From the NCBI GenBank assembly GCA_963756875.1, contig CAVWPA010000003.1, positions 1,056,001 through 1,120,000 on the forward strand: DNA of 64,000 nt, written 5' to 3'. This DNA is from an uncultured Verrucomicrobiae bacterium. GTDB taxonomy: Bacteria > Verrucomicrobiota > Verrucomicrobiia > Chthoniobacterales > UBA10450. Position numbers and translations under genes: made by a program. Position 1 is the stretch's first letter, and every line of letters begins with the position of its first letter. The notes under the pieces are model-generated. The model had not been told where the DNA came from and searched no databases. It saw nothing but the letters and a program-made list of their open reading frames with translations. Shown here one piece after another: positions 1 to 64,000 of the stretch.

Positions 1-2052
1 ATCTGGAAGTTTCCACTGACGTTTTCCCAGCAAGCCGCCGCACTTTCCATGGCACACCTTTTTGTGCTCGCAGCCGGCGCTTTCCTCCTCGCTCGGGGTC
101 GGCTGCGCGACAACGCGAACTTCGAAGCGCCCTCACCCCAACCCTCTCCCTCAGGGAGAGGAGGACGACGAAGTCGCCTGGTGAGGGAACTTGCAAGCGA
201 CTCCTTTGCATTGTCGGTCTTCGTTGCGCTGGTCGCTGCGTTGAATGGTTGGATCATCTGCTGGGGGGCGACGGATTGGTTTGGCGCCCTCGGTGCTTTC
301 GCCTGGTTGCCGTGGGCGTGGTGGGGGCTGGAGCGGGCTCTGGCTACCGGCAGGGATGCTGCGTTGCCAATTCATAAGCGGCTTATGATCGGAGCGCTTT
401 GGCCGGCGCCGTTCGTCTATCTGGTCGTCACCGGAGGGTTTCCATACACCGTTCTGATGCTGGCACTCCTGATCGTTTGGTTATCGATCGAATCGTTAGG
501 CCAGACACGAAGTTTTCTGTCCATTTTGCCGATGCTTTTGGGTGTGACGCTTGCCGTCGCGCTTTCCGCGCCGGCCTGGTTGGCGCTTTTTGATTACCTC
601 CATGGCTCGGCGCGGACGATGCAGACGAGTTCAATGCATTTTCAATGGCTCGTTCCACCGGCTGCGCTGCCTGGATTGATCTTGCCCTGCTGGACTGTGA
701 AATGGGCCGATTTTTACACGCATTATCTTCCGCATACAGGAACGGAACTGGCCTGCGGGCTCGTCGCGCCGGCGGCTCTCATTGCGGGACTGCTCAGTCG
801 CGGACGCGCGCCTGTTAGGCGACTCAAGTGGGATCTCGTTCTGCTCGTCGTCACGCTTTTACTCTCGATGGTCCCAACCATCAGCGTCTTCCGCTGGAGT
901 TTTCGCTGGCTGCCGTTTTTTTATTTGGTTCTCGCCTTGTGCGCGGCGGAAGCGCTGCAAGGTGGCATCGGCTTCCAACCGATGTTCACTGGCAAGATGC
1001 CCGTGATCCGGGCAGGCCTGGTCGCTCTAATTCTAGTCGCTGCTTCTGCGATCACGATGTTGATCTTCCACGTTGGCGGGGCTTACGCATTCCCGCTCAT
1101 ATGGATTTTCCTGACGATCGCCGGGATCTGGATGCTGGCCGAATTTCTTTTGCCTAACGAATCGCTGCGCGCATGGCTGCCCGCTGGCGTTACCTTTGCC
1201 GTGTTCCTGACCACCTATCTCTGCATTCCGACCAATCCCGGCGTGCCGAGGTACAATTTCAGCCAGGAACTGCTCAAAGCCGCACCGCTCGATCCGCAAC
1301 GTCTTTACCTGAGCATTTATCCGCCGCCGGAAACGAGTTATCGCGTTGAAGCGGATCCGGGGCCGGTTGGGCAGATCGTTCGACCGGGAAGCACGTCAAT
1401 GTGGAGCAAAGTTCATTTGATTAACGGCTACAGCCCGATCTCAGCGGCGGGGATCGCCTGCGAATTCAAGTTTGCAACGCACGGCGAAATCGATCCGAGC
1501 GTCGCGGAATCTCTGCTCGACGAGGAAGCAGGCCGCGATGGACTGCTGGCGCGTCTCGGAGTTGATGGAATTATCGTCGCGGGAGCAATGGATATGGCGC
1601 CGTCGCCGGAGATCCAGTGGCAGCTTGCATTTGTATCCAATAAAGGACGCGTTTATCACCGGGTCGGTGCGCCTTTTGCCCGCGTTCGATCTGTGTCGTC
1701 AATTGATACCCGACCTAACGAGCAATTTGCAACAGCCGCGATCTCACATATCGACGAGTCGCGAAATTGCGTTGCGGCAGATGTGGATGTGCCGGGCGGC
1801 GGTTCGCCTGCGCTTCTGACTTTTTCGCGTCCGTACTTTCCGGGTTACCAGGCGCGGTTGGGAAATCGAAGCCTTCGTGTTGCGTCGTATCGCGGTTTGT
1901 TCCCCACGGTTGAGGCGCCCGCTGGATCGCATGGCCGGCTGGTGCTGGCTTATCGGCCATGGTGGTTGATCTACGGAGGCGCCGTTGCAATAGTTAGCGT
2001 CGCGGTCTGGATTTTCGGCATTGCGACCGTGCTTCGAAATTTGCGGCGGTAA
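1..2052 (+). CDS. YfhO-like polytopic membrane protein (GT-C-type glycosyltransferase), 5' end outside window
   Basis: Frame is open from base 1 (IWKFPLTFSQQAAALSM...). Many TM segments, a periplasmic domain with INGYSP, and a YfhO-like C-terminus (LLTFSRPYFPGYQARL...YRP plus a final TM). Confidence 0.65.
   Translation: MWKFPLTFSQQAAALSMAHLFVLAAGAFLLARGRLRDNANFEAPSPQPSPSGRGGRRSRLVRELASDSFALSVFVALVAALNGWIICWGATDWFGALGAFAWLPWAWWGLERALATGRDAALPIHKRLMIGALWPAPFVYLVVTGGFPYTVLMLALLIVWLSIESLGQTRSFLSILPMLLGVTLAVALSAPAWLALFDYLHGSARTMQTSSMHFQWLVPPAALPGLILPCWTVKWADFYTHYLPHTGTELACGLVAPAALIAGLLSRGRAPVRRLKWDLVLLVVTLLLSMVPTISVFRWSFRWLPFFYLVLALCAAEALQGGIGFQPMFTGKMPVIRAGLVALILVAASAITMLIFHVGGAYAFPLIWIFLTIAGIWMLAEFLLPNESLRAWLPAGVTFAVFLTTYLCIPTNPGVPRYNFSQELLKAAPLDPQRLYLSIYPPPETSYRVEADPGPVGQIVRPGSTSMWSKVHLINGYSPISAAGIACEFKFATHGEIDPSVAESLLDEEAGRDGLLARLGVDGIIVAGAMDMAPSPEIQWQLAFVSNKGRVYHRVGAPFARVRSVSSIDTRPNEQFATAAISHIDESRNCVAADVDVPGGGSPALLTFSRPYFPGYQARLGNRSLRVASYRGLFPTVEAPAGSHGRLVLAYRPWWLIYGGAVAIVSVAVWIFGIATVLRNLRR
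129..187 (+). repeat. CCCTCACCC...CTCTCCC..GGGAGAGG REP-like family (in-frame copy); other copies at 27991-28047 (-), 39931-39968, 47201-47257
   Basis: Direct sequence similarity among four copies, all with a CTCTCCC/GGGAGAG hairpin. Confidence 0.85.
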
Positions 2053-2203
2053 ACACAACTCGACGGTTTGTTGCATCGCGGCGCGAGTCTTTTTTGCTCA
2101 ACAGCAGCGACGCGGACGCTCTGCGGCCACGGTGGCGGTTTGTAGCAAAAGAAATGGTTCCTCGATCACGAGAAAAGCCATGTTTGAAAATAAACGGCGG
2201 TTG

Positions 2204-3475
2204 CTACCGTTTCCGACGCAACTCGGATTCCGGTGCTTCAAGGGCCGCCGCGGAAAAATAAAATCCGCCGAGACCGACGGAGTGGACCAACACCCGTGCG
2301 ACATCAACGTCGAGCGGCTCCCGGATAATGCGCAGGGGACCGCACGCAGGATCGAGGCGATCGCAATTAAGCGTCGGAGGAACCTGGCCGCGCGCAATTG
2401 TTAGGCAGGCCGCCGTTATTTGAAGAGCGGATGATCCAGCGCCATGTTGCCCAAGCGCGCCCTTGGTTGAATGGATTGGCAATTTTGCCAGTCGAGTTCC
2501 GAATGTTGCTGCCAGCGCCATCCCCTCGAGCCGATCGTAATTGCGTGAAGCGGATCCGTTAGCGTTAAATACCTGCACGTCGTTTGGGGACCATCCTGCG
2601 TTCTTTATGGCGCTTCTGAAAGCCCGGACACATGGCCGCATATCGAGAGCTGGCCGCGTTGCATGATAACGGCGGCGGCCTGAAGATTGAACTGCTGTTC
2701 CTGCGATCGTCGCGTAAGCGCGCGCGCGACGTTTTCGTGCGTGCGATTCGGACTCAACAATAAACGCCGCTGCGCCTTCGCCAATAACATTGCCATCGCG
2801 ATTGATGTCGAACGGCCGCGAGGCTGCCTCCGGCCGATCGTTCCATCTCGTGGCCAGCGATGCTGAGGCGTTGAGCAGAGCGAGAATTTCAGGCGTAAGC
2901 TCGCAGTCAGTCCCGACTACAAGCGCTGCGTCCAATGTGCCAGCTTGAATGGTTTGTGCCGCGAGACCAAGCGCATCCATTCCGGAATTGCATCCGGTGG
3001 AAGTCGTGTGCACTGGTCCCTGCAAGTCAAACTGCGATGACACAACGCAGGCCACGGAATGATTGAATGCGTGAAACGCCCCCGAAGGAGTGAGCGGCCT
3101 GCGGGCCTGCCAGCGATCGCGCAGTTCAAAGCAATATTCCAATTGACCAACAGACGTGCCGACAAACACGCCGATACGTTGTCGATCGGCTGAGCGAAGC
3201 TCGAATGCCGCATCTTCGATCGCCAGGGCGGCGGCGCCGAGCGCCAGTACCACCGGTCGCGGCGACGTTCGTGTAATTGCGCGCCCACCTTCCACGTAGC
3301 GCTCGAGGCGGAAATCTCGCACCTCGGCGCCGATCTTGGAATCCGACCGGCTCACGTCGCATCGTGTGATTGGGCCGATTCCTGATCGACCACGTAGAAG
3401 CGCCTTCCAGAACTCATCGACGCCATGGCCGATCGCGCTAACCGGGCCGATGCCAGTGATGAGCGCCTTTGTCAT
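2204..3475 (-). CDS. FabF-like beta-ketoacyl-ACP synthase family protein with non-canonical active site
   Basis: ITGIGPVSAIG N-terminus, TGCNSG with catalytic Cys, SRPFD..RDGNVIGEGA. The His motifs are altered to NANGSAS and KGALGQH. Confidence 0.85.
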   Translation of the reverse strand: MTKALITGIGPVSAIGHGVDEFWKALLRGRSGIGPITRCDVSRSDSKIGAEVRDFRLERYVEGGRAITRTSPRPVVLALGAAALAIEDAAFELRSADRQRIGVFVGTSVGQLEYCFELRDRWQARRPLTPSGAFHAFNHSVACVVSSQFDLQGPVHTTSTGCNSGMDALGLAAQTIQAGTLDAALVVGTDCELTPEILALLNASASLATRWNDRPEAASRPFDINRDGNVIGEGAAAFIVESESHARKRRARAYATIAGTAVQSSGRRRYHATRPALDMRPCVRAFRSAIKNAGWSPNDVQVFNANGSASRNYDRLEGMALAATFGTRLAKLPIHSTKGALGQHGAGSSALQITAACLTIARGQVPPTLNCDRLDPACGPLRIIREPLDVDVARVLVHSVGLGGFYFSAAALEAPESELRRKR

Positions 3476-3490
3476 CGAGGCGCGAGCGGC

Positions 3491-4042
3491 TCAATTGTAT
3501 CGGCCAAACAGCCAATTGCCCGCGGCATTCTCGTCGTTGCTAAAGTAGAACTCTTTAACACGCTCCAGCGCTTCCTGCTTCGAGATGCGACCATTTCCAG
3601 TCACGTCCAATTTTTCGAACGCCTCGTTTACTGCCGCCTGGTCGCGAATGCCGTAGGCGTCGAGGAAATCTCTAAAGTCATCGTGGGAAAGATGTTCGTC
3701 GTGATTGCGATCGAATGCCTCGAACAAAAGATCGACTGTGCCAACCGTGATCTGCTCGTACATGTCCGGCGCGCTTAACATCTGTGTGTGAAACTCCAGG
3801 AACTCGTCAAGGCTAACCTGTCCGTCGTTATTAACATCGGCCAGCGCCTTGAGATTGCCCCAAATCGTCAGATAGAGACTCTCAATTGCCGAATACTCCT
3901 TTGATCCGGCTTTCCATCCGTGGATTCGGGCGACGTTGGACACGACGGCAGTGTAATCGTTGCGCTCAAGTTGATTGTTGTGGTCCGAGTCCAGCACGGT
4001 GAACAGCCGGCCCAGCTTCTTCTTCTGAAAATCGGTGAGCAT
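3491..4042 (-). CDS. EF-hand calcium-binding protein (calerythrin/sarcoplasmic Ca-binding protein-like)
   Basis: Four EF-loop-like motifs (DSDHNNQLERND, DVNNDGQVSLDE, DRNHDEHLSHDD, DVTGNGRISKQE) and a C-terminal GNWLFG typical of this family. Confidence 0.85.
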   Translation of the reverse strand: MLTDFQKKKLGRLFTVLDSDHNNQLERNDYTAVVSNVARIHGWKAGSKEYSAIESLYLTIWGNLKALADVNNDGQVSLDEFLEFHTQMLSAPDMYEQITVGTVDLLFEAFDRNHDEHLSHDDFRDFLDAYGIRDQAAVNEAFEKLDVTGNGRISKQEALERVKEFYFSNDENAAGNWLFGRYN

Positions 4043-4185
4043 TAACGACTCTCTGTCGGCTGGGTCGCCACTGTCAAGAACGTAAGCAGCCTGCGATCCG
4101 CCCCTTTAAAGCCGCGGTGGCGGAAACATTAATAAATTTTACCGCCGTCGACAGCGGTAACTACAACTTCGTCATTCGCAACTAT

Positions 4186-5389
4186 CTAATAAACGTCGCG
4201 CTTGTAACGCTTCTCGCTCTTTAGTTGCTCGACGTAGGCGTTCGCCTCTTCGACGCTCTTGCCGCCCTGGTCCTGTATGATTTTTCGCAGCGCAGCGTCC
4301 ACATCTTTCGCCATGCGTTTGCGCGTCGCCACAGACTAAAAACTGCGCGCCCTCGCTATCGATCCATTTCCAGATTTCGGGCTCGTGCTCCAGCATTTTG
4401 TGCTGGACGTAAATTTTATGGGCCTGATCGCGCGACCAGGCGCAATCGAGTCGCGTGAGAACGCCGTCGCTCTGGAACTGCGCCAAGTCCTCCCTGTAGG
4501 CATAGTCGGATTTCTCGTGTTGCGCTCCGAAGAAGAGCCAGTTTTTTCCCTTGGCGCCGCGCGCCTGTCGCTCCTGCAGAAACGCGCGGAACGGCGCCAC
4601 GCCTGTCCCCGGTCCAACCATGATGATGGGAGTATCCGGATTTTCCGGCAGATGAAAATGTTTGGCGACGCTGGGATAAACCGGCACCGGAACGTTGTCC
4701 GCGCGTTCGGAAAGGAACGTCGAGCAGACGCCATTGCGAATCCGGCCGCGACTTTCGTAACGGACCACGTCCACGATAAAATGCACCCGGTTGGGATAAA
4801 CGCGCAGGCTGGACGCAACCGAATAAAGACGTGGCTGCAGTTTCGTGAGCAGATCGACGAATTCCTGCGGCGTGAATTTTACGGACGGATGTTCGATTAA
4901 GAAATCAATCACTTCCATGCCCCAGAGGTATGTATTCAGGTCCTGCTTGCGTTTCGGATCGAGCAGTCCCTTAAGCAGTGGCGCAGCGGAGGCCCGATCG
5001 ACGATCGCTCTCAAAAACTTGGGCGTGGGTTGTGTAATGGAACAGTCGCGTGAGAGCGCCTCACGGAAAGGTGTTTGAATTTTCGCCGCCGACACCATTT
5101 CATCGCCTTTTGCCCCAAGGGCGCGAATGATTTCTTCAACCAACTGGGGATCGTTCGTCGGATAAACTGCCAGCGAGTCACCCGGCTCGAAGCTTAATCC
5201 CCAGGCGGTGAGATCGATCTCCAGATGGCGCGTGTCCTTTTCGGACTCGGGGCCGCTCATGCGTCGATTAACGACGAGTTTGCCGGGAAACGGATTTTTC
5301 CGCGTGTACGGCGTCGTGGGCTTGGATGGTTTCGGTCCTGTAGCGGCCGCCGTCTCGGGCGGCAGAACGTTGTCTGTAACTTCCGGCAT
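4186..5389 (-). CDS. CysJ-like NADPH flavoprotein reductase, FAD/NADPH module only; +1 frameshift near 4321
   Basis: PRLYSVASS, GVCSTFL, MVGPGTGVAPFR, WLFFG, KIYVQ, VCGDA. Removing one base at ~4321 restores KRMAKDVDAAL...RYKRDVY* with stop at 4186-4188. No flavodoxin domain. Confidence 0.85.
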
Positions 5390-5509
5390 GTAAATTGGTA
5401 GCGGCGATCTGCGATCGTCGCAAATACTTGCTTCGTGGCATCGGCATCTTGCCGATCTTTAAGCATCGCTCTCGCCGCAGCGGGCAGGCTGTGGAGCGAT
5501 CGGTCCACC

Positions 5510-8500
5510 TCATCGCGGGGGTGGAATTGGGCTCGGCTCCACTTCCGATTCAGAGGGCGAAACTGCCGGAGATGGTGATGGCGTGGGTGCCGGAAGCGAC
5601 GTGAGAACCTTCCCGCTCCTGGTTGTCAAAACACCGCCGGAAAGCGCGACATCTTCCACGCGATACAACTCGCCTTTGCGCGGTTGGAAATCTTTTCCTT
5701 CCCCAGATGTCGATTTTCGATAAAAGCGTTCCATTTCATCGAGATGAAATGGCCGCGCTCCCCGGCGGCCGAAGACGACCGTTTGTCCACCTGTTTCATC
5801 CACCACACGATCGCGGTCTAGTCCGCGCGAGACACAAATCGCTTCACCTTTTGTGCGATAGGTCGCGATCAACTTTGGATTGGGGCGCGGATTGAATCCC
5901 TGCGCGCCGGGGACAGTGTCGGGCGAAATTAACTGCACGACGCGCAGGCCATTTTTACCGTCGGCCACCAGCGCGAACTCGGACGCGTTGACGCTGCCGA
6001 TCTGGACGGCGCGCGTGTCGTTCAATGCGCCATTCGCGCTGAACATCTGGTCGACGAACGGATGCTCCGGGTTTTCGACATCGATGATGGCCAGCCCGTC
6101 CGGCCCATTTGCCACGTAGGCGTAGGTACGCGCGACATACAAACGGCCGGCGTGATTGAGTCGCAGGGTGGCGCGTGGCAACGGGACCGGCCGTGTCGGC
6201 TCGGTGAGATCGACAATCTTCAATCCGTCGTCGTCGGTAATAAAACCGTAGCGAAATTGTACCGCAACGCAGCGTGGGTTTCGCAGGAATCCGTTCGTCA
6301 ATTGTCCCGCGATACGTGGATGCATCGGGTCGCTCACATCGATCACATAAAGTCCGCGCGGCGTCGTCATGTAAAGCCGATGCCCGGCCGCCGCGACAAA
6401 TGACGCTCCGTCCAAGACGCCGTCAGGATTAAAGGTGAGACCTTTTTTTAGGAAATTGTTATCGGGATTTCCATCGACCAATGTGGCGACATTGATGACG
6501 ACAAGGCCCTCGACGCGGTCGGAGACATAAACGAACGCGTAAAACAGGTCGATGGGCTGCTCTTCGTTCTCGGGGATATGCTTCCGCCCGGGGTCGAGCG
6601 CGAGCGTGCTCGGCAAGGCAACGGAAGTTGCGTCAGGCGTGTGCACGTACGTTCGCTGGCCAAGCGGCGAGACCGGCGAAGTCACGATCCGTTCCGAAAA
6701 TCCCTTTTGATCGATATTCGCGACATCGAACGCTTCGAAACCGCCCGGCCCGTTTGCGGTGTAAAGGTATTCGCCGCGCAAGACAACGTCTTGAATATCC
6801 TTTCCCGAATGTTCGTACGCTTCCTGCAATTCGCCGCCCAGTTCGAGGTGCTTTTTGTAATCGGCCGGATAGGCGAGCTTTTGCAGATGACTTCCGATAG
6901 CGGCTTGCGGTTCCTCGGGCTCGGTCCAGACCACGGCGTGGAATCCTTCGCGCCCTTCTCCTACGTAGGCGTAGCGTCCGAAGAAATTCACCGTGCCGGT
7001 GCCGAAGCCTAACAATTGCGCCATCCATGCATTGTTGTCGTTGTTCCTGGACAAATGGCAGTCGGTGCAATTTTTTGTCGTCCCCACGCCGCTCGTTGTG
7101 TGTGGGAAATGCGGATTGAACGCCTGACCACTGTAACCTTCCGCCGAGATGGTTTGCTGCTGGGAATAAACCCACTCCCGGTTCGCATTTTGTGAGCCGA
7201 CCACGACTGCGCTCGACGAGCGAATCACCGCCATCCGGTTCTTTTTCACGCTGCCGTCGAGCCCGAGCATGAAGACATCGTCCCGCACCACCTGCGGATT
7301 GTAAGTTGTGAAGTTCCGATCGGTCACGCCTTCGAATTTGTTTTGCGGCACGCGCTGGTTTGCTTTCATCGGCAAATGGCAGCCGAAACAACTCGTCGCC
7401 CACGAGCTGTGACAGATCTGGCAATCCATCGCCGAGTTATCGTGGGCGAGACGAACCCGGGGCTCGTTATCTTGACTGCTTAAAGCAGTCAAGTTCGCTG
7501 GAGACGTTCTCGTTTCCGGGAGAGGGCCACCCCAGGTTTTTCCATCGATGCGGAGCGTTTTTGCGTAGGCGGACTTTGGATTGTAGTGCGGCGAGAGCGG
7601 ATCGATCGTGTCGATAGTTTGCGGGATTTCCCAGCGCACATCGGGCGACATGCTCGATTGTTGCCAGAGCTTATTGCCTTCCCACGTAAACCGCGGTCCG
7701 AACGGTGTGTTGCTCGTGTGGAGCAAATCGATCTGGCCGGCGTTGCCGCTCGTAATCAGCGTCGGCCGCCGATTGATTGTGCCATGGCAATCGATGCAGG
7801 TGATTGCCGTGGCGTTGCGCGATTCGCCGTAAAGCATCCCGTTCCCGTGAACATCGATATCGAAATGGCAATCGCCGCATTGCATCCCGTCCGCGAGATG
7901 CACGTCTTTCAGGTGAACGGCTTTGGCAAACTTCCGCGGATCGTTGTCGTCGATCTTGTCGTCGTCGAGATCGAGCAGATTGCCTTTGCGATCGTGTTTG
8001 AAGACCGCGCGAAAGACCCATCCGTGGCCGTGGTAATCGGCAAACTGCGTGTGCTTGAGCTCTGGATTTAGCTCGGCGACGTGATCGAGAAAATCCTTGT
8101 CGCCCCAGAGTCCGCGCGCGGCGGCTGCTTCCGGATTGACCATCGTCGCTCTGACCAATTCTCCATCGGTCGGATTGTGCTGCTTTTTCGGATACATGAA
8201 CTCGCCGTCGGTCTCCTGGTCCCACCAGGTGTAACCGAGATACGGATTCACGAAGAGATTCCCCTGGTGCATGTGGCAGTTCATGCATTGGCTGGCCGGG
8301 ATCGAGCGTGTGAATTGATGAATAATCGGATGACCGCGCTCGGTTTTCGGAATCGTTGGATCGGCCGTGAAACTCAAGCCTTCGTGTCCGTATTTGCTCC
8401 ACCAACCCGAGTTCGTTGGCGAACGATCGTTGGCGTACACAACGTGGCAGGCCGAGCAACCGCTCGATCGGTAATCGCCCGGATGATCGTTCGAGCCCAA

Positions 8501-9460
8501 AAAACCCAGCAACGGATCGTGCAGTCGTGTTTTTTGAATCCCGAGAAAGACCGGGTCGGTACGGTTGAGCGTGCCGAGTCCGCGTTGCGACAGTCGCCGA
8601 TCGGGTTTCCCATCCGGCTCGGCGGTAGTAGGCAGGCCTAACGAAAGAGGTTTGCGCCCGCCTTTTTCGAAAATGCGCAGGATGTTTCCCGGATTGCTTA
8701 AATTGAATCGCGGCACCGGCTCGATGAATGGGAGGATGCCGTGCACGCGCGTGTCTTCGGGAGTTACCGGCGTGTAATTGATCAGCTTGAGTGGCGCGCC
8801 GTCCGCGCCGTAAGCCTGGCCGAACCGGTAGTTTTTCAGGTAAAACCCGCCGTTATTATATAGAGCCGCCCCCCAGAGCAAGGCGCCGGTGTTCATCATG
8901 CTGTGATCGACGTCGCGAATAATGCGCTCGTGACAAAGCCCGCAGGCTTGCTCGGCCACGCGCAGATCGCCGGGATTGAAAAATCGAATGAATTCCGGCG
9001 ACTCATGGTTCAGCCGCGTGTTGGAACGCGGCGGGTTGGCTGACGTTTTCCAAAATTCCTTGTCCCTCGGCAAAATATGCGCCTGCTCTTTTTTGAGATT
9101 GAGGGCCGGGTTGCCGCCGTGGCAATCAGTGCAGCCAAGCACGACGTGCTGCGCTTTGTGCATCGGTTCGATGTCTTTGTGGCATTGCAAACAGCCGACG
9201 CTCTTTGCGTTCGCCTGGGCTTGCGTCTGGTCGATCCAATTCCGCGGCGGCAACGCGACCGGCGCAACAGTGGATTTTGAAACAGGGACGGAAGTGGGCG
9301 GCCCGTAACCGGTTTCGGAAGCACCAAGCACCAGGTTCCAAGTTCCAATGAAGCACCAAGCCCCAATCATCAAGCTCCAACGGAAATGAGCGTGTGTGTG
9401 CTTTGGATTTTGGAGATTGGAGTTTCTCCGCTGCTTGGCGCTTGGTGCCTGGTGCTTCAT
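5510..9460 (-). CDS. Large decaheme c-type cytochrome fused to C-terminal LVIVD-repeat (beta-propeller-like) region
   Basis: Ten CxxCH motifs (CLQCH, CTDCH, CGLCH, CSACH, CMNCH, CGDCH, CIDCH, CQICH, CFGCH, CTDCH) at ~9193-7055. Repeats such as YAYVANGPDGLAIIDVENP and GLYVIDVSDP follow. Probable ATG at 9460 overlaps the upstream stop (TGATG). Confidence 0.85.
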   Translation of the reverse strand: MKHQAPSAKQRRNSNLQNPKHTHAHFRWSLMIGAWCFIGTWNLVLGASETGYGPPTSVPVSKSTVAPVALPPRNWIDQTQAQANAKSVGCLQCHKDIEPMHKAQHVVLGCTDCHGGNPALNLKKEQAHILPRDKEFWKTSANPPRSNTRLNHESPEFIRFFNPGDLRVAEQACGLCHERIIRDVDHSMMNTGALLWGAALYNNGGFYLKNYRFGQAYGADGAPLKLINYTPVTPEDTRVHGILPFIEPVPRFNLSNPGNILRIFEKGGRKPLSLGLPTTAEPDGKPDRRLSQRGLGTLNRTDPVFLGIQKTRLHDPLLGFLGSNDHPGDYRSSGCSACHVVYANDRSPTNSGWWSKYGHEGLSFTADPTIPKTERGHPIIHQFTRSIPASQCMNCHMHQGNLFVNPYLGYTWWDQETDGEFMYPKKQHNPTDGELVRATMVNPEAAAARGLWGDKDFLDHVAELNPELKHTQFADYHGHGWVFRAVFKHDRKGNLLDLDDDKIDDNDPRKFAKAVHLKDVHLADGMQCGDCHFDIDVHGNGMLYGESRNATAITCIDCHGTINRRPTLITSGNAGQIDLLHTSNTPFGPRFTWEGNKLWQQSSMSPDVRWEIPQTIDTIDPLSPHYNPKSAYAKTLRIDGKTWGGPLPETRTSPANLTALSSQDNEPRVRLAHDNSAMDCQICHSSWATSCFGCHLPMKANQRVPQNKFEGVTDRNFTTYNPQVVRDDVFMLGLDGSVKKNRMAVIRSSSAVVVGSQNANREWVYSQQQTISAEGYSGQAFNPHFPHTTSGVGTTKNCTDCHLSRNNDNNAWMAQLLGFGTGTVNFFGRYAYVGEGREGFHAVVWTEPEEPQAAIGSHLQKLAYPADYKKHLELGGELQEAYEHSGKDIQDVVLRGEYLYTANGPGGFEAFDVANIDQKGFSERIVTSPVSPLGQRTYVHTPDATSVALPSTLALDPGRKHIPENEEQPIDLFYAFVYVSDRVEGLVVINVATLVDGNPDNNFLKKGLTFNPDGVLDGASFVAAAGHRLYMTTPRGLYVIDVSDPMHPRIAGQLTNGFLRNPRCVAVQFRYGFITDDDGLKIVDLTEPTRPVPLPRATLRLNHAGRLYVARTYAYVANGPDGLAIIDVENPEHPFVDQMFSANGALNDTRAVQIGSVNASEFALVADGKNGLRVVQLISPDTVPGAQGFNPRPNPKLIATYRTKGEAICVSRGLDRDRVVDETGGQTVVFGRRGARPFHLDEMERFYRKSTSGEGKDFQPRKGELYRVEDVALSGGVLTTRSGKVLTSLPAPTPSPSPAVSPSESEVEPSPIPPPR
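7463..7500. repeat. CTTGACTGCT-N3-AGCAGTCAAG palindromic element (coding copy); intergenic copy at 23944-23982
   Basis: The reverse complement of 7463-7500 matches 23944-23982 with one indel and one mismatch. Confidence 0.85.
9318..9458. repeat. Heptamer-based (TTGGNGC/GCNCCAA) inverted-repeat element; related tract at 51005-51090
   Basis: GAAGCACCA...TGGTGCTTC termini with internal 7-bp periodicity. Confidence 0.75.
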
Positions 9461-11529
9461 CAATAAGTGAGCGTCACGGTCACGATGGCGCTGTAAAGAA
9501 ACGGATCGACGTGGCCGCCTGGCGGGCTGGGATAACCGGGCACGGGCGTCGTGATGGTGCGATAGATGTCCCTGTAACCCGTGCGCGGAATGAGGAACCC
9601 CGTGCCGGCGGTGACGATGATGTTTTCGGTGAGCAACGGCCGCCATTCAAACCCGGCGCTGCAGTCGAGCGCGAAATCGTTACTCCCGTGGTTGGTAAAA
9701 AGGACCAGCTCGGTCGTTGCCGTGTCAACCGTGCGAATGTAATTCACGTTCATGAAGCCTCTCAGCTTTGGTGTGATGTCGGCATCGAGCCCATAACCGA
9801 AGATGAGCGCTCCCGGATTCACGAAGTTGGCCTGGCCTTCGGTTTTGCTGGTACGGAAATCGATCACCAGGCTGTCGCGTTGCTTAAAGTTGACCGACGT
9901 TCCGCCGAGATTGAATCCCTGGTGCGAATAAAAGCTGAATGGTCCGCCGATAAAAAATGGCCGGTCCATCACTGTGTCGAAGCCGGTGGCGTGCGAGTCC
10001 GCCGGGTTGCTGTCGCCGCTCGCGTAAAAAATCGACAATTTGTGCCGGAGCCAGTTGTTGTCGACAGACAACTCGAGTGCGGCCATGTGCGCGTTGATGT
10101 TGGTGCGCTTTCCGGCGATCCCGTTGAGACTGTCCTCACCAAGGACCTGATAAAGCGCGTGGTCGATGTTGAGCCAGCCGATGTGTCCGTCGCCGGTCCA
10201 ACCGAGATAGTATGCCTGCACGTAATGATCACCCACCGTGCCGATCGGTGCGGGCCGGGTAATGAAGCCGTTCTTGTCGTAATGCCGGCTGTTGTTGTCG
10301 AAATCGGCCAGAAACGTGAGCTCGCCGGTGTAACCCTTCCAAATTAAATCCTGCCGGAAGACGTTCGCGACATAAACCTGTTGCTGGCGCCGGCTGAATT
10401 CGTTCAGATCGGAGTAGGTGTCCTTCTCCAGCATATCGAAGGCGGCGACGTTGTATTGCCAGCGGTTATTGTCGTAGTTGCCGAAGATGCGCACGCCGAG
10501 GTTGGTATCGTTGAAAATGAACCCGCGAAAATCGCTCACGAACGGCTGAATGCCTGCGCGCATAGAAACGAAATCGTAATTGCTCGAAAGATCGCGCAGA
10601 TGGATTTCGGCGAATGCTTCCTGCATGGAGAAGAATTCCTTTTCGCGCGTGGTCCCGTTCTGCGGGTTGGGATTGACGACCCGGTTCTCCTCCACGTCGA
10701 TGTAGTTGTGATTGTAGACGCCGAGAAAGCGCAGCGCCCAATCGACCGGCTTGAATGCCGTCTCACCCTTGAAAAGATCGACGCCGATCGAAAAATCGTT
10801 CGAGTAAAAAAGTTGGTCGCTCAATCCGAAAAACTCGGAGCTGTTCGGCTGCGCGGAGCTTACGCCGCTTGGAGTCGGGAGTTTGCGCGCCTCGAATTGA
10901 AAGAAATCTTCCAGGGTGATGTTGAGGAAAACGTCCTGGCCGTAAATCGGCGCGTCTCCTTTGAGTTTGCTTTGCAAATAGGGATGCCACAGTCGCAACT
11001 CCGATTGATAAGGCGTTTCGGTCGACGGATCGGCGTAGCGCTTCCAACGGCCGAAACCGATGAACCAGCGGTTCGGCTCGGGCCGCGACGACGGCAGCAG
11101 GCCTTCGCCCTGTTCTGATTCCGGGTAAATTTCATATTGGAGTTCGCGACGACGCGGCACCACCTCGCGGACACCCTTGCGCGGAAGTTGAAGTGAGCGC
11201 GGCAATGGTTCCTCGCCGTATTCCGGAAGCTGCGGAAGAATGGGCGGGAAAAGTTCGGGCGGCGCTTCCGGCTCGGTCCGTTCGGATGCCCCGGGGTCCG
11301 GATTAAATTCGGAAGGGTATTCTTCATCGTCTTGCGCGAGGAGGGTGGTATTCGCGAAAATCAAATCGCCCCGAAGTGCAAGAATCGGCGGGCTGTAGCT
11401 GGGATTGTCGATCCCGGCCGATGATTGGGACTCGAGGTTTCCGGTATTGACCTCGACGGTCTGCCCGTGCCCCGCGCCGATACCGGTGCAAGAAAGGAGT
11501 CCGGCAAACAGCGCGATCCTCCGGCGCAT
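9460..11529 (-). CDS. Putative outer-membrane beta-barrel protein
   Basis: Signal peptide MRRRIALFAGLLSCTGIGAGHG, an acidic Pro-rich N-region, aromatic/Gly-rich alternating strands, and a C-terminal SAIVTVTLTY with terminal aromatic residue (BAM-signal-like). Confidence 0.7.
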   Translation of the reverse strand: MRRRIALFAGLLSCTGIGAGHGQTVEVNTGNLESQSSAGIDNPSYSPPILALRGDLIFANTTLLAQDDEEYPSEFNPDPGASERTEPEAPPELFPPILPQLPEYGEEPLPRSLQLPRKGVREVVPRRRELQYEIYPESEQGEGLLPSSRPEPNRWFIGFGRWKRYADPSTETPYQSELRLWHPYLQSKLKGDAPIYGQDVFLNITLEDFFQFEARKLPTPSGVSSAQPNSSEFFGLSDQLFYSNDFSIGVDLFKGETAFKPVDWALRFLGVYNHNYIDVEENRVVNPNPQNGTTREKEFFSMQEAFAEIHLRDLSSNYDFVSMRAGIQPFVSDFRGFIFNDTNLGVRIFGNYDNNRWQYNVAAFDMLEKDTYSDLNEFSRRQQQVYVANVFRQDLIWKGYTGELTFLADFDNNSRHYDKNGFITRPAPIGTVGDHYVQAYYLGWTGDGHIGWLNIDHALYQVLGEDSLNGIAGKRTNINAHMAALELSVDNNWLRHKLSIFYASGDSNPADSHATGFDTVMDRPFFIGGPFSFYSHQGFNLGGTSVNFKQRDSLVIDFRTSKTEGQANFVNPGALIFGYGLDADITPKLRGFMNVNYIRTVDTATTELVLFTNHGSNDFALDCSAGFEWRPLLTENIIVTAGTGFLIPRTGYRDIYRTITTPVPGYPSPPGGHVDPFLYSAIVTVTLTY

Positions 11530-11705
11530 AATCGCGCCGGTACACGATGGACTTAACCAGCGCATGGGAGTGCGAGAATGCCGGAGATACCCGGTTATTG
11601 GCAAGCTAACACGGAAGGCAGCCCGGACCGGCTAAGGCAACATCTTGGGATAGCAGCTGATTTTTAGTGGCAAATCATGGCTGATCTTGGTAGACCGGAG
11701 TGGCC

Positions 11706-13514
11706 ATGAAGCCGGCTTGGTCGCATTCTTTCGGACTGCCGATTTTTCTCGCGGTCCTCCTCGGGGCGCCGCGGATTTTTGCTTATCCGCCGGAGCCGGT
11801 CATCGTCGCGTCCACCGGAAACCATTACGTTGTAACGTGGGATGCGGCCTATTCCGACGGATTTCATCTCGAATCGAGTTCGGACCTCGGGGCCATGAAC
11901 TGGACCTCAGTTACAGCGGCACCCACGATTGTCGGCGATAAAAAACAGGTCGTGGTCACGGGAACGGGCGCACCAACGTTTTTTCGGCTGGCTGCTCCGC
12001 TGGTGCTCAGCCCGCTCACGGCTGCTGATGTTCAAACAATCATTAATCACGCGGTGACGCGCGCCGTCACTGTTTCGCCGAACAGCGTGATTGCAGTGAC
12101 CGATCGCGAGGGGGATGTGCTGGCCGTCTGGGTCGTGCGCGGGGGAGCGGCCAGTAACGAGGAGATTGCCACGGCGGTTTCAAAGGCGGGCACCGCAGCG
12201 TTTTTAAGCAGCAATCAGAATGCGTTTAGCTCGCGCACGGCCGGGTTCATCATCCAGCAACATTTTCCACCTGGAGTGAGTAACACCTCGACAGGGCCGC
12301 TGGTCGGTGTCGGCCTATCAAGTCTTTTTATTTCCGACATCGATAAGTTTAGAAAACCGGGCAGCATCATTTCGTTCAGTCCAACGCCGGGCCTGACAAT
12401 TTTACCGGTGCCGAACACTTCGCTGGATGGTTCGCCAGGCGGTCTGCCACTTTACAAGAACGGCAAACTCGTTGGCGCAATCGGCGTCACCGGCGACGGA
12501 ACGCCGTCGGCAATTGCCGGGTTCCGCTCGGAAAATCCGTTCAAATACATCGCCGGCTCCGATGTGGACGAGGATGTCGCGCTAGCCGGAAAAAAGGGAT
12601 TTGCGCCGTCGTCCAGCATTACCGCGGACAATGTTTTCATCAGCGGAATTCGCCTTGCTTACGTGAACTCGTCGACGTCGACCTCTAATACTATTGTGCT
12701 GCAAGGCAATCCGGATCCGCAATATCCCACAATTCTGGCGCCGCCGCCGCCGTTTCCCTATCCCGCGGCAACCTTCGGTGGCGTCAGCGGAGAGATTCGC
12801 CAGCCGATTATCAGCGACCCGATGGTTGGCCTGATCGATGGGCAGCCGCGTCTCACTGCTGCCGAAGTCTCGAGCATCATTACGTACGCGGCGCAACGGG
12901 TGAAGATCACGCGCGCGGCCATTCGGCTTCCCATCGGCACGCAAATGGAGGCGTTCATCAGCGTCGTGAATAATCCGGACATGCCAGGTGTTACGCCCAC
13001 TGTGTTGGGAACGTTTCGCACCGGTGACGCAACTTTGTTCAGCTGGGATGTCGCCGTGCAGAAAGCGCGCACCGCACTCTATTATTCGAGCCATGATTTT
13101 CTCGGTTTCGGTTCGAACATCTCCATGTCGGTACGCTGTGTCGGATTTCTTGCGGAATGCAATTATCCACCCGGTATCGATGGCAATCCGCCGGGCCCGT
13201 TCAACGGACAGCAGGAAATGTTTTCCGGTTTGTCAGGCACTTCCTGCAATCCGGGGGCCATCGTGCCAAACCTAGCCTTTGTGCCCGATCCGAATTTGCC
13301 GAATGGAATTACGATTTTTCCCGGCGGCTTCGGCCTTTATCGCAACGGCGTGCTTATCGGCGCGATCGGGGTCAGCGGCGACGGAGTCGATCAGGACGAC
13401 CTCGTCAGCGCGTCCGGCACACAGGATTTTCTCGCACCGAATGCCATTCGCTCCGATCAATTCTTTTTCCGGGGCACGCGGCTTCCCTACGCGAAATTCC
13501 CGCGCGACCCGTGA
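11706..13514 (+). CDS. Secreted protein with two GlcG/HbpS-type heme-binding domains
   Basis: Signal peptide, then two copies of the family signature: AVSKAGTA...PGGLPLYKNGKLVGAIGVTG and AVQKARTA...PGGFGLYRNGVLIGAIGVSGDGVDQD. Confidence 0.8.
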   Translation: MKPAWSHSFGLPIFLAVLLGAPRIFAYPPEPVIVASTGNHYVVTWDAAYSDGFHLESSSDLGAMNWTSVTAAPTIVGDKKQVVVTGTGAPTFFRLAAPLVLSPLTAADVQTIINHAVTRAVTVSPNSVIAVTDREGDVLAVWVVRGGAASNEEIATAVSKAGTAAFLSSNQNAFSSRTAGFIIQQHFPPGVSNTSTGPLVGVGLSSLFISDIDKFRKPGSIISFSPTPGLTILPVPNTSLDGSPGGLPLYKNGKLVGAIGVTGDGTPSAIAGFRSENPFKYIAGSDVDEDVALAGKKGFAPSSSITADNVFISGIRLAYVNSSTSTSNTIVLQGNPDPQYPTILAPPPPFPYPAATFGGVSGEIRQPIISDPMVGLIDGQPRLTAAEVSSIITYAAQRVKITRAAIRLPIGTQMEAFISVVNNPDMPGVTPTVLGTFRTGDATLFSWDVAVQKARTALYYSSHDFLGFGSNISMSVRCVGFLAECNYPPGIDGNPPGPFNGQQEMFSGLSGTSCNPGAIVPNLAFVPDPNLPNGITIFPGGFGLYRNGVLIGAIGVSGDGVDQDDLVSASGTQDFLAPNAIRSDQFFFRGTRLPYAKFPRDP

Positions 13515-13633
13515 CGTAGAGACAGCATTTCGTCCGAGAACGCGCCGCCTGCCCGCCTGTTGGACGAGGAGTTGCCACCGCGACCATTGATCTTAGAATC
13601 TCGCGGGCGCGTCCGAAACCACGCGCCTCAAAC

Positions 13634-15052
13634 ATGCCTGAACCGATTGACCCGACAGCCGCTGAGTACGATTCGCCCACCAGTCAACGGCTGCCGTGTT
13701 CGACAGCGATCCCACCCGAAGTTCCACCGCACGATCCTTACGCAGCGTTTCGTTCGCGCGGCTTCACTTTTTTTACCGCGGGAAATCTACTTTCGATTAT
13801 TGGTCGCCAGATGCTGGCGGTCGCGGTGGAATGGGAAATTTATCAGAGGACGCATTCAGCCACGGCGCTTGGTCTTGTTGGGTTGGTCATCGCAATTCCG
13901 GTAGTGGGACTTTCGCTGCCGGCAGGACATCTGGCCGATCGGTTCAGCCGCAAACATATTCTTCTCATCTCACAAATTTTCAGCGCGTTGACGTCGGTCG
14001 CGCTGGCGTTGGTTTCCTGGAAGCATCTCGTCATTCCGCAGTGGCCGGTCCTGCGATACGGCAACGGAACCTTGAACGCGATCGCGGCCGTTTTCGAACG
14101 ACATCATCCGGCATTTCATTTTGACGACGCCTCCATTCCGTTGATTTACGCTTTGCTTTTAGTTTACGGAACGGCTCGCACGTTTGCCTGGGCGGCGCGC
14201 AGCTCGTTTTTTCCGACGCTGGTGCCGCGGGATGCGTTTGCCAACGCAGTGACCTGGAACAATAGCATCTTTCAAATTGGAACGGTCGTCGGCCCCGGGG
14301 TGAGTGGTCTGCTGATCGCTCACATCGGATTTCCTTTTGTCTATTTGCTCGATGCGATTTGTGCATTCTTGTTTTTTCTGCTCGTACTGCCGATCCACCA
14401 CAGGAGAGGGCCCCGTAATCAGATCGCAAAAAGCACATGGCGAAGTTTCGCCGCCGGGATCCGGTTCGTTCTTGGCAGGAAAGTGATTCTGGCAACGATT
14501 ACCCTCGACCTGTTTGCGGTGCTCCTGGGCGGCGCCACGGCGTTGCTTCCGGTTTTCGCCGACCAAATTTTGCACTGCGGACCAATCGGTCTTGGCTGGA
14601 TGCGCGCGGCGCCGGCCGTTGGCGCATTCGTCATGGCGCTGGCCGTTGCCTATTTGCCGCCGATGCGACAGGCGGGAAAGACATTGCTCTGGTGCGTCAC
14701 CGGGTTCGGAATTGCCACGGTCATTTTCGGCTTATCGACAGCTTTATGGCTGTCGCTCGGCATGCTGTTTTTGATTGGCGCATTCGACAGTGTGAGCGTC
14801 ATCATTCGTGGCTCGATTGTGCAACTGGTTACGCCGGATGAAATGCGCGGCCGGGTTTCGGCCGTGAACAATATTTTCATCGGAACATCGAATGAATTTG
14901 GCGCACTCGAATCCGGTCTCACTGCCGCGCTTTTTGGCCCGGTAATTTCGGTCGTGGGCGGCGGCATCGGAACGATTCTGGTCGTGCTCGCGGTGGCCTT
15001 TGGCTGGTCGGAAACGCGCAAGATCGGCGCGCTGGATCGAACGCTTCAATAG
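13634..15052 (+). CDS. MFS transporter (DHA3/EntS-like)
   Basis: Motif A GHLADRFSRK, about 12 TMs, C-terminal TPDEMRGRVSA. Confidence 0.9.
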   Translation: MPEPIDPTAAEYDSPTSQRLPCSTAIPPEVPPHDPYAAFRSRGFTFFTAGNLLSIIGRQMLAVAVEWEIYQRTHSATALGLVGLVIAIPVVGLSLPAGHLADRFSRKHILLISQIFSALTSVALALVSWKHLVIPQWPVLRYGNGTLNAIAAVFERHHPAFHFDDASIPLIYALLLVYGTARTFAWAARSSFFPTLVPRDAFANAVTWNNSIFQIGTVVGPGVSGLLIAHIGFPFVYLLDAICAFLFFLLVLPIHHRRGPRNQIAKSTWRSFAAGIRFVLGRKVILATITLDLFAVLLGGATALLPVFADQILHCGPIGLGWMRAAPAVGAFVMALAVAYLPPMRQAGKTLLWCVTGFGIATVIFGLSTALWLSLGMLFLIGAFDSVSVIIRGSIVQLVTPDEMRGRVSAVNNIFIGTSNEFGALESGLTAALFGPVISVVGGGIGTILVVLAVAFGWSETRKIGALDRTLQ

Positions 15053-15098
15053 ATTTGTAGGGCGTCTGTGTCAGACGCCGCGTAGATTGGGTTGGTTT

Positions 15099-15890
15099 AT
15101 GAAAATTGCGGCAGCCCAGATTTCCTGCGCGCTCGGCGACTTGAAGGCGAATCTTTGCAAAGTCCGCGAATTTTCGGCGCGCGCCAAGGAATCCGGCGCC
15201 GGGCTTGTCGTCTTTCCCGAGATGGCGGACACCGGCTACTCCATGCCCACAATTCAAAAACATGCGACCTCCTGGAACGAAGGCGCCGTGCCGGAGCTGC
15301 AACAGATTGCCCGGGAATTGTCGCTCGCGATCGTGTGCGGCGTTTCGGAACGTGACGGCGCGAACATCTACAACACGCAAGCTTTTGTCGATGCGAACGG
15401 GGAAATTGTCGCGAAATATCGCAAGACTCACCTGGTAACGGCTGCTCCGCTGGACGAGCGCAGCTGTTTTTCGCCGGGTAACGAGTTTGTCAGTTGTAAG
15501 GTTGGCACGCTGAATCTCGGGCTGAGCATTTGTTACGATCTTCGCTTTCCAGAGATGTGCCGCACGCTCGCTGTCGAACACGGCGTCAATACGTTCATTA
15601 CTTCTTCAGCCTGGCCGTCGGTTCGTGCGGAGCATCTGCGAATCCTGGCCATGGCGCGGGCGATCGAAAACCAATGTTACCTCGTTGTGGCAAACCGCGT
15701 GGGCACGGACGGCGGTGTGACCTTGTGCGGTTTGTCCATGGTTGTCGATCCTTGCGGCGTCCTGGTTGCGGCCGCCTCGACCGATAGCGAGGAGTTGATT
15801 CAGGGGGAAATTTCGGATGAGAAAATCAACGACGCCCGAAAGCGAATGCTGGTGTTCGAGCATCGCCGGCCCGATCTTTACCGATTGTAG
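15099..15890 (+). CDS. Carbon-nitrogen hydrolase (nitrilase/omega-amidase family)
   Basis: MKIAAAQ start; catalytic triad motifs VFPE, YRKTH, ICYDLRFPE; ARAIENQ; RRPDLY. Confidence 0.92.
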   Translation: MKIAAAQISCALGDLKANLCKVREFSARAKESGAGLVVFPEMADTGYSMPTIQKHATSWNEGAVPELQQIARELSLAIVCGVSERDGANIYNTQAFVDANGEIVAKYRKTHLVTAAPLDERSCFSPGNEFVSCKVGTLNLGLSICYDLRFPEMCRTLAVEHGVNTFITSSAWPSVRAEHLRILAMARAIENQCYLVVANRVGTDGGVTLCGLSMVVDPCGVLVAAASTDSEELIQGEISDEKINDARKRMLVFEHRRPDLYRL

Positions 15891-15992
15891 TGGCGACCGC
15901 GCCGACTGCGAAGACATTGCAAAATGCAGGCCACCCACCTTCGCCTGGCTTCGGCGCGGCAAGCACGCCTGCCGCTACAGAAGATTGACGAC

Positions 15993-16904
15993 TTAAAACG
16001 CGCCATGCAGCGCCACCATCCCGTAAGGCGCTGTGCCGTCCTGGTGGTAGCGCACTTCGGTCCGGAAAAAGTCGAAGCTTCGATATGGTTGGTAGCCGGC
16101 TTCCGCGGTCAACGTAAGGATTGGCGAAATCCTCCAATCGCAGCCTCCGCCCGTTCGCACTTCGCTGTAAGTGAGGACCGCATGGTTTAGCTCCGGCTTT
16201 CCTTGTTTGTCGCCGAAATGGTCGTCCACGCGGTAGTTCGTCTCCTTCACGTTCGCACCCAGATACAGAGTCAGGTTTCTGTTCCAATCAAACTCGATTC
16301 GCGGCGTCGGCAGAACGGCATTCATGACCCATTGTCGAGAAACTTTCCATCGGAATCCGGCAGCCGGAATGACCGGAAACTTGCGCTCAACATCGACGCT
16401 CACCCCGACGACGAACTGCAGGTTCGGATTGTAGATATAAGTGCCGCCAACGATGAAAGGCATGTTGAAGTCGTCCGATAAATTGTTCACTCCGGTGTTA
16501 TACATTCCCGGAGTGCCTTCGAGTCTGATCAGAATCGAATCGGACAACTGGGTATCGAATCCGATGACAAGACCGATCGATTGCAGAGTGTCCGGGAGCA
16601 GAGCGTTCCGCGGAAATCCGAACACAAATCGCTCCCACTCCGCGCCGATCCGGAGCACGCCAATGTTGATCCGCGGAGTGAAAACAAAGCGCAGGATGGC
16701 GTCGCTTTCGTCGAATCCGTCGACCTTGTGCCGTCCGCGCTCCACGCCGGCCTCTCCAACGTAGGTTTCCTCCGCGAGATATTCGCCGGAACGAAAGAAC
16801 GAAACGATGGGTTGGGTAACGGCGTCCTGGCCCGCGGCGAGAGTACTCAAAAGACAAAACCCGGCAGCGACGGCGAGGCGGTTTAGGGCGGGACTTTTTT
16901 TCAT
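15993..16904 (-). CDS. Outer-membrane beta-barrel protein (DUF6268-like)
   Basis: Signal peptide, amphipathic strands, PVIPAAGFRW / VLPTPRI pattern, C-terminal Phe. Confidence 0.65.
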   Translation of the reverse strand: MKKSPALNRLAVAAGFCLLSTLAAGQDAVTQPIVSFFRSGEYLAEETYVGEAGVERGRHKVDGFDESDAILRFVFTPRINIGVLRIGAEWERFVFGFPRNALLPDTLQSIGLVIGFDTQLSDSILIRLEGTPGMYNTGVNNLSDDFNMPFIVGGTYIYNPNLQFVVGVSVDVERKFPVIPAAGFRWKVSRQWVMNAVLPTPRIEFDWNRNLTLYLGANVKETNYRVDDHFGDKQGKPELNHAVLTYSEVRTGGGCDWRISPILTLTAEAGYQPYRSFDFFRTEVRYHQDGTAPYGMVALHGAF

Positions 16905-16908
16905 GCGC

Positions 16909-17925
16909 TTAACGCCCGCCGGTGTCGCGACGGAAGAACGTGACCGCTTTGGATACGTTCTTCATCATGGCCGATTCCGACCCGAGCCGCTCGATTCCGT
17001 GCAAATCGGCCAGGGAAGCCGCCGAAGTCATATCGCCGCGCCAGACCAGCGTGGAAGCTTTTCCATCCACAGTCACGGGCCACAATTGATAAAGCGTAAG
17101 GGCGACGTAGTACCCGCCGCTGGCATAATAAAGGGCATCTGCTGATTGCCGCGTTCCGTTCGCGCCAGCGCGACTGTAAGAGGCGCCCAGCGTGACTACG
17201 CCCTGATCGTCCACATCGAGCAGTTCCCAATAAAGTTCCGGCGTCAATGAGCCGGCGCCGCGACCAATCGCGGTCTTGGCAAGAAAACCGGAAAACTGTT
17301 TGCGAATCTTGTCCTGATTTTTCAACAGCGAGTTGAATTCCTCGCCCGGACGAATGGTCTCGCCGCTGTAATTGTAAGGCGGTTGCGCGGAAGTCCCGCC
17401 GGAGACGAAGCTTTTTGTTCGTGCAGTCAGCACATCGCTCCAAAAATTCACGACGGCTGCCGGCATGGTCTCGTTCCCGCCGCCTTCGCCGGAAAGTTTT
17501 TTCGCTTCTTCTTTGCTGATTTGCAGATCCGAGCTGAGTTTTTCTGTCGCGTTTACAAATGCGTGCACGGAGCCGTTGTCAGGCGCGTCCTTTAATCTGG
17601 AGAAGTCGGCCGCGGTCGGCGATGCGGAAAGATCGGAGTGCAGGAAGACCTTCAACTCTGAATGTTTGGTCGGGTTCCATTTTTGCTGCGCTTCGAGTTC
17701 TTTGTCGGGAGCGCGGGAGACGACGTAAACACTTTCCACGGAAAGAAAACGTCCGCCCATCGGCGGACCGTGCGCCGTTTTGACATCGCCCTTCGCTAAC
17801 TCGTTGATGTCGACATTGTCGAATACGGAAAAGCTGGCCAGTTCGGACACAGCATCGGCATGCGCGGCTATCGGGCCCGCGAGCAAGAGCACGAGTGGAA
17901 GTGACAACGGGAATAAATAGCGCAT
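16909..17925 (-). CDS. Exported hypothetical protein
   Basis: Signal peptide MRYLFPLSLPLVLLLAGPIAAHA; 4-bp gap to the downstream barrel gene. Confidence 0.75.
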   Translation of the reverse strand: MRYLFPLSLPLVLLLAGPIAAHADAVSELASFSVFDNVDINELAKGDVKTAHGPPMGGRFLSVESVYVVSRAPDKELEAQQKWNPTKHSELKVFLHSDLSASPTAADFSRLKDAPDNGSVHAFVNATEKLSSDLQISKEEAKKLSGEGGGNETMPAAVVNFWSDVLTARTKSFVSGGTSAQPPYNYSGETIRPGEEFNSLLKNQDKIRKQFSGFLAKTAIGRGAGSLTPELYWELLDVDDQGVVTLGASYSRAGANGTRQSADALYYASGGYYVALTLYQLWPVTVDGKASTLVWRGDMTSAASLADLHGIERLGSESAMMKNVSKAVTFFRRDTGGR

Positions 17926-18011
17926 GATTTGGAATCTAATTGGCAGACTAACTAATCGCTGGCGGCCCATGGTTGCAAATGCGATCACATCATCGCAATA
18001 GCTTTTAAGCC

Positions 18012-18956
18012 ATGGAACCAGTAATCGCGCTTGATCACCTGAGCAAAAGCTTCGGTAATGTCCACGCCGTCAAGGATGTCACCCTTGCAATCGCACCCGG
18101 GGCCATCTTTGGCTTTCTTGGCGCCAACGGCGCGGGCAAGACCACGACGATCCGGATGCTGTGCGGGCTGACGCATCCGACCAGTGGCAGGGCGGCGATC
18201 GCTGGAAATGATGTTTGGCATAATCGGAAGCTTGCGCGCACGAAATTTGGCTACGTTGCACAGCGCTTCAGCTTGTATCCCGATCTGACGGTCGAGGAAA
18301 ATTTTCGTTTTTTCGGCGGGGCCTGTCGCGTGCCGGCCAATGAATTGAACGAACGCCTCGCCCGTTTGCTGAACCTGACCGACCTTGAGGAAAAGCGCAG
18401 CACACCTGCCGGAAGTTTGTCCGGCGGAATGCGGCAGCTGCTTTCCCTCGGCTGCGCGCTGGTGCACGACCCGCCCTTGCTCTTTCTCGATGAACCGACT
18501 TCAGGTCTCGATCCGGTGCATCGGCAACAAATTTGGGACCTGCTCTACGACTTGAGCCATGCCGGGAAGACGATTTTTGTCACGACACATTACATGGATG
18601 AAGCCGAGCGCTGCACGGAAGTCGGTTTTCTGGAAAGCGGCCGGCTGCTGGCGAAAGCCTCCCCGCGCCATTTGAAAGCGAGCTTTCGAGCGAAGCTGCT
18701 GGAAATCGATGTCGATCCAGTCATGCCGGCACTGGTGCGATTGCGAAACGTCCCCGAAATTCTTGGAGTCTCGCTGCGCAGCGGCGCACTGCGGATCTAT
18801 TCCGCGGATTCCGAAAAGTTAATGGCAGACTGGCGAACGAACTGGCCTTACTCGGATTTGCGGTTGTCAGGCGGACGCTGGGTCGAGCCGGACATGGAAG
18901 ATGTTTTTACCGCCTATTCTCAGGGCTACGATTCCATGCTGAAAGGAGCCGCCTGA
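18012..18956 (+). CDS. ABC transporter ATP-binding protein (ABC-2/YbhF-like)
   Basis: Walker A GANGAGKTT, signature LSGG, Walker B LFLDEP, TTHYMDEAE. Confidence 0.95.
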   Translation: MEPVIALDHLSKSFGNVHAVKDVTLAIAPGAIFGFLGANGAGKTTTIRMLCGLTHPTSGRAAIAGNDVWHNRKLARTKFGYVAQRFSLYPDLTVEENFRFFGGACRVPANELNERLARLLNLTDLEEKRSTPAGSLSGGMRQLLSLGCALVHDPPLLFLDEPTSGLDPVHRQQIWDLLYDLSHAGKTIFVTTHYMDEAERCTEVGFLESGRLLAKASPRHLKASFRAKLLEIDVDPVMPALVRLRNVPEILGVSLRSGALRIYSADSEKLMADWRTNWPYSDLRLSGGRWVEPDMEDVFTAYSQGYDSMLKGAA

Positions 18957-18962
18957 TGAAGA

Positions 18963-19027
18963 CTGTAGTGGCAGCCGTGCCGGTTGCGGCTTGCGATATT
19001 CTGCAGGCGACACGCCCGCCGCTACAG
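18963..19027. repeat. GTAG-type REP doublet; near-identical family copy at 20737-20794
   Basis: TGTAGTGGCAGCCGTG.CGG.TGC...GCAGGCGACACGCC.GCC.CTACA in both copies. Confidence 0.85.
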
Positions 19028-19044
19028 AGGAAAGGATCGGCTTC

Positions 19045-20232
19045 ATGAAATCTGCTTCGCTTAACGCCATTTCCAGCGTCGCGTACAAGGAATTCCTTCA
19101 TATTTACCGGGACAAGCGCATTCTCATTTTGCTGCTTATTTTGCCGCCCCTTTTCACTTTGATTTTCGGCCACGCCTTTGAAGCCAACGAGTTGACCGGC
19201 GTGCCGGCGCTGTTGATCAATCGCGACAACACGCCGCTCACACAGCGTTTTATCGACATCGTCTCGAAGAACAAAACGTTCGATTGGCGCAGGATGCCGC
19301 CGGACATCACCAACGAATCCGATTTGCTCGGACATCATGTGCAGGCTGCGCTGGTCATCCCGTCCGGCTGGAGTGAGAGCTTGAGAAACGGCGATCCGAA
19401 GCCGCTCCCGCTTTACCTCGACGGGAGCGACACGAACACGGCGAACGAACTGGAGGGCAGCATCCGGGAGAGCCTCGGCGATTTCCAAATGAAAGAGCGC
19501 GATCGGATCGTCGAGGCGTTACCGGAGGAAGTGCTCGAGCTCGGGAAAAAACTGCCGCTCGCGGTGCGGAAACAATTCGTCTCGCTCATGACTGCGTGGG
19601 GCACCGCAAGCAAAATTCTCTATAACCCAAAAGAACGGTTCATCGATTACGTGGTGCCCGGGATCATCGGCCTCATTTTGCAATTGCTCACGGTGACATT
19701 GATGGCCTGCACCATTGCCCGCGAGCGCGAGGCCGGCACGCTATACCAATTGCTGGTCACCTCGCTCCAACGCCGCGAAATCGTGATCGGAAAAATTCTG
19801 CCTTACCTGGCAGTGTCCATCCTATTGATCGCCATGATCATGGCGCTGAGTGCCTGGCATTTTGGCGTCCGATTTTATCAACCTTCCGTTTTGGCGTTAA
19901 TCTGCCTGCTCTTCCTTCTCTGCTCGCTTGGTCTGGGTCTGCTCATTTCTGCTTTTTCGCGAACGCAAACGCAAGCGATTCAATTTTCCGTTTTCTTTTT
20001 GCTGCCGGTTTTCGTCTTGTCCGGCGCCTTCGCGCCGCTCCAGCAATTGCCGCAGGGGATTCGTTATATCTCGGAGATTTTTCCGCTTACGCATTTCTGT
20101 CGCGCCTTTCGGCTCGTGAACATGTATCACGCCGGCGCCTCGTTTTATGCTGTCGATCTTGTTGCGCTTTTGGCCGGTGCTTTCATCACTTTCATTGGCG
20201 CGGCGTTTCTGCTCAAGCGGATCGAAGAATAA
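19045..20232 (+). CDS. ABC-2 type permease (YbhR/S-like)
   Basis: N-terminal TM, periplasmic domain (LDGSD), LYNP, AREREAGT, IGKILPY, LSGAFAP, PLTHF. Confidence 0.92.
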   Translation: MKSASLNAISSVAYKEFLHIYRDKRILILLLILPPLFTLIFGHAFEANELTGVPALLINRDNTPLTQRFIDIVSKNKTFDWRRMPPDITNESDLLGHHVQAALVIPSGWSESLRNGDPKPLPLYLDGSDTNTANELEGSIRESLGDFQMKERDRIVEALPEEVLELGKKLPLAVRKQFVSLMTAWGTASKILYNPKERFIDYVVPGIIGLILQLLTVTLMACTIAREREAGTLYQLLVTSLQRREIVIGKILPYLAVSILLIAMIMALSAWHFGVRFYQPSVLALICLLFLLCSLGLGLLISAFSRTQTQAIQFSVFFLLPVFVLSGAFAPLQQLPQGIRYISEIFPLTHFCRAFRLVNMYHAGASFYAVDLVALLAGAFITFIGAAFLLKRIEE

Positions 20233-20318
20233 AAGATCGGTAACCAGGGTAAGATGGATGAAAGCGGCGGCAGTAGTTGTGGGCGAAAGCGATTCCTGAT
20301 TAGAGCGATTCAATCAAT

Positions 20319-20729
20319 ATGAGCAAACAACGGGCGCGATGGTGCTTAACGACCGCAATGTTAACGATATTTTGCCTGGGCACCGTTTGCGCAGCATCGG
20401 GGAGTGCCGACAACTCGGTTCCGCAGGATGTGTTTGATGGAATGCGCCGGAATTTTCGTGCCGGCAAGGCCCGGGGCGTGCACGCGCGCTATCAATGGGA
20501 ATTGAGCGGACCGAACGGTGGCGAATGGTGGATCGATGTGAACGACGGCACCTTCCGCATGGGCAGGGGAAGGATCAACAACCCAAGCGTCACATTTACT
20601 ACCAGCGACAGGGACTGGGTTGCCATGTCGAACGGAAAACTCAGCGGCACATGGGCGTTTCTAACCGGCCGGCTGAAAGTTAGAGGCGATCGGCGAGTGG
20701 CCCGAAAGCTCGACGAAATTTTCCCTTAG
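20319..20729 (+). CDS. SCP2 sterol/lipid-binding domain protein with signal peptide
   Basis: YQWELSGPNGGEWWIDVNDG...AFLTGRLKVRGD is an SCP2 signature; hydrophobic N-terminus. Confidence 0.85.
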   Translation: MSKQRARWCLTTAMLTIFCLGTVCAASGSADNSVPQDVFDGMRRNFRAGKARGVHARYQWELSGPNGGEWWIDVNDGTFRMGRGRINNPSVTFTTSDRDWVAMSNGKLSGTWAFLTGRLKVRGDRRVARKLDEIFP

Positions 20730-20832
20730 AAATTCTTGTAGTGGCAGCCGTGTCGGCTGCGTCCCTTCTTGCAGGCGACACGCCTGCCTCTACAGGTCAA
20801 ACAAAGAGGCTTTCGACAAAGCGCGATGCGTT

Positions 20833-21744
20833 TTAGAACCTTGCCTCGATCTGGACTTGGAAGTAGGGCGCCGGGTCCAGCTTCGCGCGGGTGCTGGCGC
20901 GAAAAAAGTCGAATTCGCGGAAGAAAGTATAGCCGGCACTGGCGATGATCCGAAACGGTTTTATTCCGGTGTATCTCGCCTGCAATCCAATCCGGTCCTC
21001 GTTGTATTGCACAACGGCATTGTGCAATTGCAATTTCTTTTCGGGAGTTACCACGTCATCGGTACGGAAGCTTTCGTAGAAGAGATCGCCTTGCAACCGG
21101 AGCTGCAAATCGTCGGTGGCGTCGTAAACCAGCGCAGGTTTTGGGAAAACAGCCAGGAGCCGCACCTTGTTTGTGAAAAGCCAGATGATGCCACCACCAG
21201 GAGCGATCGGCGGATTCTGGTAACGGCCCCAGCCCAGCCCGATGACAGCGAAAATCTCGTCCTTTTTGAGCGGGAAGGTCACGAAGGCCTTCCCCGGAAC
21301 GTCAATAGCATCGCCGGTAACTTTGTCCTGAAAGTAAACTCCCGGATCGAGTTCGATTCCAGCGGCGGCCTGATCGTGCACCACGTACTCGCAGGCTACG
21401 TGGCCATAGGCTGCCTGAAGGTGATCGGGGAGTCCATTGTTCGTGCCGCCGAAATCAAACCGCTCGTATTCGATGCCGGTGCGGAAGTACCAGTTGCCGG
21501 TAATGAGAAAGCGATGGTCGTAGGTGAAGTCGTCGTAGAGTGAGTCGCCATGACCGAGTTTGCCCCGGTCGTTTTTGAAATCGCTTTGCAGCGTATACAG
21601 AGTTTGGGTGGAAAAAAGATCGAGCGAAGTTTCTTTTGGCGCCGGATTTGGCGAAGGTTGCGGCGCTGCGTCTTCCATGGCGGTGCAAATGGAGGTAGCA
21701 GCAGCGAGAAGCAATCCGGCGAACAGAAATCGGAGTTTTTCCAT
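20833..21744 (-). CDS. Outer-membrane beta-barrel protein (DUF6268-like), paralog of 15993-16904
   Basis: Same length (303 aa) and shared motifs (ERFxFG, LPDxLQ, LHNAVVQY vs LNHAVLTY, GY...FDFFR, APY); terminal Phe. Confidence 0.65.
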   Translation of the reverse strand: MEKLRFLFAGLLLAAATSICTAMEDAAPQPSPNPAPKETSLDLFSTQTLYTLQSDFKNDRGKLGHGDSLYDDFTYDHRFLITGNWYFRTGIEYERFDFGGTNNGLPDHLQAAYGHVACEYVVHDQAAAGIELDPGVYFQDKVTGDAIDVPGKAFVTFPLKKDEIFAVIGLGWGRYQNPPIAPGGGIIWLFTNKVRLLAVFPKPALVYDATDDLQLRLQGDLFYESFRTDDVVTPEKKLQLHNAVVQYNEDRIGLQARYTGIKPFRIIASAGYTFFREFDFFRASTRAKLDPAPYFQVQIEARF

Positions 21745-21949
21745 ATCGTTAACGCTTGATGCCGATGAATCGCATCGGCGACACCGGATCGATGTATCGG
21801 ATTAGATGTGTTTCAGCAAGTGAATCCTTCTGAAATGATTTGTGAAGCATGGAACGACGTTGGCAAACGGTGCCGACAGAAACGTCGTTTGACTGTCTCG
21901 CGCGCTCGGAGGCGCTGTGCGATAAAGAGGTGACTGCTGATCCCAACGA

Positions 21950-22954
21950 ATGAAAGCGCCAGGAAAAATCCAGCTGACTCTTTATCTGCTTTTTTTCGCC
22001 GGGGCCGCTTTGTTTACCGGCCTACTGATTCGGGAAGGCGCCTCGCAAGTCGGCGCCGCACTTGTGGCCGCAGGGTGGGGAATTGCCGCAGTTGTGGCTT
22101 ACCACCTTGTTCCGCTTTTCTTCGATGCAGTTTCCTGGTGGGTGCTCTTGCCGTCATCCGACCGTCTGCCGCTGCGTAAATTTTTTTGGATGCGCTGGAT
22201 CGGCGAATCGGTGAGCACGCTGGTTCCTTCGGCCGCAGTCGGTGGCGACATTGTTCGCGCGCGCCTTGCGGCGATTGGGAGCGTGCCATTGCCGATGGCT
22301 GCGGGAAGCGTGCTGGTGGATGTCACGCTGGGTATTTTTATGCAGGCTGCATTCACATTATTCGGGCTGGTGCTGCTCGTGGGCGCGACCAGCCAGAGAA
22401 GTTTTGTCGGCCCGACTTTGCTCGGAACGCTCGCAGGTGTTCTGGCCGTTGGCGGCTTCTATTTCGTGCAACGGCTGGGCATGTTTCGTTTTCTGGGACG
22501 GATCGTCGCCCGTCTGGCACGCTCGCCGGAGTGGCAATCGCTCGTGCAGAGCGGCGAGGTTTTGGATCGAGCTGTCCGAACACTTTATCGGCACTGGCCC
22601 GCCGTGCTGTTGTGTTGCGTAACGACCATTGTTTCGCTCCTGGGCGGTTCGGGCGAAATCTGGATTGCGCTTCACGTCCTTGGTCTGCATGCAACAGTGG
22701 TTCACGCGCTCATCCTGCAAAGCATGGTGCTAACGGTCCGCTCGGTGGCCTTTCCCGTTCCCGGAGGCCTCGGTGTGCAGGAAGGCGGCTATCTTTTCGT
22801 TGGCAGCCTTCTCGGCATTCCCGGTCACGACGCTCTTGCTCTTTCTTTAATCGGGAGAGTGCGCGAGCTCGCTCTCGGCGTTCCCGGACTGGTTTGCTGG
22901 CAAGTGATTGAAGGGCGCCGCCTCTGGCGGGCCCGGGCGGGAGCGGCCGGTTAA
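21950..22954 (+). CDS. HpnL-like / lysylphosphatidylglycerol-synthase TM (flippase-like) membrane protein
   Basis: RWIGESVSTLVPSAAVGGD and FPVPGGLGVQEGG...RVREL motifs; about 8 TMs. Confidence 0.75.
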   Translation: MKAPGKIQLTLYLLFFAGAALFTGLLIREGASQVGAALVAAGWGIAAVVAYHLVPLFFDAVSWWVLLPSSDRLPLRKFFWMRWIGESVSTLVPSAAVGGDIVRARLAAIGSVPLPMAAGSVLVDVTLGIFMQAAFTLFGLVLLVGATSQRSFVGPTLLGTLAGVLAVGGFYFVQRLGMFRFLGRIVARLARSPEWQSLVQSGEVLDRAVRTLYRHWPAVLLCCVTTIVSLLGGSGEIWIALHVLGLHATVVHALILQSMVLTVRSVAFPVPGGLGVQEGGYLFVGSLLGIPGHDALALSLIGRVRELALGVPGLVCWQVIEGRRLWRARAGAAG

Positions 22955-23067
22955 GCAGTCAGCCCCGACTGCCTTTGGGAAAACTGGCCCCGGGGCGGCA
23001 AATCCTCCCGCCGAACGGCTGAGGCCTGAAAACTTCAGCCCATTTTCGGAGATGGATTGCGATTTTC

Positions 23068-23820
23068 CTACTGTCCCGAAAGCGAAATCGTTTCGCCGAC
23101 TTTCATTACACGCAGCTCGGCCTTTACGCCGCGCTCTTTTAATTCTCGATTGAACATGTCCGGTGTGCCGGTCAAAACGGGAAACGTTCCGTAATGCATG
23201 GGAATCACCGTGCGCGGGCCGACCAATTTCACCGCGTCGGCTGCTCGTCTCGGGTCCATCGTGAAATGGTCGCCGATACAAACCAGCATGACGTCGATCT
23301 TGTTGTAGCGGGAGACCAGCGCCATGTCCGAAAACAAATCGGTGTCGCCCGTATGATAAAATGTTGGCCCGCCACGAATCGCGATGATTAGGCCGCCTGG
23401 TGTCCCGCCGTAAATCGGCGCTGAGTTTTCATCCGTCACAACCCCAGCGCCGTGCCAAGCCGGCACAAAAGTGACCGATACTTCGTCCTCAAGCAGGTGA
23501 AGTGTCCCGCCGAAATGTCCGGTGGTTTCCGCGTCCGCCAGCTCGTTCGGATAGCCGAGCCCGTTTACCATCGCTGCTGACAAATCGAACGTTGCGACCA
23601 GTTTCGCGCCTGTCTTTTTTCCGATTTCCACCGCGTTGCCGACGTGATCGGAATGTCCATGCGTGATCAGGATCAGATCGACGCGTTTTAAGCGCGTGAT
23701 TTCGTCCTGGCCTTCCGCGTAAACTGGATTTGTAAGCCAGGGATCGACGAGTAAAACGTTGCCCGCCGGCGTAACAATTTTGAAACCCGATTGACCGTAC
23801 CAAGTGAGTTGCGTTTCCAT
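23068..23820 (-). CDS. Metallo-beta-lactamase-fold hydrolase (UPF0173-like)
   Basis: VDPWL, THGHSDH, YHTGDT, IPMHYGTF. Confidence 0.9.
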   Translation of the reverse strand: METQLTWYGQSGFKIVTPAGNVLLVDPWLTNPVYAEGQDEITRLKRVDLILITHGHSDHVGNAVEIGKKTGAKLVATFDLSAAMVNGLGYPNELADAETTGHFGGTLHLLEDEVSVTFVPAWHGAGVVTDENSAPIYGGTPGGLIIAIRGGPTFYHTGDTDLFSDMALVSRYNKIDVMLVCIGDHFTMDPRRAADAVKLVGPRTVIPMHYGTFPVLTGTPDMFNRELKERGVKAELRVMKVGETISLSGQ

Positions 23821-24057
23821 GCGAATCACCAAACCGAAAAGATCCCGTTCGGCAAGCGACATGACCAAAATCACGAAGCACGAATGGAGGTAATGACGAG
23901 GCCCGAATGACGAACGGCGAATTAACACAAAAGAGTGTTTCAGCAGCGCAACTTGACTGCTTTAAGCAGTCAAGCTAACGAGGGCCTTCACGGACTCTTG
24001 AGCTCTTTGTTTTTTTCGTCATTCGACATTTAAGATTCGTCACCTTAATTCTGGCCC

Positions 24058-24681
24058 GTGGCTCACGAACGCGCACACCGTCACATTGCGGCAACTCATC
24101 CGCGCCTCGCTGAGTTAATTGCGCGATCGCTCCGGTACAACATCACGCCGTCCGTCCCAGTAAGACCCTTCGATGCACTGGCCGAGTCGATTGTTTATCA
24201 ACAGCTTAGTGGCAAGGCGGCCGCAAAGATCTTCAGCCGGGTGCGCGCGCTTTATCCGAGAAGAAAATATCTCGACCCCCAACTCGTCCTGAGCACGTCC
24301 GACGAGAAGCTGCGCTCTGCGGGCCTGTCACGCAGCAAGACTGCCGCGCTCAAGGATCTCGCCGCGAAGACGCTCGATGGAACCGTGCCATCGGCAGGCG
24401 CGCTCGCCAAAATGTCCGATGAGGAGATTGTCGCGCGTTTAATCACTATCCGCGGCATCGGGCGCTGGACCGCTGAGATGCTTCTGCTCTTCGATCTCGG
24501 CCGGCTGGATGTCTGGCCGGTGGATGATTATGGAGTTCGCAAAGGCTTTGCGAAGACTTTCGGAAAACGAAAGTTGCCCACACCGAAGCAGCTTAAAAAG
24601 CTCGGTGAAAAATGGCGGCCTTATCGCTCAGTCGCCGCCTGGTATTTCTGGCGGGCGCTGGACAAAATGGATGCCCGTTAA
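24058..24681 (+). CDS. DNA-3-methyladenine glycosylase II (AlkA family)
   Basis: IVYQQLSGKAA, HhH motif IRGIGRWTAEM, PVDD, WRPYRS. Confidence 0.9.
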   Translation: MAHERAHRHIAATHPRLAELIARSLRYNITPSVPVRPFDALAESIVYQQLSGKAAAKIFSRVRALYPRRKYLDPQLVLSTSDEKLRSAGLSRSKTAALKDLAAKTLDGTVPSAGALAKMSDEEIVARLITIRGIGRWTAEMLLLFDLGRLDVWPVDDYGVRKGFAKTFGKRKLPTPKQLKKLGEKWRPYRSVAAWYFWRALDKMDAR

Positions 24682-24801
24682 GAGTTTCGGCTGGCGGGTG
24701 GATCGAGCAGTCTGTTGCTCGATGTTAGAAATGGCGACAAAGCCGCGATGATTTTAGCATCGCCCCACGGAACGGCCGATCCACCGGCCTTTTCCGAGCA
24801 A

Positions 24802-24830
24802 TTGACTTCGCCGGTTGAGTTTAATAAAAC
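24802..24830 (+). promoter_or_regulatory. Putative sigma70 promoter, near-leaderless transcript
   Basis: TTGACT-N17-TAAAAC ending 9 nt before the ATG at 24840. Confidence 0.4.
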
Positions 24831-24839
24831 GCCAATATT

Positions 24840-25736
24840 ATGGCAATGATCCACGTTAACCGGGGCGCAACCAGTCTGGGCGCATTTTCTGAAGAACAAG
24901 TCCGCGAAGGGCTTCGTGCCGGTCGTTTTCTCCCAAGCGATCTCGGTTGGCGCGAAGGTATGGCCAATTGGCAGCAGCTCTCGCAGTTTGCCGAATTTGC
25001 CGCCGAAACCGCTGCTGCGGCGGGTCAAGCACCGCCCCCTCAAACTCCGCCGACATCGACGGTCACGGCTGCCGGCGCTGGTCCGGCGCCTGAAACTCCT
25101 GCGCCACGCAGCGGGCTGCCATGGGACCAACGGCAATCAAAAGGGCTCTTTAGCGCGTTTATCGAGACGCTGCAGTTGGTTCTAAGCAAACCGACTGTCG
25201 CGTTCACCGTCATGAAGCGCGAAGGCGGTCTCGGCGAGCCGTTAATCTATGCGCTCATCGGCGGAAGTTTCGGCATGGTTTTTTACTGGATCTACAATCT
25301 TGTCTTTCAGTCGTTTGCTTTGTTTCAGCCGCGACACAATCCGCTGGCAGGCGTCTTTGCCGGTATCGGCTCGATTTTTCTTTTGATTCTGGTTCCGGTC
25401 TTCGTTGTCATCGGAGTGTTTATCATTTCGGCGATACTCCATCTCTGCCTGATGCTGGTCGGCGGCGCGAAACAGTCATTTGAAACAACGTTTCGTGTTA
25501 TTTGCTTTACGGGTGGCTCGATTAATCCGCTGTTGGTTATTCCTTTTTGCGGGGGACTCGTCGTAGGAATCTGGAAAATTGTTCTCTACTGTATCGGATT
25601 GGCGCGCGCGCATGAGACCGATACCGGTCGCGCGGTGCTCGCGGTATTGCTTCCATTGATCGTTTGCTGCGGCGGCATAGCCCTGCTGGCAATGATGTTC
25701 GGCATGCTCGGTGCCTGGGGCGCGTCACACCATTGA
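24840..25736 (+). CDS. GYF_2 (DUF4339) + Yip1-domain membrane protein
   Basis: GAFS..V...LGWREGMANWQQL GYF_2 pattern, Pro/Ala linker, LPW motif followed by a ~5-TM Yip1-like domain. Confidence 0.75.
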   Translation: MAMIHVNRGATSLGAFSEEQVREGLRAGRFLPSDLGWREGMANWQQLSQFAEFAAETAAAAGQAPPPQTPPTSTVTAAGAGPAPETPAPRSGLPWDQRQSKGLFSAFIETLQLVLSKPTVAFTVMKREGGLGEPLIYALIGGSFGMVFYWIYNLVFQSFALFQPRHNPLAGVFAGIGSIFLLILVPVFVVIGVFIISAILHLCLMLVGGAKQSFETTFRVICFTGGSINPLLVIPFCGGLVVGIWKIVLYCIGLARAHETDTGRAVLAVLLPLIVCCGGIALLAMMFGMLGAWGASHH

Positions 25737-25746
25737 AAAAGCATCG

Positions 25747-26169
25747 ATGGAACTTTCGCGTCGCCGTCTTGCGCCAGGCCAGCTCGACCACGAGCTGATC
25801 TGGCTGACGGTGTCGTTAGGTGGGCTAGCCTGTACCGTGGCCTGGCTCTTCCTCGGTTTGCCATGGCCGCGTTGCGCGTTTCACGATCTGACCGGGTTTC
25901 CCTGCGTGACCTGCGGCGCCACGCGGTGTGCCATTCAATTTTTTCACGGCAAATTTCTCGCGGCCTGGAATTGGAATCCGCTGGTGTTTGTGAGCTTGTG
26001 CGGATTATCGATCTTTGATGCTTATGCATTCGGCGTCCTGGCGACGCGGTCGCCACGCCTGCGAATCGGATTTCGGACGGAGCGGGCGAAGAAATACGGC
26101 CGATGGATTGTGATCGGGGCGCTGGCGATAAACTGGATCTATCTGCTCGCGCACTGGCGAATGTATTGA
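25747..26169 (+). CDS. DUF2752 family membrane protein
   Basis: CAFHDLTGFPCVTCGATR...A...NPL signature. Confidence 0.85.
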   Translation: MELSRRRLAPGQLDHELIWLTVSLGGLACTVAWLFLGLPWPRCAFHDLTGFPCVTCGATRCAIQFFHGKFLAAWNWNPLVFVSLCGLSIFDAYAFGVLATRSPRLRIGFRTERAKKYGRWIVIGALAINWIYLLAHWRMY

Positions 26170-26171
26170 TT

Positions 26172-26224
26172 GGTAGGGTCGGCGCGCTGCGCCGGCCGGA
26201 CGCCCCGGCGGGTGCGTCCCTACC
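26172..26224. repeat. GGTAGGG...CCCTACC REP family; copies at 28968-29021 and ~48723-48830
   Basis: GGTAGGG.CGGCGCGCTGCGCCG.CC...GTCCCTACC inverted termini. Confidence 0.8.
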
Positions 26225-26876
26225 TAAGCGGCGGCCGTCCCACGTCGTCATCCAGTGCTCCGCGATGCGCCTTGATGAACGCCGTCGGATTGAGCCAGCC
26301 GCGTATATCCTTGCGATAACCTGGCCCGACGAATGGCGTGATGAATTCGCGCATCTCGAAATGCAGATGCGCGAAGTAGCGACCATTCGCCGTCCCCACT
26401 GTGGCGATCTGTTGTCCCCGCTTCACATCGTCGCCGGCATGAACCAGCATCGTTTGGACGTGCCCGTAATACGATTGGACGTATTTGCGTCGCCCATGGT
26501 CGACGTAAGCGTGCAAAAGGATTATGACGTTGCCCCAGCCCGGGCCGCCCTCGCGCGCGAGTAATACACGCCCATCGGCGACCGAATAGATGGGGTCCCC
26601 AAAATCGCTGTTTTCGCCGCCGATTCCATTGAGGTCGTCACCCAGATGAAGATTTTGGGTAAATCGCTGTGCGTTGTAGCTCATCGCCCCGTTCTCGCTC
26701 CCGAGCGGGAAATCGAAACGCGTTGCCGTTGGAATCGAGGCCAGTTCAAGAGGAGAAGGGAAACGAAACGCGGGATCCACATATTTGGGCCGGGTCAATT
26801 CCGGGCATAGTTTCCACGCGATCGTCGCTGCCAATGATAGGACGAATGTCAACACAACCCACGACGCGAGTTTCAT
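26220..26876 (-). CDS. M23 family metallopeptidase
   Basis: HLGDD (HxxxD), YGH, HLHFE (HxH); N-terminal TM. Confidence 0.9.
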   Translation of the reverse strand: MKLASWVVLTFVLSLAATIAWKLCPELTRPKYVDPAFRFPSPLELASIPTATRFDFPLGSENGAMSYNAQRFTQNLHLGDDLNGIGGENSDFGDPIYSVADGRVLLAREGGPGWGNVIILLHAYVDHGRRKYVQSYYGHVQTMLVHAGDDVKRGQQIATVGTANGRYFAHLHFEMREFITPFVGPGYRKDIRGWLNPTAFIKAHRGALDDDVGRPPLR

Positions 26877-26961
26877 GTTCTAAGCCGTATAAGAATCGAA
26901 CCAGCAACTACGCTGAAATCTGTGTCGATCTGTGTTCATCTGTGGCTAATCTTAGAAGCCA

Positions 26962-27915
26962 ATGAGAATTCTGGTTACTGGCGGAGCGGGATTTATCGGC
27001 TCACACCTGGTCGAGAAATTACTCGCGCTCGGTCATGAGGTCGTCATTCTCGACGACTTCAACGATTTTTACGACCCGCAAATCAAGCGCGCAAACATCG
27101 CCGCAGTTTCCCGGGACGTCGCGCTTCACCAGATCGATCTCCGGAACGCCGCGGCGGTGCGGGATTTGTTTCGCCGGGAAAAATTTGAAGCCATCGCACA
27201 CCTGGCCGCGCGCGCCGGAGTTCGGCCGTCCATTCAAGATCCCCAACTTTACTACGACACGAACGTAGAGGGCACGTTGCATCTGCTGGAAGCGGCGCGT
27301 ATGACCGGCATTGAGCGGTTTATTTTTGCCTCGAGTTCGTCCGTTTACGGCGTGGCCGAAAAGGTCCCGTTTTCGGAGGACCAGCGCCTTACCCAGACGC
27401 TGAGCCCGTACGGTGCGACGAAGGTCGCCGGCGAATTTTTGTGTTCCACCTATTCGCACCTTTACAAAATGCGAGTGGTCGCATTGCGTTATTTCACGGT
27501 CTACGGACCGCGGCAACGGCCCGACCTGGCCATTCATCAGTTCACGAAGAAAATCTTCGCGGGTCAGTCCATAGACCAGTTCGGCGATGGTACGACCCGC
27601 CGTGATTACACGTTCATCGACGACATCATCCAGGGAACCGCGGCGGCACTGCGGTACCAGGGGCCGTTATTCGACCTGTTTAATCTCGGTGAAAGCGAAA
27701 CAATTCAGTTGAAGGAGTTGATCGCGGGGATCGAAGCGGCGCTGGGCAAAAAGGCGAAGATCAATCGATTGCCGGAGCAATCGGGCGACATGCGACTGAC
27801 CTGCGCGGACATTTCGAAAGCGAAAAAACTGCTGGGGTACGATCCGAAAACGAAGTTTGCCGACGGGCTGCCGCGGTTCGTCGATTGGTTTCTGCAATTG
27901 GCCGGGGCCAAATGA
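26962..27915 (+). CDS. NAD-dependent nucleotide-sugar epimerase (UDP-glucuronate 4-epimerase-like)
   Basis: TGGAGFIG, HLAARAGVRPS, SSSSVYG, YGATK, RYFTVYGPRQRPDLA. Confidence 0.9.
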   Translation: MRILVTGGAGFIGSHLVEKLLALGHEVVILDDFNDFYDPQIKRANIAAVSRDVALHQIDLRNAAAVRDLFRREKFEAIAHLAARAGVRPSIQDPQLYYDTNVEGTLHLLEAARMTGIERFIFASSSSVYGVAEKVPFSEDQRLTQTLSPYGATKVAGEFLCSTYSHLYKMRVVALRYFTVYGPRQRPDLAIHQFTKKIFAGQSIDQFGDGTTRRDYTFIDDIIQGTAAALRYQGPLFDLFNLGESETIQLKELIAGIEAALGKKAKINRLPEQSGDMRLTCADISKAKKLLGYDPKTKFADGLPRFVDWFLQLAGAK

Positions 27916-28116
27916 GAACGGGTCTTGTTCGGCATGTTCGAGGCCGGCGTAAGTTGGTCCGCCATTTTAGAGCGCTCGCCGTGAGACCAACCCTCGCCTG
28001 GCGCTTCGCGTCCTCCTCTCCCTGGGGGAGAGGATTGAGGAGAGGGCGATTTCTCCGGCTTCTCCAGGACGATTGGGCACCTCTATCGGCATTCGGCGAC
28101 AGGAGCCACAACCCGC

Positions 28117-28145
28117 TTGCAATCACTCACCCCGCAGACGATACT
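28117..28145 (+). promoter_or_regulatory. Putative sigma70 promoter upstream of RRM-miaA-hflX
   Basis: TTGCAA-N17-GATACT about 285 nt upstream of the ATG at 28430. Confidence 0.4.
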
Positions 28146-28429
28146 CGGCCGGAGATGTCGGGAATCTTTCGATGATCCGGGCGTCCGCTCCTAACGACGA
28201 TTCAGTTTTTCGATTATGATGCGCATTTATGCATCTTCCCTGTTTCGGTGGCTTACAGTAGCGGCTGGCGGTTCGAGGTATTTCCGGCTTTACGAGGCGA
28301 AGTTTCCTTTGGCGTGGCAGAATGCTTGCAATTTGCTTCCAGGGACCTTTCCAGGTTCCCACGCTGCGGACCGTGCACCATCCGGTGCGCTTCGCCCAAT
28401 TAACAATTGGATAAATATTAAGAATCAAC

Positions 28430-28945
28430 ATGAACTCTCATTCATCCGGAAGACGCCCGCGCCGTTCGCGTGGCGGTTCGCGAAGCAGAGGCGATCGTCG
28501 CGCGCGTTACCAGAGCGCGCCGCCTCACAAGGCTCAAAAGAAAACATTCTGGCAGCGACTGGCTGCATTTTTTGGAAACGGCAAGCGGACAAAACATCCG
28601 TCGGTTGGGTCCCGCAACGGTTCGCAGCAGCAGCAGCAGCAGCGGCAGCCGTCGCGCAAACCTGAATCAGTCGAAGTCAATTCACCCCGGCTTTACGTCG
28701 GCAATTTATCGTTCGACGCCACGGAAAGCGACCTTTTCGAACTGTTCAACGGAGTTGGACACGTCCAGAATGCCGAGGTGGTGACCTATCGCCATAACCA
28801 GCGCTCGAAAGGTTTCGCCTTTGTTCAGATGCAAACCATCGACGAAGCCAAACGCGCGGTCGAAGAACTTCACGATAAGGAATTTCTTGGACGCAAGTTG
28901 GTGGTAAGCGGCGCAAAGACGAGCGAGCATCAAGCGCGAAGTTAA
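28430..28945 (+). CDS. RRM-domain RNA-binding protein with basic disordered N-terminus
   Basis: RNP2 LYVGNL, RNP1 KGFAFVQM. Confidence 0.92.
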   Translation: MNSHSSGRRPRRSRGGSRSRGDRRARYQSAPPHKAQKKTFWQRLAAFFGNGKRTKHPSVGSRNGSQQQQQQRQPSRKPESVEVNSPRLYVGNLSFDATESDLFELFNGVGHVQNAEVVTYRHNQRSKGFAFVQMQTIDEAKRAVEELHDKEFLGRKLVVSGAKTSEHQARS

Positions 28946-29024
28946 GCGGGTTGGCAACTCGGTTTGTGGTAGGGACGGCGCGCTGCGCCGTCCACGGACA
29001 TTGCAGCGCGATGTCCCTACCTGA

Positions 29025-29957
29025 ATGAAGCATGCCTTTTTTATCGTTGGCCCAACGGCTGTCGGAAAATCCGATATTGCCGCCGACGTCGCGCACCATC
29101 TCAACGCTGAGATCGTCAATGCAGACGCCTTTCAAATTTACAGCGGCCTCGACCGCTTAACGGCAAAACCGGAGCCGGCCACGCTGGCGAAAGCGCCACA
29201 TCACTTGATCGGGACCGTTCCTCTCCGGGAGGAAATGAATGCGGAAAAGTTTCGTCGAATCGCGTTGCGCGTAACCGGGGAAATTCGTTCGCGCGGAAAA
29301 CTGGCAATCGTTGTCGGCGGAAGCGGACTTTACGTAAAAGCGCTCACGCACGGTTTCGCTTCGCTTCCTCCGGTCGATCCGAAATTGCGCATGCAATTGA
29401 ACAGTTTGAGCCTTGACCGATTGCGCGAGAGGATGGCCGAGCTCGATCCGGAAGGCGCGACCAGGATCGACATTAAAAATCGGCGGCGACTGGTCCGTGC
29501 CATTGAGATTTGTTTGCTCACGGGCAAGCCGGCTTCGGCGCAACGGACGCAATGGGATCCTGCAGCGGCCGTCGTCCCCAGCGCCAGGTTGATGGACGGC
29601 ATATTTGTTTTTCGGGACCGCGACGAGCTTTATGCACGGATCAATCGCAGGGTGGAAGGAATGTTCGAAAGTGGCGTAATTGAGGAAGTGCGGGCCCTGA
29701 ACGCAGTGAGCGAGACCGCGTCGAAAACGATTGGTTTTGGCGAGATTCGCGACTTGCTTGACGGGAAGATGTCGATTTCTCAGTGTGTCGTGCAGATTCA
29801 ACAGGCTACCCGCCGCTATGCGAAACGGCAGTTGACCTGGTTTCGTCGGCAAACTAATTTTAAGCCGCTGAACCTATCGCTTCTTACTCACAACGAAGCC
29901 GTGAAATGGATCTCGCAGGCTGCGAGAGTGTCAGGGGTTGCTCAAAGGGATGATTGA
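29025..29957 (+). CDS. miaA: tRNA dimethylallyltransferase
   Basis: GPTAVGKS, NADAFQIY, TAKP, VGGSGLY, TRRYAKRQLTWF. Confidence 0.97.
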   Translation: MKHAFFIVGPTAVGKSDIAADVAHHLNAEIVNADAFQIYSGLDRLTAKPEPATLAKAPHHLIGTVPLREEMNAEKFRRIALRVTGEIRSRGKLAIVVGGSGLYVKALTHGFASLPPVDPKLRMQLNSLSLDRLRERMAELDPEGATRIDIKNRRRLVRAIEICLLTGKPASAQRTQWDPAAAVVPSARLMDGIFVFRDRDELYARINRRVEGMFESGVIEEVRALNAVSETASKTIGFGEIRDLLDGKMSISQCVVQIQQATRRYAKRQLTWFRRQTNFKPLNLSLLTHNEAVKWISQAARVSGVAQRDD

Positions 29958-31221
29958 AACACGTCCGAAAAAAGGCCACGAACGCGCCATTTTGATTGGT
30001 CTCGAGAAAGACGGTGTCTCGAAATGGGATCTGCAGGATTCGCTGGAGGAATTGCGCGAGCTTGCAAATTCCGCTGGCGCGGAAGTGGTCGATACCGTCA
30101 CCCAAAAACTGGCGAAACCGACTGCGCCTTATTACATCGGGAAGGGTAAAGCCGAGTCGATTAAAGACTCGTTGCAAAACCGGGAAGTGACTTCGATCAT
30201 CTTTGACGACGAACTTTCGCCGGCCCAGGGGCGAAACCTGGAGAATCTGCTCTCGCGCAAGGTGCTCGATCGGACGCAGCTCATTCTCGATATTTTCGCG
30301 CAACGCGCGCGCAGTCGCGAAGGGCGATTGCAAATCGAATTGGCGCAACTTCAATATCTTCTGCCGCGTCTGACGAGAATGTGGCACCACCTTTCCCGGC
30401 AAACCGGCGGAATCGGCACACGCGGTCCGGGCGAGACGCAGCTGGAAGTAGACCGCCGCCGTGTGCAGGAGCGGATCGCGCGGTTGGAGCGGGAATTGGA
30501 ATCGGTGCGCAAAACGCGCGCGGTGCAACGCCAGGGAAGGAAGCGGCACCAGTGGCCGGTCGCAGCGGTGGTCGGCTACACGAATGCGGGAAAATCCACG
30601 CTGCTGAATTTGCTCACCGGCGCCGATCTCGTCGCGGCAAACAGACTCTTTGCCACGCTCGACCCGACGACCCGCAGTTTTGTTCTGCCCAACAAACAAC
30701 GCCTGCTGCTCACCGATACCGTCGGCTTTTTGCGCAAACTGCCCCACACGTTGATCGAGTCGTTCAAGGCGACGCTCGAAGAAGTGCACGAAGCAGACCT
30801 GCTCATTCACGTCGTCGATCTCAGTCATCCGCACGTGGAAGAACAGATGGAAGCGGTCGATGCCGTGATCAAGGAACTGGATGCGTTCGGCAAACAGGCC
30901 GTGATCGTTTTTAACAAGATCGACAATCTTGAGGGCCGCGAGCTTGCAGAAACATACGTCAAAAAGTTTCCCGGCAGTGTGGCGATTTCGGCCCGTACCG
31001 GCGAAGGCGTGGGCGATCTGGTGCAGGCGCTGCAAAGCGCGCTCAGCGCCTGGCGGTTGCGCTCGCGATTTCGAATTCCGGCGAGCGAATCGGCACTAAT
31101 TGCCGAGATCCATCGTGTTGGTCACGTGCTCGAGTTGAAGTACGAGAACAATGACGTGCTTGTCGTTGCGCATGTTCCGCCGCATTTGGGACAAAAGCTT
31201 TCGCAGTTTGCTGTTGAGTAA
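29950..31221 (+). CDS. hflX: Ribosome-splitting GTPase HflX
   Basis: GPGETQLEVDRR, GYTNAGKS, LFATLDPT, DTVGF, NKID. Confidence 0.97.
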   Translation: MIETRPKKGHERAILIGLEKDGVSKWDLQDSLEELRELANSAGAEVVDTVTQKLAKPTAPYYIGKGKAESIKDSLQNREVTSIIFDDELSPAQGRNLENLLSRKVLDRTQLILDIFAQRARSREGRLQIELAQLQYLLPRLTRMWHHLSRQTGGIGTRGPGETQLEVDRRRVQERIARLERELESVRKTRAVQRQGRKRHQWPVAAVVGYTNAGKSTLLNLLTGADLVAANRLFATLDPTTRSFVLPNKQRLLLTDTVGFLRKLPHTLIESFKATLEEVHEADLLIHVVDLSHPHVEEQMEAVDAVIKELDAFGKQAVIVFNKIDNLEGRELAETYVKKFPGSVAISARTGEGVGDLVQALQSALSAWRLRSRFRIPASESALIAEIHRVGHVLELKYENNDVLVVAHVPPHLGQKLSQFAVE

Positions 31222-31264
31222 ACGTGCCGACGGAGGGACAGCGTGAGGGCCCTGCCTGAATCGT

Positions 31265-32317
31265 TCAAGCTGACTGCTGAAGACGACCGCGGCGCTTCCG
31301 CGCGTCGGTAAACGAAACGCAAATCCATCCGGCGGTGAGGAAGCCATCCAGCCAGGCGGACGGTTCGGGCACGGCCTCGATGTTAATGAACGTGCTTGAT
31401 GTATCGTAGGCCAAGCCCAGCGGATTTCCGGTAATTCCCGTGCCGGTAAAGTCGGTCGTGTTCGTCTGTAACAACTGGGCATAGTTCATTTGCAAAATGT
31501 AACTTTGTCCGGGAACGAGGGTGCCGGCGGACAGCGTGATGGAGGTTAATGCCGGATCGTTTTTTCCGAGGCTGGGAACATATTGCGAAACCAATTGAGG
31601 GGTTAGTGGCGTGGGATAATCGGAGGCTGCAAACAAGTTCACGGTAATCGCTCCACCAAGGCCGCTCGTGTAGGTGGTGAACGCGCTGCTGTTGAGATCC
31701 AGGGTTGTCGTCACGTTTGGGTCGATAAGAAGCGTGCTGCCGCTCCAGGTACCGCCGCTGGTGACTTCAGGAGTGGTTGGCAGAAACGGAGTTACGGTGT
31801 CGAGATTGAGAGTCGGCATTGCCGACGCGTCGCCGAGTGTAAATGTAAATGTGCCGCTGCCGACGTTACTTGAGAGCTCCGAGGTGCTGTTCCAGGCATT
31901 GCCAAAGTCGTATCGATTGTAGCCGTCTCCGCCCGGGTAAGTTGGGGAAAAACCGGGTCCGGTGGGGAAGGTGATGTAGCCATCCGGATAAGCTGATGTG
32001 GGGTTCGGTAGGGTCAGAATCGGAGCGGCCGACAGGCTCATCCCGAGGGTATCGATTTTGGCAACCAGAGCGTATTGGTCGTAAGACAATGTGCTATATC
32101 CGGGCAGGATCGTGGAGCCGTCGGTCTGCTGCTGCACATTTTGCACTTCAACGCTGTATTGAGTGCCTGACGAAGCAAACGCGTTTGGAAGCCCCGCCAA
32201 TGAGAGCAGAGCAATCAGCCTAACGAGTCCTGTCGAACGTGCTCGTGTCAGGAAAAGAAGAGAAGCGCTTGTCCCTTTAATACCAACATGAACCCTCCCA
32301 AGCATGGCAAAAATCAT
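31265..32317 (-). CDS. PEP-CTERM-type surface protein (Ser/Thr/Gly-rich); start uncertain
   Basis: Signal-like VRLIALLSLAGLPNAFA; C-terminal AVPEPS, a weakly hydrophobic segment, then RKRR. Confidence 0.7.
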   Translation of the reverse strand: MIFAMLGRVHVGIKGTSASLLFLTRARSTGLVRLIALLSLAGLPNAFASSGTQYSVEVQNVQQQTDGSTILPGYSTLSYDQYALVAKIDTLGMSLSAAPILTLPNPTSAYPDGYITFPTGPGFSPTYPGGDGYNRYDFGNAWNSTSELSSNVGSGTFTFTLGDASAMPTLNLDTVTPFLPTTPEVTSGGTWSGSTLLIDPNVTTTLDLNSSAFTTYTSGLGGAITVNLFAASDYPTPLTPQLVSQYVPSLGKNDPALTSITLSAGTLVPGQSYILQMNYAQLLQTNTTDFTGTGITGNPLGLAYDTSSTFINIEAVPEPSAWLDGFLTAGWICVSFTDARKRRGRLQQSA

Positions 32318-32480
32318 GGAAAATTATGTGCTAAATGTCAATGTCGGACGTTGTAGTACGTTCCCTCGCGTCATTCTAATTCTATATTGGGTCCGGTACG
32401 ACTACGCGTCGGCGCCGCGTCACAATCCACCATCGAGCCGATCGCGTTGCACCTGATGCGAGCTTGCGGTACAGGAAGAT

Positions 32481-32753
32481 ATGGAGTGGCTGCGCAAAAT
32501 TGCTCCCGGTCTTGCTCGTGCACCGAAAATGCGAAAGGTCATTGTCGCGGTGATCGGTGGTACCATCGTGCTGATCGGGATTGTGCTGCTCGTTTTGCCC
32601 GGTCCGGCGCTGATTGTTATTCCAATCGGACTCGTAATTCTGGCGAGCGAGTTTGCATGGGCCCGGTACGTTTTGCGTCGCGGCGGGCGCGCATTTGAAA
32701 ATGCGCGGCGTGGAAAATGGCGCGATCTCTTTTCGACCACTCGCGAACCATGA
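32481..32753 (+). CDS. PGPGW-family small membrane protein
   Basis: GIVLLVLPGPALIVIPIGLVILASEFAWAR. Confidence 0.85.
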   Translation: MEWLRKIAPGLARAPKMRKVIVAVIGGTIVLIGIVLLVLPGPALIVIPIGLVILASEFAWARYVLRRGGRAFENARRGKWRDLFSTTREP

Positions 32754-33427
32754 AGACTCAGCAGCGCGTAGCGCGACTCGTCGAAACGTTGCCAAAGGTT
32801 TATCCCAACGCGCACACCGAGCTGAATTTCAAAGGTCCGCTCCAGTTGCTGGTCGCCACGATCCTTTCGGCGCAGTGCACCGACAAACGCGTCAACATGG
32901 TCACGCCCGCTCTTTTTAAGAAATATCGGACGGCAAAAGATTACGCCGGCGCGTCGCAAGCCCAGCTCGAGAGCGCAATCAAATCGACCGGATTCTTTCG
33001 CAACAAGGCAAAAAGCATTCGAGCTGCGATGCGCGCAATCGCGGACGAACATGGTGGCAAGGTTCCTTCGACGATGGAGGAACTGCGCGAGCTGCCAGGG
33101 GTGGGACGAAAAACCGCGAACGTTGTTCTGGGTAACGCGTTCGGAAAAAACGAGGGGATTGTTGTGGACACGCACGTGGCGCGGTTGTCCCAGCGTCTCG
33201 GACTGACGAAGCACAAAGATCCGGAAAAGATCGAACGCGATTTGATGAAACTGGTGCCGCGCGAGTATTGGACGGATTGGAGCCACTGGCTGATCTGGCA
33301 CGGGCGCCGCCGGTGTTACGCTCGGAAACCGGACTGCACAAACTGCGAGATTTTTCAGCTTTGCCCGAGCGGGAAAATTCTTCTGCAGACCGGGGAAGCA
33401 CGAACGGTGGCGTCAAGCCGTAAATGA
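32750..33427 (+). CDS. nth: Endonuclease III
   Basis: LSAQCTDKRVN, LPGVGRKTANVV, VDTHV, Fe-S motif CxxxxxxCxxCxxxxxC. Confidence 0.96.
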   Translation: MKTQQRVARLVETLPKVYPNAHTELNFKGPLQLLVATILSAQCTDKRVNMVTPALFKKYRTAKDYAGASQAQLESAIKSTGFFRNKAKSIRAAMRAIADEHGGKVPSTMEELRELPGVGRKTANVVLGNAFGKNEGIVVDTHVARLSQRLGLTKHKDPEKIERDLMKLVPREYWTDWSHWLIWHGRRRCYARKPDCTNCEIFQLCPSGKILLQTGEARTVASSRK

Positions 33428-33449
33428 ACCATTTGGCTTTTCCGCCGTG

Positions 33450-33881
33450 CTAGGATCCGCTCTCTTTGGATCCTTTGTGCAACCGCTTGAATTCCTCTTC
33501 GAGCTTTTTCAATTCCGCATCGGAAAGTTCTTCAAGATTGACCATGTGGTTGCGCGCGCCTTTCATCGCGCGGATCAGCTCGTCGAGCTTCAATTGAACG
33601 GCTTTCGAATCGCGGTTCTGAGTGTTTTGAATGACAAAAACCATCAGGAAGGTAACGATGGTGGTGCCGGTATTAATGACGAGCTGCCACGTATCGGAGT
33701 AGTGAAACTTCGGTCCGCTTGCGCCCCATATGAGGAGGGCCAGGATCGCAATTACGAATGCCCAGGCACTTCCCAGCATGATTGCCGCGCGCCGCGCGAC
33801 TACGCGAAATGCTTCGTTCACCAGGCCGAATGGATCCCGAGGCGCCTCTTGCTGCTTTACCTTTTTGCCTTGTGTAGTCAT
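33450..33881 (-). CDS. Low-affinity iron permease (Fet4-like) family protein
   Basis: SDTWQLVINTGTTIVTFLMVFVIQNTQNRD..A.QLKLDELI. Confidence 0.9.
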   Translation of the reverse strand: MTTQGKKVKQQEAPRDPFGLVNEAFRVVARRAAIMLGSAWAFVIAILALLIWGASGPKFHYSDTWQLVINTGTTIVTFLMVFVIQNTQNRDSKAVQLKLDELIRAMKGARNHMVNLEELSDAELKKLEEEFKRLHKGSKESGS

Positions 33882-33998
33882 AGGATCACACCCTCAATTC
33901 GCAGCACCTTCCTAATCTGCGTGTCACAGGATCGTCAACTGTCTCGGAAGTCGGCATTGATTTTCGCGGTGACTTGACGCAGACAATCCTCCGGATCC

Positions 33999-34862
33999 AT
34001 GCAGCACGCGACGAGCGCTCTTTCTCTTTTGCACCTTAATTTGGACGACGCCTGGCGCGACGAGCCGCTTCGCTTGCCGGTGCTCGATCTGCGCGCGTGG
34101 GGTCCGCAACTTCGGTTTTCCGCGCCGCCACGCTTGATCAACCGGTTCTACGACGAAGTTGAATCCCGGCTTGCACCATTTTTACTTTATGGCTCGGGCG
34201 ATTTTCATCATCTGAGCGCGCTCTGGGTCCGCCGCGTTGCCCGGCCACTGATGGTCGTTTCCTTCGACAATCATCCTGACTGGGACGTTCGCCCACCGAA
34301 ATGGTGCTGCGGCGGCTGGGTGAATCGCGCACTGGAACTGCCGCACGTTGAGCGGGTCAGCGTTTGGGGCTGTGGCAACTTCGAATGCTGGTGGCCAGGC
34401 CAGCTCTTCGGCAACCGTCGTGCCGAGCGAAGCGGAAAATTGGAAGTGCATCCGTGGGCTGACGAGCGGCCGGCGAAAGACCAGCAGCGGCGCGGCGCAA
34501 TTTTGCGTGATAATTGGCGCGAACGTTTCGAAAGCTTTCTCGACCGCGTGCGTGGCGCGGATGTTTATGTTACGATCGATCTCGATTGCATTCGAGCGGA
34601 AGAAGCGGTGACCAACTGGGAAAACGGGCGCTTTACAATTGTCGATCTTTCCTGGGCCTTGCAAAGATTGCGCGAGCATTGCCAAATCGTGGCCGGAGAT
34701 ATTTGCGGCGCATTTTCGCAACCATCCTACGCTCGGTGGAAGCAGCGGTTCGCTTCGGAAATGGACCATCCGAACCTTCCGCGACCGGCTGCGGACGAGA
34801 CCGCCAGAATTAATTTCACCGTTTTGGAGAAACTCTGGCGGGTTCTGGTTGGTGAATTGTAG
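33999..34862 (+). CDS. Arginase/ureohydrolase-fold protein
   Basis: GSGDFHH, FDNHPD (DxHxD), TIDLD (DxD), TNWENG, GDICG. Confidence 0.75.
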   Translation: MQHATSALSLLHLNLDDAWRDEPLRLPVLDLRAWGPQLRFSAPPRLINRFYDEVESRLAPFLLYGSGDFHHLSALWVRRVARPLMVVSFDNHPDWDVRPPKWCCGGWVNRALELPHVERVSVWGCGNFECWWPGQLFGNRRAERSGKLEVHPWADERPAKDQQRRGAILRDNWRERFESFLDRVRGADVYVTIDLDCIRAEEAVTNWENGRFTIVDLSWALQRLREHCQIVAGDICGAFSQPSYARWKQRFASEMDHPNLPRPAADETARINFTVLEKLWRVLVGEL

Positions 34863-34922
34863 GGCAAGCGCACCGCTTGCCGAATTTTTGGCCAGCCCGG
34901 CAAGCGAAGCGCTTGCCCTGCA
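34858..34922. repeat. TGTAGGGCAA...TTGCCCTRCA REP family; copy at 61639-61736
   Basis: Inverted termini and internal GGCAAGCG/CGCTTGCC hairpins; lies between convergent genes. Confidence 0.8.
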
Positions 34923-34941
34923 ATCTATTTGCCGTGCGATG

Positions 34942-35286
34942 CTAGCTGAGCGAAACGAGCACGACACCGGCGGTGATGAGAAGCGCGCCGATCGTTAACT
35001 GCAGGGTCAATTTTTCCTTGAGCATCATCGCAGCCATCAAACTGATGATAATGACGCTGAGACCCTGGAACGGGTAGAGATAGCTCAGATCGAACTCCCG
35101 CAACAACCCCAGGGTGAGAAAGAACGAGATCGTCATCGAAACAATTCCGGCAGTGAGGGACCTGACGAAGTAGGCGCTGTGAAATCCGGACCTTGCCGAG
35201 AATTCCATCGCGTGCTTGAACCAAAGCTGGCCGGCGCAAAAAGACGTCAGCGCGCAAAAGATGAGAAAGAAAGGCACGATGCTCAC
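34942..35286 (-). CDS. SMR/EamA-like 4-TM transporter (ArnE-like)
   Basis: GTG start overlaps the upstream stop (GTGA); GQLWFK, DLSYLYP, LKEK; 114 aa. Confidence 0.75.
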   Translation of the reverse strand: MSIVPFFLIFCALTSFCAGQLWFKHAMEFSARSGFHSAYFVRSLTAGIVSMTISFFLTLGLLREFDLSYLYPFQGLSVIIISLMAAMMLKEKLTLQLTIGALLITAGVVLVSLS

Positions 35287-35690
35287 AACTTCTCCTCGAT
35301 CCGTGCGAATGGCTTTGCCACGACCATGAGGCCGACGAGCACCAGCGCGATACCGAACCAGCGGCGGGTAGAGATCATTTCGCCAAGAAAAATCCAGCTG
35401 CTTAACGGCACCAACACGTGGCATACGTTCGAAAGCGGAAATGCGACAGTGAGCGGCATGTGCCGCAGCACGTAAAGCCAGCTGAAAAGGCTCAGAATTA
35501 CAAACACAATTCCGGACCAAACCCACGGTGAGAGCAACGCCGCGATCCCGGTCCATCCCCAGCGTGGTAACAGGTGCGCCGTGTCAGATGCCCCGAGCTT
35601 CAGGAAAAGTTCCGAGATGGTGACAAAGATTGCGCCGAGGGCAATTTGGAGCCAGGGATTACGGAGCCATCTAAAGAAACGGTTTCGCAT
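35283..35690 (-). CDS. SMR/EamA-like 4-TM transporter (ArnF-like)
   Basis: SELFLKLG, PLTVAFPL, FLGE..S..RW.GI. Confidence 0.8.
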   Translation of the reverse strand: MRNRFFRWLRNPWLQIALGAIFVTISELFLKLGASDTAHLLPRWGWTGIAALLSPWVWSGIVFVILSLFSWLYVLRHMPLTVAFPLSNVCHVLVPLSSWIFLGEMISTRRWFGIALVLVGLMVVAKPFARIEEKL

Positions 35691-36964
35691 CCGTCTTTCT
35701 TGGCGCGACTCGAGTGCTTACGCAAGACAGGATCGGATTTTGCGGGCGAAAAATACGGTGCCACGAATCGGAGGACCGTGTTCATCAAACGGGATGTGTG
35801 CCGCACATATAGATCGAGATCGACGAGGTCCAGACCGAGCCGCAGCTTTGGATCGTAGTTGAACGGCGCGCTGCAATAATATTTCAAGTCGTGGCGCAGG
35901 GCCCACTCGATCAGGTCGCGAAACGTCAGGTAATAAAGATTCAGATCGTGAGCGACATCGTAATCGAGACCGATGTCGTTATCGTAAAGCGTGTCCCCCC
36001 AGATCGTGCAGAAACTGAAAGCGATCGCTTTGCCGCCGCGGCGCCAGACGAAATAACGGAACCGTCCCGGCATGCGGCGTCCGGCTTCCAGGAAATAATC
36101 TTTCGTGAAAACTTCGAAGCTTATTTCGCTACGCTCTGTCACCTGCAAGTAGAGCGGATAGATTTCATCGACCACGCCACTGCAATCCTCCAATACTTCC
36201 AGTTGAATCGGAGGGGATGTTTTGTCAGACCTCCGAAGTTTTCGACGCAGGCCTTTTCGCGTGATTTTACTGAGGTGAGTCCGGAGATATTCGTCGAAAG
36301 AACTGAAATTGAGATGAAGGGCGAGCGAGGGGAACCCTGCCAGATGGGTGTAACCGGCTTCGATCAAAGGGACCAGGGTCTCCCGCAACTTTGCGCTAAA
36401 GTCTTTCGCCGCGATCAGACGGATTTTTTGCAAGCGCCCGTAAGTGATCAGGGCCTCGGCCAGAATCGCACTGGCCTGCTCCGGGGCGGCTGGCGCAATC
36501 ACTCCAAGTCTGCTTTCGCCCACCAGACAACCAGCCATCAATATGCGCGCTCGCAGAAACCGCGGCCGGAAGCACCGAATCCCGCCAACCAGGCGCGTCA
36601 AAACCGATTTTGCCGTTGCGGCGAGGTCCTGATCGACGAGGATCAACGGCTGCAGCGCAATTGCCCGGTCTTTATCATCGACCAGCACCATGTAACGAAA
36701 AGTAAAATCACTGGCCAGCGTCTCTTCGATCAGGCGGTAGTAATTGAAATCTTTTTGGTCGTCGCCGAACGCCGCTCGCCAGATTGCCGGATCGACATCG
36801 GCAGCTCGCTCAAAAATCTGGAAACCGCCGCTTTCGAGGAGGAGCGCCACGGAATTGCCGGGCGCAGCCGGCTCCCGCGGAGGAGCGCCGGCAGCATCCG
36901 GCACGGCCGGTTCATGTAAGACAGGCCTCGCCAGTTCCGGCTCGGTCGCGATTAGACAGTCCAA
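35600..36964 (-). CDS. FemABX-like double-GNAT protein (paralog 2)
   Basis: FSSFDEYL..LSKITRKGLRRK, IYPLYLQV, GLDY, NYDPKLRLG. Confidence 0.75.
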   Translation of the reverse strand: MDCLIATEPELARPVLHEPAVPDAAGAPPREPAAPGNSVALLLESGGFQIFERAADVDPAIWRAAFGDDQKDFNYYRLIEETLASDFTFRYMVLVDDKDRAIALQPLILVDQDLAATAKSVLTRLVGGIRCFRPRFLRARILMAGCLVGESRLGVIAPAAPEQASAILAEALITYGRLQKIRLIAAKDFSAKLRETLVPLIEAGYTHLAGFPSLALHLNFSSFDEYLRTHLSKITRKGLRRKLRRSDKTSPPIQLEVLEDCSGVVDEIYPLYLQVTERSEISFEVFTKDYFLEAGRRMPGRFRYFVWRRGGKAIAFSFCTIWGDTLYDNDIGLDYDVAHDLNLYYLTFRDLIEWALRHDLKYYCSAPFNYDPKLRLGLDLVDLDLYVRHTSRLMNTVLRFVAPYFSPAKSDPVLRKHSSRAKKDGCETVSLDGSVIPGSKLPSAQSLSPSRNFS

Positions 36965-38124
36965 AGCTCGTTTGCGTTAGGGAATTGCCGCAGGATCGGA
37001 TCGTGGCGGGTCGGTTCCAGATATTTCAAGGCATGGCGAAAGATCGGATTAAGAAGTCCTCTCGTATGCGTGACATAAAGGTCGAGCGGCATCAGTTCGC
37101 AACCCAGATGCAACTTCGGATCGTAGTTCAACGGCCCGCTACAATATTCTTCGAGACCTTGCTTCATTGCCCAAGTCAGAACATCCCGCAGCGTATAGAA
37201 ATAGAGGTGCAGATCGAGCGCAACGTTGTAATCGAGGCCGAGGCATTCGTCGTAAAGCGTTCGATCGTGGATCAAACAACAACTGAAGGCGATCACCCGG
37301 CCTTCCTGCCGCCAGATGAAAAACCGGGCGCGCTCCGGCATTAGTTTTCCAAGATTACAAAAATAATCCCTGGTCAGGTGTTCGAACTGCATCCGCGAAC
37401 GCTCGTGGACCTGTAAATAGAGCGGATAAACCTGTTCGACGTACGGCGTGATATCGTTGGTGACTTCCATGTCGATCCTGGCGGCGCGTTCCGTCTTGCG
37501 AAATTTGCGGCGCAGACCTTTTCGCGTGATGTAGCCGAGCGTGGCGAGATAATCGTCGAAACTCTTGTGCTTGAGCGACAACCGCGTCATCGGCATACTG
37601 GGAACGCGTACATATCCGTTGGATGAAAAATGGTCGAGGGTCGGGCGGTATTTCGCCGGGAAATCTTTCAAGACAACGAGCGCGGCCTTGTTTTGGCGGG
37701 CGTACTTTCGAAGGCTGGCATGCAGTGCTTTTGCTACCCAGAGTTCGTCTTTGGCATCGCAGGCGCCGAGATGACCTTCACCCGCCGCGCAACCGACCAT
37801 CAGGATTCGCATGGTCAAGAAGCGCGGAAACCATCGCTGCACGGTTTCGATCGCCCGGCGAATCTTGCCCGGCACGCCTTCGACCAGACTTTGTCTGACA
37901 AAAAACAGCGGTTGAATGGCGCGCACTTTTCCGGCGGAGTCCTCGAGAACCCAGTAACGATGCTCGAAATCGTTGGCCAATGTTTGTTCGATGATCTCGT
38001 AGAAGCGGTGATCCTTGCACCGGCTCTCAAAGGCATGTTGCCAGTCTTCGGAGCATTGGAGTTCAGCGCGCGTGACAATTCTCGCGACGCCCTGAGGCAA
38101 GGGGATGGATTGGCTTTCTCGCAT
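36952..38124 (-). CDS. FemABX-like double-GNAT protein (paralog 1)
   Basis: SFDDYLATLGYITRKGLRRK, VYPLYLQV, GLDY, NYDPKLHLG. Confidence 0.75.
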   Translation of the reverse strand: MRESQSIPLPQGVARIVTRAELQCSEDWQHAFESRCKDHRFYEIIEQTLANDFEHRYWVLEDSAGKVRAIQPLFFVRQSLVEGVPGKIRRAIETVQRWFPRFLTMRILMVGCAAGEGHLGACDAKDELWVAKALHASLRKYARQNKAALVVLKDFPAKYRPTLDHFSSNGYVRVPSMPMTRLSLKHKSFDDYLATLGYITRKGLRRKFRKTERAARIDMEVTNDITPYVEQVYPLYLQVHERSRMQFEHLTRDYFCNLGKLMPERARFFIWRQEGRVIAFSCCLIHDRTLYDECLGLDYNVALDLHLYFYTLRDVLTWAMKQGLEEYCSGPLNYDPKLHLGCELMPLDLYVTHTRGLLNPIFRHALKYLEPTRHDPILRQFPNANELWTV

Positions 38125-38217
38125 TTTCCAAAGAAAAGGCTCCGTCGATCGGAAAACCGTGGGGGAGCTAGTATTAACAGCAACCGCGATTTTCTCAAGC
38201 TTTTGCGTAGGAGATAT

Positions 38218-39342
38218 CTAGGCTGTGCCTCTTCCGGAGCGCGCCTCTTTCCCGTCGACGTTTTCCACTTTCAGCACGCCGCTTCGAATATGGAGATCGC
38301 GCTGCGGGAAGGCGATTTCGATTCCAGCCTCACGGAACTTCCGTTCGATGGCGAAGTTGAGATCGCTCCGATAGTGACGCGGCCGGTAACTCATTTCGCT
38401 GCTCCAGACCACCAGTTCGAAATTAATGGAGTTGTCGCCGAATTCGTTCAGAAAAACGCCGGGCGCCGGGTCGCTCAGGGTGTTGCGATTTTCTCGCGCC
38501 ACCGCCAGCAACGCCTCGGTGACTTTCGCGATGTCGCTTCCATAGGCTACTCCAACGGGAATCCGGAAGCGCACCCGCGGATCGCTGTAAGTCCAGTTGG
38601 TCACCGGTGAATCGATAAACTTCGTGTTCGGCACGATCATCGTAATGTTGTCGTTGGTGCGAATCACGGTGCTCCGTGCGCGGATTTGGTGCACCTGCCC
38701 GGCGACGCCTGCTACTTCAACGCGGTCGCCGATGGTGATCGGCCTTTCCGCCAGGATCACCAGGCCGCTGATGAAGTTACTGGCGATATTTTGCAGGCCG
38801 AACCCAACGCCCACGCCGACCGCACCCGCGAAAACCGTCAGAGCCCCGAGATGAATGCCGGTGTTATCGAGGACAACGAAGATGCCCACGATCAGCACCA
38901 CGTTGCTGGCTATCTGGGCGATCGCGTATTGCAGCGAGCGGTCGAGGCCGCTGTTCACCAGAAAACGATTGAAAAGAAAATGCTTGGTCCGTGACGAAAA
39001 CCAAAAAACCAGGATCAAAAGCGCGATCAGCAAAAAGATCTGCACCAGGCTGAGCCGGATGCCGGGAAGCGGCGCGTTCCAAAGGAGCGGAACGCCGGCC
39101 GCGTTAACCGCTGTAACCGTAAAGAAGGCGAAAACCGAAAAACTTAAAATCGTTGTGAGAATCGCGGTCAGATTGCCCTCAATCTTGAAGCGGGCGAAGA
39201 GACGCCGCACCTGCTGGCTTTGCAGCTCCCTGGCCAACAGCAGGCCGGCCGAGAGCAGCACCACAAATGCAATCAGCCCGAGGGCTGAAATGTAATGCCC
39301 GCCGACGTAAAACAGCGGGCGCTCCAACAGACTCAGGTTCAT
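38218..39342 (-). CDS. Small-conductance mechanosensitive channel (MscS family)
   Basis: GVGVGFGLQNIASNFISG, GDRV, VPN, VGVAYGSD, IAFPQRD. Confidence 0.93.
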   Translation of the reverse strand: MNLSLLERPLFYVGGHYISALGLIAFVVLLSAGLLLARELQSQQVRRLFARFKIEGNLTAILTTILSFSVFAFFTVTAVNAAGVPLLWNAPLPGIRLSLVQIFLLIALLILVFWFSSRTKHFLFNRFLVNSGLDRSLQYAIAQIASNVVLIVGIFVVLDNTGIHLGALTVFAGAVGVGVGFGLQNIASNFISGLVILAERPITIGDRVEVAGVAGQVHQIRARSTVIRTNDNITMIVPNTKFIDSPVTNWTYSDPRVRFRIPVGVAYGSDIAKVTEALLAVARENRNTLSDPAPGVFLNEFGDNSINFELVVWSSEMSYRPRHYRSDLNFAIERKFREAGIEIAFPQRDLHIRSGVLKVENVDGKEARSGRGTA

Positions 39343-39467
39343 GGCCCTTAGTCTGGGCGGGGTGCGGCCCTTCGCAACCCTCTAAAGCTTGCAGGCCGAC
39401 GGGTGGCGCGGGTCCAACTTAGCCGCGGAAAATGTGGGAGGCGCCTTGGCGCCCCGACTTTGTTCCC

Positions 39468-39737
39468 TTAGCTGGGCGTGCCGCCGCCGCCCTGCTGCTT
39501 CGCCCGCTCTTCGATGTATTTGGTGACATCGCCGACGGTTTGCAGTTTTTCGGCATCTTCGTCCGGCACTTCCACAGAAAATTCCTCCTCAAAGGCCATC
39601 ACCAATTCCACGATATCGAGCGAGTCCGCGCCCAGGTCTTCAATGAAGGATGCTTGCGGCGTAACTTGCTCGGGATTGACTCCGAGTTGTTCGACGATGA
39701 TGTCCTTGACCTTTTCCTCGATTGGTTTGTCTGCCAT
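39468..39737 (-). CDS. acpP: Acyl carrier protein
   Basis: [20 protein letters not shown] phosphopantetheine motif. Confidence 0.97.
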
Positions 39738-40041
39738 AAAAATTCCTGTTTGGTTTTTGTCCATGCTTAAAGGAGCGAGGACAGCATGGCAAGTAAATGA
39801 ATTAGCTCCGTTGTCAATCAATTTCCGGCCGGCTTGTCAGCCTGCTCGATCCGCAAGCATGCTCCGGAGAGTGCATGCCCCTCGCGCGTAGCGGGTCCGT
39901 CGCCCTCACGGACTTTTTTCATCCTGGCTCGCCCTCACCTTTATTCTCTCCCTCAGGGAGAGGAGGACAAAGGCCGGTTGGGCGTTTGCTCTGGTCCCCC
40001 GGCAAAGTTTACTTCCGCTGGGCTTGGCGTAAAAGAGAAGG

Positions 40042-41574
40042 GTGGCGGCTCCCTCTATTGATCTGGGCGAATTACTCGATCTGAAAATATTGCCTGCATG
40101 GGTGAACGAACCCGAGCAAGGGGAGCGCTATGCACATGTCCAGGGTCCCGATGAACATCCGCGCGATCAGCGGTCGTTACGCGGCGAACACGGTGGCAGA
40201 AAACGCCGAACGCCCAACGCCCAACGCCCAACGCCCAACGCACGCAGGAACAGCACCGGGCGCGGCGGCGGTCCAAGCCGGATTCGCGACCGGCGGGATC
40301 AAGACCGACATAAACAAGGCCGGCCTCGTGAGGACCGACCTCAGCCAACCCGGCAAGCTCCGCTCAAAATCGCTGTACGTTTTTTGCCGCACGCGCATGC
40401 GCTGGAAAACGTCGTTGAACAAATAAAAACAAACTCGGTGACCTATTCGCTTTTTGCCCTGGCTCGCCTTTTCCTGGCAAAACCGGAGCGCTATGATGTG
40501 CGCCTGACTGCGTCAGCGGAATCCCCGCTCGTTCGCCTCGGTGAAAACGGGACCGTCTCGTCGGACCGCGACATTCTCGATCGGAACGCGTTTCATCTCG
40601 CGCAATCGGACTTCTACAACGTCGAGATTACGGAGTCGGAACCGATTAAGGGAAATTTTACGAACGTGGCGCGGTGCAGGTTAAGTGGGAAACTGTTCGG
40701 CCCGACGAATCATCACGATTACCAAAAACGGCTGCGCAGTTCGTACGAGCAACGCTTCAGCCGGCGGATGAGTTTCGCCGACTATCAGCGGCAGATCGAA
40801 ATCGTGACCGATCCGCAACTGGTCGAAAAATGGAAGGAAGACGCGCGCAAGATCGCGACGTTTTCGACGCTGCGGGAAGAAGCGCCTGCGACATTTTCAT
40901 CCGCGGCGGAAGCGGAACGGCATTTCCGGCAGCATTACTTGCCGGAGCTGATTCGAGACGTTCAGGAATTGACCATTGATGGGAACGCGAGCCGGCGATT
41001 GCCCGATCGCGCGCTGCACAATGCGATCGAGAGAGAGTGGACAAATGAAACGCGGTCGCCGTCGCATATGATGCAGGAACTGGCCGCGCAATTTCGTCAG
41101 GCCGGTCTCCACGTCTTCCGGCATCGCCGCGGGATGCTGTTTGTCTCGCCCATTCGGGCGCGGCCAATGGCTCAGAACGTCGCCATCTCCCTAACGGTGA
41201 AACGAATCATCGAGACGATTGCCGCCGCTCCGGGAATCAATCGCAAGGAGCTTGCCGACAAGCTGGTTGTCGACCTTGCCGGAGAAAATGGCAACCGCGC
41301 GAAATTGGCGCTCGCATCCGATCTGCGGTGGTTGATCAGCGAAGGTTACGTGATCGAATTCAACGATGGCACGCTCGACCTGCCGCGAGTAAAAACAAAA
41401 CCAGGCAAAGCTCCTGCAGAGGCCGCCGACTCGGCGGTGGTTACGCCAACCGCCGAAAATTGTGGGGCGTCTGTGTCAGACGCCGCTTCCGGCCAGGGGA
41501 CTTCTGTCACGGATTTGGACGGCGTTTCACAGAAACTCCCTACAATCGAAGAGGCGGAAATCGGCGGAAGCTAG
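40042..41574 (+). CDS. Hypothetical protein (disordered Arg-rich N-terminus, globular core)
   Basis: 510-aa ORF filling the gap between acpP and rpmB; no recognised catalytic motif. Confidence 0.75.
   Translation: MAAPSIDLGELLDLKILPAWVNEPEQGERYAHVQGPDEHPRDQRSLRGEHGGRKRRTPNAQRPTPNARRNSTGRGGGPSRIRDRRDQDRHKQGRPREDRPQPTRQAPLKIAVRFLPHAHALENVVEQIKTNSVTYSLFALARLFLAKPERYDVRLTASAESPLVRLGENGTVSSDRDILDRNAFHLAQSDFYNVEITESEPIKGNFTNVARCRLSGKLFGPTNHHDYQKRLRSSYEQRFSRRMSFADYQRQIEIVTDPQLVEKWKEDARKIATFSTLREEAPATFSSAAEAERHFRQHYLPELIRDVQELTIDGNASRRLPDRALHNAIEREWTNETRSPSHMMQELAAQFRQAGLHVFRHRRGMLFVSPIRARPMAQNVAISLTVKRIIETIAAAPGINRKELADKLVVDLAGENGNRAKLALASDLRWLISEGYVIEFNDGTLDLPRVKTKPGKAPAEAADSAVVTPTAENCGASVSDAASGQGTSVTDLDGVSQKLPTIEEAEIGGS
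40202..40243 (+). repeat. Tandem heptamer (AACGCCC) x6 inside a CDS
   Basis: aacgccg aacgccc aacgccc aacgccc aacgccc aacgcac. Confidence 0.9.
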
Positions 41575-41588
41575 CTGCCGCGCAGTTC

Positions 41589-41692
41589 TGTAGCGGCGGT
41601 CTATGGCCGTCGCACTATTTCCGGATTGCCGGCGTTGTGATGAGTGCTACCCGCGCAGGAGATTCTTGCGACGGTCGCAGACCGCCGCTACA
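41589..41692. repeat. TGTAGCGGCGGTCT...AGACCGCCGCTACA REP doublet between convergent genes
   Basis: Inverted termini visible directly in the sequence. Confidence 0.8.
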
Positions 41693-41703
41693 GCGCTGCC
41701 GCG

Positions 41704-41967
41704 CTAGATTGCGCCGGCTTTTTTCAAGGTCTTGTATGCGCCGTTTTTGTTGATCGTCTTGAGCCCGCGCGCGGTGACGCGGATCCGCACAAACTTCTTC
41801 AGCTCAGGCACCCAGATGCGGTGCTGATGCAGATTTGGACCAAAAACGCGCGGTACATTCTTAGTCACATGACGGCCGACACCGCCTTTTTTCTTGGCCA
41901 TACCGCGACGGTGAATAACGCTCCCGCGTGTGGCTCTCGATCCGGTGATTTTGCAGACCCTTGACAT
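41704..41967 (-). CDS. rpmB: 50S ribosomal protein L28
   Basis: MSRVCKITG...PNL...IRVTARGLKTI.K.G. Confidence 0.95.
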   Translation of the reverse strand: MSRVCKITGSRATRGSVIHRRGMAKKKGGVGRHVTKNVPRVFGPNLHQHRIWVPELKKFVRIRVTARGLKTINKNGAYKTLKKAGAI

Positions 41968-42250
41968 GATGTGACCTCAGAAGAGGCGCGTAAGCTGCCG
42001 TCCAACGGCGCGCAGGTCAAGCGATTCTTTGCCCGCGAACAGCGCGAATGTGCGCGAATAGAAAATTGAAAATGTAGGAACGCCGCGCCGCGGCGTCCGG
42101 ACGGCTCAAGTTCCGATTATTCGTGTTAATTCGTGGGATTCGCGGGCAAAGAAGTTCTTCACGGCTTGAACAGTAACGACGTGGCGTGGTCAAACTTATC
42201 TCTCGCAAAACACAGACCGCGCCGGCAAAATTGCCAAACAGATTAAAATC

Positions 42251-43291
42251 ATGACGCAAAAAAATAATCGCAAGCTGCGGATGGGAATTGTCGGCGCCGG
42301 TGGGATCGTTAAATCGCGCCATCTGCCTGCTTTGAAGCGGCGTCCCGAGGTCGAGATTGTCGCCGTTTCCAATTCCACTTACGAAAGCAGCGAATCCTTT
42401 TGCCGGGAAAACACGCCGGAAGCCACTCCGATGCGAAACTGGGCGGACCTGCTGGCCATTCCCGATCTGGACATCATCTGGATCGGCGCCCCGCCGTACA
42501 TGCACTCGGCGGTGACGATTTCCGCGCTGGAGGCGGGTAAACACGTTTTTTGTCAGGCGCGGATGGCCATGGATCTGGCTGAAGCCGAAGAAATGCTCGC
42601 CGCGGCGAAACGTTATCCCGAACTGGTCACGATGCTTTGCCCGCCACCCTATGGAATGCGAGCGGATCTTCTCGTAAAAAAATTACTGGCTGAGAACCAG
42701 ATCGGCCGGCCGCATCACGTGCGACTGAAAAGCTTTAACGGCGCCTGGCTAAACCCGGACGCACCGGCGCATTGGCGGCAACGGGTTGAGATCAGCGGAT
42801 TGAACGTGCTTACGCTCGGGATTTACGTCGAAGTCATGCAACGCTGGCTCGGCGATATCACCGGTCTCTTTGCGCGCGGCAAAATCGTTACGCCGATCCG
42901 GCAAGGCTACGAAGTCGTTATTCCCGACCTGCTCAATGTGCTTTGCGTTTTTGAAAATGGCGCGGAAGGCGTGCTCGAGTTTAGCGGCATCGATGCATTT
43001 TCTCCCGGTGATCGCCTCGAGATCTACGGCGATCGCGGAACGCTGATCTACGATTTCGCCACCGACATCGTCCAGGTAGGCAAAGTCGGCGAAAAAGATT
43101 TGAGAGTGGTCGATCTTCCCCCGGATTTAACCAGGGAATGGCGGGTGGAAGACGATTTTCTTTCTGCCGTGAAATCGAAAGGCCAGGTCCGCCCGCGTCC
43201 CGATTTCGAAGAAGGGGTGCGCTACATGCGCGTCGTCCAGGCGGCCGCCGACTCCCGCGCCAGCAACGCCTGGGTCAGCATCAGGAGCTGA
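42251..43291 (+). CDS. Gfo/Idh/MocA family oxidoreductase
   Basis: GIVGAGGI, ALEAGKHVFCQARMA (variant of the EKP motif). Confidence 0.88.
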   Translation: MTQKNNRKLRMGIVGAGGIVKSRHLPALKRRPEVEIVAVSNSTYESSESFCRENTPEATPMRNWADLLAIPDLDIIWIGAPPYMHSAVTISALEAGKHVFCQARMAMDLAEAEEMLAAAKRYPELVTMLCPPPYGMRADLLVKKLLAENQIGRPHHVRLKSFNGAWLNPDAPAHWRQRVEISGLNVLTLGIYVEVMQRWLGDITGLFARGKIVTPIRQGYEVVIPDLLNVLCVFENGAEGVLEFSGIDAFSPGDRLEIYGDRGTLIYDFATDIVQVGKVGEKDLRVVDLPPDLTREWRVEDDFLSAVKSKGQVRPRPDFEEGVRYMRVVQAAADSRASNAWVSIRS

Positions 43292-43357
43292 TGACCCAGC
43301 GAATCGCATTGTTGTAGCCGGTATCGGTAATCTCGATCTTGGGGAAAGCGAAAAAGA

Positions 43358-44392
43358 TCAGAGAGCAGTGGCGAGGCGGGCGAGTCCATAGCCGATCAGG
43401 CCGGTTGCGGGCAGCGTGAAAATCCATGCCCAGACAATTCGTTCCACCACGTTCCATCGCATACCGCTGAAGCGTTTCACCGTGCCGACGCCCATGATTG
43501 AAGTGGAGATGACATGCGTCGTCGAGAGCGGAATGCCGTAATAGCTCGCAGCTTGAATGATCAGCGCGGCAGTAGTTTCTGCGGCGAATCCGTGCACTGG
43601 TTGCAATTTCACCATGCGATGACCGAGCGTGCGAATGATGCGCCAGCCGCCGGCCGCCGTTCCAACCGCCATGGTTGCGGCGCAGAGAACAGTGACCCAG
43701 ACAGGCAGCGCGAAGGTTGGCGTTTTAAGAAAGGAGAGCCAGCCGGGCAAATGATCGAAGCGCCCGGCCCGCGTTCCTGTAAAGAGAGCGAGTGTGATAA
43801 TGCCCATCGTTTTCTGGGCGTCGTTGGTGCCGTGACTGTGCGCCATCCAGGCCGCGCTGAAGATTTGCAACTTGCCGAAGAGCGAATGCACAAAGTGAGG
43901 GGTGAAGCGGTGAAGAGCGACAAAAAGCAAGAACATCAACAACCCGCCAAAAATAAATCCCGCAACCGGCGAGCTGATCATGGGTAGAACCACTTTTGGC
44001 CACACGCCCGTGTTCCATTTGATGACCGACCACTTGCCGTGCGCTGTGGCCAGGGCAGCGCCGCAGAGTCCACCGATGAGGGCGTGGCTCGAGCTGGAAG
44101 GCAGACCGGACCACCACGTGGCAATATTCCAAGCGAAAGCGGCAACGATTGCGCAGAGGACGGTGGCCATCGTCACGACGTTTGTGTCAACCAGGCCCCT
44201 GCCGATGGTTGAGGCCACCGCGCCGCCGAGCAGTGCGCCTGTGAGATTAAAAAAGGCCGCCATGGCGATAGCCTGACGAGGCGTGAGGACCTTTGTCGAT
44301 ACGACGGTTGCGATCGCGTTTGCGGCGTCGTGGAAGCCGTTGCTGTATTCGAAAATGACCGCCGCGAGAACAACGAGGAAGAACGTCAGCAT
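43358..44392 (-). CDS. PiT family inorganic phosphate transporter
   Basis: NGFHDAANA, PSSSSHA, HGTNDAQK, PLSTTH. Confidence 0.95.
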   Translation of the reverse strand: MLTFFLVVLAAVIFEYSNGFHDAANAIATVVSTKVLTPRQAIAMAAFFNLTGALLGGAVASTIGRGLVDTNVVTMATVLCAIVAAFAWNIATWWSGLPSSSSHALIGGLCGAALATAHGKWSVIKWNTGVWPKVVLPMISSPVAGFIFGGLLMFLLFVALHRFTPHFVHSLFGKLQIFSAAWMAHSHGTNDAQKTMGIITLALFTGTRAGRFDHLPGWLSFLKTPTFALPVWVTVLCAATMAVGTAAGGWRIIRTLGHRMVKLQPVHGFAAETTAALIIQAASYYGIPLSTTHVISTSIMGVGTVKRFSGMRWNVVERIVWAWIFTLPATGLIGYGLARLATAL

Positions 44393-44411
44393 CGTCGCGG
44401 GCAAACGTCGT

Positions 44412-45050
44412 CTACGAATATTTTAGCGCGACTTGCAGGATGATATTGCCCGCGTCGCGGCAGCGGTCGATTACCTTTTCGATCAGTTCGAAGAGGTCGC
44501 GCAGAAATAGCACCTGCCTCGGGTCGTAGTCGCCCTGGTAAAGATCGCGCAACAGATCGAGTTCCAGTTTATCGGCGTCTCCCTCGATCGATTGCAGCTT
44601 CGCGTTCATTTCGCGCGCGGTCGCCGTATCGGTGCCTTTGCGCAATTGTTTTACCATGGCCAACACGGTCTCGGCCGCTTGATCGAGAAACTCCACCTGC
44701 TTGCGAAAATCGCGGCCCTGCAGTTCGTGCGGAGAAATCAAAACGCGCTCGCCGATTTTCTCCACCGTCTTCGGTATTTTGTAGAGGGCGACTCCCAGCG
44801 CCTGGATATCTTCGCGCTCCAGCGGCGTAATGAATGTCTTGCACAACTGCTCAGTCAGCTCCTGGGTGATTTGTTTGTCTTTTCGACGGCTGCGAACGAA
44901 CTCTTCCAGGCTTTGCGGTGAATCCTTTTGCTCGAGCCGCTCGAGAAGCGCGATCAAATGATGCACGCTGGCATCCGCTTGCTGCGCGCTCGCTTCCAGC
45001 AAATCGAAAAACTTTTTATCGCGCCCAAGAATTCTTTGGATCGAAAACAT
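44412..45050 (-). CDS. DUF47/PhoU-like phosphate transport regulator
   Basis: TFITPLEREDI, EGDAD; directly upstream of the PiT gene. Confidence 0.9.
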   Translation of the reverse strand: MFSIQRILGRDKKFFDLLEASAQQADASVHHLIALLERLEQKDSPQSLEEFVRSRRKDKQITQELTEQLCKTFITPLEREDIQALGVALYKIPKTVEKIGERVLISPHELQGRDFRKQVEFLDQAAETVLAMVKQLRKGTDTATAREMNAKLQSIEGDADKLELDLLRDLYQGDYDPRQVLFLRDLFELIEKVIDRCRDAGNIILQVALKYS

Positions 45051-45063
45051 AGTCTACAAGCGG

Positions 45064-46446
45064 TTAAAGCAGCGTCCCGCGCAAGACGAGAAGCGCGACA
45101 TTAAAGTAAATCACCAGACCGGTGACATCGACAAGAGTGGCGACGAATGGCGCCGACGCCGCAGCTGGATCAAGCCCGCATCGTCGCAACACGAATGGAA
45201 GCATCGATCCAGCAATGCAGCCCCACAACACCACTCCGATCAACGCTATCGCGACTGTGGCCGCGATCAGCCAATGATACTTGCCGTAATCGAAGATGTG
45301 AAGCTGCTGCCAAAGTGAGATTCGAAAAAAACCGATGCAGCCCAGAATCACGCCGAGAGAAATTCCCGATGCGAGTTCCTTACGAACGACCCGAAACCAG
45401 TCGCGTAAGCGCAATTCGCCAATTGCCATCGCCCGGATGACCAGCGTAGTGGCCTGCGAACCGGAATTACCGCCGCTGGAGATGATCAGCGGCAAAAACA
45501 TCGCCAGAATCGACGCCTTTTCAATTTCGCTATTGTAACCTTGCATCGCAGTGGCGGTGAGCATTTCGCCAAGAAAAAGAATGATTAGCCAGGTCGCGCG
45601 CTTTTTTACCATTCGCCGAAGCGAGATGGTGGTGTACGGCTCGTCCAACGCTTCCATACCGCCGATCTTCTGGATGTCTTCGGTCGCTTCCTTTTCGGCG
45701 ACGTCGAGCATATCGTCGATGGTCACGATACCGACCAGCACGCCGTTGGAATCGACCACCGGCAGCGCGGTGCGATCGTATTTCCGGAAAACATTGAGCG
45801 CGTCCTGTTGCGAGTCGCCCACGTTTAAAGCAACGAAATTGCTGTTTCTGATTTCGCTTACTTTGACGTCGAGAGGCCGAAGGAGAAACTCGCGCATGCG
45901 CAGGTCGTCGATCAGCTTTCCGTTATCGTCGACCACGTAAATGACATTGAGCGTCTCGCTGTCCTGGCCGTTCTCGCGGACGTAATTGAGCACTTCCTTC
46001 ACGGTCCAATCTTCGCGCACGGCGATAAAATCCGGCGTCATCAAACGGCCCACGCTGCCTTCCGGATAACCAAGCAGCGACTGGGCGACCCGCCGTTCGT
46101 CCGGCGTGAGCAGCCGAATCAACTGCCGCGCGGCCGCGCTCGGCAATTCTTCCAGCAACGCCGTGCGATCGTCGGGCGACATTTCGTTGAGAATGCCGAC
46201 CACCTGCTCGTGCGCCATCGCGCGCAGCAATTGCTGCTGCGCCTCCACATCGAGATACTCAAAAACGTCCGCCGCGAGGGCATGAGGGAGAACGCGGAAA
46301 ACGATCACCCGATCGTCCTCTTCCATATCGAGAATCACTTCCGCCACGTCCGCCGGCGGCCATTCGCGAAACATCTCGCGCAGCGCTCCAAAATCGCGCG
46401 CCTCGATCAGGCTCTTAATTTCCGGGATAAGGATTTTGCCAACCAT
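45064..46446 (-). CDS. mgtE: Magnesium transporter MgtE
   Basis: N-domain, CBS pair, SSGGNSGSQ, DPAAASAPFVATLVD. Confidence 0.96.
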   Translation of the reverse strand: MVGKILIPEIKSLIEARDFGALREMFREWPPADVAEVILDMEEDDRVIVFRVLPHALAADVFEYLDVEAQQQLLRAMAHEQVVGILNEMSPDDRTALLEELPSAAARQLIRLLTPDERRVAQSLLGYPEGSVGRLMTPDFIAVREDWTVKEVLNYVRENGQDSETLNVIYVVDDNGKLIDDLRMREFLLRPLDVKVSEIRNSNFVALNVGDSQQDALNVFRKYDRTALPVVDSNGVLVGIVTIDDMLDVAEKEATEDIQKIGGMEALDEPYTTISLRRMVKKRATWLIILFLGEMLTATAMQGYNSEIEKASILAMFLPLIISSGGNSGSQATTLVIRAMAIGELRLRDWFRVVRKELASGISLGVILGCIGFFRISLWQQLHIFDYGKYHWLIAATVAIALIGVVLWGCIAGSMLPFVLRRCGLDPAAASAPFVATLVDVTGLVIYFNVALLVLRGTLL

Positions 46447-46562
46447 AAAATCTAAAGGAGCGCCAGTCTCGGGCTGGCGCTCAGATTGTTAACGCAAGCC
46501 GGTCGCTTAGGCTAGATTCTTCTCCGCTTGGAATTTGCACGAAATTGGTGAAGATAACTTTG

Positions 46563-48719
46563 ATGCCTGCGACTCTTACCGGCCCATTGCTTCGCCGCGA
46601 CGTTGGCGACGACCGCGTTTGCGTGCTCACGTTCGATCGCCCGGAATCGGGCGCGAACATCTTCGACGCCGCCGCGCTGAACGAATTGAACGAGCATCTC
46701 GATTTTATCGAAGGCGAAACGTCGCTGCGCGGCTTGATCGTCGCCTCGGCCAAGAAATCGATCTTCATCGCCGGCGCGGACTTGAAAACGCTATTGAAAC
46801 AGGCGCAAACCGGGGAGTTGCGTGATTTTATCGCGGAAGGCCAGCGTACCTTCAATCGCGTCGCCGCGCTGAAAATTCCGACCGTGGCGGCGATCCATGG
46901 CGCGTGCGCGGGCGGTGGTTACGAGATCACGCTGGCGTGCGATTGGCGGGTGGCTTCGGACGATCCGGCGACGCGAATCGGTTTGCCGGAGACGACGCTC
47001 GGTTTGCTCCCGGCCTGGGGCGGCTGCACGCGTCTCCCGCGTTTGATCGGGTTCGAGCGCGCCAGCGAAGTGATTTTGAAAGGCAAACTTCATTCTGCGC
47101 AGGACGCGTTGAAGGTTGGATTGGTTGATGAAACTGCACCGCGCGACCAGCTTCTCGATCGCGCGCGCAAAAAACTGGGCGAGGGGAAACGAAAAGCCGG
47201 GCCCTCACCCCACCCTCTCCCTCAGGGAGAGGCGGACGGCAAAGCCGCCGGTGAGGGTAAATCGCCTAAACCGCCGCGCGTCATCGGTAACGAGGCGCCC
47301 GGGCGCGCGTCGGAAGTTATCAAGAAAGGCCTGACAACTTCGGTCGATGAGTCGCTCAAGCTCGAGTTGGACGGGATTGTCCATCTCGGCAAAACGGAGT
47401 CGACGCAAAACCTGATTCGCAATTTTTTCCTCGCTGAGAAGTATAAAAGAGGAAAGTCCAAAGCTCCGGCTGAAAAAGTTGTGCACGCAGCAGTGATCGG
47501 CGCCGGCGTGATGGGTTCTGGCATTGCGCAATGGCTCAGCTCGCACGGAGTCACGGTAATTTTGCGCGACGTCAGCCGGGAACAGATTGATCGCGGCCTG
47601 GCCAACATCGAGAAGACCTACGCGGACGCGGTCAAACGCGGCTTGATGAATGAGGAAAAGGCGAAGCAGGGTCGCGCGCGCGTCGTTGCTTCGATGGCGC
47701 CGATGGAGTTGCGCGACGTGCAGTTTGTCATCGAAGCGGCTTCGGAAAAAATCGAGGTCAAAAAAGAAATCTTTCGCGACCTCTCCATGAAAGTCGGACA
47801 AAAGACGATTGTCGCGACCAATACGTCTGCGCTCCCGATCTCTGAACTGGCTGCAGTTACAATTTTGGCCGACCGCGTCGTGGGGCTGCACTTTTTCAAT
47901 CCGGTTAGCCGGATGAAACTCGTCGAGGTGGTGATTGGAAAAGAGACCGCGGCAACGACCCGGGAGAGCGCTTTGGCGTTTGTCAGGCAAATTGGAAAGC
48001 TCCCGGTTGTCGTGCGCGATTGCCCCGGGTTTCTGGTGAATCGCGTTCTGTTTCCGTACCTGCTCGATGCGGCGGAGCTTTTTGAAGCCGGTCTGGAAGC
48101 TGAGAAGATCGACAATGCCCTGCTGACATGGGGAATGCCGATGGGCCCGCTGCGACTGATCGACGAAATCGGCGGTGATGTAACAGTAGATATTGCCGCC
48201 ACTCTGGAGAAGGCATTCGGCCATCGCGATCAGGCGCCAGCCGTTCTTCTCTGGTTGAGGGACGGTCAAATGTTCGGACGCAAATCAGGCAACGGCTTTT
48301 ACAAATACGAAGGCAAGGCGACTACGCCTAACGAATCGCTTGTGCAATGGCAACAGGGACTGCATGGGGAGCCAGAGGGCCCGGAAGGACCTAATATTCC
48401 GCCAGGGAGCCATGGCGATCCGCGACTGCATCTGAACGAAGAGGAAATCGCACAGCGCCTTATCTTCCTGATGGTTAACGAGGCGGCTCGTTGCCTGGAG
48501 GAAAATGTGGTGGAATCGCCCGAAGACGCCGATTACGGAATGATTCTCGGCACCGGCTTCGCGCCGTTTCGCGGAGGTCCGCTGAGGTTCGCCGAAAATT
48601 TTGGGCTGAAGAAAGTCGTCGAGGCTATGGAGCGGCTGTCGCAGATAGAGAAGAAGTTTGGGCCGTGCGAACTCCTCAAAAAACACGCACGCGATGGGAC
48701 AAAATTTTATGAATCGTAG
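46563..48719 (+). CDS. Fatty-acid oxidation multifunctional enzyme alpha subunit (enoyl-CoA hydratase / 3-hydroxyacyl-CoA dehydrogenase, FadJ/FadB-like)
   Basis: FIAGAD, GGGYE, GLPE, GAGVMGSGIA, TNTS, GLHFFNP, PGFLVNR, PMGP. Confidence 0.93.
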   Translation: MPATLTGPLLRRDVGDDRVCVLTFDRPESGANIFDAAALNELNEHLDFIEGETSLRGLIVASAKKSIFIAGADLKTLLKQAQTGELRDFIAEGQRTFNRVAALKIPTVAAIHGACAGGGYEITLACDWRVASDDPATRIGLPETTLGLLPAWGGCTRLPRLIGFERASEVILKGKLHSAQDALKVGLVDETAPRDQLLDRARKKLGEGKRKAGPSPHPLPQGEADGKAAGEGKSPKPPRVIGNEAPGRASEVIKKGLTTSVDESLKLELDGIVHLGKTESTQNLIRNFFLAEKYKRGKSKAPAEKVVHAAVIGAGVMGSGIAQWLSSHGVTVILRDVSREQIDRGLANIEKTYADAVKRGLMNEEKAKQGRARVVASMAPMELRDVQFVIEAASEKIEVKKEIFRDLSMKVGQKTIVATNTSALPISELAAVTILADRVVGLHFFNPVSRMKLVEVVIGKETAATTRESALAFVRQIGKLPVVVRDCPGFLVNRVLFPYLLDAAELFEAGLEAEKIDNALLTWGMPMGPLRLIDEIGGDVTVDIAATLEKAFGHRDQAPAVLLWLRDGQMFGRKSGNGFYKYEGKATTPNESLVQWQQGLHGEPEGPEGPNIPPGSHGDPRLHLNEEEIAQRLIFLMVNEAARCLEENVVESPEDADYGMILGTGFAPFRGGPLRFAENFGLKKVVEAMERLSQIEKKFGPCELLKKHARDGTKFYES

Positions 48720-48839
48720 ACAGGTAGGGATGGCTAATGCCAGTCCGGCTCGGACCCGGGGGCGTCCGTCGAATCTTCATGCCGCGGCAAAAAGAAAATT
48801 AGTCGGCACGCTCGGAGATCGCGCCCTACCTTGAATAAA

Positions 48840-50771
48840 ATGAAATCCCCACCAGAAGCCCCTCAAAAGCAGGTCAGCGAAGAAACCAGCGCAAAACCGG
48901 AAAAAGTCGCCGGGTCGTCAGTAATCGACACGTCAAAAATGTCGAAGGGCAAGCGCGAAGCCCTTGAACTGGCCGAAGCGTCGCGCGACCCGTTGGACGA
49001 TCGCGGCAGTTTCGCCAGCAACTTGTTCGTGGGCCGGTACGATTTCGCCCGAATCCATCCATATCCCGCTCAAAGCGCCGAAGACCGCGCGGCCGGGGAG
49101 GAGTTTTTGACCAGCCTGAAAAAGTATCTTCGCGAGAACATCGACGCGGATGAAATCGACCGCACCGGTGAAATCCCGCAAAAGAACATCGAAGAGCTTT
49201 TCGCGATGGGCGCCTTCGGCGTGAAAATCCCGAAGCAGTACGGCGGTCTCGGTTTGTCCCAGGTGAACTACGGGCGCGCGGCGATGTTGCTCGGAAGCTG
49301 GGATGCAAATCTCACGGCGCTCGTCTCGGCGCATCAGTCGATTGGCGTTCCGCAGCCGTTGCTGCTTTTCGGAACGGAAGAACAGAAGAAAAAATACCTG
49401 CCGCGAGTTGCACGCAGCGAGATCTCCGCTTTCGCGCTCACGGAATGGAACGCCGGGTCGGATCCGGCGAACATGAGTTTGCGCGCCGATCCGACCGAAG
49501 ATGGTTCGGGGTTCATCCTGAACGGTGAAAAACTCTGGTGCACAAATTTGATTAAAGCCGGCGTGCTTGTGGTCATGGCGCAAACGGCGCCGAAAATTGT
49601 CAACGGCAGGGAGCGCAAGCAAATCACGGCCTTCATCGTCGACGTCGATTCGCCCGGCCTTGAGATCGCGTATCGCTGCCATTTCATGGGACTGCGCGCG
49701 CTTTACAACGGGATCGTGAAATTCACGAATGTGCGCGTGCCGCGCGAAAACATGATCTCGAAGGAAGGTGCGGGGTTAAAGGTCGCGCTCACGACGTTGA
49801 ACACCGGAAGGCTGACGATTCCGGCGGCATGCGTTGGTTTGTCGAAACGTTTGCTCGAGATCTGCCGCAAATGGGCGGGCGAGCGGATTCAGTGGGGCGT
49901 GCCGATTGGCCAGCACGCTGCCATTGCCGGGAAGATTGCGGAGATGGCGGGGAACGTTTTTGCCATGGAAGCGATGACGTTCCTGACTTCGTCCATGGTG
50001 GATCGCAAGGCAGGCGATCTGCGCATTGAAACCGCGATGTGCAAAATGTGGGCTACGGAAACGACATGGAAGATTGCCGATGACGCCATGCAGGTGCGCG
50101 GCGGCCGCGGTTACGAGACGGCGCAATCGCTCGCCGGTCGCGGCGAAGAACCGGTTCCGGTGGAACGTTTCCTGCGCGATTGCCGCATTAACCTGATCTT
50201 CGAAGGATCCAGCGAGATCATGCGGCTCTTCATCGCCCGCGAAGCGCTCGATCCGCATTTGAAAGTCGGCGGCGCGATTTTCAACACGCAATTGCCGATG
50301 TCCGAGCGCGCGAAAGCCGTTTTCACTTCCGGGAAATTTTATGCCGGCTGGTATCCGCGCCAGTGGATACCGGGCGACGCAGGCAAGATCGAGAACTTGC
50401 ATGAGACGTTGCGCGGCCACGTCAACTATGCGGCGCGGGCAAGCAAGCGACTCGCGCGTGGATTATTTCACGCCATGGCGCGGTTTGGTCCGAAGCTTGA
50501 TCGCCAGCAATTGTTGCTCTCGCGTTTCGTCGGAATCGCCACGGAACTTTTCGCCATCAGCGCCACCTGTTCCTTCGCCCAATCGAAAATCGATGGTGGC
50601 ATGGCTGCCGACGAGGTCCTTTCCGTCGCCGATTATTTCTGCCGGTCCGCGCGGATGCGGATCGATCAGCATTTTGCCGGCACAGCACGCAACGCCGACA
50701 AGCGTGGTTACCAACTCACGCAGGAGTTGCTGGCGGGAAAGCACGCGGACTTGCGTGAGGGGATCGTGTAA
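48840..50771 (+). CDS. Acyl-CoA dehydrogenase (long ACAD9/VLCAD-like)
   Basis: AFALTE..AGSD, NGEKLWCTN, GGRGY, IFEGSSEI. Confidence 0.93.
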   Translation: MKSPPEAPQKQVSEETSAKPEKVAGSSVIDTSKMSKGKREALELAEASRDPLDDRGSFASNLFVGRYDFARIHPYPAQSAEDRAAGEEFLTSLKKYLRENIDADEIDRTGEIPQKNIEELFAMGAFGVKIPKQYGGLGLSQVNYGRAAMLLGSWDANLTALVSAHQSIGVPQPLLLFGTEEQKKKYLPRVARSEISAFALTEWNAGSDPANMSLRADPTEDGSGFILNGEKLWCTNLIKAGVLVVMAQTAPKIVNGRERKQITAFIVDVDSPGLEIAYRCHFMGLRALYNGIVKFTNVRVPRENMISKEGAGLKVALTTLNTGRLTIPAACVGLSKRLLEICRKWAGERIQWGVPIGQHAAIAGKIAEMAGNVFAMEAMTFLTSSMVDRKAGDLRIETAMCKMWATETTWKIADDAMQVRGGRGYETAQSLAGRGEEPVPVERFLRDCRINLIFEGSSEIMRLFIAREALDPHLKVGGAIFNTQLPMSERAKAVFTSGKFYAGWYPRQWIPGDAGKIENLHETLRGHVNYAARASKRLARGLFHAMARFGPKLDRQQLLLSRFVGIATELFAISATCSFAQSKIDGGMAADEVLSVADYFCRSARMRIDQHFAGTARNADKRGYQLTQELLAGKHADLREGIV

Positions 50772-50783
50772 GGGGAGCGGAGC

Positions 50784-50907
50784 TCTGGGGAGCGCACGCG
50801 CCCTCGCGTGCCCGTTGCGGCGCCCTCGCCGCAATGCTCTGGAAGGCAAAAGTTCGCGATGGCGAGGGCGCCATCGCCAGCACGCGAGGGCGCGTGCGCT
50901 CCCCAGA
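50784..50907. repeat. Long palindromic element with 28-bp inverted termini; family copies at 55833-56005 and a half copy at 59829-59885
   Basis: TCTGGGGAGCGCACGCGCCCTCGCGTGC...GCACGCGAGGGCGCGTGCGCTCCCCAGA with internal hairpins. Confidence 0.9.
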
Positions 50908-51101
50908 AGGATTTCGTCGGCTCGACCGAGTCTCGCCCCACCAGCTGGCTCTTCCACCGCTACGTTGATTCGCTAAAGCGTTAGAGTCGTAGTTTCCCGT
51001 GACGCTTGGTGCTTGGGCCTTGATGCTTCTCTGGTGCTTGGATGTTGGAGCTTGGAGCTTCCCTGGGATTTGGAACTTGGGCTTTGGGGTTTTCTATTCG
51101 C

Positions 51102-52361
51102 CTAGCCTTCGAACCGTCGGAGCACTAGCGCGACGTTGGCGCCGCCGAACGCGCTGGAATTCTTTAGTACCATTTTCGGTGCGTGGTCGATTGGATGGGT
51201 AACGATGCGCGAGTCCGCGCAGGCCGGATCGAGCTCGGTGATGTTCATTGATACCGGTGTGAATTTTTCGCGAATCGCAAGCGAACACATTCCCAGCTCG
51301 AACGCGCCGGCCATGGAAAGACCGTGCCCGGTCTGACTTTTTGTGCTGCTGATCCAGGGCGAATTTTTCGTAAACACGCTTTGGATCCCGCGAACTTCGG
51401 CCACGTCGCCGATGGGAGTAGAAGTGGCGTGCGCGTGAATGTAGTCAATGTTCTCGAGCGAGACCTGCGCGTCGTCGAGTGCCAGGCGAATAGCGCGGGC
51501 CAGACCCTGGCCGTTCGGTTCGGGCGCCATGATGTTGTAGCCGTCGGAGGTCTGGCCCCAGCCCAGCGCTTCCGCGTAAATTTGCGCATTTCGCTTTTTG
51601 GCGTGTTCCAATTCCTCCAAAACGAGAACCGCAGATCCGCCGGTGCCCGCAAAACCGTCGCGTTTCACATCAAAAGCGCAGGGACTCGTCTTCGGATCGG
51701 TGGAACGTGTCAGGGCGCGCACGCCCGCAAAGGGCAAAAGCGTGTGTGCGTCTTCTTCTTCCGCACCCACCACGAAGACTCTGTCCTGCCGGTTTTGCCG
51801 GATCAGATCGAACCCGTACCCAAAGGCATGGGCTGAGGAAGAACAAGCGCTGACAAAACCAGTAGACGCTCCGCGGATTTTAAAGACTGCCACCAGGTTG
51901 AAGCTAAGGGTGCCCGCAATGCTCGCCGGCAAAGTAAACGGATGACATTTGAGAGGGCCGACCTCGAGCATTTTTTTCATGTTATTAAACGTGAGCCGGG
52001 CCGAGCCGGCCGAGGCACAAAGTAAACCCGTGCGCGGGTCGGAAACCGCCTCGGGAGTCAGACCTGCGTCGGCAATGGCCTCTCGCATCGCGCCAAATGC
52101 AAAAACCACGTGCGGGGCCATCGAACGCAATTGTTTGCGCGGAATTTCGATTCCCTTCGGAAAAGTCCATTTATCGGAATCTTCTCCGGGAAACTTGAAG
52201 CCCTTGATTGTTCCGGCGAGGCGTACCGGAGATTTCGGCCGGTCCAGGTCGGGATCGAGCTCGATGCCCGTGCGTTGATGCAGCAGACTGTCGAGCACTT
52301 CCGCCCGACTGTTTCCGATGCTGCTGATGAAACCCAGGCCTGTAACAACAACTCGTCTCAC
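51102..52361 (-). CDS. fabB: Beta-ketoacyl-ACP synthase I
   Basis: RRVVVTGLG, SACSSS, HAHATSTPIGD, STKSQTGH, FGGAN; canonical Cys-His-His. Confidence 0.8.
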   Translation of the reverse strand: MRRVVVTGLGFISSIGNSRAEVLDSLLHQRTGIELDPDLDRPKSPVRLAGTIKGFKFPGEDSDKWTFPKGIEIPRKQLRSMAPHVVFAFGAMREAIADAGLTPEAVSDPRTGLLCASAGSARLTFNNMKKMLEVGPLKCHPFTLPASIAGTLSFNLVAVFKIRGASTGFVSACSSSAHAFGYGFDLIRQNRQDRVFVVGAEEEDAHTLLPFAGVRALTRSTDPKTSPCAFDVKRDGFAGTGGSAVLVLEELEHAKKRNAQIYAEALGWGQTSDGYNIMAPEPNGQGLARAIRLALDDAQVSLENIDYIHAHATSTPIGDVAEVRGIQSVFTKNSPWISSTKSQTGHGLSMAGAFELGMCSLAIREKFTPVSMNITELDPACADSRIVTHPIDHAPKMVLKNSSAFGGANVALVLRRFEG

Positions 52362-52774
52362 GATTGGCGATTGGCTGGCTTGCGAGCCATTTTACAAATG
52401 TTGTAGCCACGCCCCTGCCTGCCACGACGCGGCGTTGCGAAGGCCGATGGAGCGTTTTCACCACTCTCCCTGACGGCGCACAGCGCCGTAGCTGCACCCA
52501 CCTGTATATTTATGGCACGACTTGTAGACATGGGGAGCAGATTGAAGGCGCTCACCATCGCTCAAAGTCTTGGATTCGCCACTAACAATTGCTGCCGCGC
52601 GGGATACAGCGGCCGGATCGGTTGCAGGGCAGGCGGTCGCCGCGGCGACCTTGCCGGTCTAACAGTTGGCAACCGATGCGGTTGCCTGCAATTGGCCCAT
52701 CAGCTTCGCTTTCCCTTGTAAGATCATAACCTGCGCCGTTTGACCACCTTGGGTGCTGCGACTACGATCATTAG

Positions 52775-54163
52775 ATGAGTATGCCTCCCGTGCTCACCGG
52801 GGCGGCGCGCACCCCTTCGCGACGCCGCATGAGCAGCAGCGAAGATCAATCAATTGGCGCCCCCGACGTTTTAAAAACGATCGAGCAGCACATTCTGCTC
52901 GACGGTTTCAAAATCGTCATCGACCTGGAAAAGAGTCGCGGCCCTTATCTATACAACGCCATTAGCGGACGGCCCCTGATCGATCTCTACGGATTTTTCG
53001 GGTCGATGCCGGTGGGGTTCAATCATCCATATTTCGAGCAGGCCGAGGTTCAACGCGATCTTCTACGCGCGGCAAAAGTGAAAATCGCAAACTCGGACGT
53101 TTACTCAGCGGGTTATGCGGAATTTGTTGAAGCATTTTCCAGAGTAATGGGATTGCCGCCGCTGGATCGTTATTTACTGATCGAAGGCGGCGCGCTCGCG
53201 GTCGAAAATTGTTTGAAAGCGGCGATGGATTGGAAGGTGCGAAAGAACATGGCGGCTGGCCACGGCGAGCGCGGCACCGAAATCTTGCATTTCCGCCGCG
53301 CCTTTCACGGCCGCAGCGGCTACACCATGAGCCTCACCAATACCGATCCGCGCAAGACCGACCTGTTTGCAAAGTTCGATTGGCCGCGTGTTTCCTGCCC
53401 GCACATTGATTTTTCGCTGCCGGAGTCGAAGCGCGAAGCCGATGTCATCGAGCGTGAGAAGAAATCCGAAGCGGAGATCCTGGCCTGCCTCGAAACGCGC
53501 AAGATCGATATTTGCGCCATCATTATTGAGCCGATCCAGGGCGAAGGTGGCGACAATTATTTTCGCGGCGAATGGTTAAAAAAGCTGCGCGAGATCTGCG
53601 ATGGCAACGACATCCTCCTCATTTTCGACGAGGTGCAGTGCGGCATGGGCGCAACCGGACGCAATTGGTGCTGCGAGCATTTCGGTGTGTTGCCAGACCT
53701 GCTTGCGTTCGGAAAAAAAGCGCAAGTTTGCGGAGTGATGGCCGGCCCGCGTCTTGATGAAGTGAAAGACAACGCGTTCCGCTTGCCGGGCCGGCTAAAC
53801 TCGACCTGGGGCGGCAATTTTACCGACATGGTTCGCTCCACGCATTACCTGCGCATCATCGAAGAGGAGCATCTCGTTGAGAATGCGGCAAAGGTCGGCG
53901 CGTATTTCCTCGATCAACTGCGCGAAGTGCAAAACGAATTTGACGTCATCAAGGGAGCGCGCGGACGCGGAATGCTTCTGGCGTTCGATTTGCCCGATCC
54001 CAAAACGCGCGAGGAAATGTGGAAGGGGCTATTCGATCTTGGCGTCCTGACATTGCGTTCCGGCGAGCGATCAATCCGTTTCCGTCCCGCGCTCGATATG
54101 ACGGCGGGCGTCGTCGACGAGGCGATCCAGCTGATGCGCAAATACTGCCGGGAGCGAAAATGA
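52775..54163 (+). CDS. lat: L-lysine 6-aminotransferase (start may be 52829)
   Basis: HILLDGF, GGALAVEN.LKAA.DWK, AFHGRSGYTMSLTNT, EPIQGEGGD, DEVQ, FGKK, NSTWGG. Confidence 0.88.
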   Translation: MSMPPVLTGAARTPSRRRMSSSEDQSIGAPDVLKTIEQHILLDGFKIVIDLEKSRGPYLYNAISGRPLIDLYGFFGSMPVGFNHPYFEQAEVQRDLLRAAKVKIANSDVYSAGYAEFVEAFSRVMGLPPLDRYLLIEGGALAVENCLKAAMDWKVRKNMAAGHGERGTEILHFRRAFHGRSGYTMSLTNTDPRKTDLFAKFDWPRVSCPHIDFSLPESKREADVIEREKKSEAEILACLETRKIDICAIIIEPIQGEGGDNYFRGEWLKKLREICDGNDILLIFDEVQCGMGATGRNWCCEHFGVLPDLLAFGKKAQVCGVMAGPRLDEVKDNAFRLPGRLNSTWGGNFTDMVRSTHYLRIIEEEHLVENAAKVGAYFLDQLREVQNEFDVIKGARGRGMLLAFDLPDPKTREEMWKGLFDLGVLTLRSGERSIRFRPALDMTAGVVDEAIQLMRKYCRERK

Positions 54164-54233
54164 CGATAAACCGCTGCAGCCGCGGTCGCTGACCGCGGAG
54201 AAGCCGCAGCCAGCGGCAGCGGCTACAACAATT

Positions 54234-55781
54234 ATGAAAACCACGCTCGAAAAACTCGGCATCGCCGACGAAAATCCCGGCGTCTTTTGCGGGGAATGGC
54301 GAGGAGGCGGTGCGAAGATCGACAAAATTTCGCCCATTGACGGCCGGAAACTCGCAAGCCTACATACGGCGTCCGGAGAGGATTACGACGCGGCAATAGG
54401 CCGTGCGCATGAAGCGTTTTTGAAGTGGCGCGTGACGCCCGGTCCTGTGCGTGGCGAAACGGTGCGCCGTCTCGGCAACGCGCTTCGCGAAATGAAACAT
54501 GAGCTGGGCCAGCTCGTGACGCTCGAGACAGGGAAGATCATTGCCGAAGGCGAAGGCGAAGTGCAGGAGATGATCGATATTTGCGATCTCGCCGTCGGCC
54601 AATCGCGGATGCTTTACGGCCTGACGATCCAGTCGGAACGCCCGAACCATCGCTTAATGGAGCAATGGCATCCGCTGGGTGTCGTCGCCGTGATCAGCGC
54701 ATTCAATTTTCCGGTGGCGGTTTGGTCGTGGAACGCCGCGCTCGCGGCGGTTTGCGGCGACGCGACCGTCTGGAAGCCGTCGGACAAGACACCGCTCACT
54801 GCGATCGCGGTCACAAAAATCGCGGAGCGCGTATGCCGCGACACCGATGCCGACCCGGCCATCTTTACTCTGCTCGCGGGCGACCGCAAAACGGTTGGAC
54901 AAAAACTGGCGGACGACGCGCGGATTCCGATGGTATCGGCTACGGGCTCGGTGAACATGGGGTTGAACGTGGCGAAAGCTGTCCATGGCCGGTTAGGCAG
55001 AACGATCATGGAACTCGGCGGCAATAATGCGCTGATCGTTACGCCGACCGCCGATATCGAGATGGCGACGCAATCGATCTTCTTCGGCGCGGTCGGTACC
55101 GCCGGGCAACGTTGCACTTCGACACGGCGCGTGATCATGCACGAATCGATTGCCGACAAGATTCGCAAGAAACTGTTGGCCGCTTACAAGAGTCTGCCCA
55201 TCGGGAACCCGCTCGACAGAAAGACGCTAATGGGTCCGTTGATCGACAAGGGCGCGGTCGACATGGTGCAGCAATCCGTCCAACGATTGAAAGACGAAGG
55301 CGGTGAAGTCCTTTACGGAGGCGAACGTTTGGAAGGTCCGCAATACCCGGGCGGCGCCTACATGACGCCGTGTCTGGCGAGTGCGACGCCCGATTTTGAG
55401 ATTGTATGTCACGAAACGTTCGGCCCGCTGCTTTATTTGATGACCTATCGCGATTTCGATGAAGCGATCGCGATCCAAAACGGCGTGCCGCAGGGATTGA
55501 CGTCGTCGATCTTCACCAACGACGCGCGCGAGGCGGAGAAGTTCATGAGCGCAGCCGGGAGCGATTGTGGAATCGCGAACGTGAACACCGGCACCAGCGG
55601 CGCGGAAATCGGCGGCGCGTTTGGCGGCGAGAAGCAAACCGGCGGCGGCCGCGAAAGCGGAAGCGATTGCTGGAAGCAGTACATGCGCCGGCAGACGAAC
55701 ACGATCAATTTTTCGAGCGAGCTGCCGCTCGCACAGGGCATTCATTTCGGCGGCCCGGACGAAGGCAGCTCGACCGCGTAG
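54234..55781 (+). CDS. Aldehyde dehydrogenase family 7 (aminoadipate-semialdehyde / piperideine-6-carboxylate dehydrogenase, AmaB/Pcd-like)
   Basis: GEVQEMIDICD, AFNFPVAVW, ELGGNNA, GQRCTS, SGAEIGGAFGGEK.TGGGRESGSD. Confidence 0.9.
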   Translation: MKTTLEKLGIADENPGVFCGEWRGGGAKIDKISPIDGRKLASLHTASGEDYDAAIGRAHEAFLKWRVTPGPVRGETVRRLGNALREMKHELGQLVTLETGKIIAEGEGEVQEMIDICDLAVGQSRMLYGLTIQSERPNHRLMEQWHPLGVVAVISAFNFPVAVWSWNAALAAVCGDATVWKPSDKTPLTAIAVTKIAERVCRDTDADPAIFTLLAGDRKTVGQKLADDARIPMVSATGSVNMGLNVAKAVHGRLGRTIMELGGNNALIVTPTADIEMATQSIFFGAVGTAGQRCTSTRRVIMHESIADKIRKKLLAAYKSLPIGNPLDRKTLMGPLIDKGAVDMVQQSVQRLKDEGGEVLYGGERLEGPQYPGGAYMTPCLASATPDFEIVCHETFGPLLYLMTYRDFDEAIAIQNGVPQGLTSSIFTNDAREAEKFMSAAGSDCGIANVNTGTSGAEIGGAFGGEKQTGGGRESGSDCWKQYMRRQTNTINFSSELPLAQGIHFGGPDEGSSTA

Positions 55782-55832
55782 TTACAGAGTAACAGCGCGC
55801 GGACCTGTAGCCACGGCCCTGCGGGCCGTTTC

Positions 55833-56005
55833 TCTCCGGGTAGCGCACGCGTCTCGCGTGCTGGCGATGGCGTCTCGCCATCGTGAACTTTTCTAAAGCA
55901 TCCTATCTCTTAAAACGCCTTTTAACCGAGACCGCGCGTTGGAAAGGAAGATTGTTTCGGCGAGGCGCCGAAACCAGCACGCGAGACGCGTGCGCTACCC
56001 GGAGA
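55833..56005. repeat. Long palindromic element between the convergent ALDH7 and PrpD-like genes (possible terminator function)
   Basis: TCTCCGGGTAGCGCACGCGTCTCGCGTGCTGG...CCAGCACGCGAGACGCGTGCGCTACCCGGAGA. Confidence 0.9.
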
Positions 56006-56017
56006 ATCCGCCCTCCA

Positions 56018-57453
56018 TCAGCGTGCGATCGTCAGCCCGAGAAGTTCGTCGACTTTCTTCGCGGCATCGAGATTCATGATGGCCTTCTGCAACTTCTTGC
56101 ATCGGTCCTTGCCGATCACGTCGCCGCCCAGCGCGTTGAATTTCACCGCGATTTCGTCCTCGGTCATGGGATCGCGCGGATCGCCTTTTGGAACATCGAC
56201 ACGCGTGGAGTGCGATTTGCCGTCATTCGTGGTGATCGTCACACGGCTCGGCTGAAACTTCGGAAACAGCGCTTCGAATTCTTCGTTAGGCACTACCTTG
56301 ACCTTGTCCATAATCGGAATGAGCGCCTTGTCGCGCACGCGTTCCTCCTTGAACTGCAACGGCGTTACCATGCCATCGACCAAACCGGCGGCCATGCAGT
56401 AGGGGAGGGAATGATCCGCAGTTTCCTTGGAATCCGGCCGATACTTGTGCGGGTCGCCCAGAATGTCCGCGGCACGCGCGATCACTTCCACTTTGATTTC
56501 CTTCACGTCACCGGCCTTGATGTTGTGTTCTTTTACGGTCTTCATCATGGCGGTGAGCGGCGAATGACTGAGCGCTTCGATCGGGAAACTCTTCATCCCG
56601 CAATCGAGAATCCGGTAATGAGACTTCGGTCGAGTCGGGAAGGTCTGTGACCAAGCGCTTCGCCATCGAAAGTTGCGGGCTCGCCCTTGTATTGCACATG
56701 ATGGAAGACCGCGAACAAGCCTTCCTTCCCGTCAATGATGTGTTCGGGGCCCGAAAATCCATCGAGTGCCAGGAGCGCGCTCTCGACGCCCATGCGTCCG
56801 GCCCATGGATCGACTGTGTTTTTCATGTTGGTCAGTTTGCCCGCGGTTACCGCGCCCGGACAAAACGTTCGAGACGCGCTGATGCCGATCGCGGAAACCA
56901 TCTGCGCCGGCGTCAGGTTGAGCATGCGGCCGGCAGCGACCGGCGCCGCAAACGCGCTCAAGGTTGCGTGATGCCAACCGTACTCGCGCACACCCGGACG
57001 TCCGATTTCGCAAAGCCGCATCTCGATTTCGTAGGCGATGATCGTGGCGAGGATCAGATCCTTGCCGCTCAGTCCTTCACTCTCGCAAAGCGCAAGTGGC
57101 GCCGCGATGAGATCGCTCGGATGACACGGATCGGCTTTCCAATAAATGTCGTTGTAATCCATGGAACGGATCATGTGACCGTTGAGAAACGCAGCATCGA
57201 CCGGGTTGGTCTTGAATCCGGAGACGAACGCGGTGGCCTTGCCGCTGCCGCTCCCCATCGCGCGGTAATGCTTCATTAAAATTATCGCATCTTCCTGCTG
57301 ACTCCCGCCAAGCGCGCAGCCGATGGAATCGAACCAAAATAATTTCGCGGCTTGAATCGCCTCCGGCGAAAGATGCTCGTATTTTAGCGAGCAAGCCCAG
57401 TCGGCGATGGTGTAGGATAAAAGGTGCTTTGAATCAGTCGATTGCTTTGTCAT
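56018..57453 (-). CDS. MmgE/PrpD family dehydratase, split by a frameshift at ~56635-56655
   Basis: DYND, HPSD, GWHH in the 5' ORF; MKSFP, ETADHSLPY, PKGDPRDP in the 3' ORF. The junction rebuilds as EALVTDLPTRPKSHYRILDCGMKSFP. Confidence 0.85.
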
Positions 57454-57610
57454 ATGATCTTCATGGTTACGATTGGGCTGGAATTGTGAGTTTCTGGCCC
57501 GCGAATCACACGAATCACGCTAAAATGTCGAGCCAGCAAATCGAATCTAAGAATTCCTATCAGTTCGCGTCAATTCCAGTTATTCGCGGGTGTCTTTTCC
57601 TTGCTCCGTC

Positions 57611-59410
57611 ATGAATCTTAAGAATGTTTTTGGCGAACTAAAGCGGCGCAATGTTTACAAGGTGGCGGTCGCGTATGCCGTGGTTGGCTGGCTCTTGGTC
57701 CAAGTCGCAACCCAGGTCTTTCCGTTTTTTGAAGTTCCGAATTGGGCGGTGCGACTGGTCGTCCTTCTCATCATTGTTGGATTTCCAATTGCGCTTGTGA
57801 TTGCGTGGGCTTTCGAGCTCACGCCGGAAGGAATTAAGCGCACGGAAGATGTCGATCTTACAGCCTCGGCGCGACAACCACGAAAGCATGCCTGGATTCA
57901 TGTCGTGATCGTTGGAGCTGCGCTCTCAGTTGGTTTGTTTTTCATTGGACGCTACACGGCTCGGAACAATGACGGTTCGTCTTCCACCGAGTTGTCAGCG
58001 AAATCGATCGCGGTGCTGCCGTTCGATAATCTGAGTCGGGACCCCGACAATGCCTTTTTCGCCGAGGGCGTACAGGACGAAATCCTGACTCGCTTGGCCA
58101 AGGTCGCGGACTTGAAAGTTATTGCGCGGACATCGACACAACGATTCAAGAGCGCGCCTACCGATTTGTCCGAGATCGCAAGGCAACTCGGCGTCGCGAA
58201 TATTTTGGAAGGAAGCGTGCAGAAATCAGGCGACCAGGTGCGCGTCAACGTCCAGCTCATTAACGCGATGACCAATGCGCATCTCTGGGCAGAAATCTAC
58301 GATCGCAAGTTGAGCGATATTTTTGCGGTGCAAAGCGATATCGCCAAAACGGTGGCCGACACGTTGCAGGCGAAGCTTACCGGCTCAGAGAAGCAAATGA
58401 TGGCTACGCAAGAGACGACCGACACGACCGCGTATGAGCTTTATCACAAAGGCCGGTCGTTTTGGGACAAGCGGTCGGGCGACAACATTCCGAGAGCGAT
58501 CGCGTTCTATGAACAGGCGATCGCGCGCGATCCGAACTACGCGCTGGCTTACGCCGGTCTGGCTAGCGCCCATATTCTGTCCTCCTTTTACACGGACGCG
58601 GACCGGCGTGAGTCGAATTCGAAGGCGAAAGAGGCAGCCCTCAAAGCTCTTTCGCTCGATCCCAATCTCGCGGAGGCGCATTCTGCGCTCGGGAAAATTC
58701 TCTTCTGGGCTGAACTCGATATCGCCGGAGCGATGCGCGAATATGAACGGGCGATCGAGCTCAAGCCCAACGACGCGTTCGCGCATCATTGGTTGGGCAA
58801 CGACGCCCTGGCCAGCCTCGGACGGTTCGAGGAAGCCATTGCCGAGAGCAAGCGCGCGGTCGCGTTGGATCCGCTCTCGCCCATTATTAACACGGACTTG
58901 GGGGTGACCTTTTTATACGCCCGTCGCTACGACGAAGCCGCTGCGCATTTACGGAAGACGCTCGCGATCGACCCGACCTTTTTCTACGCGCACTTTAATC
59001 TCGGCATTGCCCTTCAAGTGAAGGGCGACCTGTCTGGCGCGATCGCGGAATACGAAAAAGCAAAGCAATTAGCCGGCGACAACTTGTTAGTTTTGGCGGC
59101 GTGCGCTGCTGCCAAAGCTCAGGCTGGTGACAAGGATGCCGCGCGGCGAATGCTCAGCGAGCTCGATGAGATAAGTAAGAACCGCGAGGTGGTTGGTTAC
59201 TTCCGCGCTTTGCTTTATCTCAGCCTGAACAATAAAGATGAAGCACTCCGCTGGCTCGAACAGGGCTACGAAGAACGCGACGGCTCCAACATTTGCTGGA
59301 TCAAGGTTGATCCCCTCCTCGATTCATTGCACGGCGATCCGCGTTTCGAGGCGCTCGCCAACAAAATTGTTCCAGCCGCGAAATTCAAATCAGCGACCAC
59401 TTCAAAATGA
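57611..59410 (+). CDS. Membrane-anchored TolB-N-like/TPR protein (adenylate-cyclase-associated TPR family, no cyclase domain)
   Basis: ELKRRNVYKVA plus 3 TMs, KSIAVLPFDNLS, LEGSVQ, multiple TPRs, DP.LD.L..DPRF C-terminus. Confidence 0.85.
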   Translation: MNLKNVFGELKRRNVYKVAVAYAVVGWLLVQVATQVFPFFEVPNWAVRLVVLLIIVGFPIALVIAWAFELTPEGIKRTEDVDLTASARQPRKHAWIHVVIVGAALSVGLFFIGRYTARNNDGSSSTELSAKSIAVLPFDNLSRDPDNAFFAEGVQDEILTRLAKVADLKVIARTSTQRFKSAPTDLSEIARQLGVANILEGSVQKSGDQVRVNVQLINAMTNAHLWAEIYDRKLSDIFAVQSDIAKTVADTLQAKLTGSEKQMMATQETTDTTAYELYHKGRSFWDKRSGDNIPRAIAFYEQAIARDPNYALAYAGLASAHILSSFYTDADRRESNSKAKEAALKALSLDPNLAEAHSALGKILFWAELDIAGAMREYERAIELKPNDAFAHHWLGNDALASLGRFEEAIAESKRAVALDPLSPIINTDLGVTFLYARRYDEAAAHLRKTLAIDPTFFYAHFNLGIALQVKGDLSGAIAEYEKAKQLAGDNLLVLAACAAAKAQAGDKDAARRMLSELDEISKNREVVGYFRALLYLSLNNKDEALRWLEQGYEERDGSNICWIKVDPLLDSLHGDPRFEALANKIVPAAKFKSATTSK

Positions 59411-59517
59411 AGATCGAAAACTTCTTCGCCGAGCTGAAACGGCGCAACGTTTATAAAGGAGCACTCGCCGTGAACCTATTGAGAAACTCAAGAGGCGCGT
59501 CCCTCGCTGCTCTTTAG
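59407..59517 (+). pseudogene. Truncated N-terminus of a second TolB-N/TPR paralog
   Basis: ATGA-overlapped MKIENFFAELKRRNVYK matches the start of 57611 (MNLKNVFGELKRRNVYK), then diverges and stops after 36 aa. Confidence 0.7.
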
Positions 59518-59667
59518 GTACAGCTTTCCACGGCCCAAAGGAAAAGCATTAGAATAGCGCACATCCAAAGCATGTTCATTACGCCAGAAGCGATCCCAAA
59601 ACCGAAGTGCGCAATCGATCCAGCCGACAAACAACGCTACCGCGACCAAAAGCAGGAGCCATTTCAT
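59488..59667 (-). CDS. Possible small membrane protein (59 aa)
   Basis: MKWLLLLVAVALFVGWID hydrophobic N-terminus preceded by GGAG; no other support. Confidence 0.25.
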   Translation of the reverse strand: MKWLLLLVAVALFVGWIDCALRFWDRFWRNEHALDVRYSNAFPLGRGKLYLKSSEGRAS

Positions 59668-60033
59668 CTCCACTGAATATCGCGCGACGATAACACTTTG
59701 GGATTTAACTCGTTTCGGCAATTCAGCATGTCCAAACTCGGAACATCCACATTCGTGCATTTTGCGTGAATTGGCGGAAGTCTGACTTTTGATCTGTGAA
59801 TCAGTGGAATATGTGGCTGACTCGCAGCAAAGTCGTGACGGCGAGGGCGCCGTAACCAGCACGCGAGGCGCGTGCGCTCCCCAGATCAAGACTTCGCATG
59901 CGCTGCCTCCACCTGCGGATCGTGGGCAGACGCCTTCTCGTTCGGTGTAACGATCAACGAATCTAACGGAGCAACCGAGCCTTTGCTCAAGGCTACGACT
60001 TGGACAGGCGCGGCGTCGAGCGTTCAGCACATC

Positions 60034-60600
60034 CTACGCTTTGTCGTAAACGGCCTTGGATTTGAACTTCTTCCCGTTCGCATCCGTGCCATTGATCGTG
60101 ATCGTCCGCGATTTGCCGTCTTTGGCGACAGTGATCCGGCCCGACCAGACCAACTTCCTATTCTTCCAGGTCGAGATATCGTTGGTCCGATCGTTGACGA
60201 TTTTGTAAGCGGCGTGGTCCCAGCCCACATTTCCTTTCGTCGGATAGGCTTTTCCATCCCATTTGCCGACCCAGACGCTGTGCGTCGGTTTCCCATCCTT
60301 GTCGACGCCATCCACTGTTATCTTAATCTTGTCCCCCTTCTGCGCGTAAACGACGGTTGTATTCTTGCCCATCCCCGGGTTGAGCTTTGACTTTGCCTCG
60401 TTAAGTTTCCACGTGCCGATTTGAGGGCTCATCGCTGTTACCGTCTTGGCGGCGGCTTCTTTTTTCGGCGCCATTGCCTTTGCCGTTTTTGCGGGTGCTG
60501 GGCTTGCCGCCGGCTTGGTCGTTTTCGTTTGACCGAAACAAACTGCTGCAGCCATAACCGACAGAGCCACCGCCACTACTGTAATTCGAAAGTTCTTCAT
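60034..60600 (-). CDS. Secreted lipocalin-like beta-barrel hypothetical protein
   Basis: Signal peptide, Ala/Lys/Pro linker, GTWKLN..KS, DGK.YP, DGKSRT, AVYDK. Confidence 0.7.
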   Translation of the reverse strand: MKNFRITVVAVALSVMAAAVCFGQTKTTKPAASPAPAKTAKAMAPKKEAAAKTVTAMSPQIGTWKLNEAKSKLNPGMGKNTTVVYAQKGDKIKITVDGVDKDGKPTHSVWVGKWDGKAYPTKGNVGWDHAAYKIVNDRTNDISTWKNRKLVWSGRITVAKDGKSRTITINGTDANGKKFKSKAVYDKA

Positions 60601-60746
60601 GCGACGATTGGCTCAGAACCGTCGTTAGACGTCAATAACAATCACCTAAACAGCGGATTACGCGGATTAACACGGATTGACGTTCAATCGAGCATCTGGA
60701 ATCTAGTTATCGAATCCTAAGTCCCGCGAGTGCGGTCGATGATGTC

Positions 60747-61222
60747 ATGAAAACAGAGAGCACTGGTAATCACTCTTACGCTGGGTTTTGCAACGGCAGC
60801 GGTCTGCCTGGCCGGGGACCCAAAGATCGAACAAGCTCTCCGGAAACTCGACGCCCAATGGTCGAAGGCGGCCGGCAACTAAGGATGTCGATAAAACTGT
60901 CTCCTATTATTCCGACGACGCCATCGTGTTGCCGCCAAATACAAAGGCCGCGACAACGAAAGCAGCGATCCGCGCGCAGTGGAAAGGGGACCTCGATAGC
61001 ATGATCAAAGGAAGCTGGAAATCGACCCGGGTGGAAGTGGCCAAGTCCGGCGATATGGCTTACGTGAGCGGCACTTACGACTGGACCTCCAAGGATCCGA
61101 GCGGCAAAACGGTCAAGGACCACGGCAAATATCTCGAGGTTTTCGAAAAACAGGCCGACGGCAGCTGGAAATGCGGAGCCGATTGCTGGAATTCCGATCT
61201 GCCCGCGACGCCACAGAAGTGA
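60747..61222 (+). CDS. Secreted NTF2-like (DUF4440/YybH) protein with two apparent frameshifts
   Basis: Removing one base near 60756 and one near 60875 gives MKTRALVITLTLGFATAAVCLAGDPKIEQALRKLDAQWSKAAATKDVD...SGDMAY...GKYLEVFEKQADGSWK. Confidence 0.75.
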
Positions 61223-61232
61223 TATGTGATCA

Positions 61233-61643
61233 GTGACGAGTGACAAGCAGCTAATCGATTTCGCAACACGCTACGCCACGGCGTGGTGCAGTCAGAATCC
61301 TGAAAGCGTCGCAGCGTTCTTTGCCGAGAACGGTTCGCTGGGCGTGAACGAGAGCCCGCCCGCTGTGGGGCGCGCGGCAATTGCTGATGCGGCACGCAGC
61401 TTCATGACAACATTTCCGGACATGATCGTGACCATGGACGAGGTCGCGCACGACGATGAGGGCACAAAGTTCCATTGGACGTTAACGGGAACCAACACCG
61501 GCCCGGGTGGTACGGACAAACGCGTTCGAATCAGCGGTTGCGAACTCTGGCAATTTAATGACGACGGACTCATCGAGAACTCAAAAGGCCGTTTCGACAC
61601 TGCGGAGTACGAACGCCAGCTAAAAGGAACAGGCGAATTGTAG
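61233..61643 (+). CDS. SnoaL-like (NTF2-fold) ester cyclase family protein
   Basis: YATAW, FPD, WTLTGTNTGPGGT.KRVRISG.E. Confidence 0.85.
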   Translation: MTSDKQLIDFATRYATAWCSQNPESVAAFFAENGSLGVNESPPAVGRAAIADAARSFMTTFPDMIVTMDEVAHDDEGTKFHWTLTGTNTGPGGTDKRVRISGCELWQFNDDGLIENSKGRFDTAEYERQLKGTGEL

Positions 61644-61749
61644 GGCAACCGCATCGGTTGCCGTTTTTTGGCTGTAGGCGCAGGCGCATCGCCTGCCATT
61701 TGTTTTCAATTCAGCAAGCGGTGCGCTTGCCCTACAACGGGGAATCATG

Positions 61750-61858
61750 CGTAAGGGCACGGACCTTCTACAAACAACTTCTCGATGTTGCCAAAGGCGA
61801 AACCCGCCAGGAAGTCGTAACAGAGGCGAAAAACTATCTCGCTCAGCGGGCAGATTGA
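61750..61858 (+). pseudogene. Probable C-terminal fragment of a TPR protein
   Basis: RARTFYKQLLDVAKGETRQEVVTEAKNYLAQRAD* is helical and protein-like but has no credible start; it is preceded by a REP element. Confidence 0.4.
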
Positions 61859-61879
61859 TCAACTCGCACATTCGATCCT

Positions 61880-62803
61880 TCAGAATCCGACGAAAAGGGA
61901 GGCCATGCGCTGTCGAGTTTTGGCGTCGGGGAGCCGGCCAACTCCGGCCGCCATGTTATCTTCGAGGTGTTGGGGATTATTTGTGGCAGGGATCACACAA
62001 GTGACTGCTGGGTGAGCCACGATCCATTTCAACAAGAATTGAGCCCAGGAGTGACAATCGAATTCGGCAGCCCAAGCCGGCAGCGGCTTGGAGGAGAGTG
62101 CCTTTAGTACGCCGCCACCGCCAAACGGACGGTTAACAATGACTCCCATGTGAAGTTCCTGGGCCAGAGGCAAGATACGCTGAGCCGCATCCCGATCGAC
62201 CAATGAATAATTAATCTGGACGAAATCCGGCTTCTGCGCCTTCATCATCCCTTCTACCAGGCTGTGGCCGCGATCCTCGGAATGAGTGATTCCGGTATAG
62301 CGAATCCTCCCATTCGACTTCCATTCACGCAGTGTGCGCATCTGGGTTTCGACGTCGGCCAGGTTATGCACCTGCATCAGGTCAATCGTTTTGGTTCGAA
62401 AACGATCCAGGGATTGTTCCATCTGGGCAATTCCCTTTTGCTTACCGATAGTCCAGACCTTTGTTGCGATGAAAAGTGAATTGCGCAAGTGAGCTTTACC
62501 CGCGAGATCGCCAATCACGCTCTCGGCATTGCCATACATCGGGGAGGAATCGATTAATTTGCCGCCGCGTTTTGCAAAAAGCTCTAGCACCTGACCGAGC
62601 GTTCCAAGTTCGGGGGACCCGAACCGGACATCGAATGTGTTGGCGCTTCCGAGCCCGATAACTGGAATCTTTTCGCCTGTGGATGGGACCGGACGAGTCA
62701 ACATGGACCGACCGGCCGCGAAGGTGCGCGATGTTCCAAACGGAAGAAACGCGCCGGCAAAACCGGCACCGATTAACTTTGCTGCTCGCCGGCGTGAAAG
62801 CAT
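61880..62803 (-). CDS. Aldo/keto reductase with twin-arginine-like leader
   Basis: IGLG, IDSSPMYG, FIATK, IDLMQVHN, QINYS, IPAT; N-terminal SRRRAAKL. Confidence 0.9.
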   Translation of the reverse strand: MLSRRRAAKLIGAGFAGAFLPFGTSRTFAAGRSMLTRPVPSTGEKIPVIGLGSANTFDVRFGSPELGTLGQVLELFAKRGGKLIDSSPMYGNAESVIGDLAGKAHLRNSLFIATKVWTIGKQKGIAQMEQSLDRFRTKTIDLMQVHNLADVETQMRTLREWKSNGRIRYTGITHSEDRGHSLVEGMMKAQKPDFVQINYSLVDRDAAQRILPLAQELHMGVIVNRPFGGGGVLKALSSKPLPAWAAEFDCHSWAQFLLKWIVAHPAVTCVIPATNNPQHLEDNMAAGVGRLPDAKTRQRMASLFVGF

Positions 62804-62883
62804 TGTTTGAAATTGGAACTCCAAAGCTGCCCGCAATATTTATTGATCAGGCTTTGCGGTCAACACCGCGCTCGTCTTAATTT

Positions 62884-64000
62884 TCAAGAACTCGCGTAAT
62901 TGGCAATGGCCTTGGCCACTTCTAACGTCGAATTTTTGCCGCCCATGTCGTAGGTGCGGACTTTGCCTTCGGCGATGACGCGGGCAATCGCGGTTTCCAG
63001 CCGCGTCGCCAATTCGGTTTCCTTGAGCCAATCGAGCATGAGCTTGGAAGTCAGGAGCATGGCAATCGGATTCACCTTGTACTGACCAGCGTATTTCGGC
63101 GCCGAGCCGTGGGTCGGCTCGAACACGGCGTAGTTGTCGCCGAGGTTTGCGCTGGGCGCGAAGCCCAGTCCGCCGACCAGGCCGGCGCATAGAGTCGCTC
63201 ACGATGTCGCCGAACATGTTTTCCGCGACGAGCACGGAATAATCCTGCGGGTTTTTAAACATCCACATGCAAATGGCGTCGATGTTCGCTTCGTCGGCCC
63301 GGATGTCCGGATAATTTTTGGCCACGTCGTTGAAACAACGCATCATCAACCCGCCTGTTTCGCGGAGCACGTTTGGTTTCTCGATCAGCGTGACGCGTTT
63401 GCGCCCGGTTTTCTTGGCGAACTCGAAGGCTTGTTTGCAGATGTTGGTGCAACCCTGTTTGCTCATGATGCGGGTCGAGAGCGCGATGTTCTCCAGGCCC
63501 GCTTTGTCTTTCCACTTTTTCATCTTCGGGTTTGCGCAAAGCGCCGTGTAAACCGGTTCAGGCAACGGGAAAAACTCGACGCCGCCGTACATGCCTTCGG
63601 TGTTTTCCCGGAACACGACCTGATCGATCGGGACGTCTTCGCCGCTCGGGTTCGTGATCTTTGTGCCGCGATAATTCAGCGGATTGCCGGGATAACTTTT
63701 GCACGGCCGCATGTTCGTGTGGAGGTTGAACATCTGGCGGAGGCCCACGATGGGAGAGAAATAAACCAGGCCCTTGCCCTGAAGTTCCGGAGCCAGTTCC
63801 TGTTTGGCTTTGTCCTGCGGTTTGCTGGTGATCGCGCCGAACAGGCCGCAAGTCGTTTCCTTCAGGTACTTTTACGGTGCGATCGGGAAGCGCGTTGCCT
63901 TCCTTGCACCAAAATTCCCAGCCGATGTCGCACGGCACATATTCGGCATCGAGTTTTAGACGATCCAAAACGAGGCGCGCAGCCTCCATGACATCGTGAC
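62884..64000 (-). CDS. Isocitrate/isopropylmalate dehydrogenase family protein (homoisocitrate dehydrogenase-like); 5' truncated, two +1 frameshifts (~63866, ~63195)
   Basis: [16 protein letters not shown]...[25 protein letters not shown](L)[18 protein letters not shown] across three frames. Confidence 0.85.

Follow-up and report, generated by a model that had tools for sequence, protein, structure and literature searches.

The genes for an outer-membrane beta-barrel protein, a ten-heme cytochrome with an LVIVD-type propeller and a tandem HbpS/GlcG-like protein form a conserved module, a previously unstudied unit of common soil bacteria. The set was found in a 64,000-nucleotide stretch of DNA from an uncultured Verrucomicrobiae bacterium (the window; Table 1), where the three-gene observation was confirmed in every detail: the open reading frames, the end of the barrel, the TGATG overlap, the ten CxxCH motifs and the divergent two-domain gene. 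At a little under an even chance, we consider that the trio is the terminal module, on the outer-membrane side, of an envelope electron chain of several components fed by NAD(P)H, with binding, localisation and direction as we infer them below.

Table 1. Features of the window and, with the prefix C3, of three other sites in the same genome.
Feature	Position	Strand	Description
Terminator-like hairpin	4139..4160	-	9 pairs then T-rich tail, just past flavoprotein gene
CysJ-like NADPH flavoprotein	4172..5389	-	FAD_binding_1 and NAD_binding_1, without flavodoxin domain (Pfam)
LVIVD-type propeller region	5675..7003	-	Cytochrome residues ~820-1262, boundaries estimated from sequence
Ten-heme region	7046..9208	-	Cytochrome residues ~85-805, from motif positions
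Putative export segment of cytochrome	9317..9460	-	N-terminal residues 1-48, basic and hydrophobic
Beta-barrel core	9463..11088	-	Residues 148-689, ~18 strands (AF2, Foldseek, invariant columns)
Signal peptide and disordered Pro/Glu-rich N-terminal extension of barrel protein	11089..11529	-	Residues 1-147, pLDDT <50
Intergenic region, barrel operon and HbpS-like gene	11530..11699	.	Divergent, 170 bp
Tandem HbpS/GlcG-like protein	11700..13514	+	604 aa, translation and Pfam PF03928
Inner membrane protein and decaheme cytochrome	C3:97643-100360		
Nuo51-like, NuoG-like and cNMP/FeS genes	C3:125451-130188		
c554-like cytochrome	C3:485056-486186		

Co-occurrence of the three genes across phyla was borne out by 80 species-genome loci found via the barrel. 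Among the 64 loci with at least 2 kb of downstream sequence, the cytochrome gene lies directly downstream of the barrel gene on the same strand in 59, is 7.9 kb away in one and is absent from four. The HbpS-like gene is divergent and adjoins the barrel gene upstream in 43 of these 64 loci and is elsewhere in the locus in nine; it was found in 60 of the 80 loci overall. The carriers are Verrucomicrobiota and Acidobacteriota, and the complete set is carried, all in one place, by the megaplasmid pMSHV of Sphingobium herbicidovorans.

Within the barrel open reading frame (9460-11604, minus strand), the ATG at 11529 yields a 689-aa protein with a signal-peptide-like N-terminus. It models as a beta-barrel, as the original prediction had proposed; pLDDT in the AF2 model is mostly above 90 from residue 180 onward, and the core ends in a C-terminal TLTY beta-signal and has, at about residues 504-573, a long internal loop whose sequence is strongly conserved. 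Homologues range from 493 to 1302 aa and differ mainly in the N-terminal extension, the length of which varies by lineage and which holds a CarboxypepD_reg domain in 4 of 45 homologues. The best PDB match in Foldseek was AlgE (E 2.5e-16, TM 0.66-0.69 on target), followed by MOMP, OccD/OccK and chitoporin. Alginate_exp is the Pfam family of one nearest ESM-Atlas cluster (score 0.95); the window protein has no PF13372 match, and one of 45 family members touches PF13372 (E 0.0094). The barrel thus shares its fold and size with the AlgE export pore and the OprD/Occ channels, but it lacks sequence membership in these groups and has no polysaccharide genes nearby.

The modelled barrel, with about 18 strands, is of AlgE/OprD size and not an MtrB-type sheath. 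An MtrAB-like arrangement, in which the barrel would enclose part of the cytochrome so that hemes span the outer membrane inside it, is therefore very improbable, even though the 689-aa protein is close in length to MtrB, the cytochrome matches MtrA in its number of hemes (ten), and the two genes are tightly coupled. The barrel itself takes up only about 540 residues, its best structural matches are 18-strand channels with no MtrB chain among the matches listed, and profile searches gave no Pfam MtrB_PioB match and no DmsE-family match for the trio proteins. The cytochrome spends about 72 residues per heme within the heme region and 132 over its whole length, against about 33 in MtrA as given in section 15 of PMC5566968. 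Alternatively, the barrel could take no part in electron transfer, either as an assembly or export partner of the large protein or as a general porin in the same operon. Some members of the barrel family do occur in unrelated contexts: in 6 of the 80 loci, paralogous barrels without a cytochrome lie beside TamB/Omp85 and further genes of unrelated kinds. AlgE, too, is an export pore; but the strict adjacency of the cytochrome-linked subfamily and the conserved internal loop argue for a specific job, and we judge a barrel unconnected with redox chemistry to be improbable.

The TGA stop of the barrel gene (9462-9460) shares its A with the cytochrome ATG (9460-9458), a sign of translational coupling, and the frame from there (5510-9460, minus strand) encodes 1316 aa. 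The gene caller of one public source places the start 30 residues later, giving 1286 aa. Exactly ten CxxCH motifs are present, at residues 90, 110, 173, 335, 392, 528, 555, 680, 691 and 798, and the 1316-aa protein of the window contains no CxxCK or CX3-4CH motif. No lipobox was found at its N-terminus or in its homologues, every pattern match being the second heme motif. All ten heme sites are kept in 52 of 52 aligned full-length homologues, so the motif count is not due to chance; the third site reads CX3-4CH instead of CxxCH in 20 of them. A further 11 His and three Met are invariant in this alignment, a number of distal ligands that would let all ten be six-coordinate transfer hemes. The heme region gave weak matches to Pfam cytochrome c3/c7 families and to profiles of octaheme nitrite reductase (E 8.5e-6) and NrfB (E 0.004), and its structure model has a pLDDT of 49. 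The C-terminus matches Pfam LVIVD (60.8 bits, cut-off 20.2) and is followed by a Pro/Ser-rich tail that reaches nucleotide 5513. Mean column conservation of the propeller is 0.6-0.8, equal to that of the heme region, and Pfam and NCBIfam profile searches detected no cofactor-binding family in it.

Across two phyla, 253 of the 1316 cytochrome positions are at least 98% conserved, an enzyme-like pattern, equally compatible with a catalytic protein and with a wire. It would suit a periplasmic redox enzyme with its own porin, in which the propeller or one heme acts on a small soluble compound admitted by the barrel, such as an N-oxide, a sulfur compound or a peroxide, and the heme chain only supplies that site. 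The resemblance of the barrel to the substrate-specific channels OprD, chitoporin and AlgE, weak local similarity of the cytochrome to octaheme nitrite reductase, NrfA and NrfB, and a possible nitrogen-cycle link raised in the available text of the Ptd report (bioRxiv 10.1101/2023.11.21.568154) point the same way. Such an enzyme is nevertheless unlikely, as the invariant His and Met would satisfy all ten hemes, neither CxxCK nor any other signature of a catalytic heme is present, and the propeller matches no cofactor-binding family. An enzyme of this kind overlaps with the terminal module that we favour and differs mainly in the final acceptor.

Another possibility is true extracellular transfer, with the cytochrome exported to the cell surface, for example by type II secretion, to reduce insoluble Fe(III)/Mn(IV) oxides or humics directly, and the barrel serving as a dock or electron passage. 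Surface cytochromes evolve fast, and the identity of 45-86% across phyla seen here is unlike them. Additionally, the trio lacks a periplasmic cytochrome of a size that could thread the roughly 18-stranded barrel, most carriers are aerobes, and 4 of 51 cytochrome homologues (5 if L060, just below the cut-off, is counted) have a C-terminal hydrophobic helix and basic tail that looks like an inner-membrane anchor. Extracellular transfer accordingly has only a minor chance of being correct, although the genome has secretin genes, the cytochrome has a weak MtrC/MtrF domain match (E 0.0035), the Pfam text describes LVIVD as a repeat found at the cell surface (quoted in the available text of bioRxiv 10.1101/2022.05.06.490989), and PMC5615132 and PMC5566968 select porin-cytochrome candidates by a porin gene lying next to a multiheme cytochrome gene.

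The third protein, a predicted secreted one, begins with a signal-peptide-like segment and a small N-terminal domain, followed by the two HbpS/GlcG-like domains that had been predicted (PF03928 in two stretches, 62.7 bits with a cut-off of 25; about residues 106-266 and 385-590). Heme binding, proposed along with them, comes from the family name only; across 50 homologues, no His, Cys or Met reaches 95% conservation. Sequence matches in the PDB were obtained for the second domain only, to the C-domain of PduO-type adenosyltransferase and to GlcG/EfgA. At the very C-terminus, residues 594-604 form a tail that hardly varies among 50 sequences. The divergent gap, earlier put at about 175 bp, measures 176 bp instead of the tabulated length if the HbpS-like gene starts with the ATG at 11706, and a promoter scan found no sigma-70-type site in 11530..11699.

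The gene for a CysJ-like flavoprotein follows the cytochrome gene after 120 bp on the same strand, and likewise lies downstream of the cytochrome in five close relatives (L009-L012, L015). Its NCBIfam cysJ score is 377.6 bits, below the cut-off of 668. The gene is frameshifted near 4320 in the assembly, and by tblastn its conserved C-terminus runs on in another frame to about 4189. The hairpin beyond it may be where a barrel-cytochrome-flavoprotein operon ends; since the 18 terminator-like sites in the region are not clearly above shuffled controls (13.2, sd 3.5), the hairpin is weak evidence.

In relatives, the module is adjoined by the parts of an inner module. These are a decaheme cytochrome (430-600 aa), NAD(P)H flavoproteins, a membrane protein of the di-heme-b kind, and a cNMP/4Fe-4S protein that combines cyclic-nucleotide-binding domains with two 4Fe-4S clusters; a c554-like cytochrome with three to four hemes is present as well. 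The membrane protein, of about 300 aa, has two copies of WX3HX13H, the di-heme-b motif of the ferric-reductase/NOX type; both copies occur in 17 of 17 neighbouring proteins, with the four His invariant, and SGxxG in 16 of 17. A reverse search of metagenomes from this protein gave 22 loci of at least 12 kb, with the decaheme cytochrome in 19, the cNMP/FeS protein in 20, the c554-like cytochrome in 15, the ten-heme propeller protein in 10 and the barrel in 7. The trio and the inner module are linked in only 10 of these 22 long loci. In the present genome the inner parts are found at three other sites, none adjoining the trio. The decaheme gene, like the CysJ-like gene, is frameshifted in this assembly, where the cox1 gene and another porin gene are also split; the two frameshifts may be assembly errors, or could reflect decay.

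These gene neighbourhoods indicate that the trio is probably the outer part only of a larger system, whose inner part would consist of the di-heme-b protein, the decaheme cytochrome, the cNMP/FeS protein and an NAD(P)H flavoprotein. The original prediction of a dedicated outer-membrane electron-transfer machine is partly supported, as regards the module, the barrel and the expected cytochrome c maturation system (ResB and CcsA were found), but not as regards completeness. Its view of the set as unexpected in an aerobe was not borne out, the module being typical of aerobes and the genome having three heme-copper oxidase loci.

The inner part has already been named in two genomics papers, as PCC4 (He, Barco, Emerson & Roden 2017, PMC5566968) and as ptdABCDEFG (bioRxiv 10.1101/2023.11.21.568154), in the available text of which it is a bioinformatic candidate, reported mostly from marine and freshwater Proteobacteria, Nitrospirales and Planctomycetes. 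A porin gene belongs to that set also; by these descriptions, with which alone the present barrel and cytochrome were compared, PCC4/Ptd has a porin and a pentaheme cytochrome, and lacks the 1300-aa ten-heme propeller protein and the tandem HbpS-like protein. MtrCAB, MtoAB and PioAB likewise have an outer-membrane barrel gene beside a decaheme gene in the context of an envelope electron chain, but their barrel is a wide sheath, and the present cytochrome is four times longer than their decaheme cytochromes, has a propeller and matches no sequence family of theirs. The best NCBIfam match of the cytochrome is ExtM (NF040943) of the Geobacter ext clusters, also multiheme and outer-membrane-associated; at 70.3 bits with an 800-bit cut-off, and confined to short stretches around heme motifs, the match does not amount to membership. 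The earlier statement that the set departs from the known porin-multiheme architectures is supported, and the set matches no characterised complex. A porin-cytochrome candidate was inferred in the same way, from a porin by a multiheme cytochrome, in the same phylum, including 'Ca. Udaeobacter copiosus' (He et al. 2017, mSphere, PMC5615132); as described in the available text, it pairs a porin of at least 20 strands with a periplasmic cytochrome in which eight heme sites are conserved, unlike the present pair. A pair like it occurs elsewhere in this genome (C3:392-395 kb), where a 304-aa cytochrome (7 CxxCH and 1 CX4CH) precedes a roughly 700-aa porin that is split in the assembly, so the trio is most probably a distinct system.

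In the chain that we favour, electrons would start at cytoplasmic NAD(P)H, pass to flavin and Fe-S clusters, cross the inner membrane over two b hemes, and reach the periplasmic decaheme cytochrome and then the ten hemes of the 1316-aa protein. This protein would be periplasmic, at or beneath the outer membrane, with its propeller end as the meeting site with the final partner. The barrel would act as a channel and not a sheath, passing a small redox-active solute to or from the propeller site, most plausibly chelated Fe(III) or Mn or a quinone-type shuttle; alternatively, it could anchor the complex. The tandem HbpS-like protein may be a stoichiometric accessory, possibly docking via its invariant C-terminal tail.

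Ferric-reductase-domain proteins of the NOX/FRE/MsrQ type have a di-heme-b transmembrane wire fed by cytoplasmic NAD(P)H flavoproteins, and this wiring suggests outward electron flow. Those proteins act directly on a substrate, whereas here the wire is proposed to feed at least 20 c-type hemes and an outer-membrane barrel. Electron uptake, with the module oxidising external Fe(II), Mn(II) or reduced humics and delivering electrons to the respiratory chain, seems quite doubtful. Pushing electrons from Fe(II) uphill to NAD(P)+ is unfavourable, and would be so through a simple di-heme-b wire; the linked cytoplasmic NAD(P)H-/FMN-binding dehydrogenase modules and Fe-S proteins fit a source inside the cell; and the carriers, judged by record titles, are heterotrophs and not known iron oxidisers. 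The heme-copper oxidases of the carriers could, however, accept such electrons, and inward flow from Fe(II) is what the PCC4 authors proposed (PMC5566968, sections 16-17), in a model drawn for iron oxidisers (section 16, Figure 7 legend). We infer the outward direction by analogy with the NOX, FRE and MsrQ-type di-heme-b proteins and from section 17 of the same paper. If this is true, the trio would be the outer end of a chain that exports electrons from the cell.

The three genes read as the original prediction described them, and its account of them is fully borne out by translations, motif counts and Pfam matches. The barrel gene, the gene for the ten-heme propeller (LVIVD) cytochrome and the gene for the tandem HbpS-like protein are all intact in the window. 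The TGA stop of the barrel gene and the ATG of the cytochrome gene have one base in common, and a 170-bp gap, in which a promoter scan found no site, separates the barrel gene from the divergent HbpS-like gene. The barrel protein ends in TLTY with alternating hydrophobic residues and has no family match in Pfam or NCBIfam. A motif scan of the cytochrome found no variant heme motif besides the ten CxxCH; its Pfam match to the LVIVD repeat (PF08309) lies at residues 1104-1134 and scores 60.8 bits against a cut-off of 20.2. The HbpS-like protein belongs to the HbpS-like/GlcG family (PF03928), which Pfam recognizes at 62.7 bits against a cut-off of 25. A gene for a CysJ-like NADPH flavoprotein follows the cytochrome gene in the window and occupies the same position in five close relatives; a terminator-like hairpin, weak as evidence, lies 3' of it.

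Coordinates of the trio, the flavoprotein gene and the inner parts (C3, a contig of the window's own genome)
Feature	Coordinates	Strand	Remarks
Barrel ORF	window 9460-11604	-	ATG at 11529 gives 689 aa; signal-peptide-like start (translation)
Ten-heme cytochrome	window 5510-9460	-	1316 aa, ten CxxCH
Tandem HbpS-like protein	window 11700-13514	+	opposite strand to barrel; 604 aa, secreted, two HbpS-like stretches
CysJ-like NADPH flavoprotein	window 4172-5389	-	120 bp past the cytochrome gene, same strand (Pfam)
Inner membrane protein	C3:97643-98884		outside the window; WX3HX13H at residues 198 and 387, SGxxG at 239
Decaheme cytochrome	C3:98917-100360		adjoins inner membrane protein; 6 + 4 CxxCH in two frames
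Nuo51-like, NuoG-like and cNMP/4Fe-4S genes	C3:125451-130188		cNMP + Fer4 protein at C3:128902-130188
ResB + CcsA	C3:382066-385148		system II cytochrome c maturation genes
c554-like cytochrome beside ResB-like gene	C3:485056-487272

Several further features surround these genes. The flavoprotein gene carries a frameshift near position 4320, with the residues beyond about 358 out of frame and the conserved C-terminus running in another frame to about 4189. Just downstream of it on the same strand is a gene (3491-4042) whose 183-aa product has several calcium-binding motifs of the EF-hand type, followed by a beta-ketoacyl synthase gene (2204-3475). The forward-strand gene at 49-2052 encodes a 667-aa protein without a family in Pfam or NCBIfam; an ORF close to the module in one of the related loci (L011) shares 56% identity with it. 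On the reverse strand, positions 15993-18467 hold a gene for a DUF6268 protein and then two family-less ORFs of 359 and 160 aa.

Relatives of the barrel are numerous among 1.84 billion cluster representatives, with 1456 at E ≤0.001 and 437 at ≤1e-30. A species scan (one genome per prokaryote species, with 13 closer alignment rows) confirmed at least 596 barrel stretches, and the best 80 of these (L002-L081), labelled Verrucomicrobiota and Acidobacteriota with a few bins obviously mislabelled, were compared as loci. Among these 80, the ten-heme gene lies directly downstream of the barrel gene on the same strand in 59 of the 64 loci with at least 2 kb of downstream sequence; in the remaining five the cytochrome is 7.9 kb away in one and absent from four. 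The HbpS-like gene is divergent and adjacent in 43 of the 64 loci with at least 2 kb upstream, elsewhere in the locus in 9 and absent in 12. These counts bear out the association of the three genes in other genomes on which the original prediction depended: the trio forms one unit, and its genes are co-inherited. Across the 80 loci the cytochrome is the best conserved of the trio, with best-segment identities to its window counterpart of 42-86%; the barrel ranges over 40-84% and the HbpS-like protein over 34-71%.

Of 301 genomes sampled from the window's phylum, 7 have the cytochrome, namely all 3 of the window's own family and 4 of the 26 of one other family. In the phylum of L057, a locus labelled Acidobacteriota, no fewer than 31 of 301 genomes have it, a lower bound since the first look there was stricter; one genome flagged as unpublished (G351) is included in that tally. 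ESM-Atlas neighbours hint, as a lead only, at shorter LVIVD-cytochrome forms in Planctomycetota and Pseudomonadota. A search for shorter relatives resembling PtdA, the pentaheme protein of a published candidate cluster, listed 120 matches that look like contig-end fragments of the same family. Two soil DNA sequencing runs matched with small shares (0.10 and 0.07), and no RNA runs were among the matches listed. The nearest relatives of the window's organism are labelled Candidatus Udaeobacter or Chthoniobacterales, and the organism's own genome encodes heme-copper oxidases at three loci. Carrying the module is therefore a trait of aerobes, and the view that such a system is unexpected in a presumed aerobic soil heterotroph has to be given up.

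The cytochrome has ten conserved c-heme sites: all ten are kept in an alignment of 52 sequences, in which 253 of the 1316 positions are conserved at 98% or more. Heme site 3 is CX3-4CH in 20 of the 52 homologues, all of acidobacterial type (L039-L081; CX3CH in two, otherwise CX4CH), while the verrucomicrobial cytochromes keep CxxCH there. Five of the sites span residues 90-392 and the other five residues 528-798, with long inserts that bind no heme in between. Beyond the heme motifs 11 His and 3 Met are invariant, a number that suffices for ten six-coordinate hemes, and the propeller is conserved to the same degree as the heme part. A PDB search with the single sequence gave E values of 0.2 or worse throughout; with the family profile, octaheme nitrite reductase (E 8.5e-6) and NrfB (E 0.004) were matched over short heme-motif stretches only. 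Folding of the heme region (residues 45-880, 52-row alignment) gave an unusable model (mean pLDDT 49, pTM 0.35), and the three rows that a wide VIA-align structure search returned for it, at Z 2.0-2.2, are meaningless.

The ends of the cytochrome vary within the family. Candidate lipoboxes in the N-termini were rejected, each match being the second heme motif. The C-terminal tail is variable, that of the window cytochrome being Pro/Ser-rich and free of any hydrophobic helix. A hydrophobic helix followed by a basic (Arg/Lys-rich) tail ends 4 of 51 homologues, or 5 with L060, which is just under the cut-off; the homologues with such termini are acidobacterial (L049, L053, L060, L064 and L078), and in these the helix could serve as a membrane anchor or a sorting signal. 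As to where the protein works, a surface-exposed cytochrome engaged in true extracellular transfer is an alternative that we regard as improbable.

The 689-aa protein was foreseen to be a beta-barrel, and its AlphaFold2 model (45 rows) agrees. Residues 1-147 are disordered, pLDDT is mostly above 90 from about residue 180, and the modelled barrel, which is of channel size, is built of about 18 long strands. A long stretch inside it (about 504-573) forms short helices and holds the most conserved motifs of the family. Foldseek against the PDB placed AlgE first (E 2.5e-16, TM 0.66-0.69 on target), followed by Campylobacter MOMP, the OccD/OccK (OprD) channels and chitoporin, so that the top structural matches are 18-strand substrate or polymer channels. 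The likeness of the modelled fold to AlgE is real, but the sequence does not belong to the Alginate_exp family (PF13372): the window barrel has no Pfam match, and 1 of 45 homologues reached E 0.0094. Against this background of substrate channels, the trio might be read as a periplasmic enzyme equipped with its own substrate porin, which we think unlikely. No MtrB chain was among the Foldseek matches listed for the barrel model, and an Mtr-like sheath is less likely still.

Paralogous barrels occur in six of the loci (L021, L026, L033, L041, L044 and L046), where only residues 293-689 match, at about 60%, and the cytochrome is absent; the barrel family is therefore wider than its cytochrome-linked subfamily. 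Those in L033, L041 and L044 sit in unrelated contexts, for example with TamB/Omp85 and SMC. The paralogous barrels have no HbpS neighbour, and one comes directly after TamB and Omp85/POTRA genes. For the barrel of the trio, the absence of any redox role is likewise a less likely reading. When the barrel core (148-689) and the propeller region (815-1270) were co-folded, the pair scored 0.08 and 0.00, the mark being 0.32, and these values have no bearing on binding.

In the HbpS-like protein the glycine-rich family motif is kept in both domains, and related structures in the PDB are the PduO-type C-domain and GlcG/EfgA. An alignment of 50 homologues shows no His, Cys or Met that reaches 95% conservation, and the protein's "heme-binding" label is therefore a family name only. 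The last eleven residues (594-604) are nearly invariant across these 50 homologues from two phyla, and from the alignment we infer a resemblance to a docking peptide, for which the propeller would be one candidate partner.

The trio is recurrently linked to cytoplasmic NAD(P)H and Fe-S modules, to a di-heme-b membrane protein and to periplasmic multiheme cytochromes. All ORFs of the 80 best loci were clustered and the recurrent ones scanned against families, and the trio was often found to adjoin five further gene types. A 430-580-aa cytochrome with ten CxxCH lies beside it in 20 loci, a 3- to 4-heme c554-like cytochrome in 14, and a membrane protein of roughly 300 aa that fits no Pfam family, alone or fused, in 31; in the fused form it comes behind a protein that carries a 4Fe-4S dicluster domain and two or three domains for cyclic-nucleotide binding. 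A flavoprotein is a further neighbour, either of the FNR type (FAD/NAD, with a 2Fe-2S domain) or of the Nuo51 type (FMN), and Pyrinomonadaceae-type loci add 4-, 7- and 9-heme proteins. Among the stand-alone membrane proteins, two WX3HX13H motifs are present in 17 of 17 and SGxxG in 16 of 17, with four His invariant.

The linkage also appears from the other side. A reciprocal search of metagenome contigs with the inner membrane protein confirmed 582 stretches, of which 80 were kept; among the 22 of these with at least 12 kb, the cNMP/FeS protein occurs in 20, an adjacent decaheme in 19, the c554-like cytochrome in 15, the ten-heme propeller protein in 10 and the barrel in 7. In Sphingobium herbicidovorans MH the whole set stands in one place on a plasmid of 959 kb, pMSHV, under locus tags B6S01_RS18410-18455. 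One strand encodes a 4-heme cytochrome, a tandem HbpS-like lipoprotein, the barrel, a ten-heme protein that shares 45% identity with that of the window, and a protein of 214 aa; a decaheme is encoded on the opposite strand together with the cNMP protein and the inner membrane protein.

The window's own genome (G000; 2.69 Mb in 3 contigs, 87.6% complete) holds such inner parts on C3. Its ResB and CcsA genes supply the cytochrome c maturation system that the ten-heme protein was expected to need. A second ResB-like gene, for a protein of 729 aa (C3:486083-488272; 5083-7272 in the stretch L085), directly follows the c554-like gene, and its product may be a dedicated maturation factor. A frameshift near codon 380-388 divides the decaheme gene between two overlapping ORFs, one of 456 aa with 6 hemes and the other of 115 aa with 4. 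Two other genes of G000 are similarly split, cox1 (on another contig, C1:382950-384303) and another porin (16087-18247 in the stretch L082), and assembly indels are therefore a likely cause of the frameshifts in the decaheme and flavoprotein genes, gene decay being the alternative.

L082 (C3:376001-396000) is itself a second multiheme region. Besides ResB and CcsA it encodes a Rieske protein, cytochrome b and a 9-heme cytochrome, an 11-heme cytochrome with a cytochrome b561-like protein, and a 6-heme NapC/NirT-like protein. It further contains a lipoprotein-like cytochrome with eight heme sites (7 CxxCH and 1 CX4CH), and after it the split porin, which is about 700 aa long and ends in YRF.

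Comparison with characterized systems upholds the claim that the trio matches none of the known architectures: it is a member neither of the Mtr/Mto/Pio family nor of the Geobacter Pcc/Ext families. The window barrel, of about 18 strands and without a Pfam family, is not the wide MtrB_PioB barrel of MtrAB, MtoAB and PioAB. MtrA/DmsE-type decahemes use about 33 residues per heme, whereas the window cytochrome spends 1316 aa on ten hemes and has no match to the DmsE family of NCBIfam; against Geobacter ExtM (NF040943) it scores 70.3 bits, far from the 800-bit cut-off. A verrucomicrobial porin-multiheme candidate has also been described, with a periplasmic cytochrome that, in the part of the paper available, has eight conserved heme sites (He et al. 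2017, mSphere, PMC5615132). We rejected this identity for the present locus because the heme number differs (ten invariant sites against eight) and because L082 offers a better-fitting locus elsewhere: its eight-site cytochrome and porin fit that candidate, as far as its available description goes.

The closest likeness is to two candidate porin-cytochrome clusters whose functions are given as unknown in the available parts of their authors' texts. PCC4 is described there as a porin, periplasmic 4-, 5- and 10-heme cytochromes, an inner membrane protein, an Fe-S protein and redox genes, and the inner membrane protein signature of PCC3 and PCC4 is likened to a di-heme-b ferric-reductase domain (He, Barco, Emerson and Roden 2017, PMC5566968). 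The ptdABCDEFG cluster comprises a pentaheme with a beta-sandwich, a porin, an FAD/NAD(P) oxidoreductase and a tetraheme, together with a cNMP/4Fe-4S protein, a ferric-reductase-like membrane protein and a decaheme (bioRxiv 10.1101/2023.11.21.568154, available parts). This genome has the same five-helix inner membrane protein signature (two WX3HX13H and SGxxG), the decaheme beside it and a cNMP and Fer4 protein, with FNR-Fer2 or Nuo51 types in relatives; the window's own flavoprotein, being CysJ-like, is of another type than those linked to PCC4 and Ptd. By sequence features, the inner half is common to the wider system of the module and to PCC4/Ptd.

The outer halves differ. By description, the only basis on which they were compared, the PtdA pentaheme with its beta-sandwich and the PtdB porin stand against the ten-heme propeller protein and its barrel, and the available parts of the PCC4 and Ptd texts mention neither a propeller protein of 1300 aa with ten hemes nor a tandem HbpS-like protein. 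Literature searches on LVIVD with multiheme or cytochrome returned nothing on a ten-heme propeller protein, and those on Udaeobacter with cytochrome returned only He et al. (PMC5615132) as relevant. A porin-associated multiheme envelope chain is known as a kind, and the outer module is undescribed in print as far as we searched.

The reading we tentatively prefer, though it falls somewhat short of probable, is an outward electron chain. By analogy with NOX, FRE and MsrQ-type proteins, electrons would pass outward from NAD(P)H; electron uptake, the reverse direction, is less likely. The ten-heme protein would be the last carrier, its propeller would be the site where the final partner is met, and the barrel would let a small solute in or out or anchor the complex, rather than wrap the hemes.

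A bolder and doubtful extension of this outward chain would see in the whole system a bacterial equivalent of the NOX/FRE ferric reductases of eukaryotes, one that spans the entire Gram-negative envelope. The cyclic-nucleotide-binding Fe-S subunit would gate the cytoplasmic supply of NAD(P)H electrons, which would cross two b hemes and more than 20 c hemes and reach a reaction site carried by the propeller at a channel of the outer membrane. Its users would be abundant aerobic soil oligotrophs (Udaeobacter-like Verrucomicrobiota, Pyrinomonadaceae, Bryobacteraceae and sphingomonads), and they would employ it for nutrition or defence, not respiration, possibly in the reductive mobilisation of Fe or Mn or in the controlled production of extracellular reductant or reactive oxygen species.

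Carriers of the module include lineages that are dominant in aerobic soils. Sphingobium herbicidovorans MH is a cultured carrier that is not a pathogen and has the whole set together, which makes the question directly testable. If true, the outward chain would add a porin-cytochrome architecture that is not built on the Mtr sheath principle, and if the module carries NAD(P)H electrons out to the periphery of the cell in oxic soils, it would bear on iron, manganese and humic turnover outside anoxic niches.
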